Part shown: positions 1-64,000 of the stretch, in pieces | Position numbering within the stretch: the stretch's first letter is position 1 | Layout: each line of letters starts with the position of its first letter | Source: Cetorhinus maximus | Lineage: Eukaryota | Assembly: GCF_964194155.1 (NCBI RefSeq) | Contig: NC_135897.1 | Span: 74,834,001-74,898,000, forward strand | DNA: 64,000 bases | Direction of reading: 5' to 3' | Translations under genes and position numbers: made by a program | The notes under the pieces: model-generated | Databases searched by the model: none | What the model saw: only the letters and a program-made list of their open reading frames with translations | Told to the model about the DNA's origin: nothing

Positions 1-259
1 CATAATATAAGGGTAGGAATAAGATTTATAAATAACCTGAGTGGTAGGGGTTAGGTTACCTATCAGTTTTACATGCATAATTTTTTTCTCATGTACAATC
101 ATGCCAACACTTGCTATACTAGTGAATTATGTGAAAGGTTGTATGGTTGTATGCAAAATAATGCACTTTAATCCTAGTTCTCATAGCTTATGGAATATGG
201 ACGCTCTTCCTACCCTGCACCTGCCTCACCCCTTCCACATGTTCTGTGAGAATTACTCT

Positions 260-845
260 GTGTAGTGTATGACAAGGCACAAGTCAGGAGTGTGATGGAA
301 TATTCTCCACTTGTGTGGTTGAGTGCAACTCCAACAACACTCAAGAAGCTCGGCACTATCCAGGACAAACCAATCTGCTTGATTAATACCTCACCCACCA
401 CCTTAAACATTCACTCCCTCCACTACCAACACCCCATATATCACCTTCAACATCAGCTCCCTCCACCAGCGATGCACAGTGCAGCAGTGTGTACCATCTG
501 CAAGATGCACTGCAGCCTCTCACCAAAGCTCCTCGGACAGCACCTTTCAAACCTGCAACCTCTACCACCGAGAAGGACAAGGGCAGCAGATGTATAGGAA
601 TATCACCACCTACAAGTTCCCCTCCAAGCCACACACCATCCTGATTTGGAACTATATCAGGATAACTCCTTCACTGTCGCTGGGCCAAAATCTTGAAACT
701 CCCTTCCTGACAGCACTGTGGGTGTACCTACACCACAGGAACTGCCGTGGTTCAAGAAGGCGGCTCAACGCCACCTTCTCAAGGGCAGTTAAGGATGGAC
801 AAAAGTACTGGTTTAATCAGCGACTCCCACGTCCCATGAAAGAAT
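260..845 (+). mobile_element. CR1-group LINE 3' fragment (RT C-terminus plus 3' tail)
   Basis: YDKAQVRSVMEYSPLVW...LKKLGTIQDK motif; same family as the 44395-47485 element. Confidence 0.85.
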
Positions 846-2741
846 TTTAAAAATTGATGTGCAGTATATACTAGACTGCCAAATACATTGCTTTGTCAGA
901 TAAAGTTGAGCAATCAGTGTACATAACTGAAACTGAATCCTGATCCTTTGCACAATCACATTGAAGGTGTAACAGGTAATGTCATTCAGTCTCACCAAGA
1001 GGGAGTGATGATGCCTAGAAATTGATTCATTAAGGCTGCAGCATAAAGGCTACAGTGAAGGCTGTGATAGGTTAGTGTTATTACTGTGTACAGTAATGCA
1101 GTGCATGGGAATGGGTCTGTACAATATTTGATGTAAGCCCTTGCACTTTATTTTCAAAACTAAATAGTCAGATGTTTTGCTACATTAAAGGCCATATATG
1201 TAAGTTATGTTTTCAATAAAAAATAGCATTGAATCTTGTATTTATAATAATCTAAGACCTGTCCGTCTAAGTCTGTGTGTACTTATTCCTGTTCTTTCCT
1301 TTGCCATTCTATATCCTGAATACTGTCATCTGTCCTATTGTCTCTTTTCCTGGAAACCAGAGCAGTACTTCATGGTGGGTCAAGTTGTGGTACTTCATCT
1401 AACCCTCTGCTTGATGGCTCCAGGTAAATATGGCCATTTGTGGTCTCCGTTAGAGGCTTTGATATTAGCCCCTCATCCTCAACTTCTGAAATCGTTTGAC
1501 TGATAGACTCCTAATTGGAAATATAATTTATTAATTCCAGGAGTCCTGTAATGAGTCACATGAGCAGTGGAAGGATGAAATATATAAAATCCATGTTAAT
1601 TTGTTTTGTCGTCTTTTGTGGTAGCCATGAAGGATGTTCCTTTCTTGCTTGCTATAGTTCTGATAGTTTGAAGTTGTTCCACTAAAAAATGAATTGGCCT
1701 GTAACTTAAATCAAGCAATTTAAATTTCACAGCAAATTGGGAATACAGTGCTTAAAAATGTAGATAATTTGAATTAAAACATGTAGACTGTGCAAATGTC
1801 TTGTTTATAGTGTGAACTAGTGTCATAATCTGGTCTGACTTTGCAATACATGTAAATATTTTGACTAAAGTTGGTCCCTTTTTAAAAAAAGGTCAGCAAA
1901 ACCATAGTTTTTTGGAACATACAAGATGCAAACAAATTAATTTTGGATGTGACTCTTTTATAGCTCATTTGGGAGTCTAGATAATTGTGTTTGTAATAAT
2001 TGTGTTTCTAAAATCTTGATTCTGGTGGGGTGGGGTGCTGGTGTGGATAAAGCATAGGTGAGATATGCAACATTAACTATTTGGCATCCATAGGAACAAT
2101 AGATGCAGCCATGACTCAGGCATTGTTTATTTAGTATCTTTTTCAATTGGTTTCCACATGAAACCTGCTACAGGGGTGGGTTCAATATATATATAGTATC
2201 TTCAATGAACAGGTACTTGGAGATGCTGAACCCTTATGACCTATTAAAGGTTTAACTTGCCTTTTGAGGTCTAAAATTTGTTTTTTTTTAAACATTTAGA
2301 CTGGGGTTGTTTGCAATATTTGCTAAGTGACAGTTACTTCATTGACCTATTAAACCCTGCAGTTATATATGTTATTTCATTATTACAGTAATCACATTGC
2401 CTCCATACAATAGAATTTCTTCAGTAACAACGTCTCACCATTTAATTACATAAAATGTTTGAAATAAACTTTTCAATAATCAGAGTTGGAATCATTGAAA
2501 TGTAAACCATACTGATTGTCTTTGTGCAAGTTAAGAACTATGTAGCAACTCAGCTGTTATAAGTAAGTGAGACCAGATTGGATGAGGAATAATATACAGT
2601 AACTACTGAGAAATGAAACAAATAATTCATCAGCAATGTAGGTCTCCTGTAACTTAGTGCAACAACGATAAAGGTGAATGAAATGAATTATTTGTTGATT
2701 TGGGTGTATAGAAAATAGTTTCACCTTGTTCTTTTCACTAG

Positions 2742-2826
2742 GTATAGTATTTCCAACTGTGAATCTGCAGTGGAAGGAACACCAGATGACATAGCTCTAG
2801 TGGATTCTGTTTCCTTACGAAGACAG
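2742..2826 (+). CDS. MFF: Mitochondrial fission factor, penultimate coding exon ([R]YSISNCESAVEGTPDDIALVDSVSLRRQ)
   Basis: Polypyrimidine tract and AG at 2740-2741, GT donor at 2827. Translation matches the recalled vertebrate MFF segment RYGISNIDTTIEGTSDDLTVVDAASLRRQ and joins the next exon in frame. Confidence 0.93.
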
Positions 2827-3182
2827 GTACTGCATTAATTTATTAACTCTCTCAACTATATTTTTGAACAAATATGCCTAGCTTATGGGATTCTGGCAAG
2901 TAAATGGAGGAACACAATTGGCAGGGCCTGGATATAGGATGTTTGTCGTCTTTTGGCTGAGAATGGTACGTAATGAAAGAAAGGAAGGGAGATAAAATAA
3001 TTCACTAAGCATTACCCTTCCTATCCCTTCCCACCATAAAGGAAAATCTTCTAGGCACGTAAATACAATACACTCCAGTATGCTTACACTCCTATAACGT
3101 AATTATTTTTCAAATTACATTGAACAGGACTACATGGGCTGCTTCTCTTTAAATATGATATTTGTTTCTGTCTTGCTGTCAG

Positions 3183-3314
3183 ATAATTAAACTCAACCGT
3201 CGACTCCAGCTCCTGGAGGAAGAAAACAGAGAGCGCACGCGTCGAGAAATCTTTATTTACTCAATCACAGTGGGGTTCTGGTTGATCAATAGCTGGCTTT
3301 GGTTCCGGCGCTGA
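3183..3314 (+). CDS. MFF: Mitochondrial fission factor, last coding exon (coiled coil plus C-terminal tail anchor)
   Basis: AG at 3181-3182. Translates IIKLNRRLQLLEEENRERTRREIFIYSITVGFWLINSWLWFRR*, the hallmark MFF C-terminus; TGA at 3312-3314. Confidence 0.97.
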   Translation: MIKLNRRLQLLEEENRERTRREIFIYSITVGFWLINSWLWFRR

Positions 3315-3677
3315 GTAGGCATTGTGTGAATCGGATCATGTGCTAACCGAACAACAGGTGTTTTCAAAACCAGCTGGTGACATGAAGGGCCAGAGATTGT
3401 TTATTGCTTCTTCTGTACCATACAGACTTCCTTGAGGTCCATGCACTGACTGCACACTCCATACAACACAGGAAAAGGAATCATGGGGACAAAGGGATGT
3501 TTTGTTGCTTCATTTAAAAATATTTATTACATCATTTCATAAGACGTTTATCGACACATTGTGCATGCCCGTGATTAGGGAATGTGTAGCTTTCAGGACT
3601 TTTAAACATGTTATTGAACCTGATGTGCATGTGACTGTATAGGACCCGTAGAGGGGGTGATTTGGAACAGAACAAAG

Positions 3678-3683
3678 AATAAA
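3678..3683 (+). terminator. Possible proximal polyadenylation signal of MFF
   Basis: AATAAA about 365 nt after the stop codon, followed by a G/T-rich stretch near 3695-3720. Confidence 0.35.
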
Positions 3684-4257
3684 GCTAACAAACTGGGGTT
3701 TTTTTTTGAATTTATGACTTATTGATCAGAAGAATTACATATAAATTTCAGGAGTTTTATGTAAACGGATGTACATAAACGTATTGTGTATGTATTCCAT
3801 TGTCACATGAAGATGAATTTCTGGTTATGGGTCCCTATGTTTTCTGTTTTTGCACTGAGTTTGAAAGGAATACTGTGGGTAAGGCAATTAAACCTTTCCT
3901 TTTTGAGTATGCATCAAAAATGTATCCTCCTTTCATTTTGAATTTTTGTCATGCGAATCTACCATCTGGTGGGGACTGATACATATTTGGTTGTGCACTG
4001 AAATGCCAGTATGCTTGCCTTTTAGCTCCTAGCATTCCTGTGCTCCACTGAAAGCAATTAGCAGCATAGGGTGCGAAGAGTTGAAGCCAACCCCCAGTAT
4101 TTCATTTGAACATCTATCCTCTAAAACTGTGTGAATGGATCTGTTCTGTTAGTTAAAAACAAAAAGCTAAAAGCTACTGCGGATGCTGGAAATCCAAAAC
4201 AAAAACAGAATTACCTGGAAAAACTCAGCAGGTCTGGCAGCATCGGTGGAGAAGAAA

Positions 4258-4300
4258 TCAGTTAACGTTTCGAGTCCTCATGACCTTTCGGCAGAACTGA
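4258..4300 (-). ncRNA. Minimal hammerhead motif, antisense arm copy
   Basis: Reverse complement reads TCAGTT-CTGCCGA-AAGGTC-ATGAG-GACTC-GAAA-CGTT-AACTGA. Confidence 0.65.
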
Positions 4301-4472
4301 GTATAGTTAGGAGAAAGGTGAAATATAAGCTGGTCTAAGGTGGGGGGGCGGGGGGGAGAGAGAAGTTGAGGGTGGGGTGATTCACCCCACAATCACCCCA
4401 CCCTCAACTTCTCTCTTCCCCCCGCCCCCCCACCTTAGACCAGCTTATATTTCACCTTTCTCCTAACTATAC

Positions 4473-4515
4473 TCAGTTCTGCCGAAGGGTAATGAGGACT
4501 CGAAACGTTAACTGA
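4473..4515 (+). ncRNA. Minimal type I hammerhead ribozyme motif (Penelope-type, core CUGCCGA)
   Basis: TCAGTT-CTGCCGA-A-GGGT(AATGAGG)ACTC-GAAA-CGTT-AACTGA: stem I TCAGTT/AACTGA, stem II, GAAA, palindromic ACGT stem III, predicted GUU cleavage triplet ending at 4509. Confidence 0.7.
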
Positions 4516-5049
4516 TTTCTTCTCCACCAATGCTGCCAGACCTGCTGAGTTTTCCAGGTAATTCTGTTTTTGTTCTGTTCTGTTAGTACTTCACTGCAGT
4601 AGAATTCTCCAAAAATTGTTTGTAAATATATGCAAAGAAGCAGGTTGAGGGGAGGGGGTGGGGGGGGGCGCGGCGGGATATGTTTTTCCATGAATGCTGA
4701 AAGAGGCCATTGTGCAGCTTTGACCTAACGTATTCCATTAATTTTTGGATCGGAAAAGTATTTACATTGTAAAGATTTCAACTAAATGATGTATCTCTGA
4801 GTATATTCTCTACTTTGTACTTGACCTGCAGATACACAAATTTAAATCTTGACCTTGTTAAAGATATTTACTGCAGGAGCGTTAAATGCAAACAACTTTA
4901 AAGGAAGCATACTTCTAGGTTTACGCTATGTAAATTTTTAAAGTAGCAAACTTTTTTTTCTATTGTACCTTTTATGTGAAGAAAGCTTACGCAAGATTAT
5001 CAGAAGTACAATTGTGTGTGTAAATATAGTTGACTCTATACAATGTGGC

Positions 5050-5059
5050 AATAAATAAA
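5050..5059 (+). terminator. Likely distal polyadenylation signal of MFF
   Basis: Overlapping AATAAATAAA ending an AT-rich UTR-like stretch with TGTA motifs, followed by GT-rich TTGTGTTTGT. Confidence 0.6.
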
Positions 5060-5144
5060 ATTAAGTCTGAATATTGTGTTTGTCATACACGCTGGGTGTG
5101 AAAAAAAATTTTTTTTAATGTAAATCTGTATCTGTCTTGTTGGT

Positions 5145-5800
5145 TGGCCGAGGAAGGGAAGAAAATAGAATCACTGGACTAGGTAATCCAGAGGCCTGGA
5201 CTAATAATCTAAGGAACCTGAATTCAGTTTGAAGACAGTTTGAGAATTTGAATTCAGTATTTTTCTTTTTAAAATAAAAACCTGAAAATAAAAAATCTGT
5301 TACCAGCAAAGGTCATTACAAAGCTGTTGTTGTAAGAACCAAACGGTTCTTTAGAGAAGGAAACTTGCTGTCTTTACCCAGTTTGTCCTATCTCTGTAAC
5401 CTGCAGCCCTACACCCTCCCAAATCTCTGCACTGTTCCATTCTGGCCTCTTGCACATCCCCGATTTCCATCATCCAACCATTAGCGGCCAAGCCTTCAGC
5501 TTTCTAGGCCCTGAGCTCTGGAATTCCCTCTCCCATTTTACTCCTCTCTCTTTTAAGATGCTCCTCCAAACATGCCTCTTTAACCAAGCTTTTGGTCACT
5601 TGTCCTACTATCCTGAGTATAGTTTCATTTTTATTTTATGTTATATGTGACTGTCCGATCCCACACCAATGTGGCTGAGTTAACTATCCTCTGAAGTAGC
5701 CTAGCAAGCCGCTCAGTCGAAGGCCCACCACCAGCCTCTCAGGGCAACTCGAGCTGATTAATAAATACTGGTCTTGGCAGTGGTGTGCATGTGAATCAAT
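5145..5800 (+). mobile_element. tRNA-headed SINE interrupted by an L2 3'-tail fragment (~5395-5645)
   Basis: CTGGACTAG-TAATCCAG head motif and body shared with other SINE copies; L2 tail CTGCAGCCCTACA...CTCTTTAACCAAGCTTTTGGTCA inside it. Confidence 0.6.
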
Positions 5801-6299
5801 TAATTTAAAATAAAATCATAATTGAAGTCAATTATAACATCATTAAAGAAGATAGACCAAATAAATTATTTTCTGATCTGGGGATTCTGGAAGCTTTTTA
5901 ACCCATAAGCATCCAAGCCAGGTTCTGGTTAATGTTTTAATTTCTGGAGTGTTTTTCTGTGATTCAGCAGGGATGTTGATTGGCACAATTTCCTTCTGTG
6001 CTGTAATTCCATGATTAATAATATCTCTCTAGTAATTTCTACACCAATAATAATTCCATGATTAATCAGGGACTAAAGTTTATTCTAAATTCAGAAATCG
6101 AGGTGATGGGTTATAGTGTAGAATAGGAGTGCCCAACATTGGGGCCATTATGCAACCTCTGACAATATGGCCCTTGAAGCCCAGTTTTATTTGGTGGTTT
6201 GTCCCATTTGAATTCTGTGCGCCTGGAGATTTAAAAAGGGCTGCTGTTAGCATTGTTGCCTCATTGGTGAATAAATCCTACATCATAATCTGTCTTTCT

Positions 6300-6960
6300 C
6301 TCGCTCTCTCTCTCTCTCTATGCCCTAAGAGGGTGTTGGTGATCATGGACCTCCATATACATCTTTCTCTGGAGACATGGATCATCTTCGTTGGTGTTAC
6401 ATTCATCCAGTTTACGAGGCTCTTCAGAAAGATTGTTCTTTTTCTACCTCAATCTCTTTTACCATTAATCTTTCCCATCAGCATCAGACTTTCTAAATCA
6501 TGATCTCTTATTACGTGCCCAAGAAATTCAAACTGTCTCTTCCTGATCTTGGTCAGCAGATTTTGTCTAAGATTTTACTACCACCTCTTCATTGGTGGTG
6601 TGACTTGTCCAAGATATCTTCATCATTTGCCTTCAAAACCACAACACAGCAGCCTCAATTCTTCTCTGCATTGCTTTGCTGATTGTCTGACATTCGCTCC
6701 CATATTTAAAATTTGGTGTGATGTAGCATTCCAGGATGCTCAGTTTTGTTTTCATGGCTAATTTTCTGTTGATCATAATTTTTTCATTTTTTGAAATGCA
6801 TCTTTGGCCATTCAATTCCTTCGTCTTATTTCTTGGTCGCACTTTCCATCCAATGTTAATATACTTCCTAGGTAACAAAATTTGGTCTACCTGTGTGACC
6901 TTTTCATTCTTCACTGTGATCTTACATTCTGGTATGACTTTCTTTTGGGACACTACTAGA
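6300..6960 (-). mobile_element. RTE-clade LINE 3' fragment
   Basis: Frameshifted peptide ...KLAMKTKLSILECYITPNFKYGSECQTISKAMQRRIEAAVLWF resembles the RTE/BovB RT C-terminus; ends near a (CT)n tract at 6294-6319. Confidence 0.7.
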
Positions 6961-7309
6961 CGTTTTGTTTTCTTACAATATATGCTCGGCTCTTTCTTCT
7001 ATCATAATACCAAGATTACTATCAGCAGTTTGAGATGCGTATAAATAAATGTGGCTCTAAGCATGTCCATATATTACTCAATAAAACAAAAGCTTGGGCA
7101 CCAAGAAAAAGCCACAACACTATGGCAGTAACAGCAGTAAGTACCAAAATGTCAGAAAAAGCAACAGATTAGGTGTCCAAAATGTAATTGTTGGGGTGGG
7201 GGGGGGACTTGACCCCAGGTTCTGCTTCAAAACTTGTGTGCCTTTTATATCTTAAGTAATTTCTACACCAACCATAGGTCTACTGCAATAGAATTGAGTA
7301 TATGTCTCA

Positions 7310-8110
7310 TGGCATCATAGAAATTTACAGCATAGTAGGCAGCCATTCAACCCATCGTGTCTGTGCTGGCTGTAAAAGCAATCCAGCCCAATCCCACTTT
7401 GGAGCTCTTAGTCGTGATCTTATAGATTACAGCACTTGACGTGCATATCCAAGTATGAGGGTTTCTGCCTGTACCACCCTTTCAGGCAGTAAGTTCCAGA
7501 CCCCCACTGCTCTTTGGATGGAAAAGAATTCTCCTCAACCCTCTATAATCCTTCAATTAATTACTTTAAATCTATTCACCTGGTTCTTAACCTTTCTGCT
7601 GAGGGAAATGTGTCTTTCCTGTTCAATCTAGCTTGGCCCCTCATAATTTTGTACACACCAATTAAATCTCCACTCCGCCGCCTCCGTTTCAAAAAAATAC
7701 AACCAGTCTATCCAAACCTTTGTCATGTGCTAAAATTCTCTGTTACTGGGAACATCATTGCATTGCTCCTCTGAGTCCTCTATTGTGCAATCACGTCATC
7801 CTGTAATGTGACCAGGACTCCACATGGTACTCTGGCAGCAGCCTAATTCCCGCTTTATGCGGTTCTAGCATAACTTCCCCGCTCTTGCATTCTGTGTCTT
7901 GGCTAATAAAGGGAAGTATTCCATATACCTTCTTAATTACCTTATAGACCTGTCCTATAACCTTCAGGATCTGTGGTCATGCACCCCAAGGTCATTCTGT
8001 TCCTCTACACTTCTCTGTATCCTACTATTTATTGTGTATTTCATTGCCTTGTTTGCCGTCCCCAGAATGCATTGCCTCACACGTCTCCAGATTGAATTCT
8101 ATTTTCTCTC
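7310..8110 (-). mobile_element. CR1 LINE 3' fragment
   Basis: CR1-type tail (CATAGAAATTTACAGC...GCCATTCAACCCATCG) and degenerate RT C-terminal sequence. Confidence 0.7.
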
Positions 8111-8200
8111 CTTAATTAATCCGTGCATTTCTGAATGATGATTAATACTATCCCTCAGAATTTTCCAAATAATTACCCCACCACTGAGGTTAAGCTATAG

Positions 8201-9950
8201 TAAAAACAGAAAATACTCGACAGGGCTGGCAGCAAATGTGGAGAGGGAAACTGAGTTAACATTTTGAGTCAAATATGACTTCTTCAGAACAGAAGGAGAG
8301 AAATGTGATGAACTATATGGTGTTAAAAGGGGGGAGTGGGGGGGAAGAACAAAAGGGAAGTTCTGGGATAGGGCAGAGGGCGGTAGAGATTAAGTGACAA
8401 AGGTGTCATGTAACAAAAGACAAAGGGAGTGGTAATGGTTGTAGTAAAGAGATAAAGCATTGGTCCAGAGTGAGTGTAAATGCTCAAATAATGTCAAAAA
8501 GCAAATACAAGATTTAAACCAGCACATGACGAAAAAAAAGAGTTCATGGTCTGAAGCCCAACATTGAGTCCAGAAGGCTGTCAAGTGCCTAATCAGAAGG
8601 TGAGGAGCTGTTCCTCGAACTTGCGTTGAGCTTCACTGGAACATTGCAGCAGGCCGAGGACAGAAATATGAGCATGAAAACAAGGTGGTGAACTAAGCAA
8701 CCGGAAGCTCAGAGTCATGTTTGCGGACTGAGTGGCGGTTTTCTGCAAAGAGGTCACCCGATCTGTTTTTCATCTCCCCAGTGATGAGAAGATGGTGTCG
8801 TGAGCAATGGATGCAGTACACTAGATTGGAAGAAGTATAATTAATTCACTGCTTCACCTGGAAGGAGTGTTTGGGGCCATGGATAGTGAGGAGAGAGGTG
8901 GTAAAAGGGCAAGTTTTACACCTGCAATTGCATGGGAAGGGGACAAGTTGTTGGGGGTAATTAACGAGTGGGCCAGGGTGTCAGGGAGGGAATGGTCCCT
9001 TTGGAATGCTGACAGGGGAAGGGAACATGTTTGGTGGTGGCATCATGCTGGAGGTGGCGGAATTGGCAGAAGATGATCTTTCGAATTTGGAAGCTGGTGT
9101 GGTTGAAAGTGAGGATAAGGGGTACCTTATCGTCGTTCTGGGAGGGAAGGGGTGAGAGTGGAAGTGCAGGAACTGGGTCAGACACAGCCGAGGGCCCTGT
9201 CAACCACAGCGGGGGCAGGGGAGGGGGAATCCTTGGTTAAGCAAAAAGGAAAACATATCAGAAGCATTGTTGTGGAAGGCTGCTTAATCAGAACAGATGC
9301 AACAGAATCAGAGAAACTGGGAGAATAGAATGGAGTCCTTACAGGAGTTAGGGTATGAGGAAGTGTAGTCAAGGTACCTGTGGGACTCGATGGGCTTATA
9401 ATGAATATTAGTATAGACAAACTATCCCCTGAAATAGAGACAGAGAAGTTGAGGAAGGGAAGAGAAATATTGGAGATGAACATATGAAGGTGAGAGAAGG
9501 GTGGAAATTGGAAGCAAAGTTGATTAATTTTTCCAGTTCCAGGCAAGAGTAGGAATCAGCAACGATGTAGTCATCACTGTACTGAAAAAGGAGTTGGGGG
9601 AGGGGGGCCTGAGCAGAACTAAAACAAGGAATGTTCCACATACCCCACAAAAAGACAGGCATAACTAGGATCCATGCAAGTATACATAGCAACACCTTTT
9701 ATTTGGAAGAAGTGAGACAAGTTAAATGAAAAATTATTCCTTGAGAGAACAGGTTCAACCAGGAGGGTGGTAATGGTGGGGACTAGTTGGAGCTCTTTTG
9801 AAGGAAGAACAGAGAGCCCTCAGACCACCCTGGTGGGGGATGGAGGTGCAGAGAGTTGGATGTCCAAAGCGAAGTAGAGGCAGTTTGGACCAGGAAACTG
9901 GAAATTGTTGAAATGACGTAGGGTGCCAGAAGAGTCACAGATGTAGGTGA
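8201..9950 (-). mobile_element. Older degenerate Penelope-like element (RT plus GIY-YIG remnants and terminus)
   Basis: Frameshifted ORFs homologous to 36894-38075 (VPLILTFNHTSFQIRKIIFCQFRHLQHDATTKH; LFQYSDDY); terminal repeat with a decayed hammerhead at 8251-8290. Confidence 0.88.
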
Positions 9951-9959
9951 GAAGAGAGC

Positions 9960-11410
9960 ACAGGGACTGCTCTCACTTGGTTCCATTCTTATCTATCTCA
10001 TTGTATCCAGAGTAGCACTTACAATAGTTTCGGTTCGTGGTCCCACTCCATTTCCTCGGGTGTCCCCAAAAGATTTATCATTGGCACTCTCCTATTTCTC
10101 ATCTACTATTTGTCCCTTTGCAACATCATCCAAAAGCACAGGGTTAATTTTCACAAGTACGCTAACAACATCCAGTTCTATCTCAGATGCACTTCTCTTT
10201 AGTCCTCCACTTTTGCTAAATTGTCAGATTGCTTATCCAACATCCAGTACTGGTTGAACAGAAATTTTCTCCAATAAATATTGGGAAAACCAAAGCCAAT
10301 GTTTTCAGTCTTTGCTTCAAATTCATTCCCTAGCTACCTAATCTATCCCTCTCCTTGGCAACTGTCTGAGAGTAAACCAGACTGTTTACGAACTTGGTGT
10401 CATATTGACCCTGAAATGAGCTTCAGATCACATATATACACCATCACTTTGTAACCACCTTTGTAACATCGCCCAACTTTTCCCAACTCATCTCATCAGC
10501 TGCTCCAACCCACAGCCTTGAATACTTCCAGAATTAACTATTCTACCACACTGCTGGATGATCTCCCACATTCTATCCTCCACAAACTTGAGGTCATCCA
10601 AAGCTCTGCTGCTCGTGTATGAGCTTAAATCAGGTCCCATCCACTTATCACCACTGTGCTTGCTGAGTAACATTGGCTCCCAGTCAATCAACATATTGAT
10701 TTTAAAATTGTCATCCTTGTTTTCAAATCCTTCCATGGCCTCACCCCTCCTAATCTGTGTAATCTCCTCCAACCCCACAGGTACCTTGACTACACTTCCT
10801 CACACCTTGCCTCCTGTAAGGACTCCATTCCATTCTCCCCCCGTTTCTCTGATGGTGTAATGGGTTAATAGAATAGATATGCTAATGAGTGATGTAGACT
10901 ATGATGTATCATTGACATCGGCAGTCATGTATTGGAGACTCTATAGCAGACCAGCAGCATTCAGAGGAGATGTGCCTACTCAGTAACCAACCTTCTATAT
11001 ATTGTACATAGTATAAACAAACAAGTTTTTAGTAATTACCTGAGTCAGAGTCCAGTCCCTCTTCATAAGATATACAACATAGCACGTGCATCAAACACCC
11101 ACAAACCTTTGCGATATCTGCACTCGTCCGATTCTGGCCTCTTGAGCATCCTTGATTTTAATCGCTCCACCATTGGTGGCTGCGCCTTCGGTTGCCTAGG
11201 TCCTAAGCTCTAGAATGCTCTGTCTAAACCTCTTCGCCTCTCTATCTTGCAATCCTCCTTTCTTAAAACCTACCTTTTTGACCAAGCTCTTGGTTGCCTG
11301 ACCTATTATCTCCTTCCTTGGCTGTGTGTCATATTTTGTTTAATAATGTTTTTATGAAGTGCCTTGGAAGGTTTCATTTAAGGTGCTATATAAATATAAG
11401 TTGTTTTTAA
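9960..11410 (+). mobile_element. L2 LINE 3' fragment, interrupted at ~10780-11097 by a Penelope piece and an LTR-like segment
   Basis: L2 motifs (GGTGTCCCCAAA, AAATATTGGGAAAACCAAAGC, TTTAAAATTGTCATCCTTG) and tail ending GGTGCTATATAAATATAAGTTG; 10773-10850 is the reverse complement of Penelope sequence near 9320-9385. Confidence 0.75.
10856..11079 (+). mobile_element. Possible short solo LTR
   Basis: Begins TGTAA and ends ACAACA with an internal ATAAAC; no target-site duplication found. Confidence 0.35.
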
Positions 11411-12454
11411 TTTCACCCCTGCACTTTTTTAACTCCTCTAGGCTTTCTGCAGTTTTGAGCTCTCAATATCTGACATAAGTTTCCTCTTTCTTGCCTTATC
11501 CTATCCTGTATGCTCCAGGGGCTCTAGGTTTGGGAGTCCCACCCTTTTTCTTTGTGGGAACATATTTGTCCTGAACACTCACTCTCTCCTCCTCGAATGC
11601 CTCTCACTGCTCTGACACTGATTTATCTTCAAGTAGTTGTGTCCAGCCCATTTATGCTAAATCACACCTCACCTTAGTAAAATTGGCCTTTCCCCAATCG
11701 AGAACTTCAAACCCTGGTCTATCTTTGTTCTCTTCCATAATTATGCTAAATCCAACTTACTAATGATCACTACCATCAAAATGCTGCACCACTACACCCC
11801 TTTTACCTGCTGAATTTCATTCACTAAAACTAAGTCCAAAACTGCCCCATCTCTTAAAAAAAGTTAGGATGAAAGGTCATCAACCTGAAGCTTTAGCTCT
11901 CCACAGATGCTGCCAAACCTGCTGAGTGTTTCCAGCATTTTTTGTTTTCATTGCCCCTTCTCTTGTTGGACCTTCCACACAGTAGCTTGAAAAAGCTGCC
12001 CTGAATTTATTTTAAGAATTCTGCACCCATTATATCTCTATCCCCTCTTTGGGAGGTCCAGAGTACACTCCCAGCAGTGCTATTGTCCCTTTGCTTTTCT
12101 TCAATTCAACACGTGACCTCATTTGTTGATTCTTTTTTGCCTCTCATTCCTCCTCACAGTTGCTTTGAAATTGTTTCCTTAATCAATAATGCAATCTTCG
12201 TCCTCTTTTGTATTTTTTTCTATGCTGTCTGAAAACCTGAAACCAATCTGCCTTTTCTGCCTTTCTTTAAGCCATCTTTCAGTAATAGCTATGGTATCAT
12301 CTTTCCGATATCTGTACCCTCAGCTCATCTGCTTTATTCCCTCGACTTCTTGCAGCTTAAGTTATGAAAAGTATGTCTGGTTTCCACTTTGAGTCCAACT
12401 TCTTGTCTGTACATGTCATAAGGGTGAGTTTCAGACTGCTTTTTGGCTTCTGGT

Positions 12455-12665
12455 TTTTTTTTTATTCTTTCGTGGAATGTGGGCTTCGCTGGCAAGGCCA
12501 GCATCTGTTGCCCATCCCTAATTGCCCTTGAACTGAGTGGCACGCCACAACATTTCAGAGGTCAGTTAAGAGTCAACCACATTGCTGTGGATCTAGAGTT
12601 ATGTGTAGGCCAGACCAAGCAAGGATGGCAGGTTTCCTTCCCTAAAGGATATTAATGAACTAGAG
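12455..12665 (-). mobile_element. SINE sharing the CR1-group LINE 3' tail (truncated)
   Basis: Tail CAGCATCTGTTGCCCATCCCTAATTGCCCTTG joined to body GAGTCAACCACATTGCTGTGG...CCTAAAGGA. Confidence 0.75.
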
Positions 12666-13144
12666 GGATTTTCTGTTCCCTCAGCACCTCACATTTAAAA
12701 TTCTCATCCTCATGTTGAAACCGCTTCCTGCCCTCATCCCTATTTTTATGACCTTTTCAGCCCAACAAACCCCCAAGAAATCTGTATTCCCCCAGCTCTG
12801 GCACCTTGTGTATCCCAAATCCCATTGCAACAGTCATGTCTTCAGCTGACCGAGCCCTCAGCTCTGGAATTCTCTCCCTCAATCTCTCTAGCATCCACAA
12901 AGTTGAAGACTCTCCTTAAAACCCAGTTCTCTGGCCAAGCTTCCAATTACTTCTTTGGTTGTGCCATTTTTGTCTGATTACACTGCTAAGTTCAATAAAT
13001 GTTGCTTTCCCTGGCTGGGGTATCTAGAACATAGGGGCACAGTGTCAGGATAAGGGTTTGATCATTTTGGACTGATATGAGGAGACATTTCTTCACTAAA
13101 GGGTTGTGAATCTTTAGAATTCTCACATAGAGGATTGTGAATAT

Positions 13145-13457
13145 TTTTTTTTAATTCATTCATGGGATTTGGACATTGCTGGCTAGGCCAGCATTTATTA
13201 CCCATCCCATGTCCAGAGGGCATTTAAGAGTCAACCACATTACTGGAGTCACATGTAGGCCAGTAAAGTTCCATAAAGAACCAGATGGGTTTTTACAACA
13301 ATCACTTCATGGTCATCATTAGACTTTTAATTCCAGTTTTTTAATTGAATTCAAATTCCACCATCTGCCGAGGCAGGATTCAAACTGGGGTCCCCAGAGC
13401 ATTACCCTGGGTCTCTGGATTACTAGTCCAGCAACAATACCACTACACCATCGCCTC
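13145..13457 (-). mobile_element. Full-length tRNA-headed SINE nested in a CR1 tail (13010-13635, +)
   Basis: Reverse complement starts GAGGCGATGGTGTAGTGG (A box), CTGGA-CTAGTAA-TCCAG anticodon-like arm, GTTTGAATCC (B box), and ends in the LINE-type tail with an A-rich end. Confidence 0.8.
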
Positions 13458-13948
13458 AATTGAAAATAATTAAGGCTGATTTAAGACAGATTTTTGGTCT
13501 CTCAGGGAATCAAGAGATATGAGGAGAGGGTGGGAAAGTGGAATTGAAACTCTAGGTCAGCCATGATCATATTGAATGGTGGAGCAAGTTCGATGGGTCA
13601 TATGGTTTTCTCCCACTCCTATTCCTTATGTTCTTATAAATGCTTGTTCTTACTGACACTTGGGGGCTATGTAAGTTTTGGCTAAGGAGGTCTTGTGGCA
13701 CAATGGGTAGCACCCCTGATCTGAGCCAAAAGCTCTGAGTAAGGAAGATATGTTCATAACATGACCAAACAAGTTGAGTGGTAGTTGGTAAGAGTGGGAG
13801 AGATTCTTGGTTAGCCATTGTAATGGAAAGACATTGGAGCCTCTACCATCGCTGTCCATAGTTCCAGGTTACAACATGCATGTAAAAGTGTATGTATGTC
13901 AGTCGGTTGGATAACCAATGTGGGTGAGATTGGTGCCAACAGCACTGG

Positions 13949-15436
13949 CCTGAAGGTGCTGGGGATATGGTTCGAAGGGACTGGGGCATGCGTTAGAAAC
14001 TGGAAGGAGCGAGTATCTATGGTGCAAAGAAAACTGGGCATGTGGGAGCGACGCTCCCTCTCCATTGCGGGTAAGAACCTGGTCATCAGGTGTGAGGCAC
14101 TCTTGCTGTTGCTGTACGTCTGGCCCATTCCAGACTCCTGCGTGGTGGCGATCACCCGAGCCATCTTTCACTTTATCTGGAGGTCGAAAATGGATTGTGT
14201 CCGCAGGGATGCGATGTATAAGCCTCTAGATAAGTGGGGTGGGGGGGGGGGGAACTTTCCCAACATCGCCCTCATACTGATGGCTACCTTTGTGTGCAGC
14301 TGCATCAAGCTGTGCGTAGATCCTCAGTACGCAAACACCAAGCGTTACGACGTGCTGAGGTTCTACCTGTCCCCGGTGTTGCAAAGGATGGGTCTGGCCA
14401 CGCTGCCACGAAACGCTCCAAGTAGTTGGACCGTGCCATACCACCTGTCCCTCATGGAAAAATTTATGCAGAGAAACACCTTTGACCACAAGTCCATTAG
14501 GCAGTGGTCGGCACATAACATCTTAGAGGCCCTGCGGGAAAAGGAGAGGGTGGGTCCTGTGGGATGGTTCCCCGAGCAGACTGTCAAAGTCATTTGGCAG
14601 AATGCCTCTTCGCCAGAACTTTCCAACAAGCACCAAGATGTAGCTTGGCTGGTGGTGAGAAAGGCCCTCCCTGTCAGATCTTTCCAACACGCCAGGAGCC
14701 TCACCCCCTCTGCACATTGCCCTCGAGGTGGTTGTGGTGGGGACGAGACCGTTGTTCACCTCCTTGTGGATTATGCCTTTGCAAAGAAGGTCTGGAGAGA
14801 GATGCAGTGGTTTCTGTCGAGGTTCATCCCGAGCAGTTCTATGACACAGGACTCTGTGCTCTACGGGCTGTTCCCAGGGACACACACCGAGACAAACATC
14901 AACTACAGCTGGAGGATCATCAACTCGGTGAAAGACGCTCTTTGGTCTGCCTGAAACTTCTTGGTCTTCCAGCACAAAGAGTTGTCCCTGACCAAGTGTT
15001 GCAGACTGGCACATCCCAAGGTCCAGGACTACGTGCTGAGGGATGCACTAAAGCTTGGGGCAGCCGCCGCAAAGGCGCAATGGGGAAAGGTCGCTGTCTA
15101 AGACCTTTCTGTCATTATGCACTGAGGGGCTGGGAATTGTTGAGAGCCCCTCGGGCTGTACAGCTCACAATGAATGTATGCATTGAATACTAATTGTATT
15201 ATAATTGTATTGAAGCACCTCAGAGTGCAACATGATGTATGTTGATAACTCCAATACCACTGTCTGATTGTCTGTAATGACCATATTGAAATGATTGTAA
15301 TATTCATTGATTGTATTGATGCACCTCGTGATCCATGTGTAAAAGTTGAATCTGATTGTACTTTTTGGGATGGCGATTTTGAAATGTTTTGTAATGTTGT
15401 TCCAGATATTTTATGAATAAAGTACATTTTTTTAAA
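13949..15436 (+). mobile_element. 5'-truncated Tx1 (L1-clade) LINE: RT C-terminus, zf-RVT, 3' UTR, short A tail
   Basis: ORF from LKVLGIWF through CPRGGCGGDETVVHLL; one TGA at 14952-14954, then the frame continues to TAA at 15099-15101. AATAAA at ~15416. TSD AACAGCACTGG (13938-13948) / AATAGCACTGG (15437-15447). Confidence 0.9.
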
Positions 15437-15879
15437 AATAGCACTGGGTTTATTCCCTGTTCCGGCTTGGGACCTGCCTCCTTGCCCTGCCTGTGGTGGA
15501 GTTTGTGGTGCTATGGGTTGGACCTGCCTTCAGGCAGAAAACTCAAGAGAAGCTTTGGCTAAATTTCTAGATATGTATGAATTGGTAATTGGGTGCAAAC
15601 AACTTTTAGGTTTTAAAAACTTATGAATTGAAAGGAATAAACAAATAAAATGCTTCAATTCTGATGAGGGCCATCATTGTTCTTAAATGGAAACTCTCTC
15701 TCCACAGATGCTGCAATGACCTGCTGAGTGTTTCCAACATTTTCTGTTTTTGTTTCAGATTTAGACCACCTTTAGTATTTTGTTTTGTACTGTGCTGCAA
15801 CTGTTCATTAATGAGTGAGATTTTCTACTTCGTGATATTAGCTTCCCTATTTTTGGTCAGTGCCAGCACCATCCGCAAA

Positions 15880-16239
15880 CAAATTGGACAGTCCTACAAC
15901 CAACCCCATGGAACAAGCGCTTTTCGGTCGCCGTGCATTCACAGTGCGCAAGCGCATAGAGAGGGAGGCGGGGGGGGGGGGGCGTTCGCCAAGGACTCAC
16001 GATGCGCAAGCGCAGACGGAGGGGAATCCCGAGGATTCACGGTGCGCAAGCGCAGACTGAGGGGGGTTCCCGTGGATTCATGGTGCGCATGCGCAGTGTT
16101 AGTGTTCCCTCGGATTCACGGTGCGCAAGCGCAGTGTGGGTGTTTCACCGCGGATTCACGGTGCGCAAGCGCAGTGTGAAGGTATCCCCGCGGATTCACG
16201 GTGCGCAAGCGCAGTGTGAGGCTGGCTCTCGGCTCTGTC
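15880..16239 (+). promoter_or_regulatory. MRPL44 CpG-rich promoter/5' UTR with tandem NRF1-type sites
   Basis: TGCGCA(A/T)GCGCA at 15945, 16003, 16043, 16084, 16122, 16162, 16202; ATTGG at 15883-15887; GC-box-like GAGGCGGGG near 15965. Confidence 0.8.
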
Positions 16240-16412
16240 ATGTCGTCGGCGGTGCTGTTCCGAAATGTTTTCAATTCCTTCAGACAAAGTCTTTCTCTCA
16301 GCCGGACCATCCTGTTCACACAAACCAGGGAGAAGAAAAGATGGATGAAATCTTACATGTTGCTAATGGAAAGAAAGAAAAAACTTGAAGGGCCTCCACC
16401 GCCTCAACCTCG
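16240..16412 (+). CDS. MRPL44: 39S mitoribosomal protein L44, exon 1 (basic presequence-like N-terminus ...KKLEGPPPPQPR)
   Basis: ATG at 16240, GT donor at 16413, phase 2 matches exon 2. Confidence 0.88.
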
Positions 16413-16599
16413 GTGTGTATGAGTGTGCGTGGGGACCAGGCCGCAGATCCTTATTTACCCAAGTGAATGGATGCTCTGAGTGAAAAATATATAAATTTGC
16501 CTTTGTTGTTTTGCACTTAATATACCAGACTATTTATGTTGTGCGTTACAGCGTGTTGCATTTTTATACGACCTTTAACAGATGTTTCTCAATACCTCA

Positions 16600-17470
16600 C
16601 AGAGGTGGTCAAGCCAATGAAGGAGATTTTTGGAGGGGTGATAACATTTGGTTATAGGAGGTGGATTTGAAGAGGTCATTAAAGTTGGAGAGGCAGAGGG
16701 TTAGTGAGGGAATTCCAAACTGAGGGACCGAGACAACCTCAGGAACGTTTGGCAGTGGCAAGGAGCAGAGTTGTCTACAGGAGGCTGGCGTGAGGAACGG
16801 AGACATCAGCGCACTTGAGCAGGTTACGGAAATAGTTGGTGGTTGGTAATGTGCGGGTAATGGCTTTAAATTGGAGATGTTGGAACCTTGTGAGCAAGGA
16901 CGGGAATGATGGATGAGCAGAACTTAGGGCAGCAGGTTATGGGCACAGGAGTTTGGATGAGCTGAAGTTTAGGGAGGATGGAATGTTGGTCAGGAGAGCT
17001 TTGCAATAGCTGGTTGACCACAGCATGAATGATCATTACTGAGGAAGGTCAGACGTGGGTGATGTTACAGAGGGGAAAGTAAGGGCCAGAAGCTCAGTTT
17101 GAATCAGGCGCACATTGCAAGCTTTTTGATTTGAGCTGAGACAGGAAGGGGGACTGTGTCATTGCCAAAGGTACAAAACATGGAGGCTGAGAGTGATGTC
17201 TGTGGTCTTGCCAGCTTTTAGCCAGTGAAAACTGTGACTTGCCTAAGACTGGATGGCAGACAAACAGTGAGAAGGTGCAGAGGCAGTAAAAGCGTCGAGA
17301 GAGGTGGTAAAGAGGTAGAGCTGGGTGCTGCTGTATGTATCTCGTGTCTGTGAATGTTGTTACCAAGGGATAGTTTGTATCTGAACGGGCCAATCCTGGA
17401 TTCTTTGGGAACTCCCAAAGTGATGGCATGGGAATAGAAGCGGAAGCGATTTCTAGAGATGCTTTGGTTA
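16600..17470 (-). mobile_element. Degenerate L2 fragment in MRPL44 intron 1
   Basis: Reverse complement resembles the L2 3' region (e.g. GAGGTGGATTTGAAGAGG, GGAATTCCAAAC); heavily decayed. Confidence 0.5.
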
Positions 17471-18088
17471 TAGAGCAAAGTAGTTACAGTTACAATATGC
17501 TGTCAATAGTTTAAAATCATATATGAGATTCTGTAATCAAGATCTTAATCTATTATACAGATTTGTGCAAATCTCCTAGGACTAAGAATGCTAAACTGCT
17601 GTATCATATTCTGTACTCGTAATTCTGTGATTGTCCTATTAAGCTGTCAACGTCACTGAGTAAGGGGATATCAGATGGGTCTTTGAAACTTGGCTGTGTC
17701 ATAATTATCTGGGTGAGCATCAGTGGCCCCCAATGCAACCAATTGATATATTGACGTATTGTGCCATGGAGCGATAAGATGTGATTGTCATGACAAAATC
17801 CTGATTTGTTTGAGGGTGTGTGAGTATCATATAGTGGCGAGTGATTTCTCACAGAAGGGGAAGGAAAATTGGGCGTTGAGACGCCTGGGTTGTCACATTC
17901 ATCTAGCAGTCAGTACAGAGTGGTATTGCCAAGAGTCTTGAGACTGAGTCCTAGATGTGGTGCAGAAGTACAGTATTTTAAATTAATATATGCTTTTAAT
18001 AAAAGCATCAAATATGGTTGATCTGTGATAGAGAACAACAATCGCTGTTTCTGTGAGCTGAATTTAAAATATTTTGTTGCATTGTCAG

Positions 18089-18557
18089 ATCACAGCAGCC
18101 AAACTGGAACTATCATGCTGAAGTAGAGGCCTTTGGTCAACGTCTTCATGAGAATTTCAACCTGGACCTTCTCAAAACAGCGTTCATCAATCCCTGTTAT
18201 ATTACGTTTGAGGAAGCACGCCGCCGGGAACTTAGACTGGAAAGAGAGGAGATCACATTAAATCTCAAAGACAATCAGCAGTTATTTGAGAAAGGCTCAC
18301 TGTTTTCAGATACTTACCTCCAAAACTGTTTTAGTAATGCCTATCCAAACTTACCTGCCGACGGTGTTAAGGCATTTACTACTCACATCACAAGGTCAGA
18401 GAATGTGTGCCATGTTGCCAGAAACTTAGCTGTGGAAGACTTGACACTAAGTGCAGAGTTCCCAGTGCCACAGGAGGTTTTACAAAAGACATTCTTTGCT
18501 GTTGTTGGAGCTTTGCTTGAGAGCAGTGGACCTGAAAGAGCCAGCTTATTTATCCGG
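18089..18557 (+). CDS. MRPL44: MRPL44 exon 2 (RNase III-like domain)
   Basis: AG/GT bounded, 469 nt; [34 protein letters not shown]...[21 protein letters not shown]...[12 protein letters not shown]. Confidence 0.97.
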
Positions 18558-20217
18558 GTAAGATACTGGGGCAATAATGGTGGGGAGTGGACTACATTGC
18601 ACATGTAAATAATAATAAGAGACTACACTGGGTACAGTGATAGTTGCCCAAAGTTCAAGCAGATTTACAGGTTGTATGAGCAGTAACAACAACTTGCATT
18701 CATACAATTCATGTAGAGCCTCACAGAAGTATAATCAAGAAAAAATGAATGACAAGATTGGCAGCCTTGAGCAGTCACAGATTTAAGGTCATCAATAATA
18801 GAACCAGAGGGGAGATGAGATTTTTAAAAAGTTGTTATGATCTGGAATGCATTGCCTGAAAGGGAGGCAAAAGCAGTTTTAATAGTTCCTTTCAAAAGGA
18901 AATTAGATGTATACTTGAAAAGGAAAACATTTGTAGAGCTATGGGAAAAGAGCAAGGAAATGAGACAAATTGAACAGTACTTTCAAAGAGACAGCACTGT
19001 TATGATGGGCTGAATGGCCTTGTTCTGTGCTTGATAATTCTGACACCCAGACAATGAAATATTAGGAGAGTTAACAAAAAACATGGTCACAAGAGGTGGC
19101 ATTTAAAGGAAGAGCTGGAGCTAATGAGGAAAGGGATTTCTGTCAGGAATTCTATAGCGCTTGGGGCTCTAGTTATAGAGTCAGGCTGTACAAAAAGTGA
19201 AGGTACCAAGTAGACTTACAAACAAAATACCCAGTGGTGTATTATGTGATTGGTAGGCACATTTGATTGAAGATGCTGGGACCACTGAGGAATGTGTGTT
19301 TTAATGAAGCATTAATATACAAAACCAAGGAGCGAGGACAGTAGAACTTAGCATGTTTGAAATTTACCAAGAATTTTTCTATTTTAGTTGAACTTCTTGC
19401 TTCCCAATTTTTAGCTTATATCTTTTGGGAAATATTTGTGATTAGTGAGGAGCGATGTCAGTGATGGACTGTTTTTTATACTTCTGTTAGCCAGCATCAA
19501 AGTTGTACAGCAAACCCAGGCACAGAGTAAAACTCTATATTTTGCTTTAAACCCAAACTCTAATACTTCCTATGTTTTTTTTAATTAATTCATGGGACAT
19601 TGGCACTATATTGTACATAGTTATTACAGTATAGCTGGACAGTAAATGCGCAGTGCTTTTTTCTTCAATGCTAAGAATTTGTGATGTAAATTCCGAGTCT
19701 GGGCCTGACTTTGTCCTGGATTCATAGCCTGATTGCAGAGCAAAGCTGCCTCGCACTGGCACTGCAGTTGTATATATGTAGGCTCAATTAACCAGCTAAA
19801 ACCCTGTAGTTTATCAGCACAGGGACAGTTAAATTTCCTGGTGCTTGTCCAACTAAGATCATCCTATACATTAGGGCTTTGGCTTTCATTTATATAGCTG
19901 AATAGGAAGAATTCCAGTCTAACTTTGGGTTGTTCCTGTTGTGTCTTGACTCAGTGTGCTGCTGCAGTTGTGTATGATTTGACCTGACACTGGATGTAAT
20001 ACCTGTTCTGTGAAACAGTGGATGCTTCTTTTGACTTGTTATATTATAAGCATGGCTTTACATGCTGATTCTTTTGTTCTGTGTGACTAGTGATTCAAAT
20101 GATTTGCAAATGTGTAACAGCCTATTAACAGCAACTGGACTATTTGCTTCTGCCTTTACTTTTGAATAGAGTATCTGACTCTCAAATGTATTTTCTGATT
20201 TATTGGTCTTTTTATAG

Positions 20218-20396
20218 GACTTCCTCATCTCTCAACTTATTGGGAAAGATCTGTTTGAAATCTGGCCTCTTGTTAATCCCATGGGACTATTGGTGGAAGA
20301 GCTGAAGAGGAGGAAGATGTCTCTTCCTGAGTCCAGACTAACCAGGCAGTCTGGAGCCAGCACTGTGCTCCCGGTGTATTTCGTTGGACTATACAG
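20218..20396 (+). CDS. MRPL44: MRPL44 exon 3 (start of dsRNA-binding-like domain)
   Basis: AG/GT bounded, 179 nt; [59 protein letters not shown]. Confidence 0.97.
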
Positions 20397-22597
20397 GTAC
20401 ATGATAAATGTTGTTCAACATGTTGTGGAGTAGCTATGCACTGTAACCTTATTAGGTTAAATATCCAAAAGGAACTGTTGTAAAAATGCATGGTATTATA
20501 ATCTTTGTATTTTGTATTCAATTTCATATGTTCATATGTTGTTTCCTGCCAGTAGTGCAAATGCACCATAAACTGTAAAACATTGATTTTAGTTCACTGA
20601 AGAGCTGTTGAGAAGCTTGGAAATTGTTGCTTGGCGTAGAGACACTGTTAGCTGTTTGGAAGAATGGGAGAAACCCTCTAATTGCTGATGAGAAGGATTG
20701 GGGGTTGATGGGAGGCTTATGATTTGTTGATTATTTGAAGCAAGATTTGTATATTATGCTGTGGAAGGGCAATTTAGTGGCTGCTGATTCAACGTGATGG
20801 TGAGAGTTGCTGATTGGATGAGGGGGTGGCTATGGTGAGAGTTGCTGATTGGATGAGGAGGTGGCTACGGTAAACTGTTTATTTGAAAAAAGGAGCTGCA
20901 AATGGGAGTGGTTGTTTGCTAGTCAACTGTGATGTATTGGGAGAGGAGTTCACAGTTGCTGATTAACATAGTGAGCAGCCGAAGAACCATGGTGAACTCT
21001 TGTACCAGGAGTTGCATTACTTTTATGAAATGCTGAATTCAAAGATGGTCATGCTTAAAACACTAAATATACACGTACGGGAGCTAACCCTGCTGTTGGG
21101 GGTGACATGCTGATTCGCTGACGAGAGGGTGGCAAGAAATAAAGCCTCATAAATCAAGAGGCAAGCTCTTAAAAATCGAGGGAACTGGTATAAAAGGGAT
21201 GAGGTTTTTTTCCAAACACAAACCAATACAGATTGACAGTAAGCTTTAATTTCACTTAGAAATTGTGTCTCTCACAATTGATTAATGAGAGTTGGCATGT
21301 CTGCCTTATTTTTCCTCAAGACATAAATTACAGTAAAAGAACAAATCATTTCATGCCATTACCAGGCACATATTGCACAGTCTAAATTTTACACAACATG
21401 AATTTATGGAAAGGGTTTGTTGGCTTTTTAATTTGTTCTCGAGATGTAGACATTGCTGGCAAGATCACAGTGACGGCCCCATTCCTGGTTCCCTAATAAC
21501 GTGTTTATGGGCCACCCTCTTGAACCACTACGGTTCTTGTGTTGATTGTCCTGGAATGGTGTAGATGGAGGATTCCAGGCTCTAGACCTAGCAACTATTA
21601 TGAAATGGTGGTATATGCCTAAGTCAGGATGATGTATTACATGTCCTTCTCAGTGGTAGGTCTTTTATTGACCAGCTGGTAGTGTTAATGTAAGCTTATC
21701 ATCTTGTAGATGGTACATACTGTAGTTCCAAGTACGCTGGTGGGGGGAATAAATACAGTGGTGGTGCCGTTGGAGAGCTGGTTGTTGTACATGCCACTTA
21801 TCAGCCGAAGTTGGGATGCTGGCTGGATCCTGCAGTAGTCTGGCGTGGGTTGTTTCCAATTTTGGGGAAGTTACAAATGGAACTGAATATTGTGAATCAA
21901 GTCGATGAACAACTTAACTCTAAATCTTGCCTAATGAAGATCACTGGTGAAGCAGCTAAAAGTTTTGGGCCAAGGTGCTGCCTTGAGCTCGTGCAATGAT
22001 TTCTTGTGTTTGGCCTGTGATTTACTTAGTGCCTGGTACAATTAACCTAAAAATAGTGAGAGAAGAGCTTACAAAAGGAGAATGAGGAAAATGTCTAAAA
22101 CGGATCAAAGATATTAGGTAGAATGAGTGCAGCAGTACATTAATTTATAATGGAGTCCGGGGAAGATGATCAGCTCCTAAAAACACATGACTACTTAAGA
22201 GGCAAAGTTTGTTCTCTTGGGTGATTCAATATAATTGCATGAATTAAATATTTCTAGAATTGTCATTTAGTTTATATAAATAAATGTTTGATCCAAAACT
22301 AAGATGCGCTTTGGACTTACAACTTTCAGGCATGATTTTTCGTTTTATGGTTTTGTTCAGCTTGCCTAAACAACTGGGTTTTACCAATTGACTGGGTTAG
22401 ATGAAGGGTGATTCAAATGGTTTGTGAAATAGTGAACGCTGCACTGGTTAAATTTCATATGACAAGTAACTCATCAAGTTGCCAGGATATACTTGGTTTT
22501 AAATCAGTAATAGCATCTGTCATGCATTTATATCGGAAATGACAAAGTTCTCACCTGGAAATGCTGGTATTAACAGATGTCCAATGTCTTGTTGCAG

Positions 22598-22766
22598 TGA
22601 TAAGCAGCTAATCGCAGAAGGACCTGGTGAAACTGTGCTGTCAGCTGAAGAAGAGGCAGCACGAGTAGCGCTGCGTAAAATTTATGGTTACACAGAAAAC
22701 AGACGACCTTGGGATTATTCGAGCCACGTAAAGCAACCTGTGGCAGCCAAAGCTCTGAGCAATTAA
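22598..22766 (+). CDS. MRPL44: MRPL44 exon 4 (final coding exon)
   Basis: AG acceptor; DKQLIAEGPGETVLSAEEEAARVALRKIYGYTENRRPWDYS...*. Total CDS 173+469+179+169=990 nt (329 aa). Confidence 0.97.
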
Positions 22767-22863
22767 TGTGCTGGATTCATCCTATGTGACTTACATCATC
22801 CAAATATTAGCTCTGGTTATGGGACCTTAACCATTGTGCAAATATTCATACTTTTGCAGCTAT

Positions 22864-22869
22864 AATAAA
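22864..22869 (+). terminator. MRPL44 polyadenylation signal
   Basis: AATAAA about 100 nt after the stop codon, followed by T-rich sequence. Confidence 0.7.
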
Positions 22870-22919
22870 GATATTCAAAATCAGTTTTCAGTATTTATTG
22901 CAAAACTATTTGGGGAAGT

Positions 22920-23540
22920 TACATGCTAATAATGTGTACAGCTCTGGTTGCCATGTTATGCAAAGGATATTGAGGCACTGGAGTGGGTGTGAAAATAACA
23001 TTTGCAATGATTATACCAGAGCTATGAGGCTATATCTATCAGGAGAGGATTAACAGGCTCTTTTTTTCTGCTCAAAAGATGTGATTGAAATGTGATCTGA
23101 TAGATCTTTAAGATTAAGAAAAGCTTTGATGGAGCAGGCACAGAGTGTTTCCACTTAGGTGGCGGTGGGGGGATAGACCAAAACTAGAATCCATAAATAT
23201 AGACATAAAGATAGTCACCAAGAAATCAAATAGAAAATAGAAGAAACTTCTTTGCCCAAAAAGTGGTGAGAATGTGGATCTCTACCACAACAAATATTTG
23301 TAGTGAATAATACAGATACATTTAAGGAATTCAGTTCATAAAGAACTGTCACTCGATGATGTGGACAAGCCACTTGCAGTAAAAATGTTAAGGATAGTAG
23401 AAGTAGCTAGGTAAACATATGAAGGAGAAAGGAATCAAGGGTTATTCTGATAGTTAGATGAGGAAGGATGGGAGGAGGCTTGAATGGAACATGCACTGGT
23501 TGGGCCAAATGGCCTATTTCTGTGCTGGATATTCTAAGTA
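22920..23540 (+). mobile_element. CR1 3' fragment
   Basis: AAGGATATTGAGGCACTGGAG...AAACTTCTTTGCCCAAAAAGTGGTGAGAATGTGG...GGGCCAAATGGCCT CR1-type tail. Confidence 0.65.
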
Positions 23541-23574
23541 ATATACTATCATTGGAGATCACTTCTAATTGCCT

Positions 23575-23710
23575 TGCTCTGAAGAGTCACACTGACCCGA
23601 AACGTTAACTCTGTTTCTCTCTCCACAGATGCTGCCAGACCTGCTGAGTTTTTCCAGCATTTTCTGTTTTTATTTCAGATTTCCAGCATCCGCAGTATTT
23701 TGCTTTTATT
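23575..23710 (+). mobile_element. Short Penelope-terminus-derived element with a hammerhead-like core
   Basis: CTGAAGA-GTC-ACACT-GAC-CC-GAAA-CGTTAACTCT followed by the family tail CAGATGCTGCCAGACCTGCTGAG...TTCCAGCATCCGCAGTATTTTGCTTTT. Confidence 0.8.
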
Positions 23711-24061
23711 CAATTTAAAGCTGTTTGTTGAAATGCAATGATCATTTCAGTTTGACAATTTTTTAATAAATGCCTCCTTGATATAATTGGACGATTGGTA
23801 CAGGAAAATCTCGTCGGATTCACCCTTTTAATTTATTCAGGATTAATTGTTGAAACTAGTAATGATATTGCTCAGATATCTTGTTTTTTTGGTCCTCTTC
23901 CTGGATATTGAAAACATTTTCAAACCATCTTGATGCCATTATTTCAGATTTAAATACATTACTGCAGCTTTTTTACAAGAGGTAATGTTTAAAGTACATT
24001 TCAAATGACTTTTTTTTTACCATTTTCAGACTAGGATTCTGTGCAGCAGGAGTTGGAGAAT

Positions 24062-24785
24062 AGGAATCTTTTTATCGTGTCCATGGACAGTCTATACATG
24101 GCCCAGCCAGAACTGGACACATTTTTGCGCCTTGTTGTTGAATTCGGCAAGATCTGCAACAGTGCAGGGTTCCTCTAGCGATGGGCATTGCAGGAGGTGT
24201 TGCATAGTCTGTTACTCAGTTCCACATTCATTTGTCGGGCTGGTTGTATATCCCCATTTGCTTAGTGACACCTTTGAACGACCTACACCAGCCCTAAGTC
24301 TGTTAAGGCACTTCCAGGTTGCCCAGTTGCAATTAGCTCCTGGAGGAAGGCTTTCATCCGGTAGAATTTCCATCGTTGGGTGTTGTACGAGACTGGTGAG
24401 CCAGTCTTTCCACAAGGCGATGCGGGCTTCAGATGGAGTTGATTGTAATGGAACAACACCGTTCATGAAGCTCTTCCTTGACTTCAGGTGGCTGGGTGTA
24501 GGTGTATGACCATGTAAAGTTTGCCTCTCATCTGATGTTTGACGGAGTCGCTCTTTCTTGCTGACTACCGTTCTCATATCAGGGGGAGCGATACGCAGGA
24601 TATATAGGCTGTTGGTGTTTGTTGGTTTTAAACAACCTGTGATAAGTCGGCAGCTTGCATTCAGAACGGCATTCATCTTCTTAGCATGAGTAGATCTTTC
24701 CCATGCAGGGCAGGCGTATTCAGCAGTGGAATAGCAAAGAGCAAGTGCACTGATTCGCAATGTTTTCAAGCTTGCTCCCCATAGG
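24062..24785 (-). mobile_element. Vingi/Ingi-like LINE 3' fragment
   Basis: LRISALALCYSTAEYACPAWERSTHAKK...LNRLRAGVGR...KWG...ECGTE*QTMQHLLQCP, ending GGACACGATAAAAAG. Clade assignment is from memory of motif style. Confidence 0.65.
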
Positions 24786-25019
24786 GATAATGGGTGGATA
24801 CTCTAATTGGCAGGGTGTCTCACAGAGTACTGGTGCCAAGGTCGTTTAAATTTTTTTCATGTGCACAGTCTGGTTATCTGCACAGTGCCTTTAAGTTTTC
24901 TTGCACAGCTAAGGATGCTTGTATCTTTTAGGCACAACTTCTGAGTGGCCTCTCCAGTACCCACCTTACATGGGTGCAGCTTAACGGGAACATTGATGGA
25001 GGCCTCAACTCGTCACCCA

Positions 25020-25905
25020 ATTTATGAACAATGCATGATGTGACAAAAGAGACAAATATTTAAGTTTGCCAATGATACAACGATCGGCAGCATTGTAAGC
25101 AGTGTAGATAAAAGCATAAAATGACACATTAATAGAAAAAGTGAAAAGGCAAAAGTGTGTGTAGTCCACTCCAGACCTAAAACTATAGATCAGTGTACTT
25201 TTGAAATAGTAAAAAGTTAAAAACAGTGGAGGTCCAAAGGGGCTTAGGGATTTATCACTGCATCACTGCCAAAAATTTAATGGACAGATGCAGAAAATAA
25301 TCAAAAAGGCCAATGGAATGCTGTCCTTGTGTTTAGAAGATTGAAGTACAAAAGGGTAAAAGTTATGCAACAGCTATACAAAGCTATTAGACCAGACCTG
25401 GAGGACTATGTTCTGTTCCAGACACCACAACTTAGAAAGGAATTTTTGGCCTTGGAGGAAGCGTGACGTAGATTTACCAGAATGATACCTGGATGCCAAG
25501 TGTTAAAAACAGATTACACAAACTAGGAATTTAGACGGCTAAGGGGTTGATTTAATCAACATTTTCAAGATGATGTGAGGAACTGATGGGGTATATGGAG
25601 AGAAGTTTGTCATTGGTTGGGAATCTCAGACAAGGGCCATAGCCAGCCTAAAAGTTATAGCCAGATCTTTCAGGAGTAAAGTTAGGAAATGCTTTTACAA
25701 GCAAATGGTGAGGAAGTTTGGATTTTATTTCCATAAATGGCAGTTGATGATAGGATTTAACAATTGTTCTATCAATTTCAGGTTTAAATTTTTTGTTAAC
25801 CAAGGGTGTTAAAGGATATGGAATTAGGTCATAGATCAGCCATGATCTCATTGAATGGTGGGACAGGCTTGAGGAGTTAAATGGTCTTTTCTGTTCCTAT
25901 GTTCC
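25020..25905 (+). mobile_element. CR1 3' fragment
   Basis: AAGTTTGCCAATGATAC (decayed FADD) through tail CAGCCATGATCTCATTGAATGG...GTTCCTATGTTCC. Confidence 0.75.
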
Positions 25906-27279
25906 GATTCTGTTTTTTAAAAGGCTGCTTATAGTACCTGAACTTTAATATTATAAATGAATCTGGTATTGCAGAAGGATTTTGGGTTCCTATTCTAATT
26001 TGTTGAATCTGATCTGATCCAGAAAGACTGAATCAAAGCCATTACACCTGGATTCCAATATATAGCTCAAGTCATTGATCTGACTTTAAAAACAGTACTA
26101 TGCAGGGAAACACATTGGCTATTAATATCATAATCTTCTGTTCAATCCCATATGGTCACCGTTTACTGGCAATCCCCTGCCAATCCAAAACCACCTTTTT
26201 TTCCCCCTAATCTTGATTCCTAGTTCTGTGTGAGATCTGATTTTTCTTTTAATGGATGCAAATATTGTTATAGGTGATGGGCCACCTCCCCATATAACAG
26301 AAGAAAGGGGTGAGGGGAGAGAAAAATACTTGATGGTCAACAAAGGGAGCAGTGTGCCAACTATACACCCACTGGCATGCTTCGAAAATCACCTATAATA
26401 TTGATTAGGCGCTTATAGACCTGGCTGTGGAAGTATTCAACAGCATACCCACGGTGCCAAATTCAGCTTTAAACATGGTGACAGAATGCAGCTCACAGGC
26501 AATCTGTAATCAAATTTAGAAGGCTCCAAACATCATAATTTCACTTATCAATATATGCAAAGTAAAAACCAGGTCCATATAAGCACCATACATAAATATG
26601 ATGTAAAGTAACTTTAAAATTACATTGCACATTTTCCCCAAAAAATAATTTTATATTAATCTGAGTAGTAAACAAGACACAGCCTCTGTTGGTAGAAATC
26701 AGTTTAAAAACACATTGTTGAAAGAAGATGGACTCCATTCAATGGATGCATTTTCACTTCCTTGTTTCATTCTGGTATTCTCTGAAGTTCTGCCAAAGTT
26801 AAGAGGAATCTCTGATAATATATTAGCCACCTCAATATTTTCTTAATTTAGAATCCTGGAATCAGGTGAAACAATCACAAATACAATAAACAATTTGTAA
26901 TTTGGTATAAGAGAGCCAACAGATGGAAAGTGGAATGTGTTTAAAAATAAAAATGGGATGTAGGAATCCCTTGCTAGTTATATTGTAGCTTTGTCAGATT
27001 TTTATTCTCCCCCTTCCCAAGCCTGTGCTGTATGAATGTTAATGTCCCATGAGCCACTTTCTGGCAAGAAGCTGCACTCTTGGTTTTGCTGCCTCTTAAT
27101 AAGGTCTCATTGCTGTACTATTGACTTTTCTAGCAGGTTGGTTAAAGTTTAGTCTTTTTACTTTTTTGATCAAAATGGCAATGTTTAACCACTAGCAGTA
27201 AATCTTTGATTCTTCATTAAAGTGTGGGAGCGAAGGTCATCATTAAGCTGTAACCACAGAAAATTTTGCACTTTGGAGG

Positions 27280-28690
27280 ACGAAGACTTCTCATTCTTTG
27301 TAGTCAAAACCAGTGTAACTGCTGCTTTCCAACAGATTCTACTCATTGATTATGAGAATCTACCAGGAAAAGTGGAAAATTTCCCCTCTCTGTCCTGTCC
27401 AGCACAAAATGACAAATCCAATCTGGCAAATTCCCATCCTGTCAGCCTTCTCTCAGTTGCTGGCAAAATGATAGAAGATGTGCACTTACCAATAACTGTT
27501 CACTAATGCCCAGTTTGGATTTTGCCACAGCCACTTGGCTCCAGACCTTATTATAGCCCTGGTCCAAACATGGACAGAAGAGCTGAATTTCAGAGGTGAT
27601 GTGAGAATGACTGTCCTTGACAACAAGGCAGCATTTGATCAAGTGTGGCATCAAGGGGCCCTAGAAAAATCAAGGGGAAACTTTCCGCTGCTTAGTCATA
27701 CGTAGCACAGGGAAAGATGGTTGTGGTTATAGGAAGCCAATCATCTCACCCAGGATTCTGTTGCAGGAGTTCCTCAGGACAACCATCTTCAGTTGCTTCA
27801 TCAATTACCTTCCCTACACCTTAAGGTTAAAAGTGGGGATATTTGCAGATGATTGTGCAATGTTCAGTTCCATTTGCAACCCCTCAGATGATGCCTCAGT
27901 CTGTGCCCATGAAGCAAGCCAGACAATATTCAAGCTTGGGCTGATAAGTGACATAACATGCAGGCTGCATAAGTGCCAGGAAATAACCAACTCCAACAAG
28001 CAAAAGTCTAACCTCCCCCCTTTAACATTAAATGGCATTATCCTGGTCAAATTTCCTCCACTAGAAATATCTTGGGGGTCACCAACAACCAGAAAATTAA
28101 CTCAACCAGCCACATAAATACTGCAGCTACAACAGCAGGTCAGGGACTGGGGATTGTGCAATGTTGTGACTTGCCTCATGACTCCCTAAGGCCTGATGAC
28201 ATGATGGAAAAATCTCCATTTGCCTGGATAAACACACCTCCTAAAACACTCAAGAAGCTCGACTCTACCCAGGATAAAACAGGCCAGTTGATTGGCATCT
28301 CATCCACCGCCTTAAACATTCATCTCCTCCATCAGCGCACAATTGCAACAGCGTCCCATCCACAGGATGCCTTGTACCAACTCACTAAAACTTCTTCGAT
28401 AGCACCTCCCAAACCCATAACATCTACCACTTAAGAGCAGCAGGCTCATGTGAACAACAACACCTCCAAGTTTCTATCCAAGTCACACAACTTCTTAGCT
28501 TGGAAATATATCACCATCACCACTCAAAATCCTGGAATTCCTACCTAATAGCACTGTGGGAATACTTTCAGAACACCAATTGCAATGTTTCAAGAAAGCA
28601 GCTCACCACCACCGGACATCACAAGGACTATTAGAGATTGGCAATAAATGCTGGTCCAGCCAGCGACGCCCACGTCGCATGAATAAAACG
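27280..28690 (+). mobile_element. CR1-group LINE RT region and 3' tail
   Basis: IFSCFINYLP...VGIFADDCAMFSSI; tail GGCAATAAATGCTGGTCCAGCCAGCGACGCCCAC...GAATAAAA. Confidence 0.88.
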
Positions 28691-29077
28691 AATGTAGATG
28701 AGAACTGAGCAAGGTGGGTAGCAGATCTGTTGGCTTCAATGGGCAGTAAAATGGGGGGAGGTCAGATTAAACTCTTAAGAAGTCAAAGGTAAGAGTTCTT
28801 TTTGGAACCTTTAGTCTCAGTTATAGAGGATCTTGATATCGATTGTGTAACTAGTACGAGTTGTTCAGCTTGTGCTTAAAGCGGTCAGTAATTACACTAT
28901 CACTCCAGTCTCATTGTGAGGTTTTCCATTATAACACTGCTTATAATAAAGTTGGCAGTATGATACTATCTATTATAAACCTCTATCTGCTAACCGAAAC
29001 TCTAGGTTTATATAACATCACCCGAGGGATTTACGAAATTGAATTCGGTTCTAAGTAACGGGCATGAAAACCGGTGT

Positions 29078-29083
29078 TTTATT
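29078..29083 (-). terminator. Possible TM4SF20 polyadenylation signal
   Basis: AATAAA on the minus strand about 370 nt past the stop codon. Confidence 0.4.
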
Positions 29084-29449
29084 TGGCTTTAGAGAAACAG
29101 TTTGTGAAAACCCATCACCACCGAAACCCAGGTTTCTGCCAACGGCGGAAGCTACGATATGTCGTTCGATAATTTTCATACAAAGCAGTCATCTAGCTGG
29201 TATGAATAATTAGATACTTTCACAGTTGGGATAATATGTTAACGGTTCGGACAATTCAGCATGTAAGAGATTTCAGTGAGGGGAAGGCAATCCGCTAGAT
29301 CATGACTTTTTTGTACAATGCATTTTAGACAAACATTATTTAGAGTGCACTGGGAATGAAGACGCCATCATGATTTTTTTTTTCCGCACCAGGAGCTGTC
29401 ATTTTTTTCATTGTGACTGTTGGGAGTAATGGAGCTGACTGCAGGTTTA

Positions 29450-29786
29450 TTACACTGGTCTACTGCGCCTCCTCTTGGATGTTCCGCAGATAAAGCCGAA
29501 AACTCCAACGATTATTTGCAACGCACTGACCATCACTTCCAGTATCCCAACCAAAAAGAGTCCGCTGAATGTGATCCTGTGAATCGTCTTTTGAAAGCCT
29601 ACATCTGTCTCTAAACTGGGAGCTGTTGATGCGGCTTTCACGCTGGAAACGGTTAACTTATTGGCAGGAACTGTAGAAAAGTTGGTACCTGGTAGATCAG
29701 TTGGTACAATGTGAAAGCCAGTTTGATTAATTCCACACTTGTCTTCCACAAACCACTTCAAATCAATCTTGATATTTGAAAGAGAC
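29450..29786 (-). CDS. TM4SF20: TM4SF20-like (L6 family), exon 4
   Basis: Acceptor TTTTTTTCTAG; SLSNIKIDLKWFVEDKC...IHRITFSGLFLVGILEVMVSALQIIVGVFGFICGTSKRRRSRPV*, matching the recalled TM4SF20 C-terminus LLLVGILEVLFGLSQIVIGFLGCLCGVSKRRSQIV. Confidence 0.88.
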
Positions 29787-30396
29787 CTAGAAAAAAAGTT
29801 TTTATTAATGCAGTACACAATTTTTGTGTATCAATTAATATTTTTCTCTAGCTTTTTGTAATAGGGTGCACAATGTGGGCAGATCTCTGCCAATGTCAGT
29901 AGCTGGTGCACAGATTGCCAGAGACAGATTTCTTGTGATTTTTCTTTCATGCCTTAATGGGGAGCACCTGGATATATAGGTGCAGGGATTAAATTAAACC
30001 GGATCAACTACAACACAACTAGATCGTTCTAAAGATTTTTTTTTTTAAAAACACGAATAAATCAAGGCGGGCCACCCGGAACACCACTTTATTCAAAAGG
30101 AATTGTTGCTGTTAATTTAAGATTTGAAGAGCTCGCTGACGCAAAGGTAACTTTGTCCCTTCATCTTTTGTTGTTGGAGGTCTGCTATCAGGCTGCCAGT
30201 TAATAGGTGATTTCCCAGGTCCCCTCAGGTATCTTCGCTATACTGTACGTTTCTCTCCTCCTTCTGGTCAGTCGCATGGGTCTCTTAGAACTGCCTGCAA
30301 GTGCTAGAAAACCTCCTTTGTTTCCTGAGAACCGGAACTGGACTCTTACGCCCCATTAGATCAAATTATTCATTGGTTTAAATTATACGAAAACTA

Positions 30397-30424
30397 AATA
30401 ATAATAATAATAATAAATAATAAC
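30397..30424. repeat. (TAA)n microsatellite
   Basis: AAATAATAATAATAATAATAAATAATAA in TM4SF20 intron 3. Confidence 0.85.
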
Positions 30425-30594
30425 CAGTGAGCCAAATGTTCAATCATTATACGGTGTATAGAAAACTTAGCGAAATCGCTGTCTAAGCAGCATCCGCGTT
30501 CTGTTGCAGTGTGATGTACCACTGTGCTGTGCAGGTGTCCTTGCACCAGTATTTGGCTTATCGGTTGTTATAATATATACAAAAAAATACTTGC

Positions 30595-30746
30595 TTTATG
30601 TCTTCTATTGAGAAGCTGCAGTTTTCCAGACTGTGACTTTCTGTATCGCAGACCAGTGGCCCCTTAATCAGGGAATGCAGTGAGACCAATGCACAGTACA
30701 CGGCTCCAAGAACACTGATCAGACTGAGAAGTGCAGACAGCAGGAG
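30595..30746 (-). CDS. TM4SF20: TM4SF20-like exon 3 (TM3 plus start of the large loop); donor appears to be GC
   Basis: CTGCAG acceptor; LLLSALLSLISVLGAVYCALVSLHSLIKGPLVCDTESHSLENCSFSIEDI. The phase-2 end required by exon 4 falls at AA|GCAAGT. Confidence 0.85.
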
Positions 30747-30898
30747 CTGCAGGTCAGAACACAGAATGGTGAGAATAAGATTTTTATGCAATGATCACAT
30801 GCAGGGGTTTTTTTTTTGTTATCAAGGTTGGAAATAAAGTTCAATTAAGTTATTATTTCAATATGGACTGGGTGCTTTGAGTTGATTTTTGCACCTAC

Positions 30899-30964
30899 CC
30901 CTGTTCTGGTATTGCAGTTTTGTCCCTTCCGTGCTGCCAGAGACATGGATACTGTTGGAATGAC
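30899..30964 (-). CDS. TM4SF20: TM4SF20-like exon 2 (66 nt)
   Basis: CAG/GTAGGT bounded; VIPTVSMSLAARKGQNCNTRTG versus recalled human AIPATTMSLTARKRACCNNRTG. Confidence 0.92.
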
Positions 30965-31416
30965 CTGTATCAAACGGGAGCCGAAACAAGTATTCAGAAA
31001 TAACTACTCTGGAGGTAGGAATCTGTAGAACAGACTATCTTAAAAATATTCAACAGGAATAAACAGATGTGCGATTGAACTGAAACTGCACAGAAATGCT
31101 CTGGCATTGTGGGCAAACGTAAGTTTTAAAAACCCCAAATGAGTGTGGAGATGATTGAATTTTCCGTTTTTCATTTGTCTACAATTTTAGCCACATAATA
31201 ACACGGGAGAAGTATTCCAATGTAATTATGCTGAAGATTAAATTTAAAACAGTCTCTGGCTAAATGTTGCTTTCGAAGATAGCTAAGGGCACAAAATACT
31301 AAATATGTCCTTCTGCTTGTATCTTCCAGTGAATCAAACGAAACAGAATCAGAGTTCTTACAACATTGTTGCCTCATGCCTTAAGAACCTCGTGCGGATG
31401 GACCCACAGGAAGACA

Positions 31417-31604
31417 AATAAAAACAGAATATGCTGGAAATACTCAACAGGTCAGGCAGCATCAGCAGTGGAGAGAGAAACGGTTAATTCTCTTGAAAGG
31501 TCATCGGTCTCTGTTTCTCTCCCCGAAGTTGCCTGACCTGCTGAGTATTTCCAGCGTTTTCTGTTTTTATTTCAGATTTCCAGCCTCCACAGTGTTTTGC
31601 TTTT
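31417..31604. mobile_element. Penelope-terminus fold-back element in TM4SF20 intron 1
   Basis: Inverted arms AATAAAAACAGAA..GCTGGAAATACTCA..CAGGTCAGGCA / TGCCTGACCTGCTGAGTATTTCCAGC..CTGTTTTTATT. TSD CCACAGGAAGACA (31404-31416) / CCACGGGAAGACA (31605-31617). Confidence 0.8.
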
Positions 31605-31733
31605 CCACGGGAAGACACGTTAGTTTTCCAGTCTTCTGGGCTGGTTTCTAATGACCATTTTCATAAGACTGCAACATTTTTATTGTTACAACATGAAGCT
31701 CTATACCTGAAATATCAACAAGTACTCTTTCTT

Positions 31734-31930
31734 AAATAAAACAGAAAATGCTCTAAGTACTCAATAGGTTGGGCAGCATTTGCGGAGGAAGAAATGAACG
31801 TTTCAGACCGATGACCTTTCGTCAGAACAGTTCCTATTGTTCCTTTACAGATGCTGCCTGATCGCTAAGTGTTTCCGAGATTTCTGTTTTTTGTTTCCGA
31901 GTTCCAGCATTAGCAGTAATTTATTGTTTT
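31734..31930. mobile_element. Second, older Penelope-terminus fold-back element
   Basis: Inverted arms of the same family; minus-strand CTGACGA-AAGGTC-ATC-GGTCT-GAAACGTT at ~31797-31830. Confidence 0.7.
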
Positions 31931-32320
31931 ACAAAGTTAAACAAATGGAAATACACCCGACTAAAACCATCTTACAGTATCCCTGTTTAGGTGACATGGA
32001 ATTTCTATCTGTCGACGGCAATTATATAGTTATCACCTGCTTTGAACTGAATACTAGAATACCAGGCTTGATATTTTCTTTGGAAGTTATCTTAGTCCAG
32101 AATAAAATTATTATCCAAGACTGGTCAGCCATTGCACTATGCTGCTCACTGTCCAGTCGCAAAATTCTTGTTTTTTTAAATATGCCATGGTCCCAGTCAA
32201 GCACCTACACTGGCTCTCGTACTAGAACATTCCTAACTCAATTACTCTGTTGAAGAAGCAAACTCTAACTAAAATCCTACAAGAGGATTCCCTAGCTGGC
32301 TCTGCGGTGCAATATCTTAC

Positions 32321-32491
32321 CAAGATCCCACCTCCAAAAATACCAGGTAGCCACCATTCATAACACGATATGGAGTTCCGAAATAACCGACCATCGCGGC
32401 AGTTCACGATTAGAGGTATCATGTTCAGGACAATAGCCAAAATGGTCAAAGCCAGGAGACAAGAACCATTAAACAATGTGAAGCACGGCAT
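32321..32491 (-). CDS. TM4SF20: TM4SF20-like exon 1 coding part
   Basis: MPCFTLFNGSCLLALTILAIVLNMIPLIV...NSISCYEWWLPGIFGGGIL then GTAAGA donor. VLNxIPLIV and ISCxEWWxPGI fit TM4SF20, as does the position between MFF and AGFG1. CDS totals 726 nt (241 aa). Confidence 0.9.
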
Positions 32492-32784
32492 TCCCGATCT
32501 CTCGCAGGTACAGCAGTAAAAGGCAGCTGGAACTCAAAGACTAATAAATTACAACCGCTTCAGGGCGATTGACTTTTAAAATGTAGTTAAATATTAGTTC
32601 AAAGTTTAAGCCTATTTTCGGGGACTTTTTTTAAGTAAAGTTGTGATGCAGGGGCCGTAAAATTCCGGCCTCTAGTTCTGACTCACTAATTTGAATCATT
32701 AACATCTTTAGGCTGTTTAAGCAGAGCTCGCGGATAAGGCCAGCCATTTAGACTAGAGGCATTCCATGTAACATAAGAATATGG

Positions 32785-33660
32785 TTTTTTTTATTGATTC
32801 ACGGGACGTGGGCTTCGCTGGCTAGGCCAGCATTCATTTCCCATCCCTAGTTGCCCTTGAGAGTAGTGAGCTGTCCTGCTGAACCGCGACAGTCCATGTG
32901 GTGTAGGTACATCCACATTGCTGATAGGAAGGGAGTTCCAGGATTTTGACCCAGCCACAGTGAAGGAACGGTGATATATTTCCAGTCAGGATGGTGAGTG
33001 ACTTGGAGGGGAACTTCCAGGTGGTGGTGTTTTTTTTTATTCATTCATGGGTTGTGGGCGTCGCTGGCTAGGCCAGCATTTATTACCCATCCCTAACTGC
33101 CCTTGTTCAGGGGGCAGTTAAGAGTCAACCACATTGCTGTGGGTCTAGAGTCACATGTAGGCCAGACCAGGTAAGGACAGCAGATTTCCTTACCTAAAGG
33201 ACATTAGTGAACCAGATGGGCTTGTACAACAATCGGCAATGGTTTCATGGTCATCATTTGTTCCCAACTATCTGCTGCCCTTGTCCTTCTAGACGGTAGT
33301 GGTCGTAGGTTTGGAAGGTGCTGTCGAAGGAGCCTTGGTGAATTCCTGCAGTGCATCTTGTAGATGGTACACACTGCTGCTACTGTGCGTCGGTGGTGGA
33401 GGGAGTGAATGTTTGTGAATGTGGTACCAAACAAGCAGACTGCTTTGTCCTGGATAGTGTCAAGCTTCTTGAGTGTTGTGCGAGCTGCACTCATCCAGGC
33501 TAGTGGGGAGTATTCCATCACACTCTTGACTTGTGCCTTGTGGATGGTGGACAGGCTTTGGGGAGTCAGGAGGTGGATTACTCGTTGCACAATGCCTCTG
33601 AGCTGCTCTTGTAGCCACAGTATTTATATAGCTAATCCAGTTCAGTTTCTGGTCAATGTT
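32785..33660 (-). mobile_element. CR1-group LINE 3' fragment with nested SINE (~33030-33260)
   Basis: ORF LLTPQSLSTIHKAQVKSVMEYSPLAWMSAARTTLKKLDTIQDK; a second tail plus SINE body is inserted at GGTGGTGTT|TGTTCCCA. Confidence 0.88.
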
Positions 33661-34299
33661 ACATATAGAATAGCCACAGATAAGAAAAATATCAAAAAAT
33701 AGGATTACACATAGGATGTACTGTGATAAAACACAATGTTTTGTATAAAAATCAAATATGCTGGAGTTTGGATCTACCAGTGAGTACTTTACACTGGGAC
33801 CAACTGATTTATTATTGCATGGCAGTGATCTCATGATTTCCATGCAATTTTTTTTCATTCTCACTGCAAATACTGCTTCTAAAATCAGGCATAAAATCCT
33901 GCTAGTCTTTCCTTTCTCTATATTACATGGAGACAGCACAATGGTCGATCACCTTCATCTCAATGCTAATTTTTTTTGGATTTGGCAGGTGCTTTTGCAG
34001 CCATATGCCCTTGGTGCTGTTAACCTTCCTCACTTACCTGGGCTGGGGACCAGCACCAGGTACACACTGGCTTGCTGGCACCAGTTGCCGTGTTCTTCCA
34101 TAGCCAACAAATCCTAGAAAGGGACTTGAACCCGGGCCTTCTGGCTCAGGGACAGGCGAGCCAAGCACTAAGCCACTCCGGTGCCTTACATCTGCTGTCA
34201 AATCCTGCTAGTATCGCACAGAATTTTTTAAACAGCTTTTGTACTGTTTTGTAAATTCCTCTTTTTATTCCCTCTCCTGAAGCTGTGCAATGGTGAAGC

Positions 34300-35000
34300 T
34301 TTTTTTTTATTTGCACATAGCATGTCAGCATCATTTGCAAGGCCGGCAACTATTGTCTACCCCTTATTGACCTTGAGAAGGTGGTGGGGAGCCGCCTGCT
34401 TGAACTGCTACATTCCATTGCTGGCAGGGAGGGGGGGCCAGGATATTTATCCAATGACATAAGGAAAAGCAATATAGTTCCAATCAGTGTAGCTTGGAGG
34501 GGAACTTGCAGGTGTTCCCATGCTTCTGCTCCCTTTGTCCTTCTAAGTGGTAGAGATTGCAGATTTGGAAGCTGCTGTCAAAGGAAGCTTGGCGAGCTGT
34601 TGCAGTGCATCTAGTAGATAGGTGCCACGGTGTGCCTGTGGTGGAGGGAATGAATGTGTAAGGTACTGGCTGGGGTGCCAATTAAGCAAACTGCTTTGTC
34701 CTGGATGGTGCCGAGCTTTTTGAGTGATGCTGGAGCTGCAATCATCCAGGCAAGCAGGGAATATCCCATCACACGCTGGGCTTGTGCCTTGAGAGGCTTT
34801 GGGGAGTCAGGCAGTGAGTTACTCACCAAAGAGTTCCCAGCCTCTGACCTGCTCTTGTAGCCACAGATTTATATGGCTGTTCCAATTCAGTTTCTGGCCA
34901 ATGATAACCCCCGGGATGTTAATGGTGGGGGATTCAGTGATGGCAGTGCCATTGAATGTCAAGGGGAACTCATTGGATTCTCTCTTGATGGTGATGGTGC
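34300..35000 (-). mobile_element. CR1-group LINE 3' fragment
   Basis: PLTFNGTAITESPTINIPGVIIGQKLNWNSHIN and LKKLGTIQDKAVCLIGT remnants. Confidence 0.85.
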
Positions 35001-36489
35001 TGTGAACATTTAGTTCATGGTTCATGTGTTTTGGAATATACCTTTTAGTTTTAGAATATAATTTTAGTTTTAGGAATTAAAGTTTTTTTGTAGAAAATGG
35101 GACAAATGCAATTAAAATCAGAACAGAAGAGATGGAGCTATAAAATAGTAGATGGGCTTACGTAGCTAGAGAACTGGAGACGTAATGTTTACACTGCTTG
35201 CAAAGACATGGAGCCCAGAGAGATGGTTTTGCTTTGGGAACTGGAGCTAAATTAGTTTAAAGCATTTGGTGAATATTTGATTAACAGGGGGCACTGATGG
35301 TAAAATTCTCTGCTTAAACTAAAAGCCTCTATGTATAATCATCCCTATTAGACTACACAAAAAAATTTAAGTGGCAGCAACTGGTGCACTGAAAGGTTCT
35401 AAAACCCATTTAATTCACCAGGTCAAAAAAATTGTAAATGAAGGATAGTTAACTCAAAGGTCGGTTGGAGGATAGCCCTGAGCAGGCTATGTCATCATGA
35501 AGGTGGGTAGAGCTTAGGAAGGTTCTCTGGTTTCAACTTACCTGGGTGTTAGCTGAGAGAGTTTGTAGTTAAGGTTGATGTGTCTTTTAAGAGAATTCTT
35601 AGGGGAAGTAGGAAGTAAACATGAGTCCATAACATGCATAGTTATAAACCCTAATGTTAAGTTAATAGTGCTTGTTTTGTTTAAGTCTTTTATATACAAT
35701 AACATTTGTTTTGTTTAAAAAAAATCAAATATTGTGACATAGCTTTATTGGTTAAAATTAGGTATTTTGATTTATTTTTAAATGTTAACAGCCCTTAACC
35801 ACATTGTAACAATGAGCATAGCCTGGCACTTAAACAAGACATTGTGGTATGTTCCCCAAGTGGACATTCTGCATTTGTAAATTTAGTGACTGATAGATCA
35901 CGTGATAATGATGATCAGGAGACCACAGCTGAACCTGATCCCACCAATATCCACATTTAAGTGCTTTCCACCAGGTCCTCTTTGATTAAGAATAATCAAA
36001 TTGTATATTGCACATTTCATCCATCTTATAATTAACAAATAAAAAAATTAAACTAAATAAAACATGAAACATAGAATCTACTACAAGGAACAAGTCCTTC
36101 GGCTTTCTCAATGCAGTATTTTGTACTAGCAGTACACATTGACAGCTAGAATACACCAGGTCCTTTCTGATTAAGAATGGGAACTGCTGATTTTCTTCCT
36201 CCTCCCTGTCTTTGCTGATGCCAATTTATGTGTCACATTACAGCTAATTTTGAACAAGGATCGTAAATTTGATTTGAATATATGTGAGTCTAGACTGTAA
36301 CTGCCTCAGTTATCATTTTATAACTGTGCATGTATGGTGTAGGCATGCAGGAACCACTAAGTGTTGACTTATTTCTAGATATTCCCTTCTTTCATGAGAT
36401 GACATGACAGAGTGAACCCCTATTCTAAAACAAAAACAGAATTACCTGGAAAAACTCAGCAAGTCTGGCAGCATCGGCGGAGAAGAAAT

Positions 36490-36530
36490 CAGTTAACGTT
36501 TCGAGCCTTCATGGCCCTTCGGCAGAACTG
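36490..36530 (-). ncRNA. Minimal type I hammerhead motif in the Penelope 3' terminus
   Basis: CAGTT-CTGCCGA-A-GGGCC-ATGAA-GGCTC-GAAA-CGTT-AACTG: 5-bp stem I, 5-bp stem II, palindromic ACGT. Confidence 0.75.
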
Positions 36531-36893
36531 CAGCATAGTTTCAACAAGGGAGAAATATAAATTGGTTTAAGGTGGGTGGGGGTGGGGGGGGGGGGGGGGA
36601 AGAGACACATTGAGGGTGTGGTGTGAGCAGATAATCAAAAGATGTCACAGACAAAAGGATCAAAGAGGTGTTGAAGGTGGTGGTCTTTGTCTGAGAAAAG
36701 TGCTAATTAAGAATGGAAAACAGGATATTCAAAGTACAGCTCTAGTGGGGGTGGGGTGGAAAGACTAAAGGTTTTAGTTTTAGATTTAAAAATAATGGAA
36801 ATAGGTGGGGAAAGAAGAATCTATATAAATTATTGAAAAAAAAAGCGGGTGGGGGGGGAAAAGAAACGGGGTGGGGATGGGGGGAGGGGGAGT

Positions 36894-38075
36894 TTAAGAT
36901 CTAAAGTTGTTGAATTCAATATTCAGCCCAGAGGGCTGTAAAGTGCCTAGTCGGAAGATGAGGTGCTGTTCCTCCAGTTTGCGTTGGGCTTCACTGGAAC
37001 AATGCAGCAAGCCAAGGACAGACATGTTGGCAAGAGAACAGGGTGGAGTGTTAAAATGGCAAGCGACAGGGAGGTTTGGGTCTTTCTTGCGGACAGACCG
37101 CAGGTGTTCCGCAAAACGGTCGCCCAGTTTGCGTTTGGTCTCTCCAATGTAGAGGAGACCGCATTGGGAGCAACGAATGCAGTAGACTAAGTTAGGGGAA
37201 ATGCAAGTGAAATGCTGCTTCACTTGAAAGGAGTGTTTGGGCCCTTGGACGGTGAGGAGAGAGGAAGTGAAGGGGCAGGTGTTGCATCTTCTGCGTGGGC
37301 ATGGGGAGGTGCCATAAGTGGGGGTTGAGGAGTAGGGGGTGATGGAGGAGTGGACCAGGGTGTCCCGGAGGGAACGATCCCTACGGAATGCCGTCAAGGG
37401 GGGTGAAGGGAAGATGTGTTTGGTGGTGGCATCATGCTGGAGTTGGCGGAAATGGCGGAGGATGATCCTTTGAATGCGGAGGCTGGTGGGGTGATAAGTG
37501 AGGACAAGGGGGACCCTATCATGTTTCTGGGAAGGAGGAGAAGGCGTGAGGGAGGATGCGCGGGATATGGGCCGGACACGGTTGAGGGCCCTGTCAACGA
37601 CCGTGGATGGAAAACCTCGGTTAAGGAAGAAGGAGGACATGTCAGAGGAGCTGTTTTTGAAGGTAGCGTCATCAGAACAGATGCGGCGGAGGCGAAGGAA
37701 CTGAGAGAATGGGATGGAGTCTTTACAGGAAGCGGGGTGTGTGGAGCTGTAGTCGAGGTAGCTGTGGGAGTCGGTAGGCTTGTAATGGATATTGGTGGAC
37801 AGTCTATCATCAGAAATTGAGACAGAGAGGTCAAGGAAGGGAAGAGAAGTGTCAGAGATGGACCATGTGAAGATGATGGAGGGGTGGAGATTGGAAGCAA
37901 AATTAATAAATTTTTCCAGGTCCCGACGAGAGCATGAAGCAGCACCGAAGTAATCATCGATGTACCGGAGAAAGAGTTGTGGGAGGGGGCCGGAGTAGGA
38001 CTGGAACAAGGAATGTTCCACATACCCCATAAAGAGACAGGCATAGCTGGGGCCCATGCGGGTACCCATAGCCAC
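36894..38075 (-). CDS. Penelope-like RT/GIY-YIG polyprotein, C-terminal part (frame open upstream toward ~38190, N-terminus truncated)
   Basis: 393-aa ORF; upstream in-frame PSTTTLLRLAELVLTLNNFSFNSSHFLQIKGV. Confidence 0.85.
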   Translation of the reverse strand: MAMGTRMGPSYACLFMGYVEHSLFQSYSGPLPQLFLRYIDDYFGAASCSRRDLEKFINFASNLHPSIIFTWSISDTSLPFLDLSVSISDDRLSTNIHYKPTDSHSYLDYSSTHPASCKDSIPFSQFLRLRRICSDDATFKNSSSDMSSFFLNRGFPSTVVDRALNRVRPISRASSLTPSPPSQKHDRVPLVLTYHPTSLRIQRIILRHFRQLQHDATTKHIFPSPPLTAFRRDRSLRDTLVHSSITPYSSTPTYGTSPCPRRRCNTCPFTSSLLTVQGPKHSFQVKQHFTCISPNLVYCIRCSQCGLLYIGETKRKLGDRFAEHLRSVRKKDPNLPVACHFNTPPCSLANMSVLGLLHCSSEAQRKLEEQHLIFRLGTLQPSGLNIEFNNFRS

Positions 38076-40439
38076 ACCTTTTATTTGGAGGAAGTGAGAG
38101 GAGTTAAAGGAGAAATTGTTCAGTGTGAGAACAAGTTCAGCCAGACGGAGGAGAGTAGTGGTGGATGGGGATTGTTGGGGCCTCTGTTCAATTCTATTGC
38201 TCTGCTCAGGGTGTCAGGTTTTTGTGCAGACAACATAAAAAACAGAGCTCCCCATTCTTTACAGTCAAAGCTGAATCTAACTGTGTAAAAATGCTGAAGT
38301 TCCAGCAAGTGGCAAGGAACACCCTGATTGTCATGCAGGTATATTCTAGCTGTCAATGTGTACTGCTAGTACATAATACTGCATTAAGAAAGCTGAAGGA
38401 TTTGTTTTTGTAGCAGATCCTATGTTTCATTTTTTAATTTAGTTTAAATTTTTTATTTGTTAATTATAAGATGGATGAAATGTGCAATATGCTTATTGAT
38501 GTCTCTCTAAATTGTTGGTTTCCTTTAGCCTCCAAGGGTCTTTTGTGTCTCCTAACTAACTCAGTAGGCTGTTGCTGGTTCTTGTCAGCCCTGAACTTCT
38601 TTTGGCTTATTTTCTTAGCTGACTTGTTTAGGTGTCAGAATTATCACAGAGACTATGATGAAAGTATAATAACGTTCATGATATTTTTCTGGTTTATTGT
38701 GAAGTAGGTTAATGGGGGCAAGTATAGTTGGGTCTGTCTGTTTGACTTAATTACATTTGGAGCCAAGTAGACTGCAAGCTTGAATTCATCAAAAGAAGCT
38801 AGGTGCTTGATGTGCTAATGAGTAAACATGGATGCTGGCTTAACATATAAAGTGCGAAGGGAATTTGCATTTTTAGATAAATAAAGGGATTTGGATTTCA
38901 AAGGGATTTTAGTCTGTTTACAACTAACCAGAAAACCTAGGCTAAGCAGTGTGTTTATTTTCCTCAAAGGTTACTGACCATATTAACAACATGAAAGTTT
39001 TTATATTATGAGGAAGAGACAGTTTGAAAGACACATGGAACAATAGAATTTACATATTAAAAAGAGAGAAACATATATAAAGGAGAATGAAAGGCTATGT
39101 GGAAGAAGGCCATGTAAGAGCAAATAGGAGTGTGCAAAATAGCTTAATGAAGCCTCTAGCCATTTATGCATAAGTCTGCTACACAACAAAATTGAAATTG
39201 GAGAAAAGCCATTTGGAATTCCACTGTCAAGTGGGTATTGTGTTAACTTGCTAGCTGTTTTAAATCTAAAATCTGTTTTGGACTGTTGCCTTAAAGGGGG
39301 TGTAACTGGGGGTCAGGTTAATTAGGAATTTCAGGAGTTATTACAGTAGTAAGTAATTGTAGTATTATGTATGGACTTGAAATCTTTTATTTTGTTAATA
39401 AATATTTTAATTTAATTTTTAAAATCTCTAAATGTCTTGGTGGACTTATTACTTCTGATTTCAGTGCACATATCTTCTCGTAATAAATACAAATTGCAAA
39501 ACTGTTGTGATAGCGCGACCAAGTTTCCTTTCTGGATTTGGTCTGCCTGGCACACATCATTTACTACATCATAATAAAGACAAATGTGCCATTCTAGGGT
39601 AAATATATTTCAGCCTGAAGGGTATAATGCCCCTGAATTTTGTCTGATGTTACAGCTCATCATTTTGCCACTACTTAAATTTTTTTGTGTAGTCTAATAG
39701 GGATGATTATATGTACAGAATTTTAGTTTAAGCAGGTAATTTTATCATCAGGGCCCCCTGCTAATAAAGTATTAACAAAATTATATCATTAATTCAAACT
39801 CTTGTTTGATTTTTTGGGCTTTTTTTGGTTTTTTTAATGGTACAAAGATTACAAAGATGAGGGAGGCCATTTGGCTCATGTAGCTCACCTTTTTATAGAA
39901 ACACGCAGTATTTTGTTCATAGTGCCTCTTGAATTATTTCAGTGTATTTGTCTCTGCTACCCTTCTTAGAAAACCATTCCAGTGTTAATATTTGCTGTGT
40001 ATTTGAATCCTGTGAATAATGGCAGGTAAATTGCTGGCACCAAATAATAACAAGCCATATTGCCAATGCTGGGTGAATAATGACTGAGTTAATTACCATC
40101 TAGTCATGTTGCACATGTCCATTATCCAAATCTCAGTCAACAAATAAGGGAAACTAATACATTAGCATTCTGAGAAGTCTGTGTGAATGTTAGATTATTA
40201 GGACCCAGCTAACTGTGACCATACAGCCAAATTATACTGTGCTGTAGGAGTCCATTCAGATAATGGACCTATACTGGCTTTCTAAAATAGCTATTTACTT
40301 ATTCCTAATCGCTACCATTTATCCATAGTGTTTAAAGTATTCCCCTTTCTAACATTCACTTTTAAAAGTTATTAAGTATGCTGTATCCACCATCTTCCTG
40401 CTCGGGTATTCCACCTACTACCAGTCATATGTGTTCTTG

Positions 40440-42600
40440 TTGTCTTCTCTGCAACTGTTAACAGAGTTGATCACACCATCTTCCTCCAACACCTCTCCAC
40501 TGCCATCCAGCTGCATGGGATTACTGTCACATTGTTCCATTCTTATCAATCTAATTGTAGCCAGAGAATCACTTACAATGGCTTCTCTTCCTGCTCTCGC
40601 ACCGTTACCTCCGGTGTCCCCCAAGGATACTTCCTTGGCCCCCTCCTATTTCTCTTTTACATGCTATGCCTCAGTGACACCATCCAAGGCCACAGTGTTA
40701 GCTTTCTCATGTACGCTGATGAGACCCAGCTCTACCTCACCACCGCTTCTCTCAGATCCTCTTCTGCTGCTAAATTATTAGACATTTTTAGAAATGTTTT
40801 TATTCATTCCTGGGATGTGGGCGTCACTGGCTAGGGCACAATTTTTTGCCCATCCCTAACTGCCCATGAGAAGGTGGTGGTAAGCTGCCTTCTTGAACTG
40901 CTGCAGTCCATGTGGTGTAGGTACACCCACAGTGCTGTCAGGAAGGGAGTTCCAGGATTTTGACCCAGCGACAGTGAAGGAAAGGTGATATAGTTCTAAG
41001 TCAGGATGGTGTGTGGCTTGGAAAGGAACTTGCAGGTGGTGATCCCATGCATCTGCTGCCTTTGACCTTCCAGGTGGTAGAGGTCGAAGGTTTGGAAGGT
41101 GCTGTCGAAGGAGCCTTGGTGAGTTGCTGCAGTGCATTTTGTATGGTACACACTGCTACCACTGTGCATCCATAGTGGAGGGATTGAATGTTTAAGGATG
41201 TAGATGGTTTGCCAATCAATCTCTCCTAGATGCTATTGAGTTTCCTGAGTATTGTTGGAGCTGCGTTCATTATGTGGAGACTATTTCATCACACTCCTGA
41301 CTTGAGCTTTATAGATGGTGGACAGGCTTTTGGAAATCAGGAGGTGAGCTACTTGCTGCAGAATTGCTAGCCTCTGACCTGTTCTTGTAGCCGCAGTATT
41401 TATATTGCTGGTCGAGTTCAGTTTCCAGTCAATGGTAACCCAGAGGATGTGGATAGTGGGGCATTGAGTGATGGTAATACTATTGAATATCAAGCAGAGA
41501 TGGTTAGATCCTCTCTTGTTGGAGACTGTCATTGCCTGGCATTTGTGTGATGCAAATGTTACTTACCACTTATCGGCCCAAGCCTGGATATTGTCTAGGT
41601 CTTGCTGCATATGGACCTGGGCTGCTTTGGTATCTGAGGAGTCACAAATGGTGTTGAACATTTTGCAATCATCAGCGAACATCCTCACTTGTCACCTTAA
41701 GATGGCGGAAATGTCATTGATGAAGCATCTGAAGATGGTTGGCCCTAGGACACTACCCTGAGGAACTCCTGCAGCAATGTCCAAGGACTGAGATGATTGA
41801 GCTCCAACAACCATAACTATCTTCTTTTGTGCTAGGTATGACTCCAACCAGTGAAGAGTTCTACCCTGATTTCCATTGACTTCAGTTTTGCTAGGGCTCC
41901 GTGATGCCACACTCGGTCAAATGCTGCCTAGATGTCAAGGGCAGTCACTCTCACTTCACTTCTTGCGTTCAACTGTTTTGTCCATCATCGGACCAAGGCT
42001 GTAATGAGGTCAGGAGCTGAGTGGCCCTGGCGGAACCCGAACTGAGTATCAGTGGGCAGGTTATTGCTGCTTATCTGACATTCAATACTGGAGCAGCAGA
42101 AATTTCCTCCAATTAACATATGAACATACAAACATATGAACATACGAATTAGGAGCAGGAGTGGGCCACTTGGCCATTCAAGCCTGCTCCATCATTCAAT
42201 AAGATCATGGCTGATCTGATTTTAACCTCAACTCAATTAAATATTGGGAAGACTGAAGCCATTGTTTTCTGTCCCTGCTTCAAACTCCATTCCCAATCCT
42301 CTGACTCTACTCTCTGCCTGGCAACAGTCTGAGATTAAGCCAGTCTATTCACAACCTTGGTGTCACATTTGATCCTGCAATGACCTTCTGACCTCTTATT
42401 CAGGCCATCACTAATACCGTCTTTTTCCACTTCCGTAATCTGTTATCATCATTAGTAGGCTCTGTTGTTGTGTGATCTTATGCCACTGATGATTATTGTA
42501 GACTGTCTAACATTAACCCTTTACACTACATGGAACATTGCTCAACTTCACCCCTGTCACAGCTCATCTGCTGACGAAACCCTCCTCCGTGCCTTTGTTA
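40440..42600. mobile_element. L2 fragment (+; 40440-40780 and ~42080-42600) split by a CR1-group LINE (-; ~40795-42070)
   Basis: L2 RT VTSGVPQGYFLGPLLFLFYM...MYADETQLYL; inserted element AGVPQGSVLGPTIFRCFIND; L2 resumes near AAATATTGGGAAGACTGAAGCC after a short CR1 tail. Confidence 0.82.
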
Positions 42601-43279
42601 CCTCCATTATAAGCACTACAGCTACTAACTACAAGGATGGTCCTGACCACTTGCTTGAATCACAGGTTTTCACAATTGGATACAACTGACGTTGTAAAGA
42701 ATGGGGAACCCTGTTTCTGGTGAGGCCAGCGCAAAAAAGCAAATACCCTGAGCAGAGCAATAGAATGGGGGCTCACTCCATTGTGTCAAGATGGGGAACA
42801 AATGGAGGTGACACTGTTAAATGAGGAACGGAATATCCCTGAGCAAATCAACCCATGCTGCGTTTAGTGGTCTCTGCATGCCCGCACCATACATGCACAA
42901 TCCCCCCAAAAAAAATTAACTGAGACAATTACGGTCTAGACTTGCACATGTTCAGATCAAGTTCATGTTCCGCATTCTGTACTAAATTACTGCTATGCGC
43001 TTAGTTGAGGTTGCAACGGAACACCCACACTGTCTTCAGCAACAAGGTGTGGTCAAGAATGAAGTCACCCGCGTGTGTGTCTGTCCGGGGAGTTCAGTTG
43101 CAGCTTCTGACTCCTGTAGCCCCCTTAACTGCATATAATGATAATCTTATAACATTTGTGTTTGCAATATTAAATATTGTAAGTGTGTGCATAGTAAATG
43201 CCACTGGTTCAGAGATTTGCAGCGAGTGAAAGTTATACCCATGAGAGCCCAGTGCAGCTGTAATATACAAAACACATCA

Positions 43280-43850
43280 TTATAGCCCCGGAGGCGAGGG
43301 GCCCGTGTCGTTTTCAGAGAAGTTAACTAAAATAAAACAGTTTGCGGGTTGGAGAGAAACCAGCCCTCCGAGGGTAGAAAGATGCCAAGGCATTTTCTGA
43401 GGCAAAACAGCTGTGTTTCCCCCACCCCTTTTATAAAGAAAATCTGTGATGATGTTTCATCAGCGACTGACTGGCCCAGACTGAGCTCCTGCTCTGCTCG
43501 GGTCCGCCTCTAATCCCTCCCCCCGGGCTCCGTGTACCGGATGTGGTGTGTGTGTGGTTTCCGCTTGGGCGTGTGTCCGCCCTCTAAGTCCCTCCCCCAC
43601 CCATTAGCGGCCGTGTTGTGTCCTCCCTCCGGTATCTGGTAGCTCCATCTGGTCTCCATGGCGGCCAAGCGAAAGCAGGAGGAGAAGCACCTGAAGCTGC
43701 TGCGGGACATGACAACGCTGCAGCACAACAGGAAATGCTTCGACTGCGACCAGAGAGGCCCGACCTATGTCAACATGACCATCGGCTCCTTCGTCTGCAC
43801 GTCCTGCAGCGGCATCCTGTGAGTATGAGAGCCCGGGGACGGGCCTCCCT
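43280..43850 (+). promoter_or_regulatory. AGFG1 CpG-rich promoter / exon 1 region
   Basis: GC- and CpG-rich; duplicated GC-box-like GTCCGCC(C)TCTAA(G)TCCCTCCCCC at ~43502 and ~43575. Confidence 0.7.
43658..43818 (+). CDS. AGFG1: ArfGAP with FG repeats 1, exon 1 (C4 zinc finger)
   Basis: MAAKRKQEEKHLKLLRDMTTLQHNRKCFDCDQRGPTYVNMTIGSFVCTSCSGIL; context CCATGG; GTGAGT donor. Confidence 0.97.
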
Positions 43851-44394
43851 CTCTCTCTCTCTCCCTGCCTGCAGCATCACACAAAGCAAAAGAAGAGATG
43901 GAGCATGATTGACACACACACACCCACACACACAACACCGGCCCAGGAGACACATGGGGAGATGGAGTATTGCAGAAAGAAGAGAGAGAAAATAGGAGAT
44001 AAGACATCCTGCAGGGAATTAGGAAGAGGGTGTAGAGAGAGAGAGAGAGAGAGGAAAAAAAGCTGTTCTGCAGATCCTCAGAGAGAAGGGAGAGACCGCA
44101 GGACGGCGGGCAAGAGGGGCTAAGGGTGAGCAAGAGAGTAAGTATGCAAAGATAAGTCATTTCACAGCGATTCAGAGGGAGGAGGAAACCCATCACATGA
44201 GATGAGAGAGAGATAACCCATTTCAGAATAGGGAAGGAGAGAACACAAGGGAAAGTGATGAAGTCATCTTTCAGAGTTAAGGAGAGGACGCCCATGCTAT
44301 ACAGAGTGGAGAGAAATTTTAATCAAGACCACAAAGATGTTGACAGAGAAAGACTGTAAAATAATCTGACCAAGAAATCCTTGGCACAAGTAAG

Positions 44395-47300
44395 ATTTTT
44401 TTATTCATTCATGGGATGTGGGCGTCACTGGCCAGGCCAACATTTATTGACCAATTTATTGCCCAGTTGCCCTTTAGAAGTTGGTGGTGAGCTGTCTTCT
44501 TGAATCGCTGCTGTCCATGGTATAGGTACACCCACAGTGCTATTAAGAAGGGAGATCCAGGATTTTGACACAGCGAAAGTGAAGGAACAGTGATATATTT
44601 CCACATTAGGATGATGAGTAGCTTGGAGGGGACCTTCCAGGTGGTGGTGTTCCCATCTGTCTGCTGCCCTTGCCCGTCTAGATGATAGTGGTTGTGGGTT
44701 TGGAAGGTGCTCTGTTAGGAGCCTTGGTGAGTTCCTGCAGTGCATCTTGTAGATGGCACACACTGCTGCTACTGGGCGTTGGTGGTGGAGTGAGTGAATG
44801 TTTGTGGATGTGGTGCCAATCAAGCGGGCTGCTTTGTCCTGGATAGTGTCGAACATGCTGAGCGTTGTTGGAGCTGTACTTTTCCAGGCAAGTGGAGAGT
44901 ATTCCTTCACACTCCAGGCTTGTGCCTTGTAGATGGTGGACAGCCTTTGGGGATTTGGGAGGTGAGTTACTTGCTGCAGGATTCCTAGCCTGTGACCTGC
45001 TCTTGTAGCCACAGTATTTATATGGCTAGTCCAGTTGAGTTTCTGGTCAATGGTAACCACCGAAGATGTTGATAGTGGGGGATTCATTGCCTGGCATTTG
45101 TGCGGTGTGAATGTTACTTGCCACTTGTCAGCCCAAGCTTGGATATTGTGCAGGTCTTCCTGCATTTGGACATGGACTGTTTCAGTATCTGAGGAGTCGC
45201 GAATGGTGCTGAACATTGAGCAACCATTGGTAAACATCCCCACTTCCGACCTTATGATGGAAGGAAGGTCTTTGATGAAGCAGTTGAAACTGGTTGGGCC
45301 AAGGACACCACCCTGAGGAACTCCTGCAGTGATGTCCTGAAACTCAGATGATTGACCTCCAACAACCACAACCATCTTCCTTTGTCTTAGTTATGACTCC
45401 AACCAGCAGAGAGTTTTCCCCCCTGATTCCCATTGACTCCAGTTTTGCTAGGGCTCCTTGATGCCACACTCGATCAAATGCTGCCTTGCTGTCAAGAACT
45501 CACCTCAAGAGTTCTGCCCGTTATCCATGTTTGAACCAAGGCTGTAATGAGGTCAGGAGCTGTGTGGCCCTTGTGGAATCCAAACTGAGCATTAGTGAGC
45601 AGGTTATTGCTAAGCTACTGCCACTTGATAGCACTGTTGATGACCCCCTTCCATCAGTTTACTGATGATTGAGAGGATACTGATGGGCTGGTAATTGGCC
45701 TGGTTGGATTTGTCCTGCTTTTTGTGTACAGGACATACCTGGGCAATTTTCCACATTGCTAGCTAGATACCAGTATTGTAGCTATACTGGAACGGCTTGG
45801 CTTGGGGTGCAGCAAGTTCTGGAGCACAAGTCTTCAGTACTATTGCCGAAATATTACCAGGGCCCATAGCCTTTGCAATGCCCCGTGACTTCAGCCACTT
45901 CTTGATATCACGTGGAGTGAATCGAATTGGCTGAAGACTGGCATTTGTGATGCTGGGGATCTCCGGAGGAAGCCGAGATGGATCATCCACTTGACATTTC
46001 TGGCTGAAGATTGTTGCAAATGCTTTAGCCCTCATCTTTTCCACTGATATGCTGGGCTTCCCTATCACTGAGGATGGGGATATTTGTTGGGCCTCCTCCT
46101 CCAGTGAGTTGCTTAATTGTCCAGCACCACTCACATCTGGATGTGGCAGGTGCAGAGCTTAGATCTGATCTGTTGGTTGTGGAATTGCTTAGCTCTGTCT
46201 ATCACTTGCTGTTTGGCATGCAAGTAGTCCTGTGCTGTAGCTTCACCAGGTTGACACCTCATTTTTAGCTATGCCTGGTGCTGCTCCTGGCATGCCTGCT
46301 GCACTCTTCATCGAACCAGGGTTGACCCCCCAGTTAGAGTGGGGGATATGCTAGGCTGTGAGTTTACAGATTGTGTTTGAGTACAATTCTGCTGCTGCAG
46401 ATGACCCACAGCACCTCATGGATGCCCAGTCTTGAGTTGCTAGATCTGTTCAAAATCTATCCCATTTAGTATGGTGACAGCACCACACAACACGATGGAG
46501 GGTATCCTTAATGTGAAGACAGGACTTGATCTCCGCAAGGACTGTGGTGATGGTTACTCATACCGATACTGCCATGGATAGATGCATCTACGGCGGGCAG
46601 GTTGGTGAGGATGAGGTGAAGTATGTTTTTCCGTCATGTTGGTTCCCTCACCACCTGTCACAGTCCCAGGTTAGCAGCTATGTCCCTTTAGGACTTGGCC
46701 AGCTCGGTCAGTAATGGTGCTACCGAGCCACTCTTGGTGATGGACATTGAAGCACCCTATACAGAGTACATTCTACCGCTTCCCATTCTCCGTGCTTCCT
46801 CCAAGTAGTGCAGGAGCACTGATTCATCAGCACGGGTGGGCCGTACATGGTAATCAGCAGGAGGTTTCCTTGCCCATGTTTAACCTGATCTCATGAGACT
46901 TCATGGGGTCCAGAGTTGATGATGAGGACTCCCAGGGGCAACTCCCTCCTGACTGTATGCCACTGTGCTGCCATCTCTGCTGGGTCTGTCCTGGTGGGAC
47001 AGGACATACCCAGGGATGGTGATGTGGTGTCTGGGACATTATCTGTGAGGTATGATTCCGTGAGGATGTCTCTGTCTGGCTGTTGCTTGACAGGAGGACT
47101 TTGCGGGATCGACAGGGTTCAGTTTGCCGTTGTGGTTTCTGCTGCCTATGTCAATGCTGGGTGGTCCATCTGGTTTCATTCCTTTTAGACTTTGTAGCAG
47201 CTTGATATAACTGAGTGACTTGCTAGGCCATTTAAGAGTCAACCACATTGCTTTGGGTCTGGAGTCACATGTAGGCCAGGCCAGGTAAGGATGGCAGATT

Positions 47301-47485
47301 TCTTTCCCTAAAGGGCATTAATGAACCAGATTGCGACATTCGACAATGGTTTCATGTTCATTGTTAGATTTTTAATTTTTATTGAATTCAAAGTTCACCG
47401 TCTGCTGTGGTCGGATTCGAACCTGGGTCCCCAGAGCATTACCCTGGGTCTCTGGGTTACTAGTTGGGACAATACCACTATGTCA
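44395..47485 (-). mobile_element. Near full-length CR1-group LINE (APE endonuclease plus RT, decayed) with a tRNA-like 5' head
   Basis: RT ORF 44425-45375 (GVPQGGVLGP), linker KAMGPGNISAIVLKTCAPELAAP, endonuclease remnants (VKQQPDRDILTESYL, HQEWLGSTITDRAG), B box GGTTCGAATCC at 47413-47423. Confidence 0.9.
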
Positions 47486-48197
47486 ATGAGAACAGCACGG
47501 AAGTAAATACTGGTTTTCTTAAAAACGTTAATAACATACAGTGCAGAACTTTCATATTGTAAGTATTCTATAGCATTATAATTTAGATGGAGGGGGGGGA
47601 CACAGTATGTGATTACTAATCCATTTGAAAAGGGGCCTTTCAGCCATAACAGTTTGGCAACTACTAGAAAATTGAACTTTTGCTGCCAGTGGGGACACTT
47701 GACTGGTGGCAGAACATAAAAAGAATGTGAATTTGGGCACCCTATGATTTTCCAACCATTAACAGGAAATGCACAACAGAATCAGCATATTCAAAAGAAA
47801 AATTGCTTAATGTTTTATGTAGGCTCCTTAGGAGCTGATATTGTCAAGCAGAAGAAAGGGAACAAGAATTAATTGGGAAAGAGTTTGCATCTGTTCAGTG
47901 TCTTTCAGGTTATTCCAAAGTGCTTCACAGCCAGTGAATTACTTTTTGAAGTGTAGCCACGAATGCAAGTACATATGGTATATGAATGTTAATTATTGTC
48001 ACTAAGGGAGAGCTGTTGAGCTTACCAACCTTTAAATAGATCTTAAATGCAATAAACATGTAAGAAGGATTAAATACTGTGCAAAGATCATATCAGTTAA
48101 CTGTGTGAAAAGTGGAAGGATGAGTTAGACATAACTGCAGAATAGTAAGGGAGTGCAGTGGAATTTCAATAGGAGAACCCAGCTGGTGTTTCCAGGA

Positions 48198-48325
48198 TAA
48201 AATAAGATACTGCGGATGCTGGAAATCTGAAATAAAAACAGAAAAAAAAACTCAGGTCTGGCAGCATCTGTGGAGAGAGAAGCAGTTAACGTTTTGAGTT
48301 TGTATGACTCTTCTTCAGAACTTCA
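48198..48325 (-). mobile_element. Penelope-terminus short element with decayed hammerhead
   Basis: Reverse complement GTT-CTGAAGA-A-GAGTC-ATACA-AACTC-AAAA-CGTTAAC plus the family tail. Confidence 0.75.
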
Positions 48326-49884
48326 AGGAGTCAATTAAAGTGGTTTCTGGGTGTTCAGGCTAGAGAGTTCAAGAATGCCCATTTTGGTTATTTGGCTGGT
48401 GCTGTGTGGGAAGCCAAAGATTGAAAGGTTGGAATGAGACGGGGATGGGAAATTGAGGTGACAAACCATGGAATCATACTTGCAGGCAGAGTTACGATGT
48501 TTAGAGATGCATGTAAATCATTCTCCACATGTATTGGTGGTTTGGGGGGGGTGGGTTCCCATGTAAAGTAGGAGAAGAAGTGGATTCATTGATGGTGCAG
48601 CTGCTGTAGTCGCATTAGAAGCTCTATGAAGAAGGGTTACCAAAAGAGCAGCTGAAGGGAGAGTGAATGAGGCTGCTGCAGAGACAAAGCTCCTACCAAA
48701 TAACAAGAAAAAAGAGTTGTAGCTGGTGCTGGGATCATGTTACGTGTAGTGGAAATGATGATCTGATAGATTGAATAGAAAGAGAAGGATCGGAGCAGAG
48801 ACACGAGTCATGGAGTGAATGTGATAATGGGCCATATTCTCAGCAGACTAGGGCAATGCTTAGCAAAGGAAAAAATACATTTGTAAACTTCTGGTACAGA
48901 AAACAAATTTTGTTGAAGGTACAGCACAAAGAGAGAAAATGAGCAAAAGGCATTGTATCTTTACAGGAAGAAGATTAGTAACAAGTAATGAGTAATTATG
49001 CAGGCTGTAGGCTTGTAGAAAGTGTGATTTCTGTGAGAAGCCTATGAACAGTTATAGAGACCTGACCTGTCTTTTTTTGCTCTTCCGTGGCTGTGCTCTT
49101 CCCCTAATAACTCTGTCTCCATTTATTGTGAAGCAGTTTCCAATTTGACCAAGAAAATGTAATTTAAAAAAAAATCTTTCTGTAGGCTGACTGCTTTAAT
49201 GTGAGTCTACTCTGGTGGATAATTTGCCTGGTGTATTACCAAGGGAAGGTGTCTAGGATTGTTGTTTACGTTTGACTTTTATTGTTTAAACCAGTCCCTC
49301 TAGAAATGAAAAAGCGTGCCTCTGTTTGGAAGAACTCTATTGTGTCGACTAGAAGGGAATTGAATAAAACAGGATTTGTTTTCTGCTTTTGATGAGTTCA
49401 GTCACAAGCTGTCTGGAGATACTTTATATTCAATTGAGAAATATGGGGCAGCAGTAAAAAATAAAATGACCTCCAATGTAAAGACTTACAAAATGGGCTC
49501 ATAGTTAACTCTTCAGAAAAGGCAAAAACCATTCAAATGAGATTAAATTTTATTGAAGAAATAAATCTATTCTCAACAGTGCTAAATACCCAGAAGCTCT
49601 TGTTCTTGGCACTATATTGATGAGCTTTGTAGAATGATATAGTGTTTAGTCCCAGAAAGTATTATACTGAGGACAGAGCAGCTGTGCAATGTGAACGACA
49701 TGACCGAGTGGAGTCAGGACAAGCCAGCTCAATACGGTGAACATTGTGTCCTGGTGGAGTCTGAGGACAGCCTAGCTCTACAGCCTACAAAATGTCTCAA
49801 TGAAGGTAGAGGACAGGCCATCCTTGCAGTATGACCCTTGTACAATGTGACCCTGTAGGCAAACTGGCTGTGTACTGCTTATGA

Positions 49885-50540
49885 CATATGAACAGGAATA
49901 GGCCATTCAGCTCTCAGGGCTGTTCTGCCATTCAATGAGATCATGGCTTATCTGTATCCTAACTCTATCCAACCCCCTTGATTCCATAATTGCTCTATAT
50001 CTTTGGTAAGCAAAAATCTGTCAACCTCTGATTTAAAATTATAAGTTGAGCTAACATTTATTGCTTTTTGTAAGAGTGAGTTCCACACTTCGGTCATCCG
50101 TTGTGTGAAGAAGTGTTTCCTGATCTCTTTCCTGAGTGGCCTGGCTCTGATTTTAAGGTTCTTTCCCCTGGTCTTAGACTCTCGCACCAGTGGAAGGAAT
50201 TTCTTCCCTTTTACCTCATCAATCCTGTTCAAAATCCTAAAAACCTCAATCAAAATGCCCTTAACCGTCTAATTGCAGGGAATACAAGCCTGGTTTATAT
50301 AATCTGTCCTCTTAACTTAATCCTTGGATCCCTGGTAACATTCTGGAGAATGTACACTGCACTCCTTCCAAGACCACTGCATCCTCTCAATGGTGCAGTG
50401 CCCAGAACTGTATGCTGTATTCCTAATGTAGTGTAACCTGTGCTTTGTATAGCTGTAGCAAAACCTCCTCCCCTTTATATTCCAGCCCTACTAGTTATAA
50501 AGGCTGACATTTCATTCGTCTTTTTGATTATTTTTCATAT
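49885..50540 (-). mobile_element. CR1 3' fragment
   Basis: MIEVFRILNRID...TRGKNLK...IRKHFFTQRMTEVWNSL, the canonical CR1 C-terminus. Confidence 0.85.
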
Positions 50541-50812
50541 GGGTATCAGTGGAGCCTGAGGTGGTGTTTAGAGTGGTGCCTGCAGCCTGTGCTTTCATTA
50601 TGTATGACATACCTCAGTGGAGTGCAATAACAAAACCACAATAAAATTGGCGCTAAAAGAAAGAAAAAAGTTATTGTTAATTCTCGTTAGTATTTTGCAG
50701 TTTAAAAATAAAATCCTTGTCTAAATGTTGCTGATGGTGAAGCTGGCATTTATTGCTCATCACTTATTGGTCTGAGAAGGCACTGACGGGCTTTAAATCA
50801 CTGCAATCCATG

Positions 50813-51562
50813 TGTTATGGCACAGCCGATGGTAAATGCTGAGCTGCTCAAACTCCAGAGGGAAACTTGAGACAACTGCCAAATCTATTTTTGCAATTTG
50901 CATGTTTCAAGATGCGGGCTTTGAATTCAGTAGTAATAAGACCACCGAGCCTTATAGGTTTTTACAAAACTAGATTAAACGTTTATTAATATGAGAAATG
51001 GTTTAAGACTACAGTAAGACACAGATTTTAAAAGACCCAGGCAAAGAAACATGACACCCTGAGCAATCCAATTCAAAATGAATCTTCTTAACGTCAATTT
51101 GTTCTGGACAGCAGCTTGAGGTGTAGATGCTGAAGGCTTTTCACACTTGTTAGATCTTAAAATGCCTGCCTTTACACACAGCCTTCTCTCCTTTATTCAT
51201 GTTTTTCCCTTTGAATGCAAATTCCCATTGTTTTACTGTCTTTGGATTTTACCTCCCTGATCATAAAAAATTATCATAGTACCAATTTTACCAGTAATCT
51301 TTGGGGGAAAAATAAACACACTGTTTCTGAACTTCACCTGGCTAGGTGACACATTTCACTTCTCCTTTGCAAACAATCTAGTCTGGTTTATTTAAAAATG
51401 CAAATGTTCTTTTGCACCTTACATTCTAAATTTCCCCCCATACATCAAAGCTTCAGACCAGCTGCCTTTAATCCAGTGAAGTCTCTCACACACAGACACA
51501 TCTAGACACAGATACCACTATTTTACAATAAATTCCAATAACATTATTATATCTTGCTGACA
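50813..51562. mobile_element. Solo LTR (750 bp)
   Basis: Starts TGTTA, ends TGACA, with a perfect 4-bp TSD CATG at 50809-50812 and 51563-51566; interrupts a SINE. Confidence 0.75.
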
Positions 51563-51839
51563 CATGTTTATAATGGGTTGATAGAACTGAGTGGCTTGCT
51601 AGGCTGCTTCAACAGGTCATTAATAGTCAACCACATTTGGGGTGGGAAGGAGGAGGGTGGGTGGTTTGTTGGAGTCACATCCAGGCCAGACTGGATAAGG
51701 ACAGTAGATTTCCTTCCTTCAAGGACACTTGAACTAGCTTTTTAGCCAATCAAGCTGCTTCATGGCCACTTTAACTGAGAGTGTGATGGTGTGGGAAGGA
51801 TATACAGCAAGCAGGTTGTTTCTTTGGAGTACTAACAAA

Positions 51840-53762
51840 CACTGAATGATTTCCCACAATTTCCTGGATTCTAGAATAGCCCCAGCAGATTGGAAGTTAG
51901 CAAAGATACCACCACTATTCAAAAAAAGGAGGAGAGAGAAAACAGGGTCTGACAGGCCAGCTAACCTAACAGCAGTCATCAGCAAAATGCTGTAATCTAT
52001 TAAGGAAGACCTAACAATGTGTTTAGAAAATCATTGTATGATCAGATAAAGTCAACATGGTTTTATAAAAGATTTTATAAAAAGAGTTTTTTGAGGATGT
52101 AGCCAATAAAGTAGATAAAGGGGAATCAGTAGATGTACTGCACTTGGATTTGCAAAAAGCATTCGAGAAGTTGCCACATAAAAAGTTAATAGGCAAGTTA
52201 AGGGCTCATGGCATTGGGAATATTATATCAGCAGAGATGGGGGATTGGCTAATGGAGAGGAAGCAGAGAGCAGGGACAAAGGAGCCATTTTTAAGTGCCT
52301 GGCTGTAAGTAGTGGAGTGCTGCAAGGATCAGTGCTGAGACCTCAGCTATTTGCAATCTATATTAATGACTTGGACGAAAGAGAGAGTAATGATACAAAA
52401 CTAGGTAGGAATGTAAGCTGTGAGGAGGATACAGAGAGGCTGCAAAGAGCTAGAGTCAGGTTAAGTGAGTGGGTACCAAGGTGGCAAATGGAGCATAATA
52501 TGAGAACTGTGATACTATTCACTTTAGTAATTTTAAAAAAAATATACGTTCATGGGATGTGACCATTGCTGGCTCGGCCGGCATTTATTGCCCATCCCTA
52601 ATTGCCCTTGAGAAGGAGGTGGTGAGCTTGAACCACTGCAGTCCATATTCCTTATAGACTTTCTAGCAGTTGCGAAACAACTGAGTGGCTTGCAAGGCCA
52701 TTGCAGAAGGCATCTAAGAGTCAACCACAATGGTGTGGGTCTGGAATTGCAAGTGGGCCAGACCAGGTAAGGATGGCAGATTTCCTTCCCTAAAGGACAT
52801 TAGTGAACCAGACAGGTTTTTACCACAGCTGACAATGGTTTCATGGTCATCATTAGACTTTTAATTCCAGATTACTTTTTAAAATTCAGATTCCACCATC
52901 TGCTATGGTGGGATTTGAACCCCGGCCCTCAGAGCTTTACCCTGGGTTTCTGGATTACTAGTCCAGTGACATTACCACTACCACCACCTCCCCCATATGA
53001 ACAGAGAAGCAGAATATTTTTTAAATGGTGTCAAACTTCTAAATGTTGATGTTTCAAAAAAGCTTGGGTGTACATGTACAAGGAACACAAAGTCAGCATG
53101 CAAGCACAGGAAACAATTAGGAAAGCAAATGGCATGTTAGCTTTATTGCAATGCGCTTGGAGTACAAGAATAAGGAAGTCTTGCTATTGTTGTACAGAGC
53201 TTTGGTGAGATCACACCTAGAGTATTATGTGCTGTTTTGATCTCCATCTACAGAAGAATATACTTGCATTGAGTTGGTACAGTGAAGCTTCACTGGATTG
53301 TTCCTGGGTTGAGAAGGTTACTCCATGATGAGAGGCTGAGTAAATTGGGCCTATACTGTCTGGAGTTTTGAAGAATGAGAGGTGATCTTGAAATGTACAA
53401 GATTCTTAAGGGGCTTGACAGGGTAGAGACCGAGGGGTTGTTACCCCTTCTGGTGAATTTAGGAAAAGGACACAGTCTCGGAATAAGGTGTTGATCATTT
53501 AGGATTGAGATTAGGAGAAATTTCTTCACACAAAGGATTGTGAATCTTTGGAATTCTCTATCCCAAAGGGTTGTTGATGCTCCTTTGTTGAGTATGTTTA
53601 AGGCTGAGATGGACAGTTTTTGGTCTCTCTGGGAATCGAGGGATACAGGGAACAGGTGGGAAAGTATAGTTGAGACAGAAGATCAACCATGATTGTATTG
53701 AATGGCAGAGCAGGCTCGAGGGGCTGTATGACCTGCTCCTGCTCCTATTCCTTGTGTTCTTA
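51840..53762 (+). mobile_element. CR1 LINE RT region to 3' tail, with a nested minus-strand tRNA SINE (~52533-52995)
   Basis: VSSGVLQGSVLRPQLFAIYINDLD; tail GAGCAGGCTCGAGGGGC...CCTGCTCCTATTCCTTGTGTTCTT. Confidence 0.88.
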
Positions 53763-54081
53763 TACACCTGAGTTTTGTCAAATGGGACAGATTGGAAATT
53801 GTCTCCGAGTGAGAAAATTTGAATCTTGTGATTTACTGTGTTCCTGATTCTTTCTCTGTCTTCCCTTCCAACCTAGCTCTAGTAGTAAATTATCCCCTCT
53901 CCCTGAGAGGCCGTAGAGGAATGATTGATGAGGGAATTATTGTGTCTTGTAAACCTAATAAGGTGTCTACAACTAGAAGGTGCAGTATATCCAAGAACTG
54001 AAGTTATTTAAAAGTTTCTGGATGCATTAAGTACATAATCTGTAATGGCTGGAAATATAAATTTTGTGTTTAAATCTCTAG

Positions 54082-54175
54082 ACGTGGGTTAAATCCTCCG
54101 CATAGAGTGAAGTCAATCTCCATGACCACCTTCACACAGCAAGAAATTGAGTTTCTCCAAAAACATGGCAATGAG
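54082..54175 (+). CDS. AGFG1: AGFG1 exon 2
   Basis: AG/GTAAG bounded, 94 nt; RGLNPPHRVKSISMTTFTQQEIEFLQKHGNE. Confidence 0.97.
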
Positions 54176-55949
54176 GTAAGTGTGATTGAGAACTTATTTC
54201 AAATAATTTATTTTGCTTATTGAGTTGACACAAGGTATTGTTGCTTATGGGCATGATTTTGATTCCTTTCATCTGACTTCAGGTTTGATTCTCTTGGATG
54301 GAATTATATCGAAAGAATAATTTTTTTGAGGAGAAATGTTTTGGCTCTTTCCCTAAGATTACTTTGAACTCTTCAGCTTTAATGGTAAAGCGTAGTGCAC
54401 CACTTCCACTTATGCCAAATACCCAGAGCTTAGAATATTAACCCTGGGAATGCAGGCTGATCTAGTAAAAGTCTAGGCTCTCTATAGGTTGATTATTTTC
54501 AAAAAAACCTTCCTGCTCACAAACTGTACCTCACCCAAGTGCTAACTAGTCTTTGAGCCTTGGTAATGAATATGGTTAAATGATTCACATTGAGCAGCGC
54601 ACCCAACTGAGCACAATCCTTTCTTCATCTGATGTTCCCAAACCCATTCTTCAAGCAAAATAGTGATCAGGACTGAGAACTCTACCAATTATATGCCTCT
54701 GCCCCTTAACCAAGAGGGCCAAGTGTGCCCTTACAACCACCCTGGCTAAAACTGAAGCTGGAACCCTCCCAAAAAATAGGACTCACCTATTTGCTAATAA
54801 AACTCATTGAACCCAGCTCTACTGTAACCTTCTTGAGGGAAAAATGTTTCAATATTGTGCTTATCTTTCTGAGCCTGCTAGATTACATTGTCTATATTGG
54901 AATTGACTCTGATCAGCAGAAAGCAGGATCCCAACAGGAATTTTCAACTTCCAGTTGAAGTCTATAAAATTTCACTTGGGGGTTCTTGCATCAGTGAAAC
55001 TCTTTACTACTTGAGGGGTTAGTTGAATGTTGGATTGTGCTCAGCAAAGATTTATTGTCAAAACTAGGGCAGAAATGAAATCTATTGCAGTATAGGTCAG
55101 GACTGAGATGCATCATACTTAAAAATGTTCCTTTGCCTCTGCCTTCTTTTAATATTCTTGATATTAGTGCATTTTCGTTTCTCCTCCCTCACATATAAAT
55201 GCCAGGGCCTTAGTTTGGCCCTCCATTAAGATAATACATTCACTGCTGTTTGAGAGCAAATATTTTCAAAACCTTATGTGTTCAATGTGTATCAGGAATT
55301 ACTGAACATTGGAGGGGTCAAATATTAATTCCAAAGTTTCACATCTTAATTGAAGTTGACTCTAATTTCCAGTGAAAAATGGTTCTTTTGTAGCTGACAT
55401 TTGAACTCGTGCTTGTTTTGCATAGTAGAGATTACTGTACAATACTGCTAGTGACATTTTTAAGAGTTGCCAACTTTGAAAAATAAACCCAAGAGATTGC
55501 TGGGTGCAGTGTTACAACTCTGACCTTATCTCTTCCCTGCAATTGTGATTCGGATACTGTTTACATGTTTGAGACTGATTCTTAGTAATAATTGGTTAAT
55601 TTCAGATCATGGTTATATATTTTGTCACCCCAAGTAAAATACTAGTTCAGTGTTCACTATTGGCTAACTGAGCAGCTCCAAGTCCAATGAAACTTCAAGT
55701 AACTATTTTGATAATGTTCCTGTATAGCAATTGCTCTCCTATTTAAAGGACTTCTCCTCCCTCCTTTTCACCACCACTCCTCCCACCAACTGATTTGATT
55801 TTAGCCTTTTGCTGTGATGTTACCACAGTGTGCTTTGTGGTCCATACTGTAGAGTCTTGGGCCAATGTAATAAGTTTAAATTAATATTCCCATTAACGTT
55901 TGGTATCTCAAGTTGCTGATACTTGGTGCTTTGACTTATCCAACAATGG

Positions 55950-56525
55950 AGGTAACAGCATAAATCCTCAGAAGCAGCGGGTCAGCATCTTTGGAGACAG
56001 AAACCCGAATTAGCATTTCAAATCTGTGATCATTCATCAGAACTGGAAAGAGATGTAACAGGTTTAAGCAAACACAGAGGCAGGGAGGGAGGTGGTGGGA
56101 GGGGGAAAATAACCAAAGGGAAAGCCTGAGATAGGGTGAAAGACAGGAGTGATTAAATGGCAAAAGTGGGTGGTATTGGGACAAAATAAAACAAAAAATG
56201 GGACCAGATCTTGGTCTTTTGTTTCTTTTCTTGCCCCATTGCCATTCCCTTTTTGCCTTGCACCATCATCTCTTTCGTCATTTAATCAGTCTTGTCTTCC
56301 ACCCAATCCCAGACCTTCCTTTTTGTTCTTAGCTTCCTCGCCCCCTTTCCCTGCCTCTATAGCTGTTTAAAACCTGTTGCATCTCTAACTTTTCTTGTTC
56401 TGATGAAAGGCCACAGACCTGAAAAGTTAACTCTGTTTCTCCCTCCATAGATGCTGCCTGACTTGCTGAGTACTTTGAGCATCTTCTGTTATTTCAGATT
56501 TCCAGCGTTCATAGTATTTTGCTTT
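55950..56525. mobile_element. Penelope-derived fold-back element with hammerhead-like cores on both arms
   Basis: Imperfect inverted arms around ~56210. Minus-strand CTGATGA..GAAA at 56006-56046; plus-strand CTGATGA-AAGGCC-ACAG-ACCT-GAAA at 56400-56424. Confidence 0.75.
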
Positions 56526-57876
56526 AAATAGGCTAGGAATAGCCTTTTCGAAATCACTAACCTTGTCCACAAAATTTGAACAGGGCAAAGCAGAAAATAA
56601 GTAATATAAACGCTGATAGAACTTGGCTGCTTGGTCTTTGGGGGAAAGTGAGACAGTTAGTTAACAGTTAGTTAAATTGTAGCATGCAGCATGTTCCACA
56701 ACCTGTTGATGTACATTCCTGGACTCCACTGTATTCAATCATTTTGATCATGGAATAGCCCCCCCATGGAGCACTTCATAGCTTGTGCTTTGTTTCAACA
56801 CTCAGCTTCAGCTCAAGAGTGCCTTGTGATGACACCTAATATAATTTGCTTTTGAATATCCTATAAACGAGCCATGCTGTAGACCTTACTCAATATTATA
56901 TTTTGCGCCTACACATGGAAGCATACAGTATCCTCTGCTCTAGTGCTATTGTTTTCAGTAACCATCCATCCAAACTCATTATTACATTATTACTTTCTAT
57001 TCGTATAAAGCTCATTAATACTACTTTTTCAGTTCTGTTTTACTGATGATCTAGCTACATTTGCATTTATCATTTTAGGGAAATGCTTTAAATAGTTTTT
57101 GTTTAGGTACCAGGTAAAATATTAATGCAGATTAGTGAGGACAATGAGGCAGAAGTATTGCAGAAAACTGAAAACTCTTCTCCAGAATGAATGCCATGGA
57201 AATTACAGTAAATGTTAGGATGTGGCAATAATCGGTGTGTGTCTCTGCAGATTAAACTTGGCAATAATTGAAGATCACAGGTTAAAAATAGATTTGTTCT
57301 GAGCATGAAAATTGTTTTGTCAGCAAATTTATAAATAGCTTGAATCATGATGTATAACTGCAATTTTATGAATATCTTTTTATCTTATACTGTCTCTTCT
57401 TTGTCCACAATTACCGCCTCCTTTATGAGGAGCTTGCATCAACCAGGAAGGAGTTGAAATCTCCTAAGTCTATTCTAATTGTTTGCTCAGTTCAGAAATA
57501 CATCTAATTCCTTTTTGAATCATCCAGTCTGTAGTCACTGCATTATTTTTTTTCCTTTTGATTCAGCAAGTTTTATCCATCAGCTAATAATCTACCTTAA
57601 AAAAAAACTTAACTTAAAGTCTTTACTTTACCTCTGCCAAATGACTGAAACCCTGTGGAACCTTTCCACCTTTCTGTTGTCGTTGCACTGTTTTTTTTCA
57701 ATTGGATGCTGTCAATCAGATGTATCGTTTTGTTCCCCGGAACATTGGACCTGCTTTCAAAATTGTGAAACATCTCTTCCAAGCCAAATGTTTTACAAAG
57801 CTTCAACGTATGATAAATCCTTGAAAGAAACTACACATAAAGCAGAATAAGTCTTGTAAATGAACTATTTAAAACT

Positions 57877-57976
57877 CAGCCCTGAAGAAGAGTCATACGG
57901 ACTCCAAACGTTAACTCTGTTTCTCTCTCCATAGATGCTGTCAGATCTGCTGAGTTTTTTCAGCATTTTCTGTTTT
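57877..57976 (+). mobile_element. Short Penelope-terminus element with TSD
   Basis: CTGAAGA-A-GAGTC-ATACG-GACTC-CAAA-CGTTAAC (GAAA mutated). Direct repeat TATTTAAAACT at 57866-57876 and 57977-57987. Confidence 0.8.
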
Positions 57977-58604
57977 TATTTAAAACTATTATAGTTTTTA
58001 TGTAACCAGATTCGCTGGAGATTGTTGAAAGACAGAAGGTAAAAACTTGCATGCTAGGATCCAGCCCTACTGCTAGTGGGGAAAAATGTTTAATTTCTGG
58101 AGAGAAATAGAAGAGTAAAAAAGTAAAATAACATTGGGAATGAGACACGTTGACAGATTTACCTGAACCTCCAAGAATTACACTTGCTATAAAAAGAAGT
58201 TTGAATTTTTCTCTTTAAATGCATCCTTGGCAAAATTCATGACATTGTCTTTTGAATGTAATTGATAAAAACAGATAAGGCTGGAAATAAACATATGTAA
58301 AGAGAAAATACATGAATCGTCAGCTTGCCTCTGTGTTATTGCTCTTAAAAGCACAGAATGATTACAGCACCGAAGGTGGCTATATGGTCCATGTTGGTTC
58401 TCTGCAAGAGCAACTCACCTACTCTCACTCCCCCACCCTTTCCCTGCATTTTTTTTTCTCTTTGGGTGCTTATCCAATTCCGTTTTGAAACTCCAGTTGA
58501 ACCTCTTACCAACACACTCTTGGGCAATGTATTCCAGATCCTAACTACTTGCAGCATGAAATTGTTTTTCTTTAAGTTGCCATTTGTCCTCTTGCCAAGC
58601 TATT

Positions 58605-59600
58605 GGGCCACAGCTATTCACAATCTATATCAATGATTTGGATGTGGGGAACAAATATAATACTTCCAAGTTTGCTGGTGACACAAAATTAGATGGGAAT
58701 GTGAGTTGTGAGGAGGATGCAAAGAGGCTTCAAGGGGATTGAGACAGGTTAATTGAGTGAGCAAAAACATGCTAGATGGAATATAATATGGAAAAATGTG
58801 AAGTTATCCACTTCGGTAGGAAAAACAGAAATGTAGAGTATTCCTTAAATGGGGAGAGATTTGGAAGTGTTGATGTCCAAAGGGACCTGGGTGTCCTTGT
58901 TCATAAGTCACTGAAAGCTAACATGTAGCTGCAGCAAGAAATTAGGAAGGCAAATGGTACGTTGGCCTTTATTGCAAGAGGATTTGAGTACAGGAGTAAA
59001 GGAGTCTTGCTGCAGTTGTATAGAGCCTTGGTGAGACCACACACCTGGAATATTTTTTACAGTTCTGGCCTCCTTGCCTAAGGAAGGATACACTTGCCAT
59101 AGAGGGAGTGCAACGAAGGTTCATTAGACTGATCCCTGAGATGACAGGATTGACCTATGAGGAGAGGTTGAGGAGACTGGGCCTGTATTTTTATTCCCTA
59201 GAGTTTAGAAAAATGAGAGGTGATCTCATTGAAGCACACAAAATCTTTTACAGGGCTCGACAGGGTAGATGCAGGAAGGATGTTTCTGCTGGCTAGGGGA
59301 CTCTAGAACCAAGGGGCACAGTCTCAGAATAAGAGACCATTTAGGACTGAAATGAGGAGGAATTTCTTTACTCAGAGGGTGTTGAATCTTTCAAATTCTC
59401 TAACGCAGAAGGCTGTGGAGGCTCAGTCATTGAATATATTCAAGACAGAGATCGAGATTTCTAGATACTAAAAATATCAAGGGATATGGGGATAGTAGGG
59501 GAAATGGCGTTGAGCAAGATCATCAGCCATGATCTAGTTGAATGACGGAGCAGGCTCAAGGGACCAAATGTCTTCCTCCTCCTATTTCCTATGTTCCTGG
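58605..59600 (+). mobile_element. CR1 3' fragment nested in an opposite-strand CR1 tail (~58345-58600, 59600-59740)
   Basis: AAGTTTGCTGGTGACAC (decayed FADD), QRRFIRLIPEMTGLTYEERLRRLGL, tail CCTATTTCCTATGTTCCT. Confidence 0.85.
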
Positions 59601-59739
59601 CCACCTTAAATTAGTGTCCTGTGGTTCTTGACCCTTCCACCAATGAGAATGGTTTCCTTCTACTCTGTCTGAAGCCCTCATGATTTTGAACACCTCTATC
59701 AAATCTCCTCTCAGCCTCTCTTCTCTAAGGAGAACAATT

Positions 59740-60300
59740 CCTGAGTCTCTGAATCAAAAGGTTGTGGGTTCAATCCCCACTCTAGAAGTTGAGCATAAAG
59801 CCTAGGCTGATACATCAGTGCAGTATTGATGTGTGCTTCTTGTATGAAACTTTAAACTTATTCAGCTGGATGTAAGATTCATAATACTATTCAAAGAAGT
59901 GTAGGGAATCCTGTGTGTCCAGGTCAAAGAACATAAGAAATATGAGTGGGAGTAGGCCATTGGCCCCTCAAGCCTGCTCCACCATTCAGTAAGATCATGC
60001 CGATGTGATTGTGGCCTTAACTCCACTTTCCTGACTGCCCCCCATAACCCTTAATTCCCTTGTAGATCAAAAATATTGCTTATTCAGGCTTGAATATATT
60101 CAGTGACCCTAGTCATTACGTATCTCTCGCCAATACCACCAAAAACACAGATTAATTTTTCCCAATCCCTTTTGTGGATCTTGCTGAATGCAAATTGGCT
60201 CCTTCATTTGTCTATATGGTAACAATTGCTATGCTCCAAAGATACTTAAGTGGCACATTCAAAGGACATGAAAGATGCTATTTAAATGCAAGTTTTTGTT
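59740..60300 (+). mobile_element. DeuSINE-like element interrupted by a CR1 tail (~59928-60110)
   Basis: tRNA-like GGTTGTGGGTTCAATCCC head; Deu-domain-like GTGGATCTTGCTGAATGCAAATTGGCT; tail GATGCTATTTAAATGCAAGT. Confidence 0.6.
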
Positions 60301-60829
60301 CTTTTTGTTTGCTCAGGCATTCACCCTTCATCAAAACCGCCATTGTTGTTCTGTGTGTCTGCTTTTCTCTATAATAAATTGAGCCTACAGACTAAAGAGT
60401 TTGGAGATATAATCCTGTATGTTTAATTGATGAATTGGACACAGTTTGTAATTAATGTGATGGAAGATCAGAAGAACTTTTGGCTACATTTTTCTCTTTC
60501 CATTGAGAAGGATGACAGGGGCCCAGAATAACACTGACACCTCTCGAAAGTGGTCTGCGTCTCCCCGACAATTCCTCAATTTTCAGGCATGCTCAAAAAC
60601 CTTCCACTCTGAGCTATTTCCTTTGAAACTGTGTTCACTCTCCTTTAAGTTTTTGCAAACTTATCTCTAACATGTCTCTAGATCAAAAGATGACATATAA
60701 AACCTTAGGCCTGGAAGTGAGAACTAGGTCACCAGTTAACTGAGGAGGAATTGAAAGAAGTAGGAAAACAGGCTACCATCTGCAACAGAGTGCAGGAGGT
60801 TCAGTTCAAAGTAATGCCTTGGTTACCTC

Positions 60830-61350
60830 TAAACTCAACCATTCCAACGCACTCCTGGCTGGTCTCTGTAAACTTGAGGTCATCCAAAACTCTGCTGTCC
60901 ATAACTCGCAGCAAGTCCTGTTGCGCTGTCACCTCTGTGCTCGCTGTCCTACGTTGGCTCCCGGTAAAGTAACATCTTGATTTTAAAATTCTCATCCTTG
61001 TGTTCAGATCCCTCCGTGGACTTGCCCCTCCCTATGTCTGTGACCTCTTCCAACCCCTCAATCCTCTGAGATACCTGTGCTTCTCTATTTCTGTTGTGTA
61101 TTCCCAATCATAATTGCCCTACCATTGGTGGCTTGGCCCCAAGCTTTGGATTTGCCTCCCTACACCTCTCTAACTTTTTTGCCTCCTTTCAGATGCTTCT
61201 TAAAATCTTCCTCTTTGACCAAGCTTTTGGTCATCTGACCTAATATCTCCTTATGTGGCTTGTTGTCATACTTTGTTTTGTAATGGCCTTGTGAAGTGCC
61301 TTGGGACATTTCATTACGTTAAAGGTGCTACACATATATAAATTATTGTA
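60830..61350 (+). mobile_element. L2 3' fragment
   Basis: AAACTTGAGGTCATCCAAAACTCTGCTG...TTTAAAATTCTCATCCTTG...AAAGGTGCTA; same family as 10560-11400. Confidence 0.8.
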
Positions 61351-62825
61351 ATGCATTGAACGTACCACAGGCAATATATCTGATCTGCAAGTTTCACCCT
61401 AACCTGATAGATGAATGTTGAAAATTCCACGGCCAAAATGATTCATTGCTGCATTCATTATGGCCCTGCGGCGGTTAGTTCTGGACTGAAATCCAAAATG
61501 CCATAGAAACTATGATGTGCTGTTTAATTCCTGCACAACAAACAGTTGGGTTTACTCACTGTGGAGGAAATATTTGTTGGAAAACATGCACTTTGTATAC
61601 TAGCCCAATGTATTCCTCTAATAGTACACTGAATTCATAAAGTGTTTGCACTTCTTTCAGAGAATCAATATTAAGCTACCCATGATGCAGCTAAGTACAA
61701 AAATGAATATTCCCCACCTCTCCCCCCAACATCCCTCCGACCCCCGTTTCCCTACTGTGGTGAAATATGGCAGTCTCCTCAGCATATATCAGTCAGAGAA
61801 AGGGATATATGGACCTTGCGTGGAACTCCGGAAATAACAAGCAATCTGGAACCTATCCCAGGATACTCACATGACCCAAGCACCTACCACACACACACAT
61901 GGACTATTGCCTGAGAGAAGCAGACAAAAACCACAAAATAATTTCCCTTTCCTAATATGTCAAAGGCCAGTGACCCAACCTCACAAGGCTTATTGCCATA
62001 TTTGTAAAACCTTTGATCCTCCCACAAAGTATCAAAATCCCAGGGACTACCATAAAGCTACTTTGACCTTCCCCTTCACATTGTGCATATAATTGGAACA
62101 GTGTACTAAGTACAGACTACCCTAACGTATTCCTTTAACTATCTCATGTTCCAATTCCACAATACCTTCAGATGTGTATATATACTTTTTCCTTTTAAAC
62201 AAAAAATTATCTAACTTTCAAAATATTTGCATAGCTTTACCCCTGACTGCAGCATATATAACTAACTAAATTTGTTGACTAATTCAGAAGTTCTTCAGTT
62301 AAATGTCATTTGAATATTAAATCTAGTGTGTATGGTTGTACTTGCGCTTTAACTTCAATAAGTAAAAATCTTTTGAGTTCATAGCAGAATCCCTGTAGAT
62401 TTTTCTGTTGGCGTAAAGTGTTAATGCCTGTTTGGATGGAAGACTATGCCCATCTGCCTTATTTTCTTGAATGTTGCATGCTTCTGGAGTTTAACTGTTC
62501 CGTACAGAATCTGGCCCAGCTAGATTACTCCAGCTCCCTCTGATCTACCCATCTTACAATTGTACATTCTGATTCTTTTCATTGGTGGTGCAGTTTATAT
62601 AGCAATAAGATACAGGTGAAGATACTACCTTTTGAAAAAAGCACAATGAATGAATGCATAATCTGCACTTTTAGATGTGAATTGCATTGACGACATGAAG
62701 TTAGATTTGCATCCTCTAGGTACAACTGTGCAAAATTGCTGAAGAACAAATATAAAGGTAAATCCTTAAAACTGATACATTTGTCATGTTTAACAGGATG
62801 CCATTTTCTCCATTTTATTATTCAG

Positions 62826-62941
62826 GTCTGTAAACAGATTTGGCTGGGATTGTACGATGAAAGGTCATCAGTTTATCCAGATTTCAGAGATCCTCAGAAA
62901 GTCAAAGATTTCCTGCAGGAAAAATACGAGAAGAAAAGATG
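62826..62941 (+). CDS. AGFG1: AGFG1 exon 3 (gene continues beyond the window)
   Basis: AG/GT bounded, 116 nt; VCKQIWLGLYDERSSVYPDFRDPQKVKDFLQEKYEKKRW. Confidence 0.97.
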
Positions 62942-64000
62942 GTAAATGTTAAACCTCTGGTTGTTCATGTGGCCTGGTAAAACAGTGAGATGTGCCAGTT
63001 AGCCCCTGTGATATTCAAAGCAAATTCAGCTCATCTGCTGTCAGGCCTTGGCTCAAAATCTATAAGTAGAACATTAAAGCATGAGAGGATTGTGCACATT
63101 CGTGCCAATGACGAGGCACTGAGCTTTGTGTTACTAATGCTGGGAAGCGCATAGGAAAGTACAAATGGAAGATGAAGTACCATGATGGGAGGAAGCAAGT
63201 GGAATGGGAGGTACATGTAGGATATTATTACATGGGAAATGTAGCACTTATAAGGCATGATACAAGGAAATTGGAAATATGTAGGGAGATGTTTTGGGAA
63301 AAAGGCGAATGTGAAGACAAAATAAGTGTCAGCACATTCTGAAGAGTGATGCAGATACATAGGAAATGTATAGGGAATGGAGAAATGTGTGGTGAAGTGT
63401 GCCATGTGGAAGGGGAAGAACCGCCATGGAGAAGGAAAGGGAGATAACAGGCATGACTTCTGGTGCCATGTTATGGCCCAGTGAACAAAGTAGTAGCCTA
63501 GTTCTAGGTATGCTGTGAATTAAACTTATTCTATTTGGAGATATTTCCATGAGGGTCCCCAAATAATGGAAGCACCATATGTGGAGTGTCAACTTTCCAA
63601 TATCAATAGTCATGTAGGATGACGTGCAGGTGGTTCACTTAGGGTTCCTACAAGCTGTTATGACTGGAACATAAATATTATTTTTTAAATTATTCAGAAG
63701 CTCAAAGATTCTAACCCAGAATCCTTTAACTTTAGGACGTCCAAAACAGATGACCAAAAGTACCTTGGCTTTCAGCACATCTCCACAGGTACCACTTTGT
63801 CATAGTCCCACTTCAATTATTGTAATGGGTGTGACGGAGGCACTATTAAGAATCTTAAATTGGAGTAAACAGAAATGATCATAATTGTTAACTAATAAAT
63901 GCTTTTGCATAACATTCTATCTCTCACACATAGCATTTGCCTGCTGGTCCTTTGCACATTTTCAAAACTGAACTTAAATCTTTAGGACTACATTTAATAA

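Follow-up and report, generated by a model that had tools for sequence, protein, structure and literature searches.

The fold-back insertion in the 3′ untranslated region (UTR) of the MFF gene of Cetorhinus maximus is, with a probability that we put at about 0.85, a routine 5′-truncated insertion of a Neptune-type Penelope element, in which two pLTR ends face outward between 14-bp target-site duplications (TSDs), and which would give read-through MFF transcripts a 185-bp duplex, a likely editing substrate in which a hammerhead-like motif is predicted to be buried and silent. All positions given here are those of the window, that is, the whole stretch of 64,000 nucleotides that was analysed.

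Anatomy of the insertion

The last coding exon of MFF occupies 3183–3314 on the plus strand and includes the stop codon at 3312–3314. The translation of 3183–3311 matches the Pfam family Miff (E 2.5e-19) at profile positions 249–291 of 291, the C-terminus of MFF. The insertion starts 826 nt 3′ of this stop codon and is bracketed by two copies of TCTGTTCTGTTAGT at 4140–4153 and 4574–4587. An earlier note on this DNA had reported a 13-bp TSD. The duplication is present, but its length is 14 bp, i.e., the 13-mer plus one T, and this extra T can equally be counted as the final base of the right arm (4574).

Both arms are 5′-truncated copies of a pLTR. The left arm (4198–4382, minus strand) is antisense to MFF and 98% identical to the best other copies in the genome, and the right arm (4391–4574, plus strand) is in the sense of MFF and terminates at the short one of the family's two 3′ end points, with homology to the family beginning at 4385. 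The two are separated by an 8-nt spacer, CACCCCAC (4383–4390), which is the exact reverse complement of 4372–4379 and whose final 6 nt also match the family sequence 5′ of the right arm. When the reverse-complemented left arm was globally aligned with the right arm, four substitutions and one gap were found in 185 columns, in agreement with the near-perfect inverted arms around an 8-nt spacer described before. A feature absent from that description is a one-sided Penelope tail on the minus strand (4154–4197), the 44 nt by which the long 3′ end point of the family exceeds the short one, as judged from two clusters of end points across copies; this tail stays unpaired in the hairpin. The RNA folding that had been proposed as a check gave −374 kcal/mol for 4141–4587 (z −37.6), and none of 100 shuffled sequences was equally stable.

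Rfam returned no hammerhead family for the insertion among 100 matches at E ≤ 1. The best 12 of these 100 matches were all to miRNA-precursor families, and an identity as a miRNA precursor was rejected, as the scores were under the gathering thresholds and the matches are of the generic hairpin kind. Just 3′ of the insertion, a G-rich run, GGGGAGGGGGTGGGGGGGGGCGCGG (4649–4673), is complementary to the C-run of the right arm and is a possible G-quadruplex candidate in the long UTR.

Palindromes are a known assembly hazard, which has been noted for these very elements (bioRxiv 2021.04.23.441226), and the fold-back might be an artefact of the assembly or of a chimeric read. We give this hardly any credence: the TSD is exact, the tail is asymmetric and ends at the family's two end points, the arms carry five differences, the same form is found at many loci, and the left junction recurs independently as a 49-bp copy on contig C23. 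This junction copy (L062:1501–1549; G000:C23:11259938 onward) reproduces window 4113–4161 with 48 of 49 positions identical and lies inside an old repeat on another chromosome, where 41 bp of the MFF flank including the TSD plus 8 bp of the Penelope tail replace ~25 bp of the related repeat copies. Its appearance is that of a templated insertion made when a break was repaired, from a DNA or RNA template. At 4123, the C23 copy has G in common with all three related organisms described below, and the present locus has A; because the junction-spanning copy still has the relatives' G, the insertion is likely older than the G-to-A change. Two X18 DNA contigs at 4113–4153 were considered as an empty allele in this organism and rejected, as their loose letters match the junction copy on C23; the remainder of the flank had no coverage in X18, which carries no weight either way.

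Assignment to a Penelope element

When the genome (3.99 Gb in 5,087 contigs) was searched with the left arm plus tail, 569 candidates were obtained, 40 of which were scored, and copies up to 98% identical were found elsewhere. Sister copies carry an open reading frame (ORF) with a YIDD reverse-transcriptase (RT) motif, CX4CX2C and GIY-YIG, and this ORF ends ~290 nt upstream of the arm. The GIY-YIG match of L002 was at the Pfam cut-off (E 1.4e-4). L111 has an open frame of 860 aa with YIDD at 505, for which the matches to RVT_1 (E 7.8e-6) and GIY-YIG (E 1.4e-3) were both below the cut-off, and with CPRRRCNTC at 726, a zinc-finger-like linker motif (CX2-5CxxC) between RT and endonuclease (EN). 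Among the four loci extended to 6 kb (L109, L110, L111 and L112), one, L109, is a partial tandem, in which 1829–2547 repeats 5135–5852 at 98% identity 5′ of the ORF start; arm and tail lie 37 nt before the ATG of the ORF, and the tandem copy runs past the tail into the ORF start. Inverted copies were seen in L110 and L112.

Because the sister copies carry an ORF with RT and GIY-YIG, and arm and tail precede this ORF in L109, the arms are best read as the pLTR end of an EN-positive Penelope element. The CX2-5CxxC linker motif was defined by Craig et al. as common to Neptune and Nematis (bioRxiv 2021.04.23.441226), and the putative zinc finger seen here points to Neptune or Nematis. The Penelope origin suggested in the earlier note is thus borne out by the RT/GIY-YIG ORF of the sister copies, the partial tandem of the pLTR and the inverted copy with tail and TSD. 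A non-LTR retrozyme, with head-to-tail non-coding tandems and canonical hammerheads, was considered and rejected, as the arms stand in inverted orientation and derive from the end of an element that codes for protein.

Inverted pLTRs, a one-sided tail of 30–40 bp and duplications are known for this class of Penelope elements (Arkhipova et al. 2013, PMC3846280; Craig et al. 2021, bioRxiv 2021.04.23.441226). As far as these sources describe it, the inverted-pLTR unit of EN-positive Penelope-like elements shares with the MFF unit the head-to-head inverted, 5′-truncated pLTR copy, the tail at one end, the TSD around the whole unit and the partial tandems, which occur here in sister copies. In contrast to it, the MFF unit is reduced to two pLTR ends, its tail measures 44 nt, against 36 nt in older subfamilies, and the TSDs of the present family are sharply 13–14 bp, whereas those of the rotifer examples are 8–10 bp.

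Two near full-length Penelope copies, L109:1829–5852 and L111:2738–5317, are ~98% alike; the partial tandem L109 has an early stop and a frame change near the ORF start, and the 860-aa frame of L111 is open. These two copies suggest recent activity of the family. L012 shows tandem internal duplications 5′ of the arm, which affect a stretch of the Penelope ORF between the RT and EN regions, and L017:2014–3227 is a palindrome of at least 1.2 kb that is 98.8% self-complementary, adjoins a Penelope end and was not recognised as part of an arm. The window itself contains older pLTR remnants of 73–85% identity (36424–36623, 23575–23709, 31416–31604, 48197–48322, 57874–57981, 11898–11948 and 15699–15762), and one of them contains a fold-back of its own, now decayed (31416–31572). 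At 23579 there is a related motif, whose core reads CUGAAGA.

Recurrence and age of the fold-back

The fold-back is the routine insertion form of this Penelope family. A 24-mer from the motif had 2,720 exact matches in the genome and a wider 34-mer had 16,230, with 0 for the reversed-pattern controls. Among the first 100 matches listed for the 24-mer, adjacent motifs no more than 3.5 kb apart formed 21 minus-then-plus pairs, no plus-then-minus pair and one same-strand pair, and the outward-facing pairs hold 42 of these first 100 matches.

Junctions were surveyed in loci L001–L102 excluding L061, a duplicate of the present locus. The sample is biased, as L001–L030 were picked for likeness to the present arm, and the flanks were 1.5 kb. 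Inverted arms abut each other at 32 junctions, 20 of which have TSDs of 13–14 bp. Seven rows with a duplication shorter than 11 bp or with ends outside the two clusters were dropped, and the other 25 of the 32 join one tail end to one short end with a TSD of at least 11 bp. The arm reaching further 5′ in these 25 was the short arm in 15 cases and the tail arm in 6, and the two were equal in 4. These numbers (42 of the first 100 matches listed; 25 of 32 junctions) give no support to the notion that the fold-back at MFF is a special structure, as the same architecture is what the family routinely produces.

The youth of the insertion, which had also been proposed, was supported at the level of the subfamily: the arms belong to a recent subfamily, and their private changes against 28 other copies of it are one substitution and a change in C-run length in the left arm and four changes in the right arm. 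Of these 28 copies, partly chosen for likeness, 23 differ from the column majority by 0–3 in 125 columns, and we hold with fair confidence that the subfamily is young, if undated. The arms may have been homogenised by conversion.

A possible route of insertion

Such units would form in the following way, which we propose: the endonuclease of the element would nick both target strands ~14 nt apart, and one cDNA would be primed at the long start point and so carry the tail. Its counterpart would be primed at the short start point, which lies 44 nt further in, and the two cDNAs, having stopped early, would be joined head to head. At the present locus, an 8-nt snap-back (4383–4390) would supply a 6-nt microhomology for the join. 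The two matches of the spacer described above fit such a short snap-back. The 15/6/4 split of the longer arm means that no single fixed snap-back direction explains all junctions, and judging from the skew of 15 to 6, self-priming or snap-back may contribute in many copies.

In vitro work has shown cleavage of both strands and their extension from two internal start points, by which the tail is defined (PMC11167929). The element used there, Anolis Poseidon PAc (Frangieh et al. 2024, PMC11167929), shares with the present family, as far as that account goes, the two internal start points of reverse transcription, the cutting and extension of both strands and a hammerhead close to the ORF start. 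PAc belongs to the Poseidon clade and has its start points inside the ORF, whereas the linker zinc finger here is of Neptune type and the end points lie upstream of the first ATG. The pairing of a long with a short end together with a 13–14-bp duplication constitutes genomic support for two-strand priming, a mechanism put forward on the basis of in vitro experiments.

The hammerhead-like motif

The right arm contains a minimal type I hammerhead-like motif in the sense of MFF (4473–4515, plus strand). Its helix I (4473–4478/4510–4515) has 6 bp, the core CUGCCGA (4479–4485) is followed by an extra A (4486), and helix II (4487–4501) has its fifth pair broken by a private A at 4491; GAAA (4502–4505) and C-GUU (4506–4509) follow, with U as H17 and with loop III absent. 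The corresponding motif of the left arm (4258–4300, minus strand), which is antisense in MFF mRNA, has a private G10.1-to-A change at 4286. G12 A13 A14, A15.1-U16.1 and H17 of the consensus are present in GAAA-C-GUU at 4502–4509, as are the features of the minimal type I form: helices I and II, the extra nucleotide after A9, G10.1-C11.1 and a palindromic helix III stub. The consensus core C3 U4 G5 A6 N7 G8 A9 is absent from both arms, in which C replaces A6. The earlier note had placed a hammerhead in the right arm and its antisense in the left; both motifs are there, but with the core CUGCCGA rather than CUGANGA.

GUU is a weaker cleavage site, and the subfamilies show a succession from UU or CU at positions 6–7 with a GUC site and a 4-bp helix I to CC with a GUU site and a 6-bp helix I. 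A6 occurs in 44 of the 16,230 family matches and UC at positions 6–7 in 72, and the first 100 matches listed have UU (75), CU (16) or CC (9) at these positions. A pyrimidine at core position 6 is a family-wide trait. Of 111 copies, 103 have T-A and 5 have C-G as the fourth pair of helix II, and in the youngest subfamily helix I has grown from four pairs to six. The helices of the motif look maintained family-wide, one or two events that are weak signs of selection on the RNA of the element, and because they look maintained at this level, the motif probably does something for the element. A systematic A/G discordance between the arms at position 10.1 was considered as a mechanistic signal and rejected as an effect of query selection; in an unbiased pattern search, the A variant was 1 of the first 100 matches listed.

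The minimal hammerheads that metazoan Penelope elements carry (Cervera and De la Pena 2014, PMC4209133) share with the present motif the type I topology in the pLTR, the extra nucleotide between 9 and 10.1, G10.1-C11.1, the palindromic 15.2/16.2 and the lack of loop III, and motif pairs on opposite strands 100–700 bp apart were already known from them. The difference lies in position 6, which is a pyrimidine family-wide here, whereas a core variant described in that paper is U3-A8. A search of the literature on shark Penelope hammerheads, A6C, and Penelope with CUGANGA gave no pyrimidine-6 Penelope core, and the supplement of PMC4209133 may hold one. This family-wide core is the sole element of our analysis for which no description was found in the literature searched, and searches that use CUGANGA miss these motifs. 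A natural hammerhead that likewise has C at core position 6 (A6C) is the one of phage Bcep176 (Naghdi et al. 2020, PMC7151607). The ribozyme of Bcep176 is complete, single-copy, cuts as a monomer and prefers Mn2+, whereas the MFF motif is without helix III closure and buried.

To what extent can the motif fold in its transcript? The computed pair probability of the hammerhead helices reached 0.13–0.22 when a 61-mer was folded by itself; for the arm, the complete insertion and each of three co-transcriptional prefixes it was 0.000, and forcing the hammerhead fold within the hairpin carried a penalty of 73 kcal/mol. The active fold is thus predicted to be inaccessible, which agrees with the masking of the motif by its antisense arm that the earlier note had foreseen. 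A latent self-cleaving switch built on this masking is not supported. The core has C6, loop III is missing, there is one sense copy and helix II has a private mismatch; without loop III, a partner copy would be needed. Minimal hammerheads tested singly in vitro did not cleave (PMC4209133), the Anolis motif cut only with its protein (PMC11167929), and A6C cripples cleavage in Mg2+, which Mn2+ rescues (PMC7151607). Self-cleavage of MFF mRNA is very unlikely.

A more elaborate version would be that editing or a helicase opens the duplex and that the hammerhead, aided by the Penelope protein or by another copy acting in trans, then cleaves the long MFF mRNA 3′ of 4509. Helix I with its 6 bp is retained in the sense arm, as are four pairs of helix II, C3-G8, GAAA and G10.1-C11.1; the protein of a lizard Penelope is reported to assist cleavage (PMC11167929), and natural C6 hammerheads exist and can cut with Mn2+, which counts against our reading of the motif as silent (PMC7151607). 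We nevertheless regard this version as scarcely credible, as the defects just listed are joined by the GUU site and the 73 kcal/mol penalty, the antisense arm is transcribed first, and in the Anolis RNA-seq, as reported, no reads ended at the hammerhead site (PMC11167929). If a masked motif of this kind did cleave MFF mRNA, it would represent a new type of mRNA switch coupled to a transposon, but the evidence speaks against this. Extended to the family, the idea would be that the pyrimidine-6 hammerhead of a vertebrate Penelope family with more than 16,000 copies cuts only with its own protein or Mn2+, and that sense copies in host 3′ UTRs become cleavage sites after editing loosens the antisense clamp, which would tie host mRNA turnover to retrotransposon activity and poly(A) choice. 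We mention this as a highly speculative long shot.

The insertion in MFF transcripts

Poly(A) hexamers are located at 3678, 3887 (ATTAAA), 5050, 5054, 5273 and 5287. The first is a candidate proximal signal (AATAAA, 3678–3683, plus strand), which is followed by a U-rich stretch, and the overlapping AATAAA pair at 5050–5059 (plus strand) is a candidate signal of a long isoform, whose use is inferred. The insertion lies between the stop codon and these distal hexamers (5050/5054), as had been stated.

If a proximal signal (3678 or 3887) were used for nearly all mature MFF mRNA, the insertion would be excluded from it and effectively intergenic, with no consequence at the RNA level. The AATAAA at 3678 with its U-rich stretch is canonical and has no substitution listed in the contigs of 3/3 related organisms, and a housekeeping mRNA that would otherwise carry a near-perfect duplex could come to use proximal ends more. 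Set against this are the runs X3, X6 and X11, which belong to other organisms and whose nature as RNA is a guess. In each of them, one contig passes through 3678 uninterrupted and with no loose end, and by their record coordinates these contigs extend ~759, 355 and 443 letters beyond 4153; such contigs give neither ends nor levels. Taking both sides together, we consider this exclusion unlikely, though a serious candidate. A long 3′ UTR isoform of MFF spanning the insertion point, assumed in the earlier note, is to this extent plausible, by analogy with relatives' contigs that pass 3678 and 4153 in runs guessed to be RNA.

Compared with the left flank, the contigs of these relatives (organisms A, B and C) show 17–20 differing sites. 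From their record coordinates, we infer that the three relatives are without the insertion, because a contig would be unlikely to run unbroken across a near-perfect palindrome that belongs to a high-copy repeat. The insertion accordingly looks lineage-restricted. If the sites are empty, simple arithmetic would put the contig ends at about 4942, 5030 and 5346, in the neighbourhood of the distal signals.

On the preferred reading of a routine Penelope insertion, an MFF transcript that reads past the insertion would fold into the 185-bp duplex, a passenger structure of the long isoform that would bind ADAR and other duplex-binding proteins, with an effect on MFF output that would be at most modest; transcripts ending after AATAAA 3678 would be without the hairpin. 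Inverted Alu pairs in 3′ UTRs are ADAR substrates. An editable duplex in the long isoform is plausible. Palindromic repeats of similar size, such as the 200-bp Harbinger of Xenopus, are heavily edited, and 200,171 hyper-editing sites were reported for elephant shark brain (PMC5625713); because of these two precedents, editing would be the expected fate of the MFF duplex. The Harbinger-type palindromes (Porath et al. 2017, PMC5625713) resemble the present one in being self-complementary repeats of ~200 bp with a short loop in a transcript, here a predicted one. The MFF palindrome differs in that it arises from the retrotransposition event itself.

The hairpin might also have been co-opted as an isoform-specific regulator of MFF, which would lower the output of the long isoform by duplex binding, editing or small-RNA production and would be chosen by the poly(A) site. 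Its position between two candidate poly(A) signals, the high stability of the duplex and the precedent for editing of palindromic repeats are all consistent with such a role. We judge it improbable, as the private changes per arm are at the level of other copies with none compensated, thousands of fold-backs in a 4-Gb genome would place some in 3′ UTRs by chance, and the insertion looks lineage-restricted. Nothing in the analysed data indicates selection for a regulatory role.

Taken alone, the MFF locus carries little weight: Penelope fold-backs probably number in the thousands, and this one happens to fall in a 3′ UTR. What matters more is that each such insertion is a ready-made near-perfect duplex, so that the family is likely a major source of endogenous double-stranded RNA and of editing in this organism.

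What the first reader, a model, noticed from the sequence alone, without database searches (positions are those of the whole stretch)
15935..16220. Seven tandem NRF1-type palindromes immediately upstream of the MRPL44 start codon
Seen: a ~40-bp minisatellite with core GGATTCACGG-TGCGCAAGCGCA-G. The 12-mer starts at 15945, 16003, 16043, 16084 (perfect TGCGCATGCGCA), 16122, 16162 and 16202 (spacings 58, 40, 41, 38, 40, 40). Cores are conserved while spacers diverge, and the last copy ends 26 nt before the ATG. Known: YGCGCAnGCGCR is the nuclear respiratory factor 1 site typical of nuclear-encoded mitochondrial genes. Inferred: the promoter was built by tandem amplification of a TF site and could act as a copy-number dosage control.
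Basis: partly seen in the sequence, partly recalled or inferred. Interest (0 to 1): 0.7.

Follow-up and report, generated by a model that had tools for sequence, protein, structure and literature searches.

The report
NRF1-site minisatellite at MRPL44 promoter
The start of a mitochondrial ribosomal protein gene carries seven head-to-tail copies of a 40-base piece, each with a match to the binding site of the activator NRF1; it likely works as a redundant housekeeping promoter rather than a copy-number dial, and the same genome holds dozens of unrelated repeats of this kind.

Summary
In detail: seven NRF1-consensus 12-mers at the stated places form a ~40-bp minisatellite ending 26 nt before the ATG of MRPL44 (exon 2 matches human mL44; spliced RNA contigs in a relative). 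The unit is unique to this locus, and the genome encodes NRF1 with its three base-reading residues conserved. The dosage-dial idea gains no support. A relative ~3% diverged has the same seven slots, yet three cores carry half-site substitutions and two slots are replaced; one spliced RNA contig there runs through five of the seven slots, so part of the array is likely 5' leader. At least 44 loci in this genome have three such motifs in a row, about as many as the motif's abundance predicts against a control word. Best reading: ordinary tandem duplication inside a small CpG island made a redundant cluster of NRF1 sites that turns over slowly. Binding, start site and any effect of unit number are untested. 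Known kind (human TERRA 29-bp NRF1 repeats, ABO NF-Y minisatellite); this scan noted similar promoter arrays before on other DNA.

The parts
15935..16231 (+). Seven-unit ~40-bp minisatellite (10-bp head, 12-bp NRF1-type core, variable G-rich then C-rich spacer); holds 31 CpGs
15935..15992 (+). Unit 1 (58 bp, atypical); core 15945-15956; G run with a GC-box-like word at 15965-15972. In the relative, 15910-15970 is replaced by 23 letters holding one AT-centred site
   Evidence: table 5c
15993..16032 (+). Unit 2; core 16003-16014; G>A at 16010 in the relative
16033..16073 (+). Unit 3; core 16043-16054; 5' end of the longest spliced RNA contig of the relative lies at 16036
16074..16111 (+). Unit 4; the only perfect palindrome (16084-16095); carries two upstream ATGs (16080, 16089); replaced in the relative by a copy that aligns to unit 6
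16112..16151 (+). Unit 5; core 16122-16133; 1- or 2-base G insertion at 16137 in the relative (differs between its runs)
16152..16191 (+). Unit 6; core 16162-16173; G>A at 16169 listed in 3 of 5 runs of the relative that cover it
16192..16231 (+). Unit 7; core 16202-16213; C>G at 16210 in 5 of 5 runs of the relative that cover it
15883..15887 (-). CCAAT box (reverse), inside the short block 15872-15909 that still aligns in the relative
15751..16450 (.). CpG-island-like stretch, the densest of four in the window (up to 32 CpG per 300 bp; observed/expected about 1.0-1.2 over the array against 0.29 for the window)
16240..16412 (+). MRPL44 coding exon 1; donor GT at 16413
   Evidence: (3 of 3 RNA contigs leave the window at 16412 and go on with the first letters of exon 2)
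18089..18557 (+). MRPL44 exon 2 (mL44 endonuclease-like domain)
15695..15790 (.). Very high-copy interspersed repeat fragment (SINE-like, inferred) bounding the promoter upstream
   Evidence: summed contig depth above 1,000,000 in 3 of 4 runs at 15705-15745
13824..15440 (+). 3' part of a LINE-type retroelement (zf-RVT domain; AATAAA and A run near 15416-15440) upstream of the promoter
   Evidence: PF13966, E 5e-7

Best explanation
This is a locus-specific ~40-bp minisatellite that fills most of the small CpG island at the start of MRPL44 and likely acts as a redundant cluster of NRF1 sites in a housekeeping promoter, not as a tuned copy-number dial. Shown: seven units, each matching GCGCNTGCGC on the minus strand; a CCAAT box and a GC-box-like word just upstream, no TATA word; interspersed repeats closing the region within about 450 bp of the ATG; slot replacement and core substitutions between two species with slot number unchanged. 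Inferred: a GC-rich piece holding one NRF1 site was duplicated by slippage or unequal exchange; NRF1 dimers would bind several units with moderate affinity, help keep the island unmethylated and allow dispersed initiation in or upstream of the array; because any few intact sites would suffice, selection acts on the cluster weakly, single cores can decay, and unit-to-unit conversion keeps the 22-bp head-plus-core block alike while the G/C-run spacers drift faster.
For: Unit unique to the locus. AA-centred 12-mer behaves like a real motif in this genome: 301 strand-matches against 24 (12 palindromic sites) for a TA-centred control and 61 for the variant seen in the relative. NRF1 gene present, 53 of 56 residues of the tested DNA-binding exon identical to human, including R206, N242, R244 (residues named in PMC10810270). 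CpG observed/expected about 1 over the array. Relative: seven slots in 3 of 4 DNA contigs that span all of them, six slots within the fourth contig's length; slot 4 replaced by a 41-letter copy aligning to unit 6; aligned array parts differ at 13 of 209 letters against 14 of 461 in flanks (P=0.058). Three core substitutions, all in one half-site; an equivalent single change costs about 4-fold in affinity in vitro (PMC10810270 Table 2), so sites are weakened, not erased. Human promoters tend to carry copies of the same motif (PMC3820735 passages), and insertions at germline NRF1 sites are often tandem duplications (PMC8559717 passages).
Against: Within this species all 7 cores are intact while spacers differ at a quarter of letters, which fits real per-site selection at least in this lineage; slot number has stayed at seven across about 3% divergence, which could mean constraint on number. 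The cross-species counts are small (3 of 60) and cannot exclude moderate constraint. Five differences inside the array were not itemised by the tool, so the state of cores 3, 4 and 5 in the relative is uncertain. No binding, methylation or start-site data. The Kd of the AA-centred site is not in Tables 1-2 of PMC10810270; its supplements were not read.
Confidence: 0.6

Rival explanations
1. Mutational by-product: one NRF1 site (or the CCAAT and GC boxes) does the work and the extra units are neutral products of repeat instability in a GC-rich, germline-open promoter.
For: Triples of the NRF1 10-mer are 5.5 times as many as triples of a control 10-mer (144 against 26 rows), the same as the ratio of single sites (33,059 against 5,859, 5.6 times). 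Cores changed at the flank rate between species. The conserved block extends 10 bp beyond the motif, and that head-plus-half-site word is not a genome-wide motif (2 matches elsewhere against 9 for its reversed control).
Against: 1 of 84 core letters departs from consensus in this species, at the degenerate centre and towards a better site, although cores hold two mutable CpGs each. By loci the ratio is at least 44 to 7 with 44 rows unlisted, and many single GCGCATGCGC matches may lie in dispersed repeats, which would hide a true excess.
Confidence: 0.2
2. Copy-number dosage control: the number of units sets NRF1 occupancy and so MRPL44 output, and is tuned by selection or varies between individuals.
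For: All 7 cores intact here; the array fills most of the island (31 of 44 CpGs between 15790 and 16412); motif-bearing minisatellites with promoter or enhancer activity exist (TERRA 29-bp repeats, PMC6600276 passages; ABO 43-bp repeats, PMC7187371 passages).
Against: No joint showing another unit number in 1 run of this species or 4 DNA runs of the relative (contigs drop rare alleles, so this is weak). Three cores weakened in the relative. One spliced contig covers five of seven slots. For ABO the effect of repeat number is reported as controversial.
Confidence: 0.12
3. The conserved element is not (only) an NRF1 site: either a metal-response element array (TGCRCNC on the minus strand, MTF-1; consensus recalled) or a structured 5' leader with upstream ATGs that limits translation.
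For: MRE core present in 6 of 7 units and untouched by the three listed core substitutions in the relative. 16033-16242 folds at -95 kcal/mol, z=-2.3. ATGs at 16002, 16080 and 16089 open one out-of-frame ORF that overlaps the main ATG and stops at 16388.
Against: The MRE core arises whenever G precedes TGCGCA; three substitutions, two of them identical, are too few to define a spared half. The fold is modest (7 of 200 shuffles do as well) and expected of palindrome-rich repeats; no Rfam match at E<=1. The unit-4 ATGs are missing from the relative's slot 4.
Confidence: 0.08

Closest known systems
Human subtelomeric TERRA promoters, 29-bp repeats (PMC6600276, passages seen)
   Same: CpG-island promoter built from tandem units, each with predicted NRF1 sites; NRF1 binds and activates there.
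   Different: TERRA repeats are a multi-locus subtelomeric family, often methylated, with sites two bases off consensus; this array is single-locus, at a protein-coding housekeeping gene, with consensus sites and no binding data.
Human ABO CBF/NF-Y minisatellite, 43-bp units (PMC7187371, passages seen)
   Same: About 40-bp unit that multiplies the site of a general promoter factor.
   Different: ABO repeat lies 3.7-3.9 kb upstream and is polymorphic (one or four units); here the array abuts the ATG and no number variation was seen.
Homotypic clusters of NRF1 sites in vertebrate proximal promoters (PMC3820735 and PMC8559717, passages seen)
   Same: Same motif repeated near a housekeeping start; tandem duplication proposed as the source.
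   Different: The human insertions studied are 5-20 bp singletons; here a 40-bp unit reached seven copies and is shared by two species. Motif-specific excess of duplication was not seen in this genome after normalising.

Membership tests
NRF1 binding site | GCGCNTGCGC consensus, two GCGC half-sites 2 bp apart | tested here: met
   7 of 7 cores; consensus as given in PMC10810270 section 15
NRF1 binding site | Cognate factor with conserved base-reading residues in the same genome | tested here: met
   PF10491 exons on C12; R206, N242, R244 conserved
NRF1 binding site | Unmethylated CpGs | tested here: inconclusive
   CpG observed/expected about 1.0-1.2 is indirect only
NRF1 binding site | Position near the transcription start | tested here: inconclusive
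   RNA contigs of the relative begin at 16036, 16247 and 16254; contigs cannot show a start
NRF1 binding site | Occupancy and activation by NRF1 | not testable with these tools
   needs EMSA, CUT&RUN or reporters
Minisatellite | Head-to-tail units of tens of bases at one locus | tested here: met
   period 40, 5.8 copies, 82%; unit unique in the genome
Regulatory VNTR (ABO or TERRA type) | Unit number varies between alleles | tested here: inconclusive
   no variation in 1 run of this species and 4 DNA runs of a relative; contigs drop rare alleles
Regulatory VNTR (ABO or TERRA type) | Expression depends on the repeats | not testable with these tools
   needs reporters or expression-genotype data
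Dispersed satellite or transposon-derived repeat | Unit found at many loci | tested here: not met
   23-mer: 4 of 4 genome matches here; 14-mer: 2 matches elsewhere against 9 for the control

The most novel reading that the evidence does not exclude
In this lineage housekeeping promoters are repeatedly rebuilt by minisatellite amplification of general activator sites, and at MRPL44 the count of intact NRF1 cores (seven here, about four in the relative) is a species-level setting of mitochondrial ribosome output, changed by core decay and unit conversion rather than by unit number.
Probability: 0.12. Interest if true: 0.6.

Novelty: new member of a known kind. Interest (0 to 1): 0.25.

Why it matters
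As it stands it is a clean but ordinary example of a promoter minisatellite that multiplies a general activator site. Its use is as a natural test bed: two species share seven slots but differ in intact cores, so reporters and NRF1 occupancy could show whether extra sites in a homotypic cluster add output, buffer mutation or do nothing. If intact-core count did set MRPL44 level, it would be a simple route for tuning mitochondrial translation between species.

Tried and rejected
Dispersed satellite: rejected. Unique genome feature: first suggested by the strict 12-mer pair search (12 other loci), overturned by the 10-mer triple search (44 loci in the first 100 of 144 rows, counted by hand). The built-in reversed-pattern controls were set aside because they change CpG count or overlap GC-flanked NRF1 words; matched controls were run instead. 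The second triple control gave 10 loci in the first 100 of 125 rows, one shared with an NRF1 array; its single-site count was not measured. Asking whether the other arrays sit at gene starts led almost nowhere: the 9 longest frames of each of 16 loci (144 frames) gave 2 Pfam hits, TMEM185 in L019 and a DDE transposase in L042. Structured RNA family: no Rfam match. Whether the 16169 change is polymorphic in the relative could not be told: its listing follows contig strand in 5 of 5 runs, which looks like masking where one contig covers a place twice. NF-kB-like words in spacers 2 and 3 were not pursued. Literature searches for MRPL44 with NRF1 and promoter, NRF1 with VNTR, minisatellite or tandem repeat and shark promoter minisatellites listed no paper on this locus; only listings were seen for those hits, and subscription papers are not covered.

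Full report
1. Observation. TRF calls a 40-bp array of 5.8 copies at 82% from 15993 to 16221; unit 1 is a 58-bp outlier. Each unit is a 10-bp head, the 12-bp core and a spacer that is G-rich then C-rich. Departures from the majority letter: cores 1 of 72, heads 3 of 60, spacers 20 of 80; core against spacer P=1e-5, head against spacer P=0.002, core against head P=0.33. The conserved block is therefore head plus core, wider than the NRF1 motif.

2. Gene and setting. Exon 2 (18089-18557) matches PF22935 and human mL44. In a related species (organism B), 3 of 3 RNA contigs leave the window at 16412 and continue with the first letters of exon 2, which ties exon 1 to MRPL44 and shows the contigs are spliced. 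The array holds 31 of the 44 CpGs between 15790 and 16412 and is the densest CpG stretch of the window. A reverse CCAAT box (15883) and a GC-box-like word (15965) lie upstream and no TATA word was found (patterns recalled). A very high-copy repeat at 15695-15790 and a LINE 3' end with a zf-RVT domain close the region, so the promoter has little else to work with. The genome is 3.99 Gb; earlier notes of this scan call it a shark genome (unchecked).

3. Is it an NRF1 site? Liu et al. (PMC10810270; outline, passages and sections 15 and 18 read, supplements not) give the consensus GCGCNTGCGC; all seven cores match it on the minus strand. The AA centre keeps one of the two TpG steps read by R206, so affinity is likely a little below the AT-centred optimum (0.31 uM; CG centre 1.09 uM); AA is not in their Tables 1-2. 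In this genome the AA-centred 12-mer occurs 301 times, the AG-centred 724, a TA-centred control at 12 sites (24 strand-matches) and the variant seen in the relative 61 times. NRF1 is encoded on C12 and the tested exon is 53 of 56 identical to the human structure, with R206, N242 and R244 kept. Binding is likely but not shown.

4. Is it unique? The unit is: 4 of 4 matches of the 23-mer lie here, and head plus half-site is not a genome-wide word. The architecture is not. Three GCGCANGCGC words 18-48 bp apart give 144 rows, 44 separate loci in the first 100 listed (hand count). Of 11 such loci fetched, 9 are tandem repeats by TRF, five with six or more sites, each with its own unit. Control words give 7 loci (26 rows) and 10 loci in the first 100 of 125 rows. 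The row ratio to the first control, 5.5, equals the single-site ratio, 5.6, so no motif-specific amplification is seen; the test is rough because singles may include dispersed repeats and 44 rows were unlisted. Whether those arrays are at gene starts was mostly not established (2 Pfam hits in 144 frames). One cluster of five sites precedes a ubiquilin gene, so NRF1 clusters are not a mark of mitochondrial genes.

5. Evolution. Eight of 24 listed runs were laid. The run from this species (possibly the source sample, so not independent) matches 15733-16177 and 16190-16700 without differences and shows no joint in the array. The relative differs at 14 of 461 letters in exon 1 and intron. Its DNA contigs read, by joints and lengths, as seven slots (X5, X9, X11; X13 is long enough for six). 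Slot 1 is 23 other letters with an AT-centred site; slot 4 is a 41-letter copy aligning to unit 6, whereas unit 4 here differs from unit 6 at many spacer letters, which points to conversion or unequal exchange. Cores 2, 6 and 7 carry substitutions at positions 8, 8 and 9, all in the half-site that already lacks its T. The G>A change equals by symmetry a variant that binds about 4-fold weaker; the C>G change was only modelled as disruptive in that paper. Cores: 3 of 60 aligned letters against 14 of 461 in flanks, P=0.43; whole aligned array 13 of 209, P=0.058. Five array differences were counted but not itemised by the tool, so cores 3-5 are uncertain. Against this, the intact state of all seven cores in this species argues for some constraint or recent homogenisation.

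6. Transcription. RNA contigs from three studies of the relative start at 16036, 16247 and 16254. The last two start inside the coding exon and are 5'-incomplete. The first is spliced and covers slots 3-7, with no intron contig in that run; antisense promoter RNA joined in an unstranded graph is not excluded. It is a hint, from 1 of 3 runs, that part of the array is 5' leader. In this species such long leaders would carry out-of-frame ATGs (16002, 16080, 16089). The leader folds only modestly better than shuffles (z=-2.3) and matches no Rfam family.

7. Mechanism. Most likely (0.6): local duplication of a GC-rich piece with one NRF1 site built a redundant cluster that now forms the body of a CCAAT/GC-box/NRF1 housekeeping promoter; the cluster as a whole would matter, single cores and exact number would not. 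Kaiser et al. (PMC8559717; abstract and 12 passages) report that insertions at germline NRF1 sites are often tandem duplications of the motif, and Benner et al.-type promoter analysis (PMC3820735; passages; author name recalled) shows such motifs tend to co-occur with copies of themselves. Rivals: neutral by-product (0.2), copy-number dial (0.12), other factor or translational leader (0.08).

8. Known kinds and novelty. It works like the TERRA 29-bp NRF1 repeats (PMC6600276, passages) and resembles the ABO 43-bp NF-Y minisatellite (PMC7187371, passages; lead from note e1-9806141). It is a minisatellite with consensus NRF1 sites; it is not shown to be a VNTR. Searches listed nothing on this locus. 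This scan has noted similar motif-bearing promoter arrays in this genome and others (unchecked AI notes) and nothing look-alike to this sequence. Verdict: real, new member of a known kind, interest 0.25.

Noticed in passing
G000 C22:43936113 and C24:23.3-37.8 Mb (8 loci): A family of related ~44-bp tandem units pairing an NRF1 word with a GCCATCTT/AAGATGG word (YY1-like, recalled); probably promoters of a clustered gene family.
   Followed up: no
L019:1500-1672: Five NRF1 sites, partly tandem (29-32-bp period), 92 bp before the ATG of a ubiquilin gene, with a TMEM185 exon on the other strand upstream: likely a bidirectional promoter.
   Followed up: partly
L021:1326-2108: A 50-bp, 15-copy diverged array combining GGGCGGGG (GC box) with NRF1-like words.
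   Followed up: no
L026:1472-1909 and L049:1475-1788: Young, near-perfect NRF1-word minisatellites (43 bp x 10.2, 98%; 27 bp x 11.6, 99%); better candidates for number polymorphism than the MRPL44 array.
   Followed up: no
window 16002-16388: Three in-array ATGs share one out-of-frame ORF that overlaps the MRPL44 start codon; two come from unit 4 and are absent from the relative's slot 4.
   Followed up: partly
window upstream of 15872: The relative's contig leaves the window here with 29 unrelated letters that look like a tRNA-derived repeat (recalled resemblance), so the two species share only about 370 bp of contiguous promoter.
   Followed up: no
window 16240-16412: 4 of 6 exon-1 differences to the relative change a residue, three of them in the first nine codons, as expected of a loosely constrained import presequence (presequence inferred).
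   Followed up: partly
window 29450-32533, minus strand: Exons of an L6-membrane (TM4SF) family gene downstream, facing MRPL44 (PF05805).
   Followed up: no
window 24212-24802 (-) and 36894-38213 (-): Long frames that read like retroelement ORFs; not scanned.
   Followed up: no

What the first reader, a model, noticed from the sequence alone, without database searches (positions are those of the whole stretch)
36490..36530. Minimal dimer-type hammerhead ribozyme with a non-canonical CUGCCGA core in the young Penelope subfamily
Seen: CAGUU-CUGCCGA-A-GGGCC(AUGAA)GGCUC-GAAA-CGUU-AACUG, with intact stems I and II and a stem III reduced to the palindrome ACGU. The same A6-to-C change occurs in both MFF-UTR arms, so it is a subfamily trait rather than decay. 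Older copies have canonical CUGAnGA. Known: Penelope-like elements carry minimal type I hammerheads thought to cleave as dimers, and A6 is a highly conserved core base. Inferred: the recently mobile lineage either tolerates a variant core or has attenuated or lost cleavage.
Basis: partly seen in the sequence, partly recalled or inferred. Interest (0 to 1): 0.7.

Follow-up and report, generated by a model that had tools for sequence, protein, structure and literature searches.

The report
Active retroelement hammerhead lacking core A6
A recently mobile jumping-gene family in this large animal genome (probably a shark) carries a small hammerhead-type RNA motif whose normally fixed core letter A6 reads U or C in about 60,000 genomic matches; the change likely slows self-cutting without having stopped the element from spreading, but cutting itself is untested.

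Summary
A minimal type I hammerhead with core CUGCCGA (C at position 6) lies at 36530-36490 (minus strand), in the 3' pseudo-LTR of a 5'-truncated Penelope-like element. It is a lineage trait: 7,214 genomic matches carry C6 against 8 with A6 on the same background. The lineage apparently went A6 to U6 to C6. Among intact-core matches, 22,118 are A6, 36,445 are U/G6 (92 of the first 100 listed are U) and 23,572 are C6. C6 elements include full-length tandem copies with open 924-codon frames, 99.3-99.6% identical, under purifying selection. The other core bases stay fixed and stem changes keep pairing, but this support for retained catalysis is only moderate. No genomic footprint of cleavage was found in A6 or C6 copies. 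Best reading: an attenuated ribozyme whose full-rate cleavage is not needed for transposition. A6C is known from one phage hammerhead (slow, prefers Mn2+). I found no report of it in Penelope elements, but one key paper was unavailable. The scan noted this C6 family before on another piece of this genome (e1-9834341). Verdict: new variant of a known kind.

The parts
36490..36530 (-). Minimal type I hammerhead motif with C at core position 6
   Evidence: Sequence; pair counts across 25 distinct family variants: 97.3% of 300 cells paired, against 11-45% for slid controls
36526..36530 (-). Stem I, 5' strand (CAGUU); its A (36529) is the inferred transcription start in an initiator-like YYAGTT
   Evidence: 5' ends of copies pile up within 3 nt of this point: C6 12 against 18 in the next 32 nt, U6 7 against 4. 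Start-site reading and initiator consensus are inference and recall
36519..36525 (-). Core 5' half C3 U4 G5 C6 C7 G8 A9; the variant base C6 is at 36522
   Evidence: genome counts
36503..36517 (-). Stem II (5 bp) with 5-nt loop, preceded by one extra A at 36518
   Evidence: Fourth pair is U-A in 16, C-G in 7, U.G in 1 and unpaired in 1 of 25 variants
36495..36502 (-). Core 3' half G12 A13 A14, palindrome ACGU (A15.1-C-G-U16.1) and U17; predicted cut after 36495
   Evidence: position 17 alternates only between U and C in 25 of 25 copies not chosen by core pattern
36490..36494 (-). Stem I, 3' strand (AACUG)
   Evidence: the youngest subfamilies have a U.G pair at the first position
36553..36559 (-). 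TATA-like box 30 nt upstream of the inferred start
   Evidence: Motif kept in all nine subfamily majorities while 13 of 24 spacer columns vary; promoter function is inferred
36427..36489 (-). Conserved tail behind the hammerhead, ending in a T-rich tract at the 3' end of the insertion
   Evidence: by analogy the region where reverse transcription starts (PMC11167929)
36427..36893 (-). 3' untranslated region / pseudo-LTR of the element
   Evidence: Repeated at both ends of full-length tandem copies L119 and L120
36894..38191 (-). 5'-truncated, stop-free reading frame: end of reverse transcriptase, C-X4-C-xx-C linker, GIY-YIG endonuclease
   Evidence: GIY-YIG E = 1.9e-4, just under Pfam's cutoff; insertion 98.0% identical to intact L119 over 1,766 nt; full frames match RVT_1 and GIY-YIG
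38191..38195 (-). Possible 5-nt target-site duplication (AGAAT), partner at 36422-36426
   Evidence: Junction sequences; short, may be chance
4259..4299 (-). Second C6 hammerhead, left arm of an inverted short insertion of an older C6 subfamily
4474..4514 (+). Third C6 hammerhead, right arm of the same insertion, same strand as the upstream Mff exon; one stem II mismatch

Best explanation
This is the minimal hammerhead in the pseudo-LTR of a recently mobile, autonomous Penelope-like retrotransposon, and it is likely an attenuated ribozyme that would cut slowly after GUU, probably only as a dimer or with help from the element's protein. Shown: the motif, its place in the element, its fixation in C6 subfamilies with intact reading frames, and pairing-preserving stem changes. 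Inferred: the source lineage went A6 to U6 to C6; transcription starts at the 5' strand of stem I, so a fast cut in the upstream repeat would remove the cap and about 35 nt from the element's own RNA; uncut RNA is the main template for copying, so losing A6 cost little or helped, while weak selection kept the rest of the core. This particular copy is a truncated insertion without an upstream partner and is probably inert.
For: C6 7,214 against A6 8 on one background. A6 22,118, U/G6 36,445, C6 23,572 intact-core matches. Tree of the reading-frame 3' end from 36 copies, hammerhead excluded: A6 and U6 copies basal, U6-GUC plus C6 one clade (SH-aLRT 100), three natural A6/C7 copies nested inside C6; C6-GUC is intermediate in sequence. 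Open frames of 920-924 codons in L119, L120, L122, L123, 99.3-99.6% identical; pN/pS 0.00-0.28 between subfamily majorities. In 25 copies not chosen by a core pattern, C3, U4, G5, G8, A9, A13 and U16.1 were 25 of 25, while position 6 was U 11, C 9, A 5. Across subfamilies 0 of 13 other core columns vary against 30 of 105 flank columns (Fisher p = 0.017). Position 7 varies freely and 17 stays U or C, as a working hammerhead allows (recalled NUH rule). A6C lowers but does not abolish activity in a natural phage hammerhead (under 0.1 per min, PMC3088659; PMC7151607). In the anole element, core mutants do not affect insertion in vitro, uncut RNA is the main template and cleavage needs the protein (PMC11167929).
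Against: No cleavage was measured. 5' junctions at the predicted cut are not clearly enriched in C6 copies (77 against 55 at a control position), and A6 copies show no stronger signal. Core constraint is weak evidence: p = 0.074 if position 6 is counted; at the synonymous divergence of 0.13-0.17, zero changes in 13 sites has probability about 0.11-0.18 (hand calculation). Subfamily sets were gathered mostly with core-bearing patterns, which favours invariance. Only one pair shows a change on both sides. A pairwise mutational scan of a type III hammerhead found low activity and no rescue for changes in the CUGA turn other than the C3-G8 swap (PMC9901934). U6 forms are predicted to prefer a rod in which the two core halves pair (-10.2 against -7.8 kcal/mol). 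A6C cut about five orders of magnitude slower than wild type at 0.3 mM Mg2+ in one engineered case (3.55e-6 against 0.3 per min), which could mean no activity in cells.
Confidence: 0.5

Rival explanations
1. The ribozyme has been catalytically dead since the U6 stage; the hairpin and sequence are kept for another job at the 5' end of the transcript (promoter or start-site sequence, protein binding, RNA packaging) or have simply not yet drifted.
For: Two successive non-A bases became fixed at one catalytically important site. U6 forms favour core-core mispairing. No cut-site footprint. The motif overlaps the inferred start site and the tail behind it is also well conserved (11 of 62 columns vary). 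Hammerhead mutants do not impair insertion in vitro; Naiad elements proliferate without canonical hammerheads (PMC8557442).
Against: Every other catalytic position, the C3-G8 pair and the ACGU palindrome stay fixed; position 17 moved only between allowed bases; inner stem changes between subfamily majorities keep pairing. A purely structural role would not obviously spare single-stranded G5, G8, G12, A13 while freeing 6 and 7.
Confidence: 0.32
2. C6 (and U6) are fully functional in this context: dimer geometry, the element's protein, or a metal such as Mn2+ makes up for the lost A6 contact, giving a conditional rather than a crippled ribozyme.
For: C6 hammerheads cut well in Mn2+ (0.3 per min at 1 mM for the phage motif). 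The anole motif is protein-assisted. C6 removes most of the mispairing predicted for U6 and for A6/C7 (expected core-core pairs 1.4 against 3.7-3.9).
Against: No second core change accompanies U6 or C6. Double-mutant scanning found no rescue within two changes (a different hammerhead type). The authors of PMC7151607 note that cellular Mg2+ far exceeds Mn2+.
Confidence: 0.14
3. C6 is post-insertion decay or an assembly artefact in a few copies.
For: None found.
Against: 23,572 C6 matches on many contigs; 8 A6 matches on the matched background; C6 in both repeats of intact tandem elements.
Confidence: 0.01

Closest known systems
Minimal hammerheads (min-HHR) in pseudo-LTRs of metazoan Penelope-like elements (Cervera and de la Pena 2014, PMC4209133; read: introduction, results, discussion, start of methods; two supplementary files searched, one not searchable, figures not seen)
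   Same: Type I layout, 5-bp stem I, extra base between A9 and G10.1, G10.1-C11.1 pair, palindromic 15.2-16.2, no helix III, one copy per pseudo-LTR, most copies dispersed and truncated.
   Different: The only core variant described in the text I read is U3-A8. Here position 6 is U or C in most intact-core matches, and the youngest autonomous subfamilies sampled all carry C6.
Bacteriophage Bcep176 A6C hammerhead (Perreault 2011, PMC3088659, passages read; Naghdi 2020, PMC7151607, results, discussion and methods read)
   Same: Same core substitution, A6C.
   Different: A single phage intergenic motif shown to cut slowly and to prefer Mn2+. This one is a minimal dimer-type motif fixed in over 20,000 matches of a vertebrate retrotransposon, apparently reached through U6; activity untested.
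Poseidon element PAc of the green anole (Frangieh 2024, PMC11167929; main text read)
   Same: Tandem pseudo-LTR layout, hammerhead followed by a short tail, copies spanning the cut site.
   Different: PAc's hammerhead was shown to cut with protein help and overlaps the start codon. Here the first ATG lies about 150 nt behind the hammerhead and the protein has the Neptune/Nematis-type cysteine linker.
Small hammerhead variants of Penelope-like retrotransposons that cleave as dimers (Lunse, Weinberg, Breaker 2017; not held; known only from its title and citing reviews)
   Same: Reduced stem III, association with Penelope-like elements, dimer cleavage model.
   Different: Could not check whether that survey lists position-6 variants; this limits the novelty claim.

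Membership tests
Minimal type I hammerhead of Penelope-like elements | Stem I closing the motif and stem II with G10.1-C11.1 | tested here: met
   97.3% of cells paired; one pair changed on both sides
Minimal type I hammerhead of Penelope-like elements | No helix III; palindromic A15.1-N-N-U16.1 | tested here: met
   ACGU in all nine subfamily majorities
Minimal type I hammerhead of Penelope-like elements | Core consensus C3 U4 G5 A6 N7 G8 A9 | tested here: not met
   C at position 6; the other six positions met
Minimal type I hammerhead of Penelope-like elements | G12 A13 A14 A15.1, U16.1 and H17 | tested here: met
   GAAA-CGU-U; position 17 is U or C in 25 of 25 copies
Minimal type I hammerhead of Penelope-like elements | One copy in each pseudo-LTR of tandem elements | tested here: met
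   L119 and L120: two same-strand motifs 3,291 nt apart around an open frame; the window copy has only the 3' one
Minimal type I hammerhead of Penelope-like elements | Self-cleavage as a dimer | not testable with these tools
   Indirect junction test gave no signal; only assembled contigs were offered, no raw RNA reads
Canonical hammerhead families in Rfam (Hammerhead_1 and relatives) | Covariance-model match | tested here: not met
   No hammerhead hit at E <= 5 for the window or E <= 10 for 141 nt; also none for a natural A6 copy
Endonuclease-positive Penelope-like element | Single frame with reverse transcriptase and C-terminal GIY-YIG | tested here: met
   Four full frames match RVT_1 (2 of 4 above Pfam's cutoff) and GIY-YIG (E about 5e-4, just under cutoff)
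Endonuclease-positive Penelope-like element | Partial tandems forming pseudo-LTRs, inverted 5'-truncated partner, one-sided tail | tested here: met
   layout as described in PMC8557442
Neptune / Nematis clades of Penelope-like elements | CX2-5CxxC linker between RT and endonuclease | tested here: met
   CPRRRCNTC in the L119 protein; definition from PMC8557442
Neptune / Nematis clades of Penelope-like elements | Placement in an RT phylogeny with reference elements | not tested
   No reference set fetched
Non-LTR retrozyme | Non-coding tandem units of a few hundred nt, each with a hammerhead | tested here: not met
   The unit is 3,291 nt and codes for RT-EN; definition from bioRxiv 10.64898/2026.07.22.740005 (introduction and methods read)
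Mn2+-preferring C6 hammerheads (Bcep176 type) | C at position 6 | tested here: met
Mn2+-preferring C6 hammerheads (Bcep176 type) | Cleavage favoured by Mn2+ over Mg2+ | not testable with these tools
   Needs a bench assay

The most novel reading that the evidence does not exclude
A vertebrate retrotransposon lineage has run for tens of millions of generations on a hammerhead without A6, moving A to U to C, and the motif still cuts, but conditionally (element protein, dimer or Mn2+ dependent), acting as a timed switch at the capped 5' end of the element's RNA. Such motifs are invisible to the standard CUGAnGA descriptor, so position-6 variants may be a large uncounted class of genomic hammerheads.
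Probability: 0.2. Interest if true: 0.75.

Novelty: new variant of a known kind. Interest (0 to 1): 0.52.

Why it matters
The role of hammerheads in Penelope-like elements is described as unknown in the papers read. This genome holds a dated natural series (A6, U6, C6) in one lineage that kept transposing with intact, purifying-selected reading frames. Assaying the series would test directly whether cleavage matters for these elements: dead motifs would show it is dispensable in vivo; live ones would show how a supposedly fixed core base can be replaced. Published descriptors require CUGAnGA, so about 60,000 matches here would be missed by them.

Tried and rejected
1) Rfam scans: no hammerhead hit; microRNA-family hits at 4270-4500 only reflect the inverted repeat. 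2) DNA similarity search of the own genome returned nothing because common words are skipped; patterns were used instead. 3) Cut-site footprint: copies whose 5' end falls at the predicted cut. C6: 77 against 55 eight bases upstream; of the first 30 inspected, 20 abut an inverted partner and 10 abut other sequence, and several use stem I complementarity as microhomology. Old A6 family: 118 against 22 and 35 at two control positions, but 16 of 30 inspected, and 12 of the 22 controls, were scored as internal deletions rather than junctions. The exclusion letters differ between patterns, so counts are not strictly comparable. No contrast between A6 and C6; uninformative. A wider junction pattern (903 matches, 100 listed, read by eye) showed at most a weak excess at the cut. 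4) Public runs: only contigs were offered. Two lays show family sequence in four coded organisms but did not list letters at position 6, so sharing of U6 or C6 across species is only hinted. 5) Folding z-scores of single motifs are unremarkable, and the designed active dimer is 5-11 kcal/mol above the dimer minimum for all six variants tried, A6 included; this does not separate active from inactive forms. 6) Splice-acceptor reading of the AG before the core (branch-point-like and pyrimidine-rich upstream sequence) was considered and not excluded; the start-site reading is preferred because short copies show no shared upstream exon. 7) Literature: 8 searches found no report of A6U or A6C in Penelope hammerheads or of shark Penelope hammerheads; Lunse 2017 was not held; one supplementary file and all figures of PMC4209133 were not seen and may bear on this.

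Full report
Observation. The variant base C6 is 36522. Two more C6 motifs form the arms of one inverted insertion at about 4260-4515, 0.9 kb behind an Mff coding exon. Older window copies with a readable core have A6. Rfam finds no hammerhead here or in a natural A6 copy.

Context. The motif sits in the 3' pseudo-LTR of a 5'-truncated element at 38191-36427 with a stop-free frame ending in a GIY-YIG domain. The window lies in a 3.99-Gb assembly; 'shark' is my inference from recall and from earlier AI notes, not from a call. Fetched neighbours of C6 matches include full-length tandem copies: L119 and L120 have two same-strand C6 motifs 3,291 nt apart around a 924-codon stop-free frame. L119's frame is 99.3-99.6% identical to those in L120, L122, L123 and L125. 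Four such frames match RVT_1 and GIY-YIG, and the L119 protein has the C-X4-C-xx-C linker that marks Neptune/Nematis elements. These loci were chosen for promising spacing, so they show that intact copies exist, not how many.

Genome counts. A tight C6 pattern has 7,214 matches (control 0); the same pattern with A6 has 8. Three of these A6 copies could be placed in the tree and fall inside the C6 clade, as back-mutations would. With loose patterns (TCTG-x-NGA, 14-21 nt, GAAACGT-Y): A6 18,962 + 3,156 = 22,118 (controls 454), C6 16,052 + 7,520 = 23,572 (controls 41), G or U at 6 36,445 (control 451), with U in 92 of the first 100 listed. Non-A6 is 60,017 of 82,135 (73%). Exact patterns undercount old, decayed A6 copies and count both arms of inverted pairs, so this is a share of intact-core matches only. 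In 600 kb fetched without regard to content, 40 tails were found; those with a readable, in-register core included 3 C6, 9 U6 and about 10 A6 (read by eye).

History. A tree of the last 940 nt of the frame (35 of 64 aligned copies had at least 400 nt, plus the window copy; hammerhead excluded) has A6/A7 at the chosen root, then intermingled A6/U7 and U6 copies, then a clade of U6-GUC plus C6 (SH-aLRT 100) and a C6 clade (86). Only 2 of 33 inner branches are strongly supported, and A6/U7 and U6 are not resolved, so U6 may have arisen or reverted more than once. Subfamily majorities from 222 of 239 copies form a stepwise series in which C6-GUC shares its 3' side with U6-GUC and its upstream side with later C6. 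End branches are 0.024-0.028 for U6-GUU, 0.012-0.014 for the oldest C6 and 0.002 for the window copy. At the epaulette-shark rate of 7e-10 per site per generation (PMC10587355, passages read) the U6 stage would be some 35 million generations old; this is a rough inference with a borrowed rate. Between subfamily majorities pN/pS is 0.00-0.28 over 169-256 codons, so the source elements stayed under selection after losing A6.

Is the fold still selected? Across nine subfamilies the changes fall at positions 6, 7 and 17, the loop, and stem positions where inner pairing is kept (A-U to G.U, U-A to C-G, U-A to U.G); the terminal stem I pair is sometimes broken. On 25 distinct variants 97.3% of cells pair, slid controls give 11-45%, but only one pair has a change on both sides. 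In 25 in-register copies (of 35 with upstream sequence) from loci not chosen by a core pattern, C3, U4, G5, G8, A9, A13 and U16.1 never vary; G12, 15.2 and 16.2 show mostly CpG-type decay. Zero of 13 other core columns vary against 30 of 105 flank columns (p = 0.017; p = 0.074 counting position 6). Against synonymous divergence the invariance is not significant (about 0.11-0.18, hand calculation). The evidence for continued selection on catalysis is therefore moderate.

Where the RNA starts and what gets copied. 5' ends of copies pile up within 3 nt of the stem I 5' strand: C6 12 against 18 in the next 32 nt (p = 0.004), U6 7 against 4 (p = 0.001), A6 29 against 3 (junction-chosen loci left out; the A6 figure may be inflated by families whose upstream sequence was missing from the panel). 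A TATA-like box lies 30 nt upstream in all subfamilies. I infer that transcription starts there, which puts the hammerhead at the 5' end of the element's RNA; a splice-acceptor reading is not excluded. Copies routinely span the cut site, and tandem copies extend past the upstream motif, so templates were uncut or re-joined. A search for copies beginning at the cut gave no clear excess and no A6/C6 contrast.

Folding. U6 forms prefer a rod in which the core halves pair (-10.2 against -7.8 kcal/mol); the window's C6 form is close to balance (-10.9 against -10.7); natural A6/C7 copies misfold (-13.4 against -10.7). Two sampled A6/A7 copies show no core mispairing, and 1 of 3 A6/U7 copies does. 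These are nearest-neighbour predictions only, but they mean a C6A revertant is an unsafe control.

Mechanism. The most likely reading (0.5) is an attenuated ribozyme. A6C gives low but detectable activity in the phage Bcep176 motif and a Mn2+ preference; CUGA-turn mutants are generally weak; Penelope minimal hammerheads are slow even with A6; and in the anole element cleavage needs the protein and is dispensable for insertion in vitro. A lineage could thus lose A6 at little cost, perhaps gaining by sparing its capped RNA. A dead relic kept for start-site or structural reasons (0.32) and full compensation (0.14) remain open.

Novelty. The motif class and its host element are known, and A6C is known from one phage. 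Eight literature searches found no position-6 variant in Penelope elements, but Lunse 2017 could not be read and figures and one supplement of PMC4209133 were not seen. The scan had already noted the C6 family on another piece of this genome (e1-9834341); I saw that note after my own counts and it is not independent evidence. Verdict: new variant of a known kind, interest 0.52.

Noticed in passing
window 35264-35380 with 39665-39781, and 36005-36157 with 38338-38490: The Penelope insertion sits near the centre of an older, interrupted inverted repeat: two flank pieces match in reverse orientation (117 nt at 85%, 154 nt at 92%). Origin not worked out.
   Followed up: partly
window 4474-4514 (+), behind the Mff exon at 3159-3314: One C6 hammerhead lies in sense orientation about 1.2 kb behind the last Mff coding exon; if inside the mRNA, an active ribozyme could cut it.
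   Followed up: partly
window 18057-18608 (+): Exon matching the endonuclease-like domain of mitochondrial ribosomal protein mL44 (E = 1e-40).
   Followed up: no
window 8559-9957: An older Penelope-like frame remnant, 74-75% identical to the C6 element.
   Followed up: no
genome-wide, e.g. L172:1501-1532, L084: About 8 in 100 of the G/U matches have G at position 6, several on one background (CUGGUGA); may be a further subfamily or decay of A6/U6 copies.
   Followed up: no
L261, L264, L269, L270, L272, L278, L283: Old A6 copies repeatedly lack 6 nt between the two AAC repeats around the cut site, a recurrent deletion that removes the palindrome.
   Followed up: partly
L201, L205, L212, L220, L226: Inverted-pair junctions recur exactly where one arm's stem I 5' strand meets the other's stem I 3' strand, suggesting template switching guided by stem I complementarity.
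   Followed up: partly
window 36446-36443 (minus strand) and U6/C6 subfamilies: A splice-donor-like CAG|GTA appears in the tail from the A6/U7-U6 stage onward and is absent from the oldest A6 family; a gained intron in the 5' leader is possible.
   Followed up: no
L122:6001-1766 (-): A 1,412-codon stop-free frame where an inverted copy reads on from the antisense of its partner; probably a by-product of the inverted arrangement.
   Followed up: no
window 55983-56456 and 31416-31572: Older inverted-pair insertions of A6-type families.
   Followed up: no
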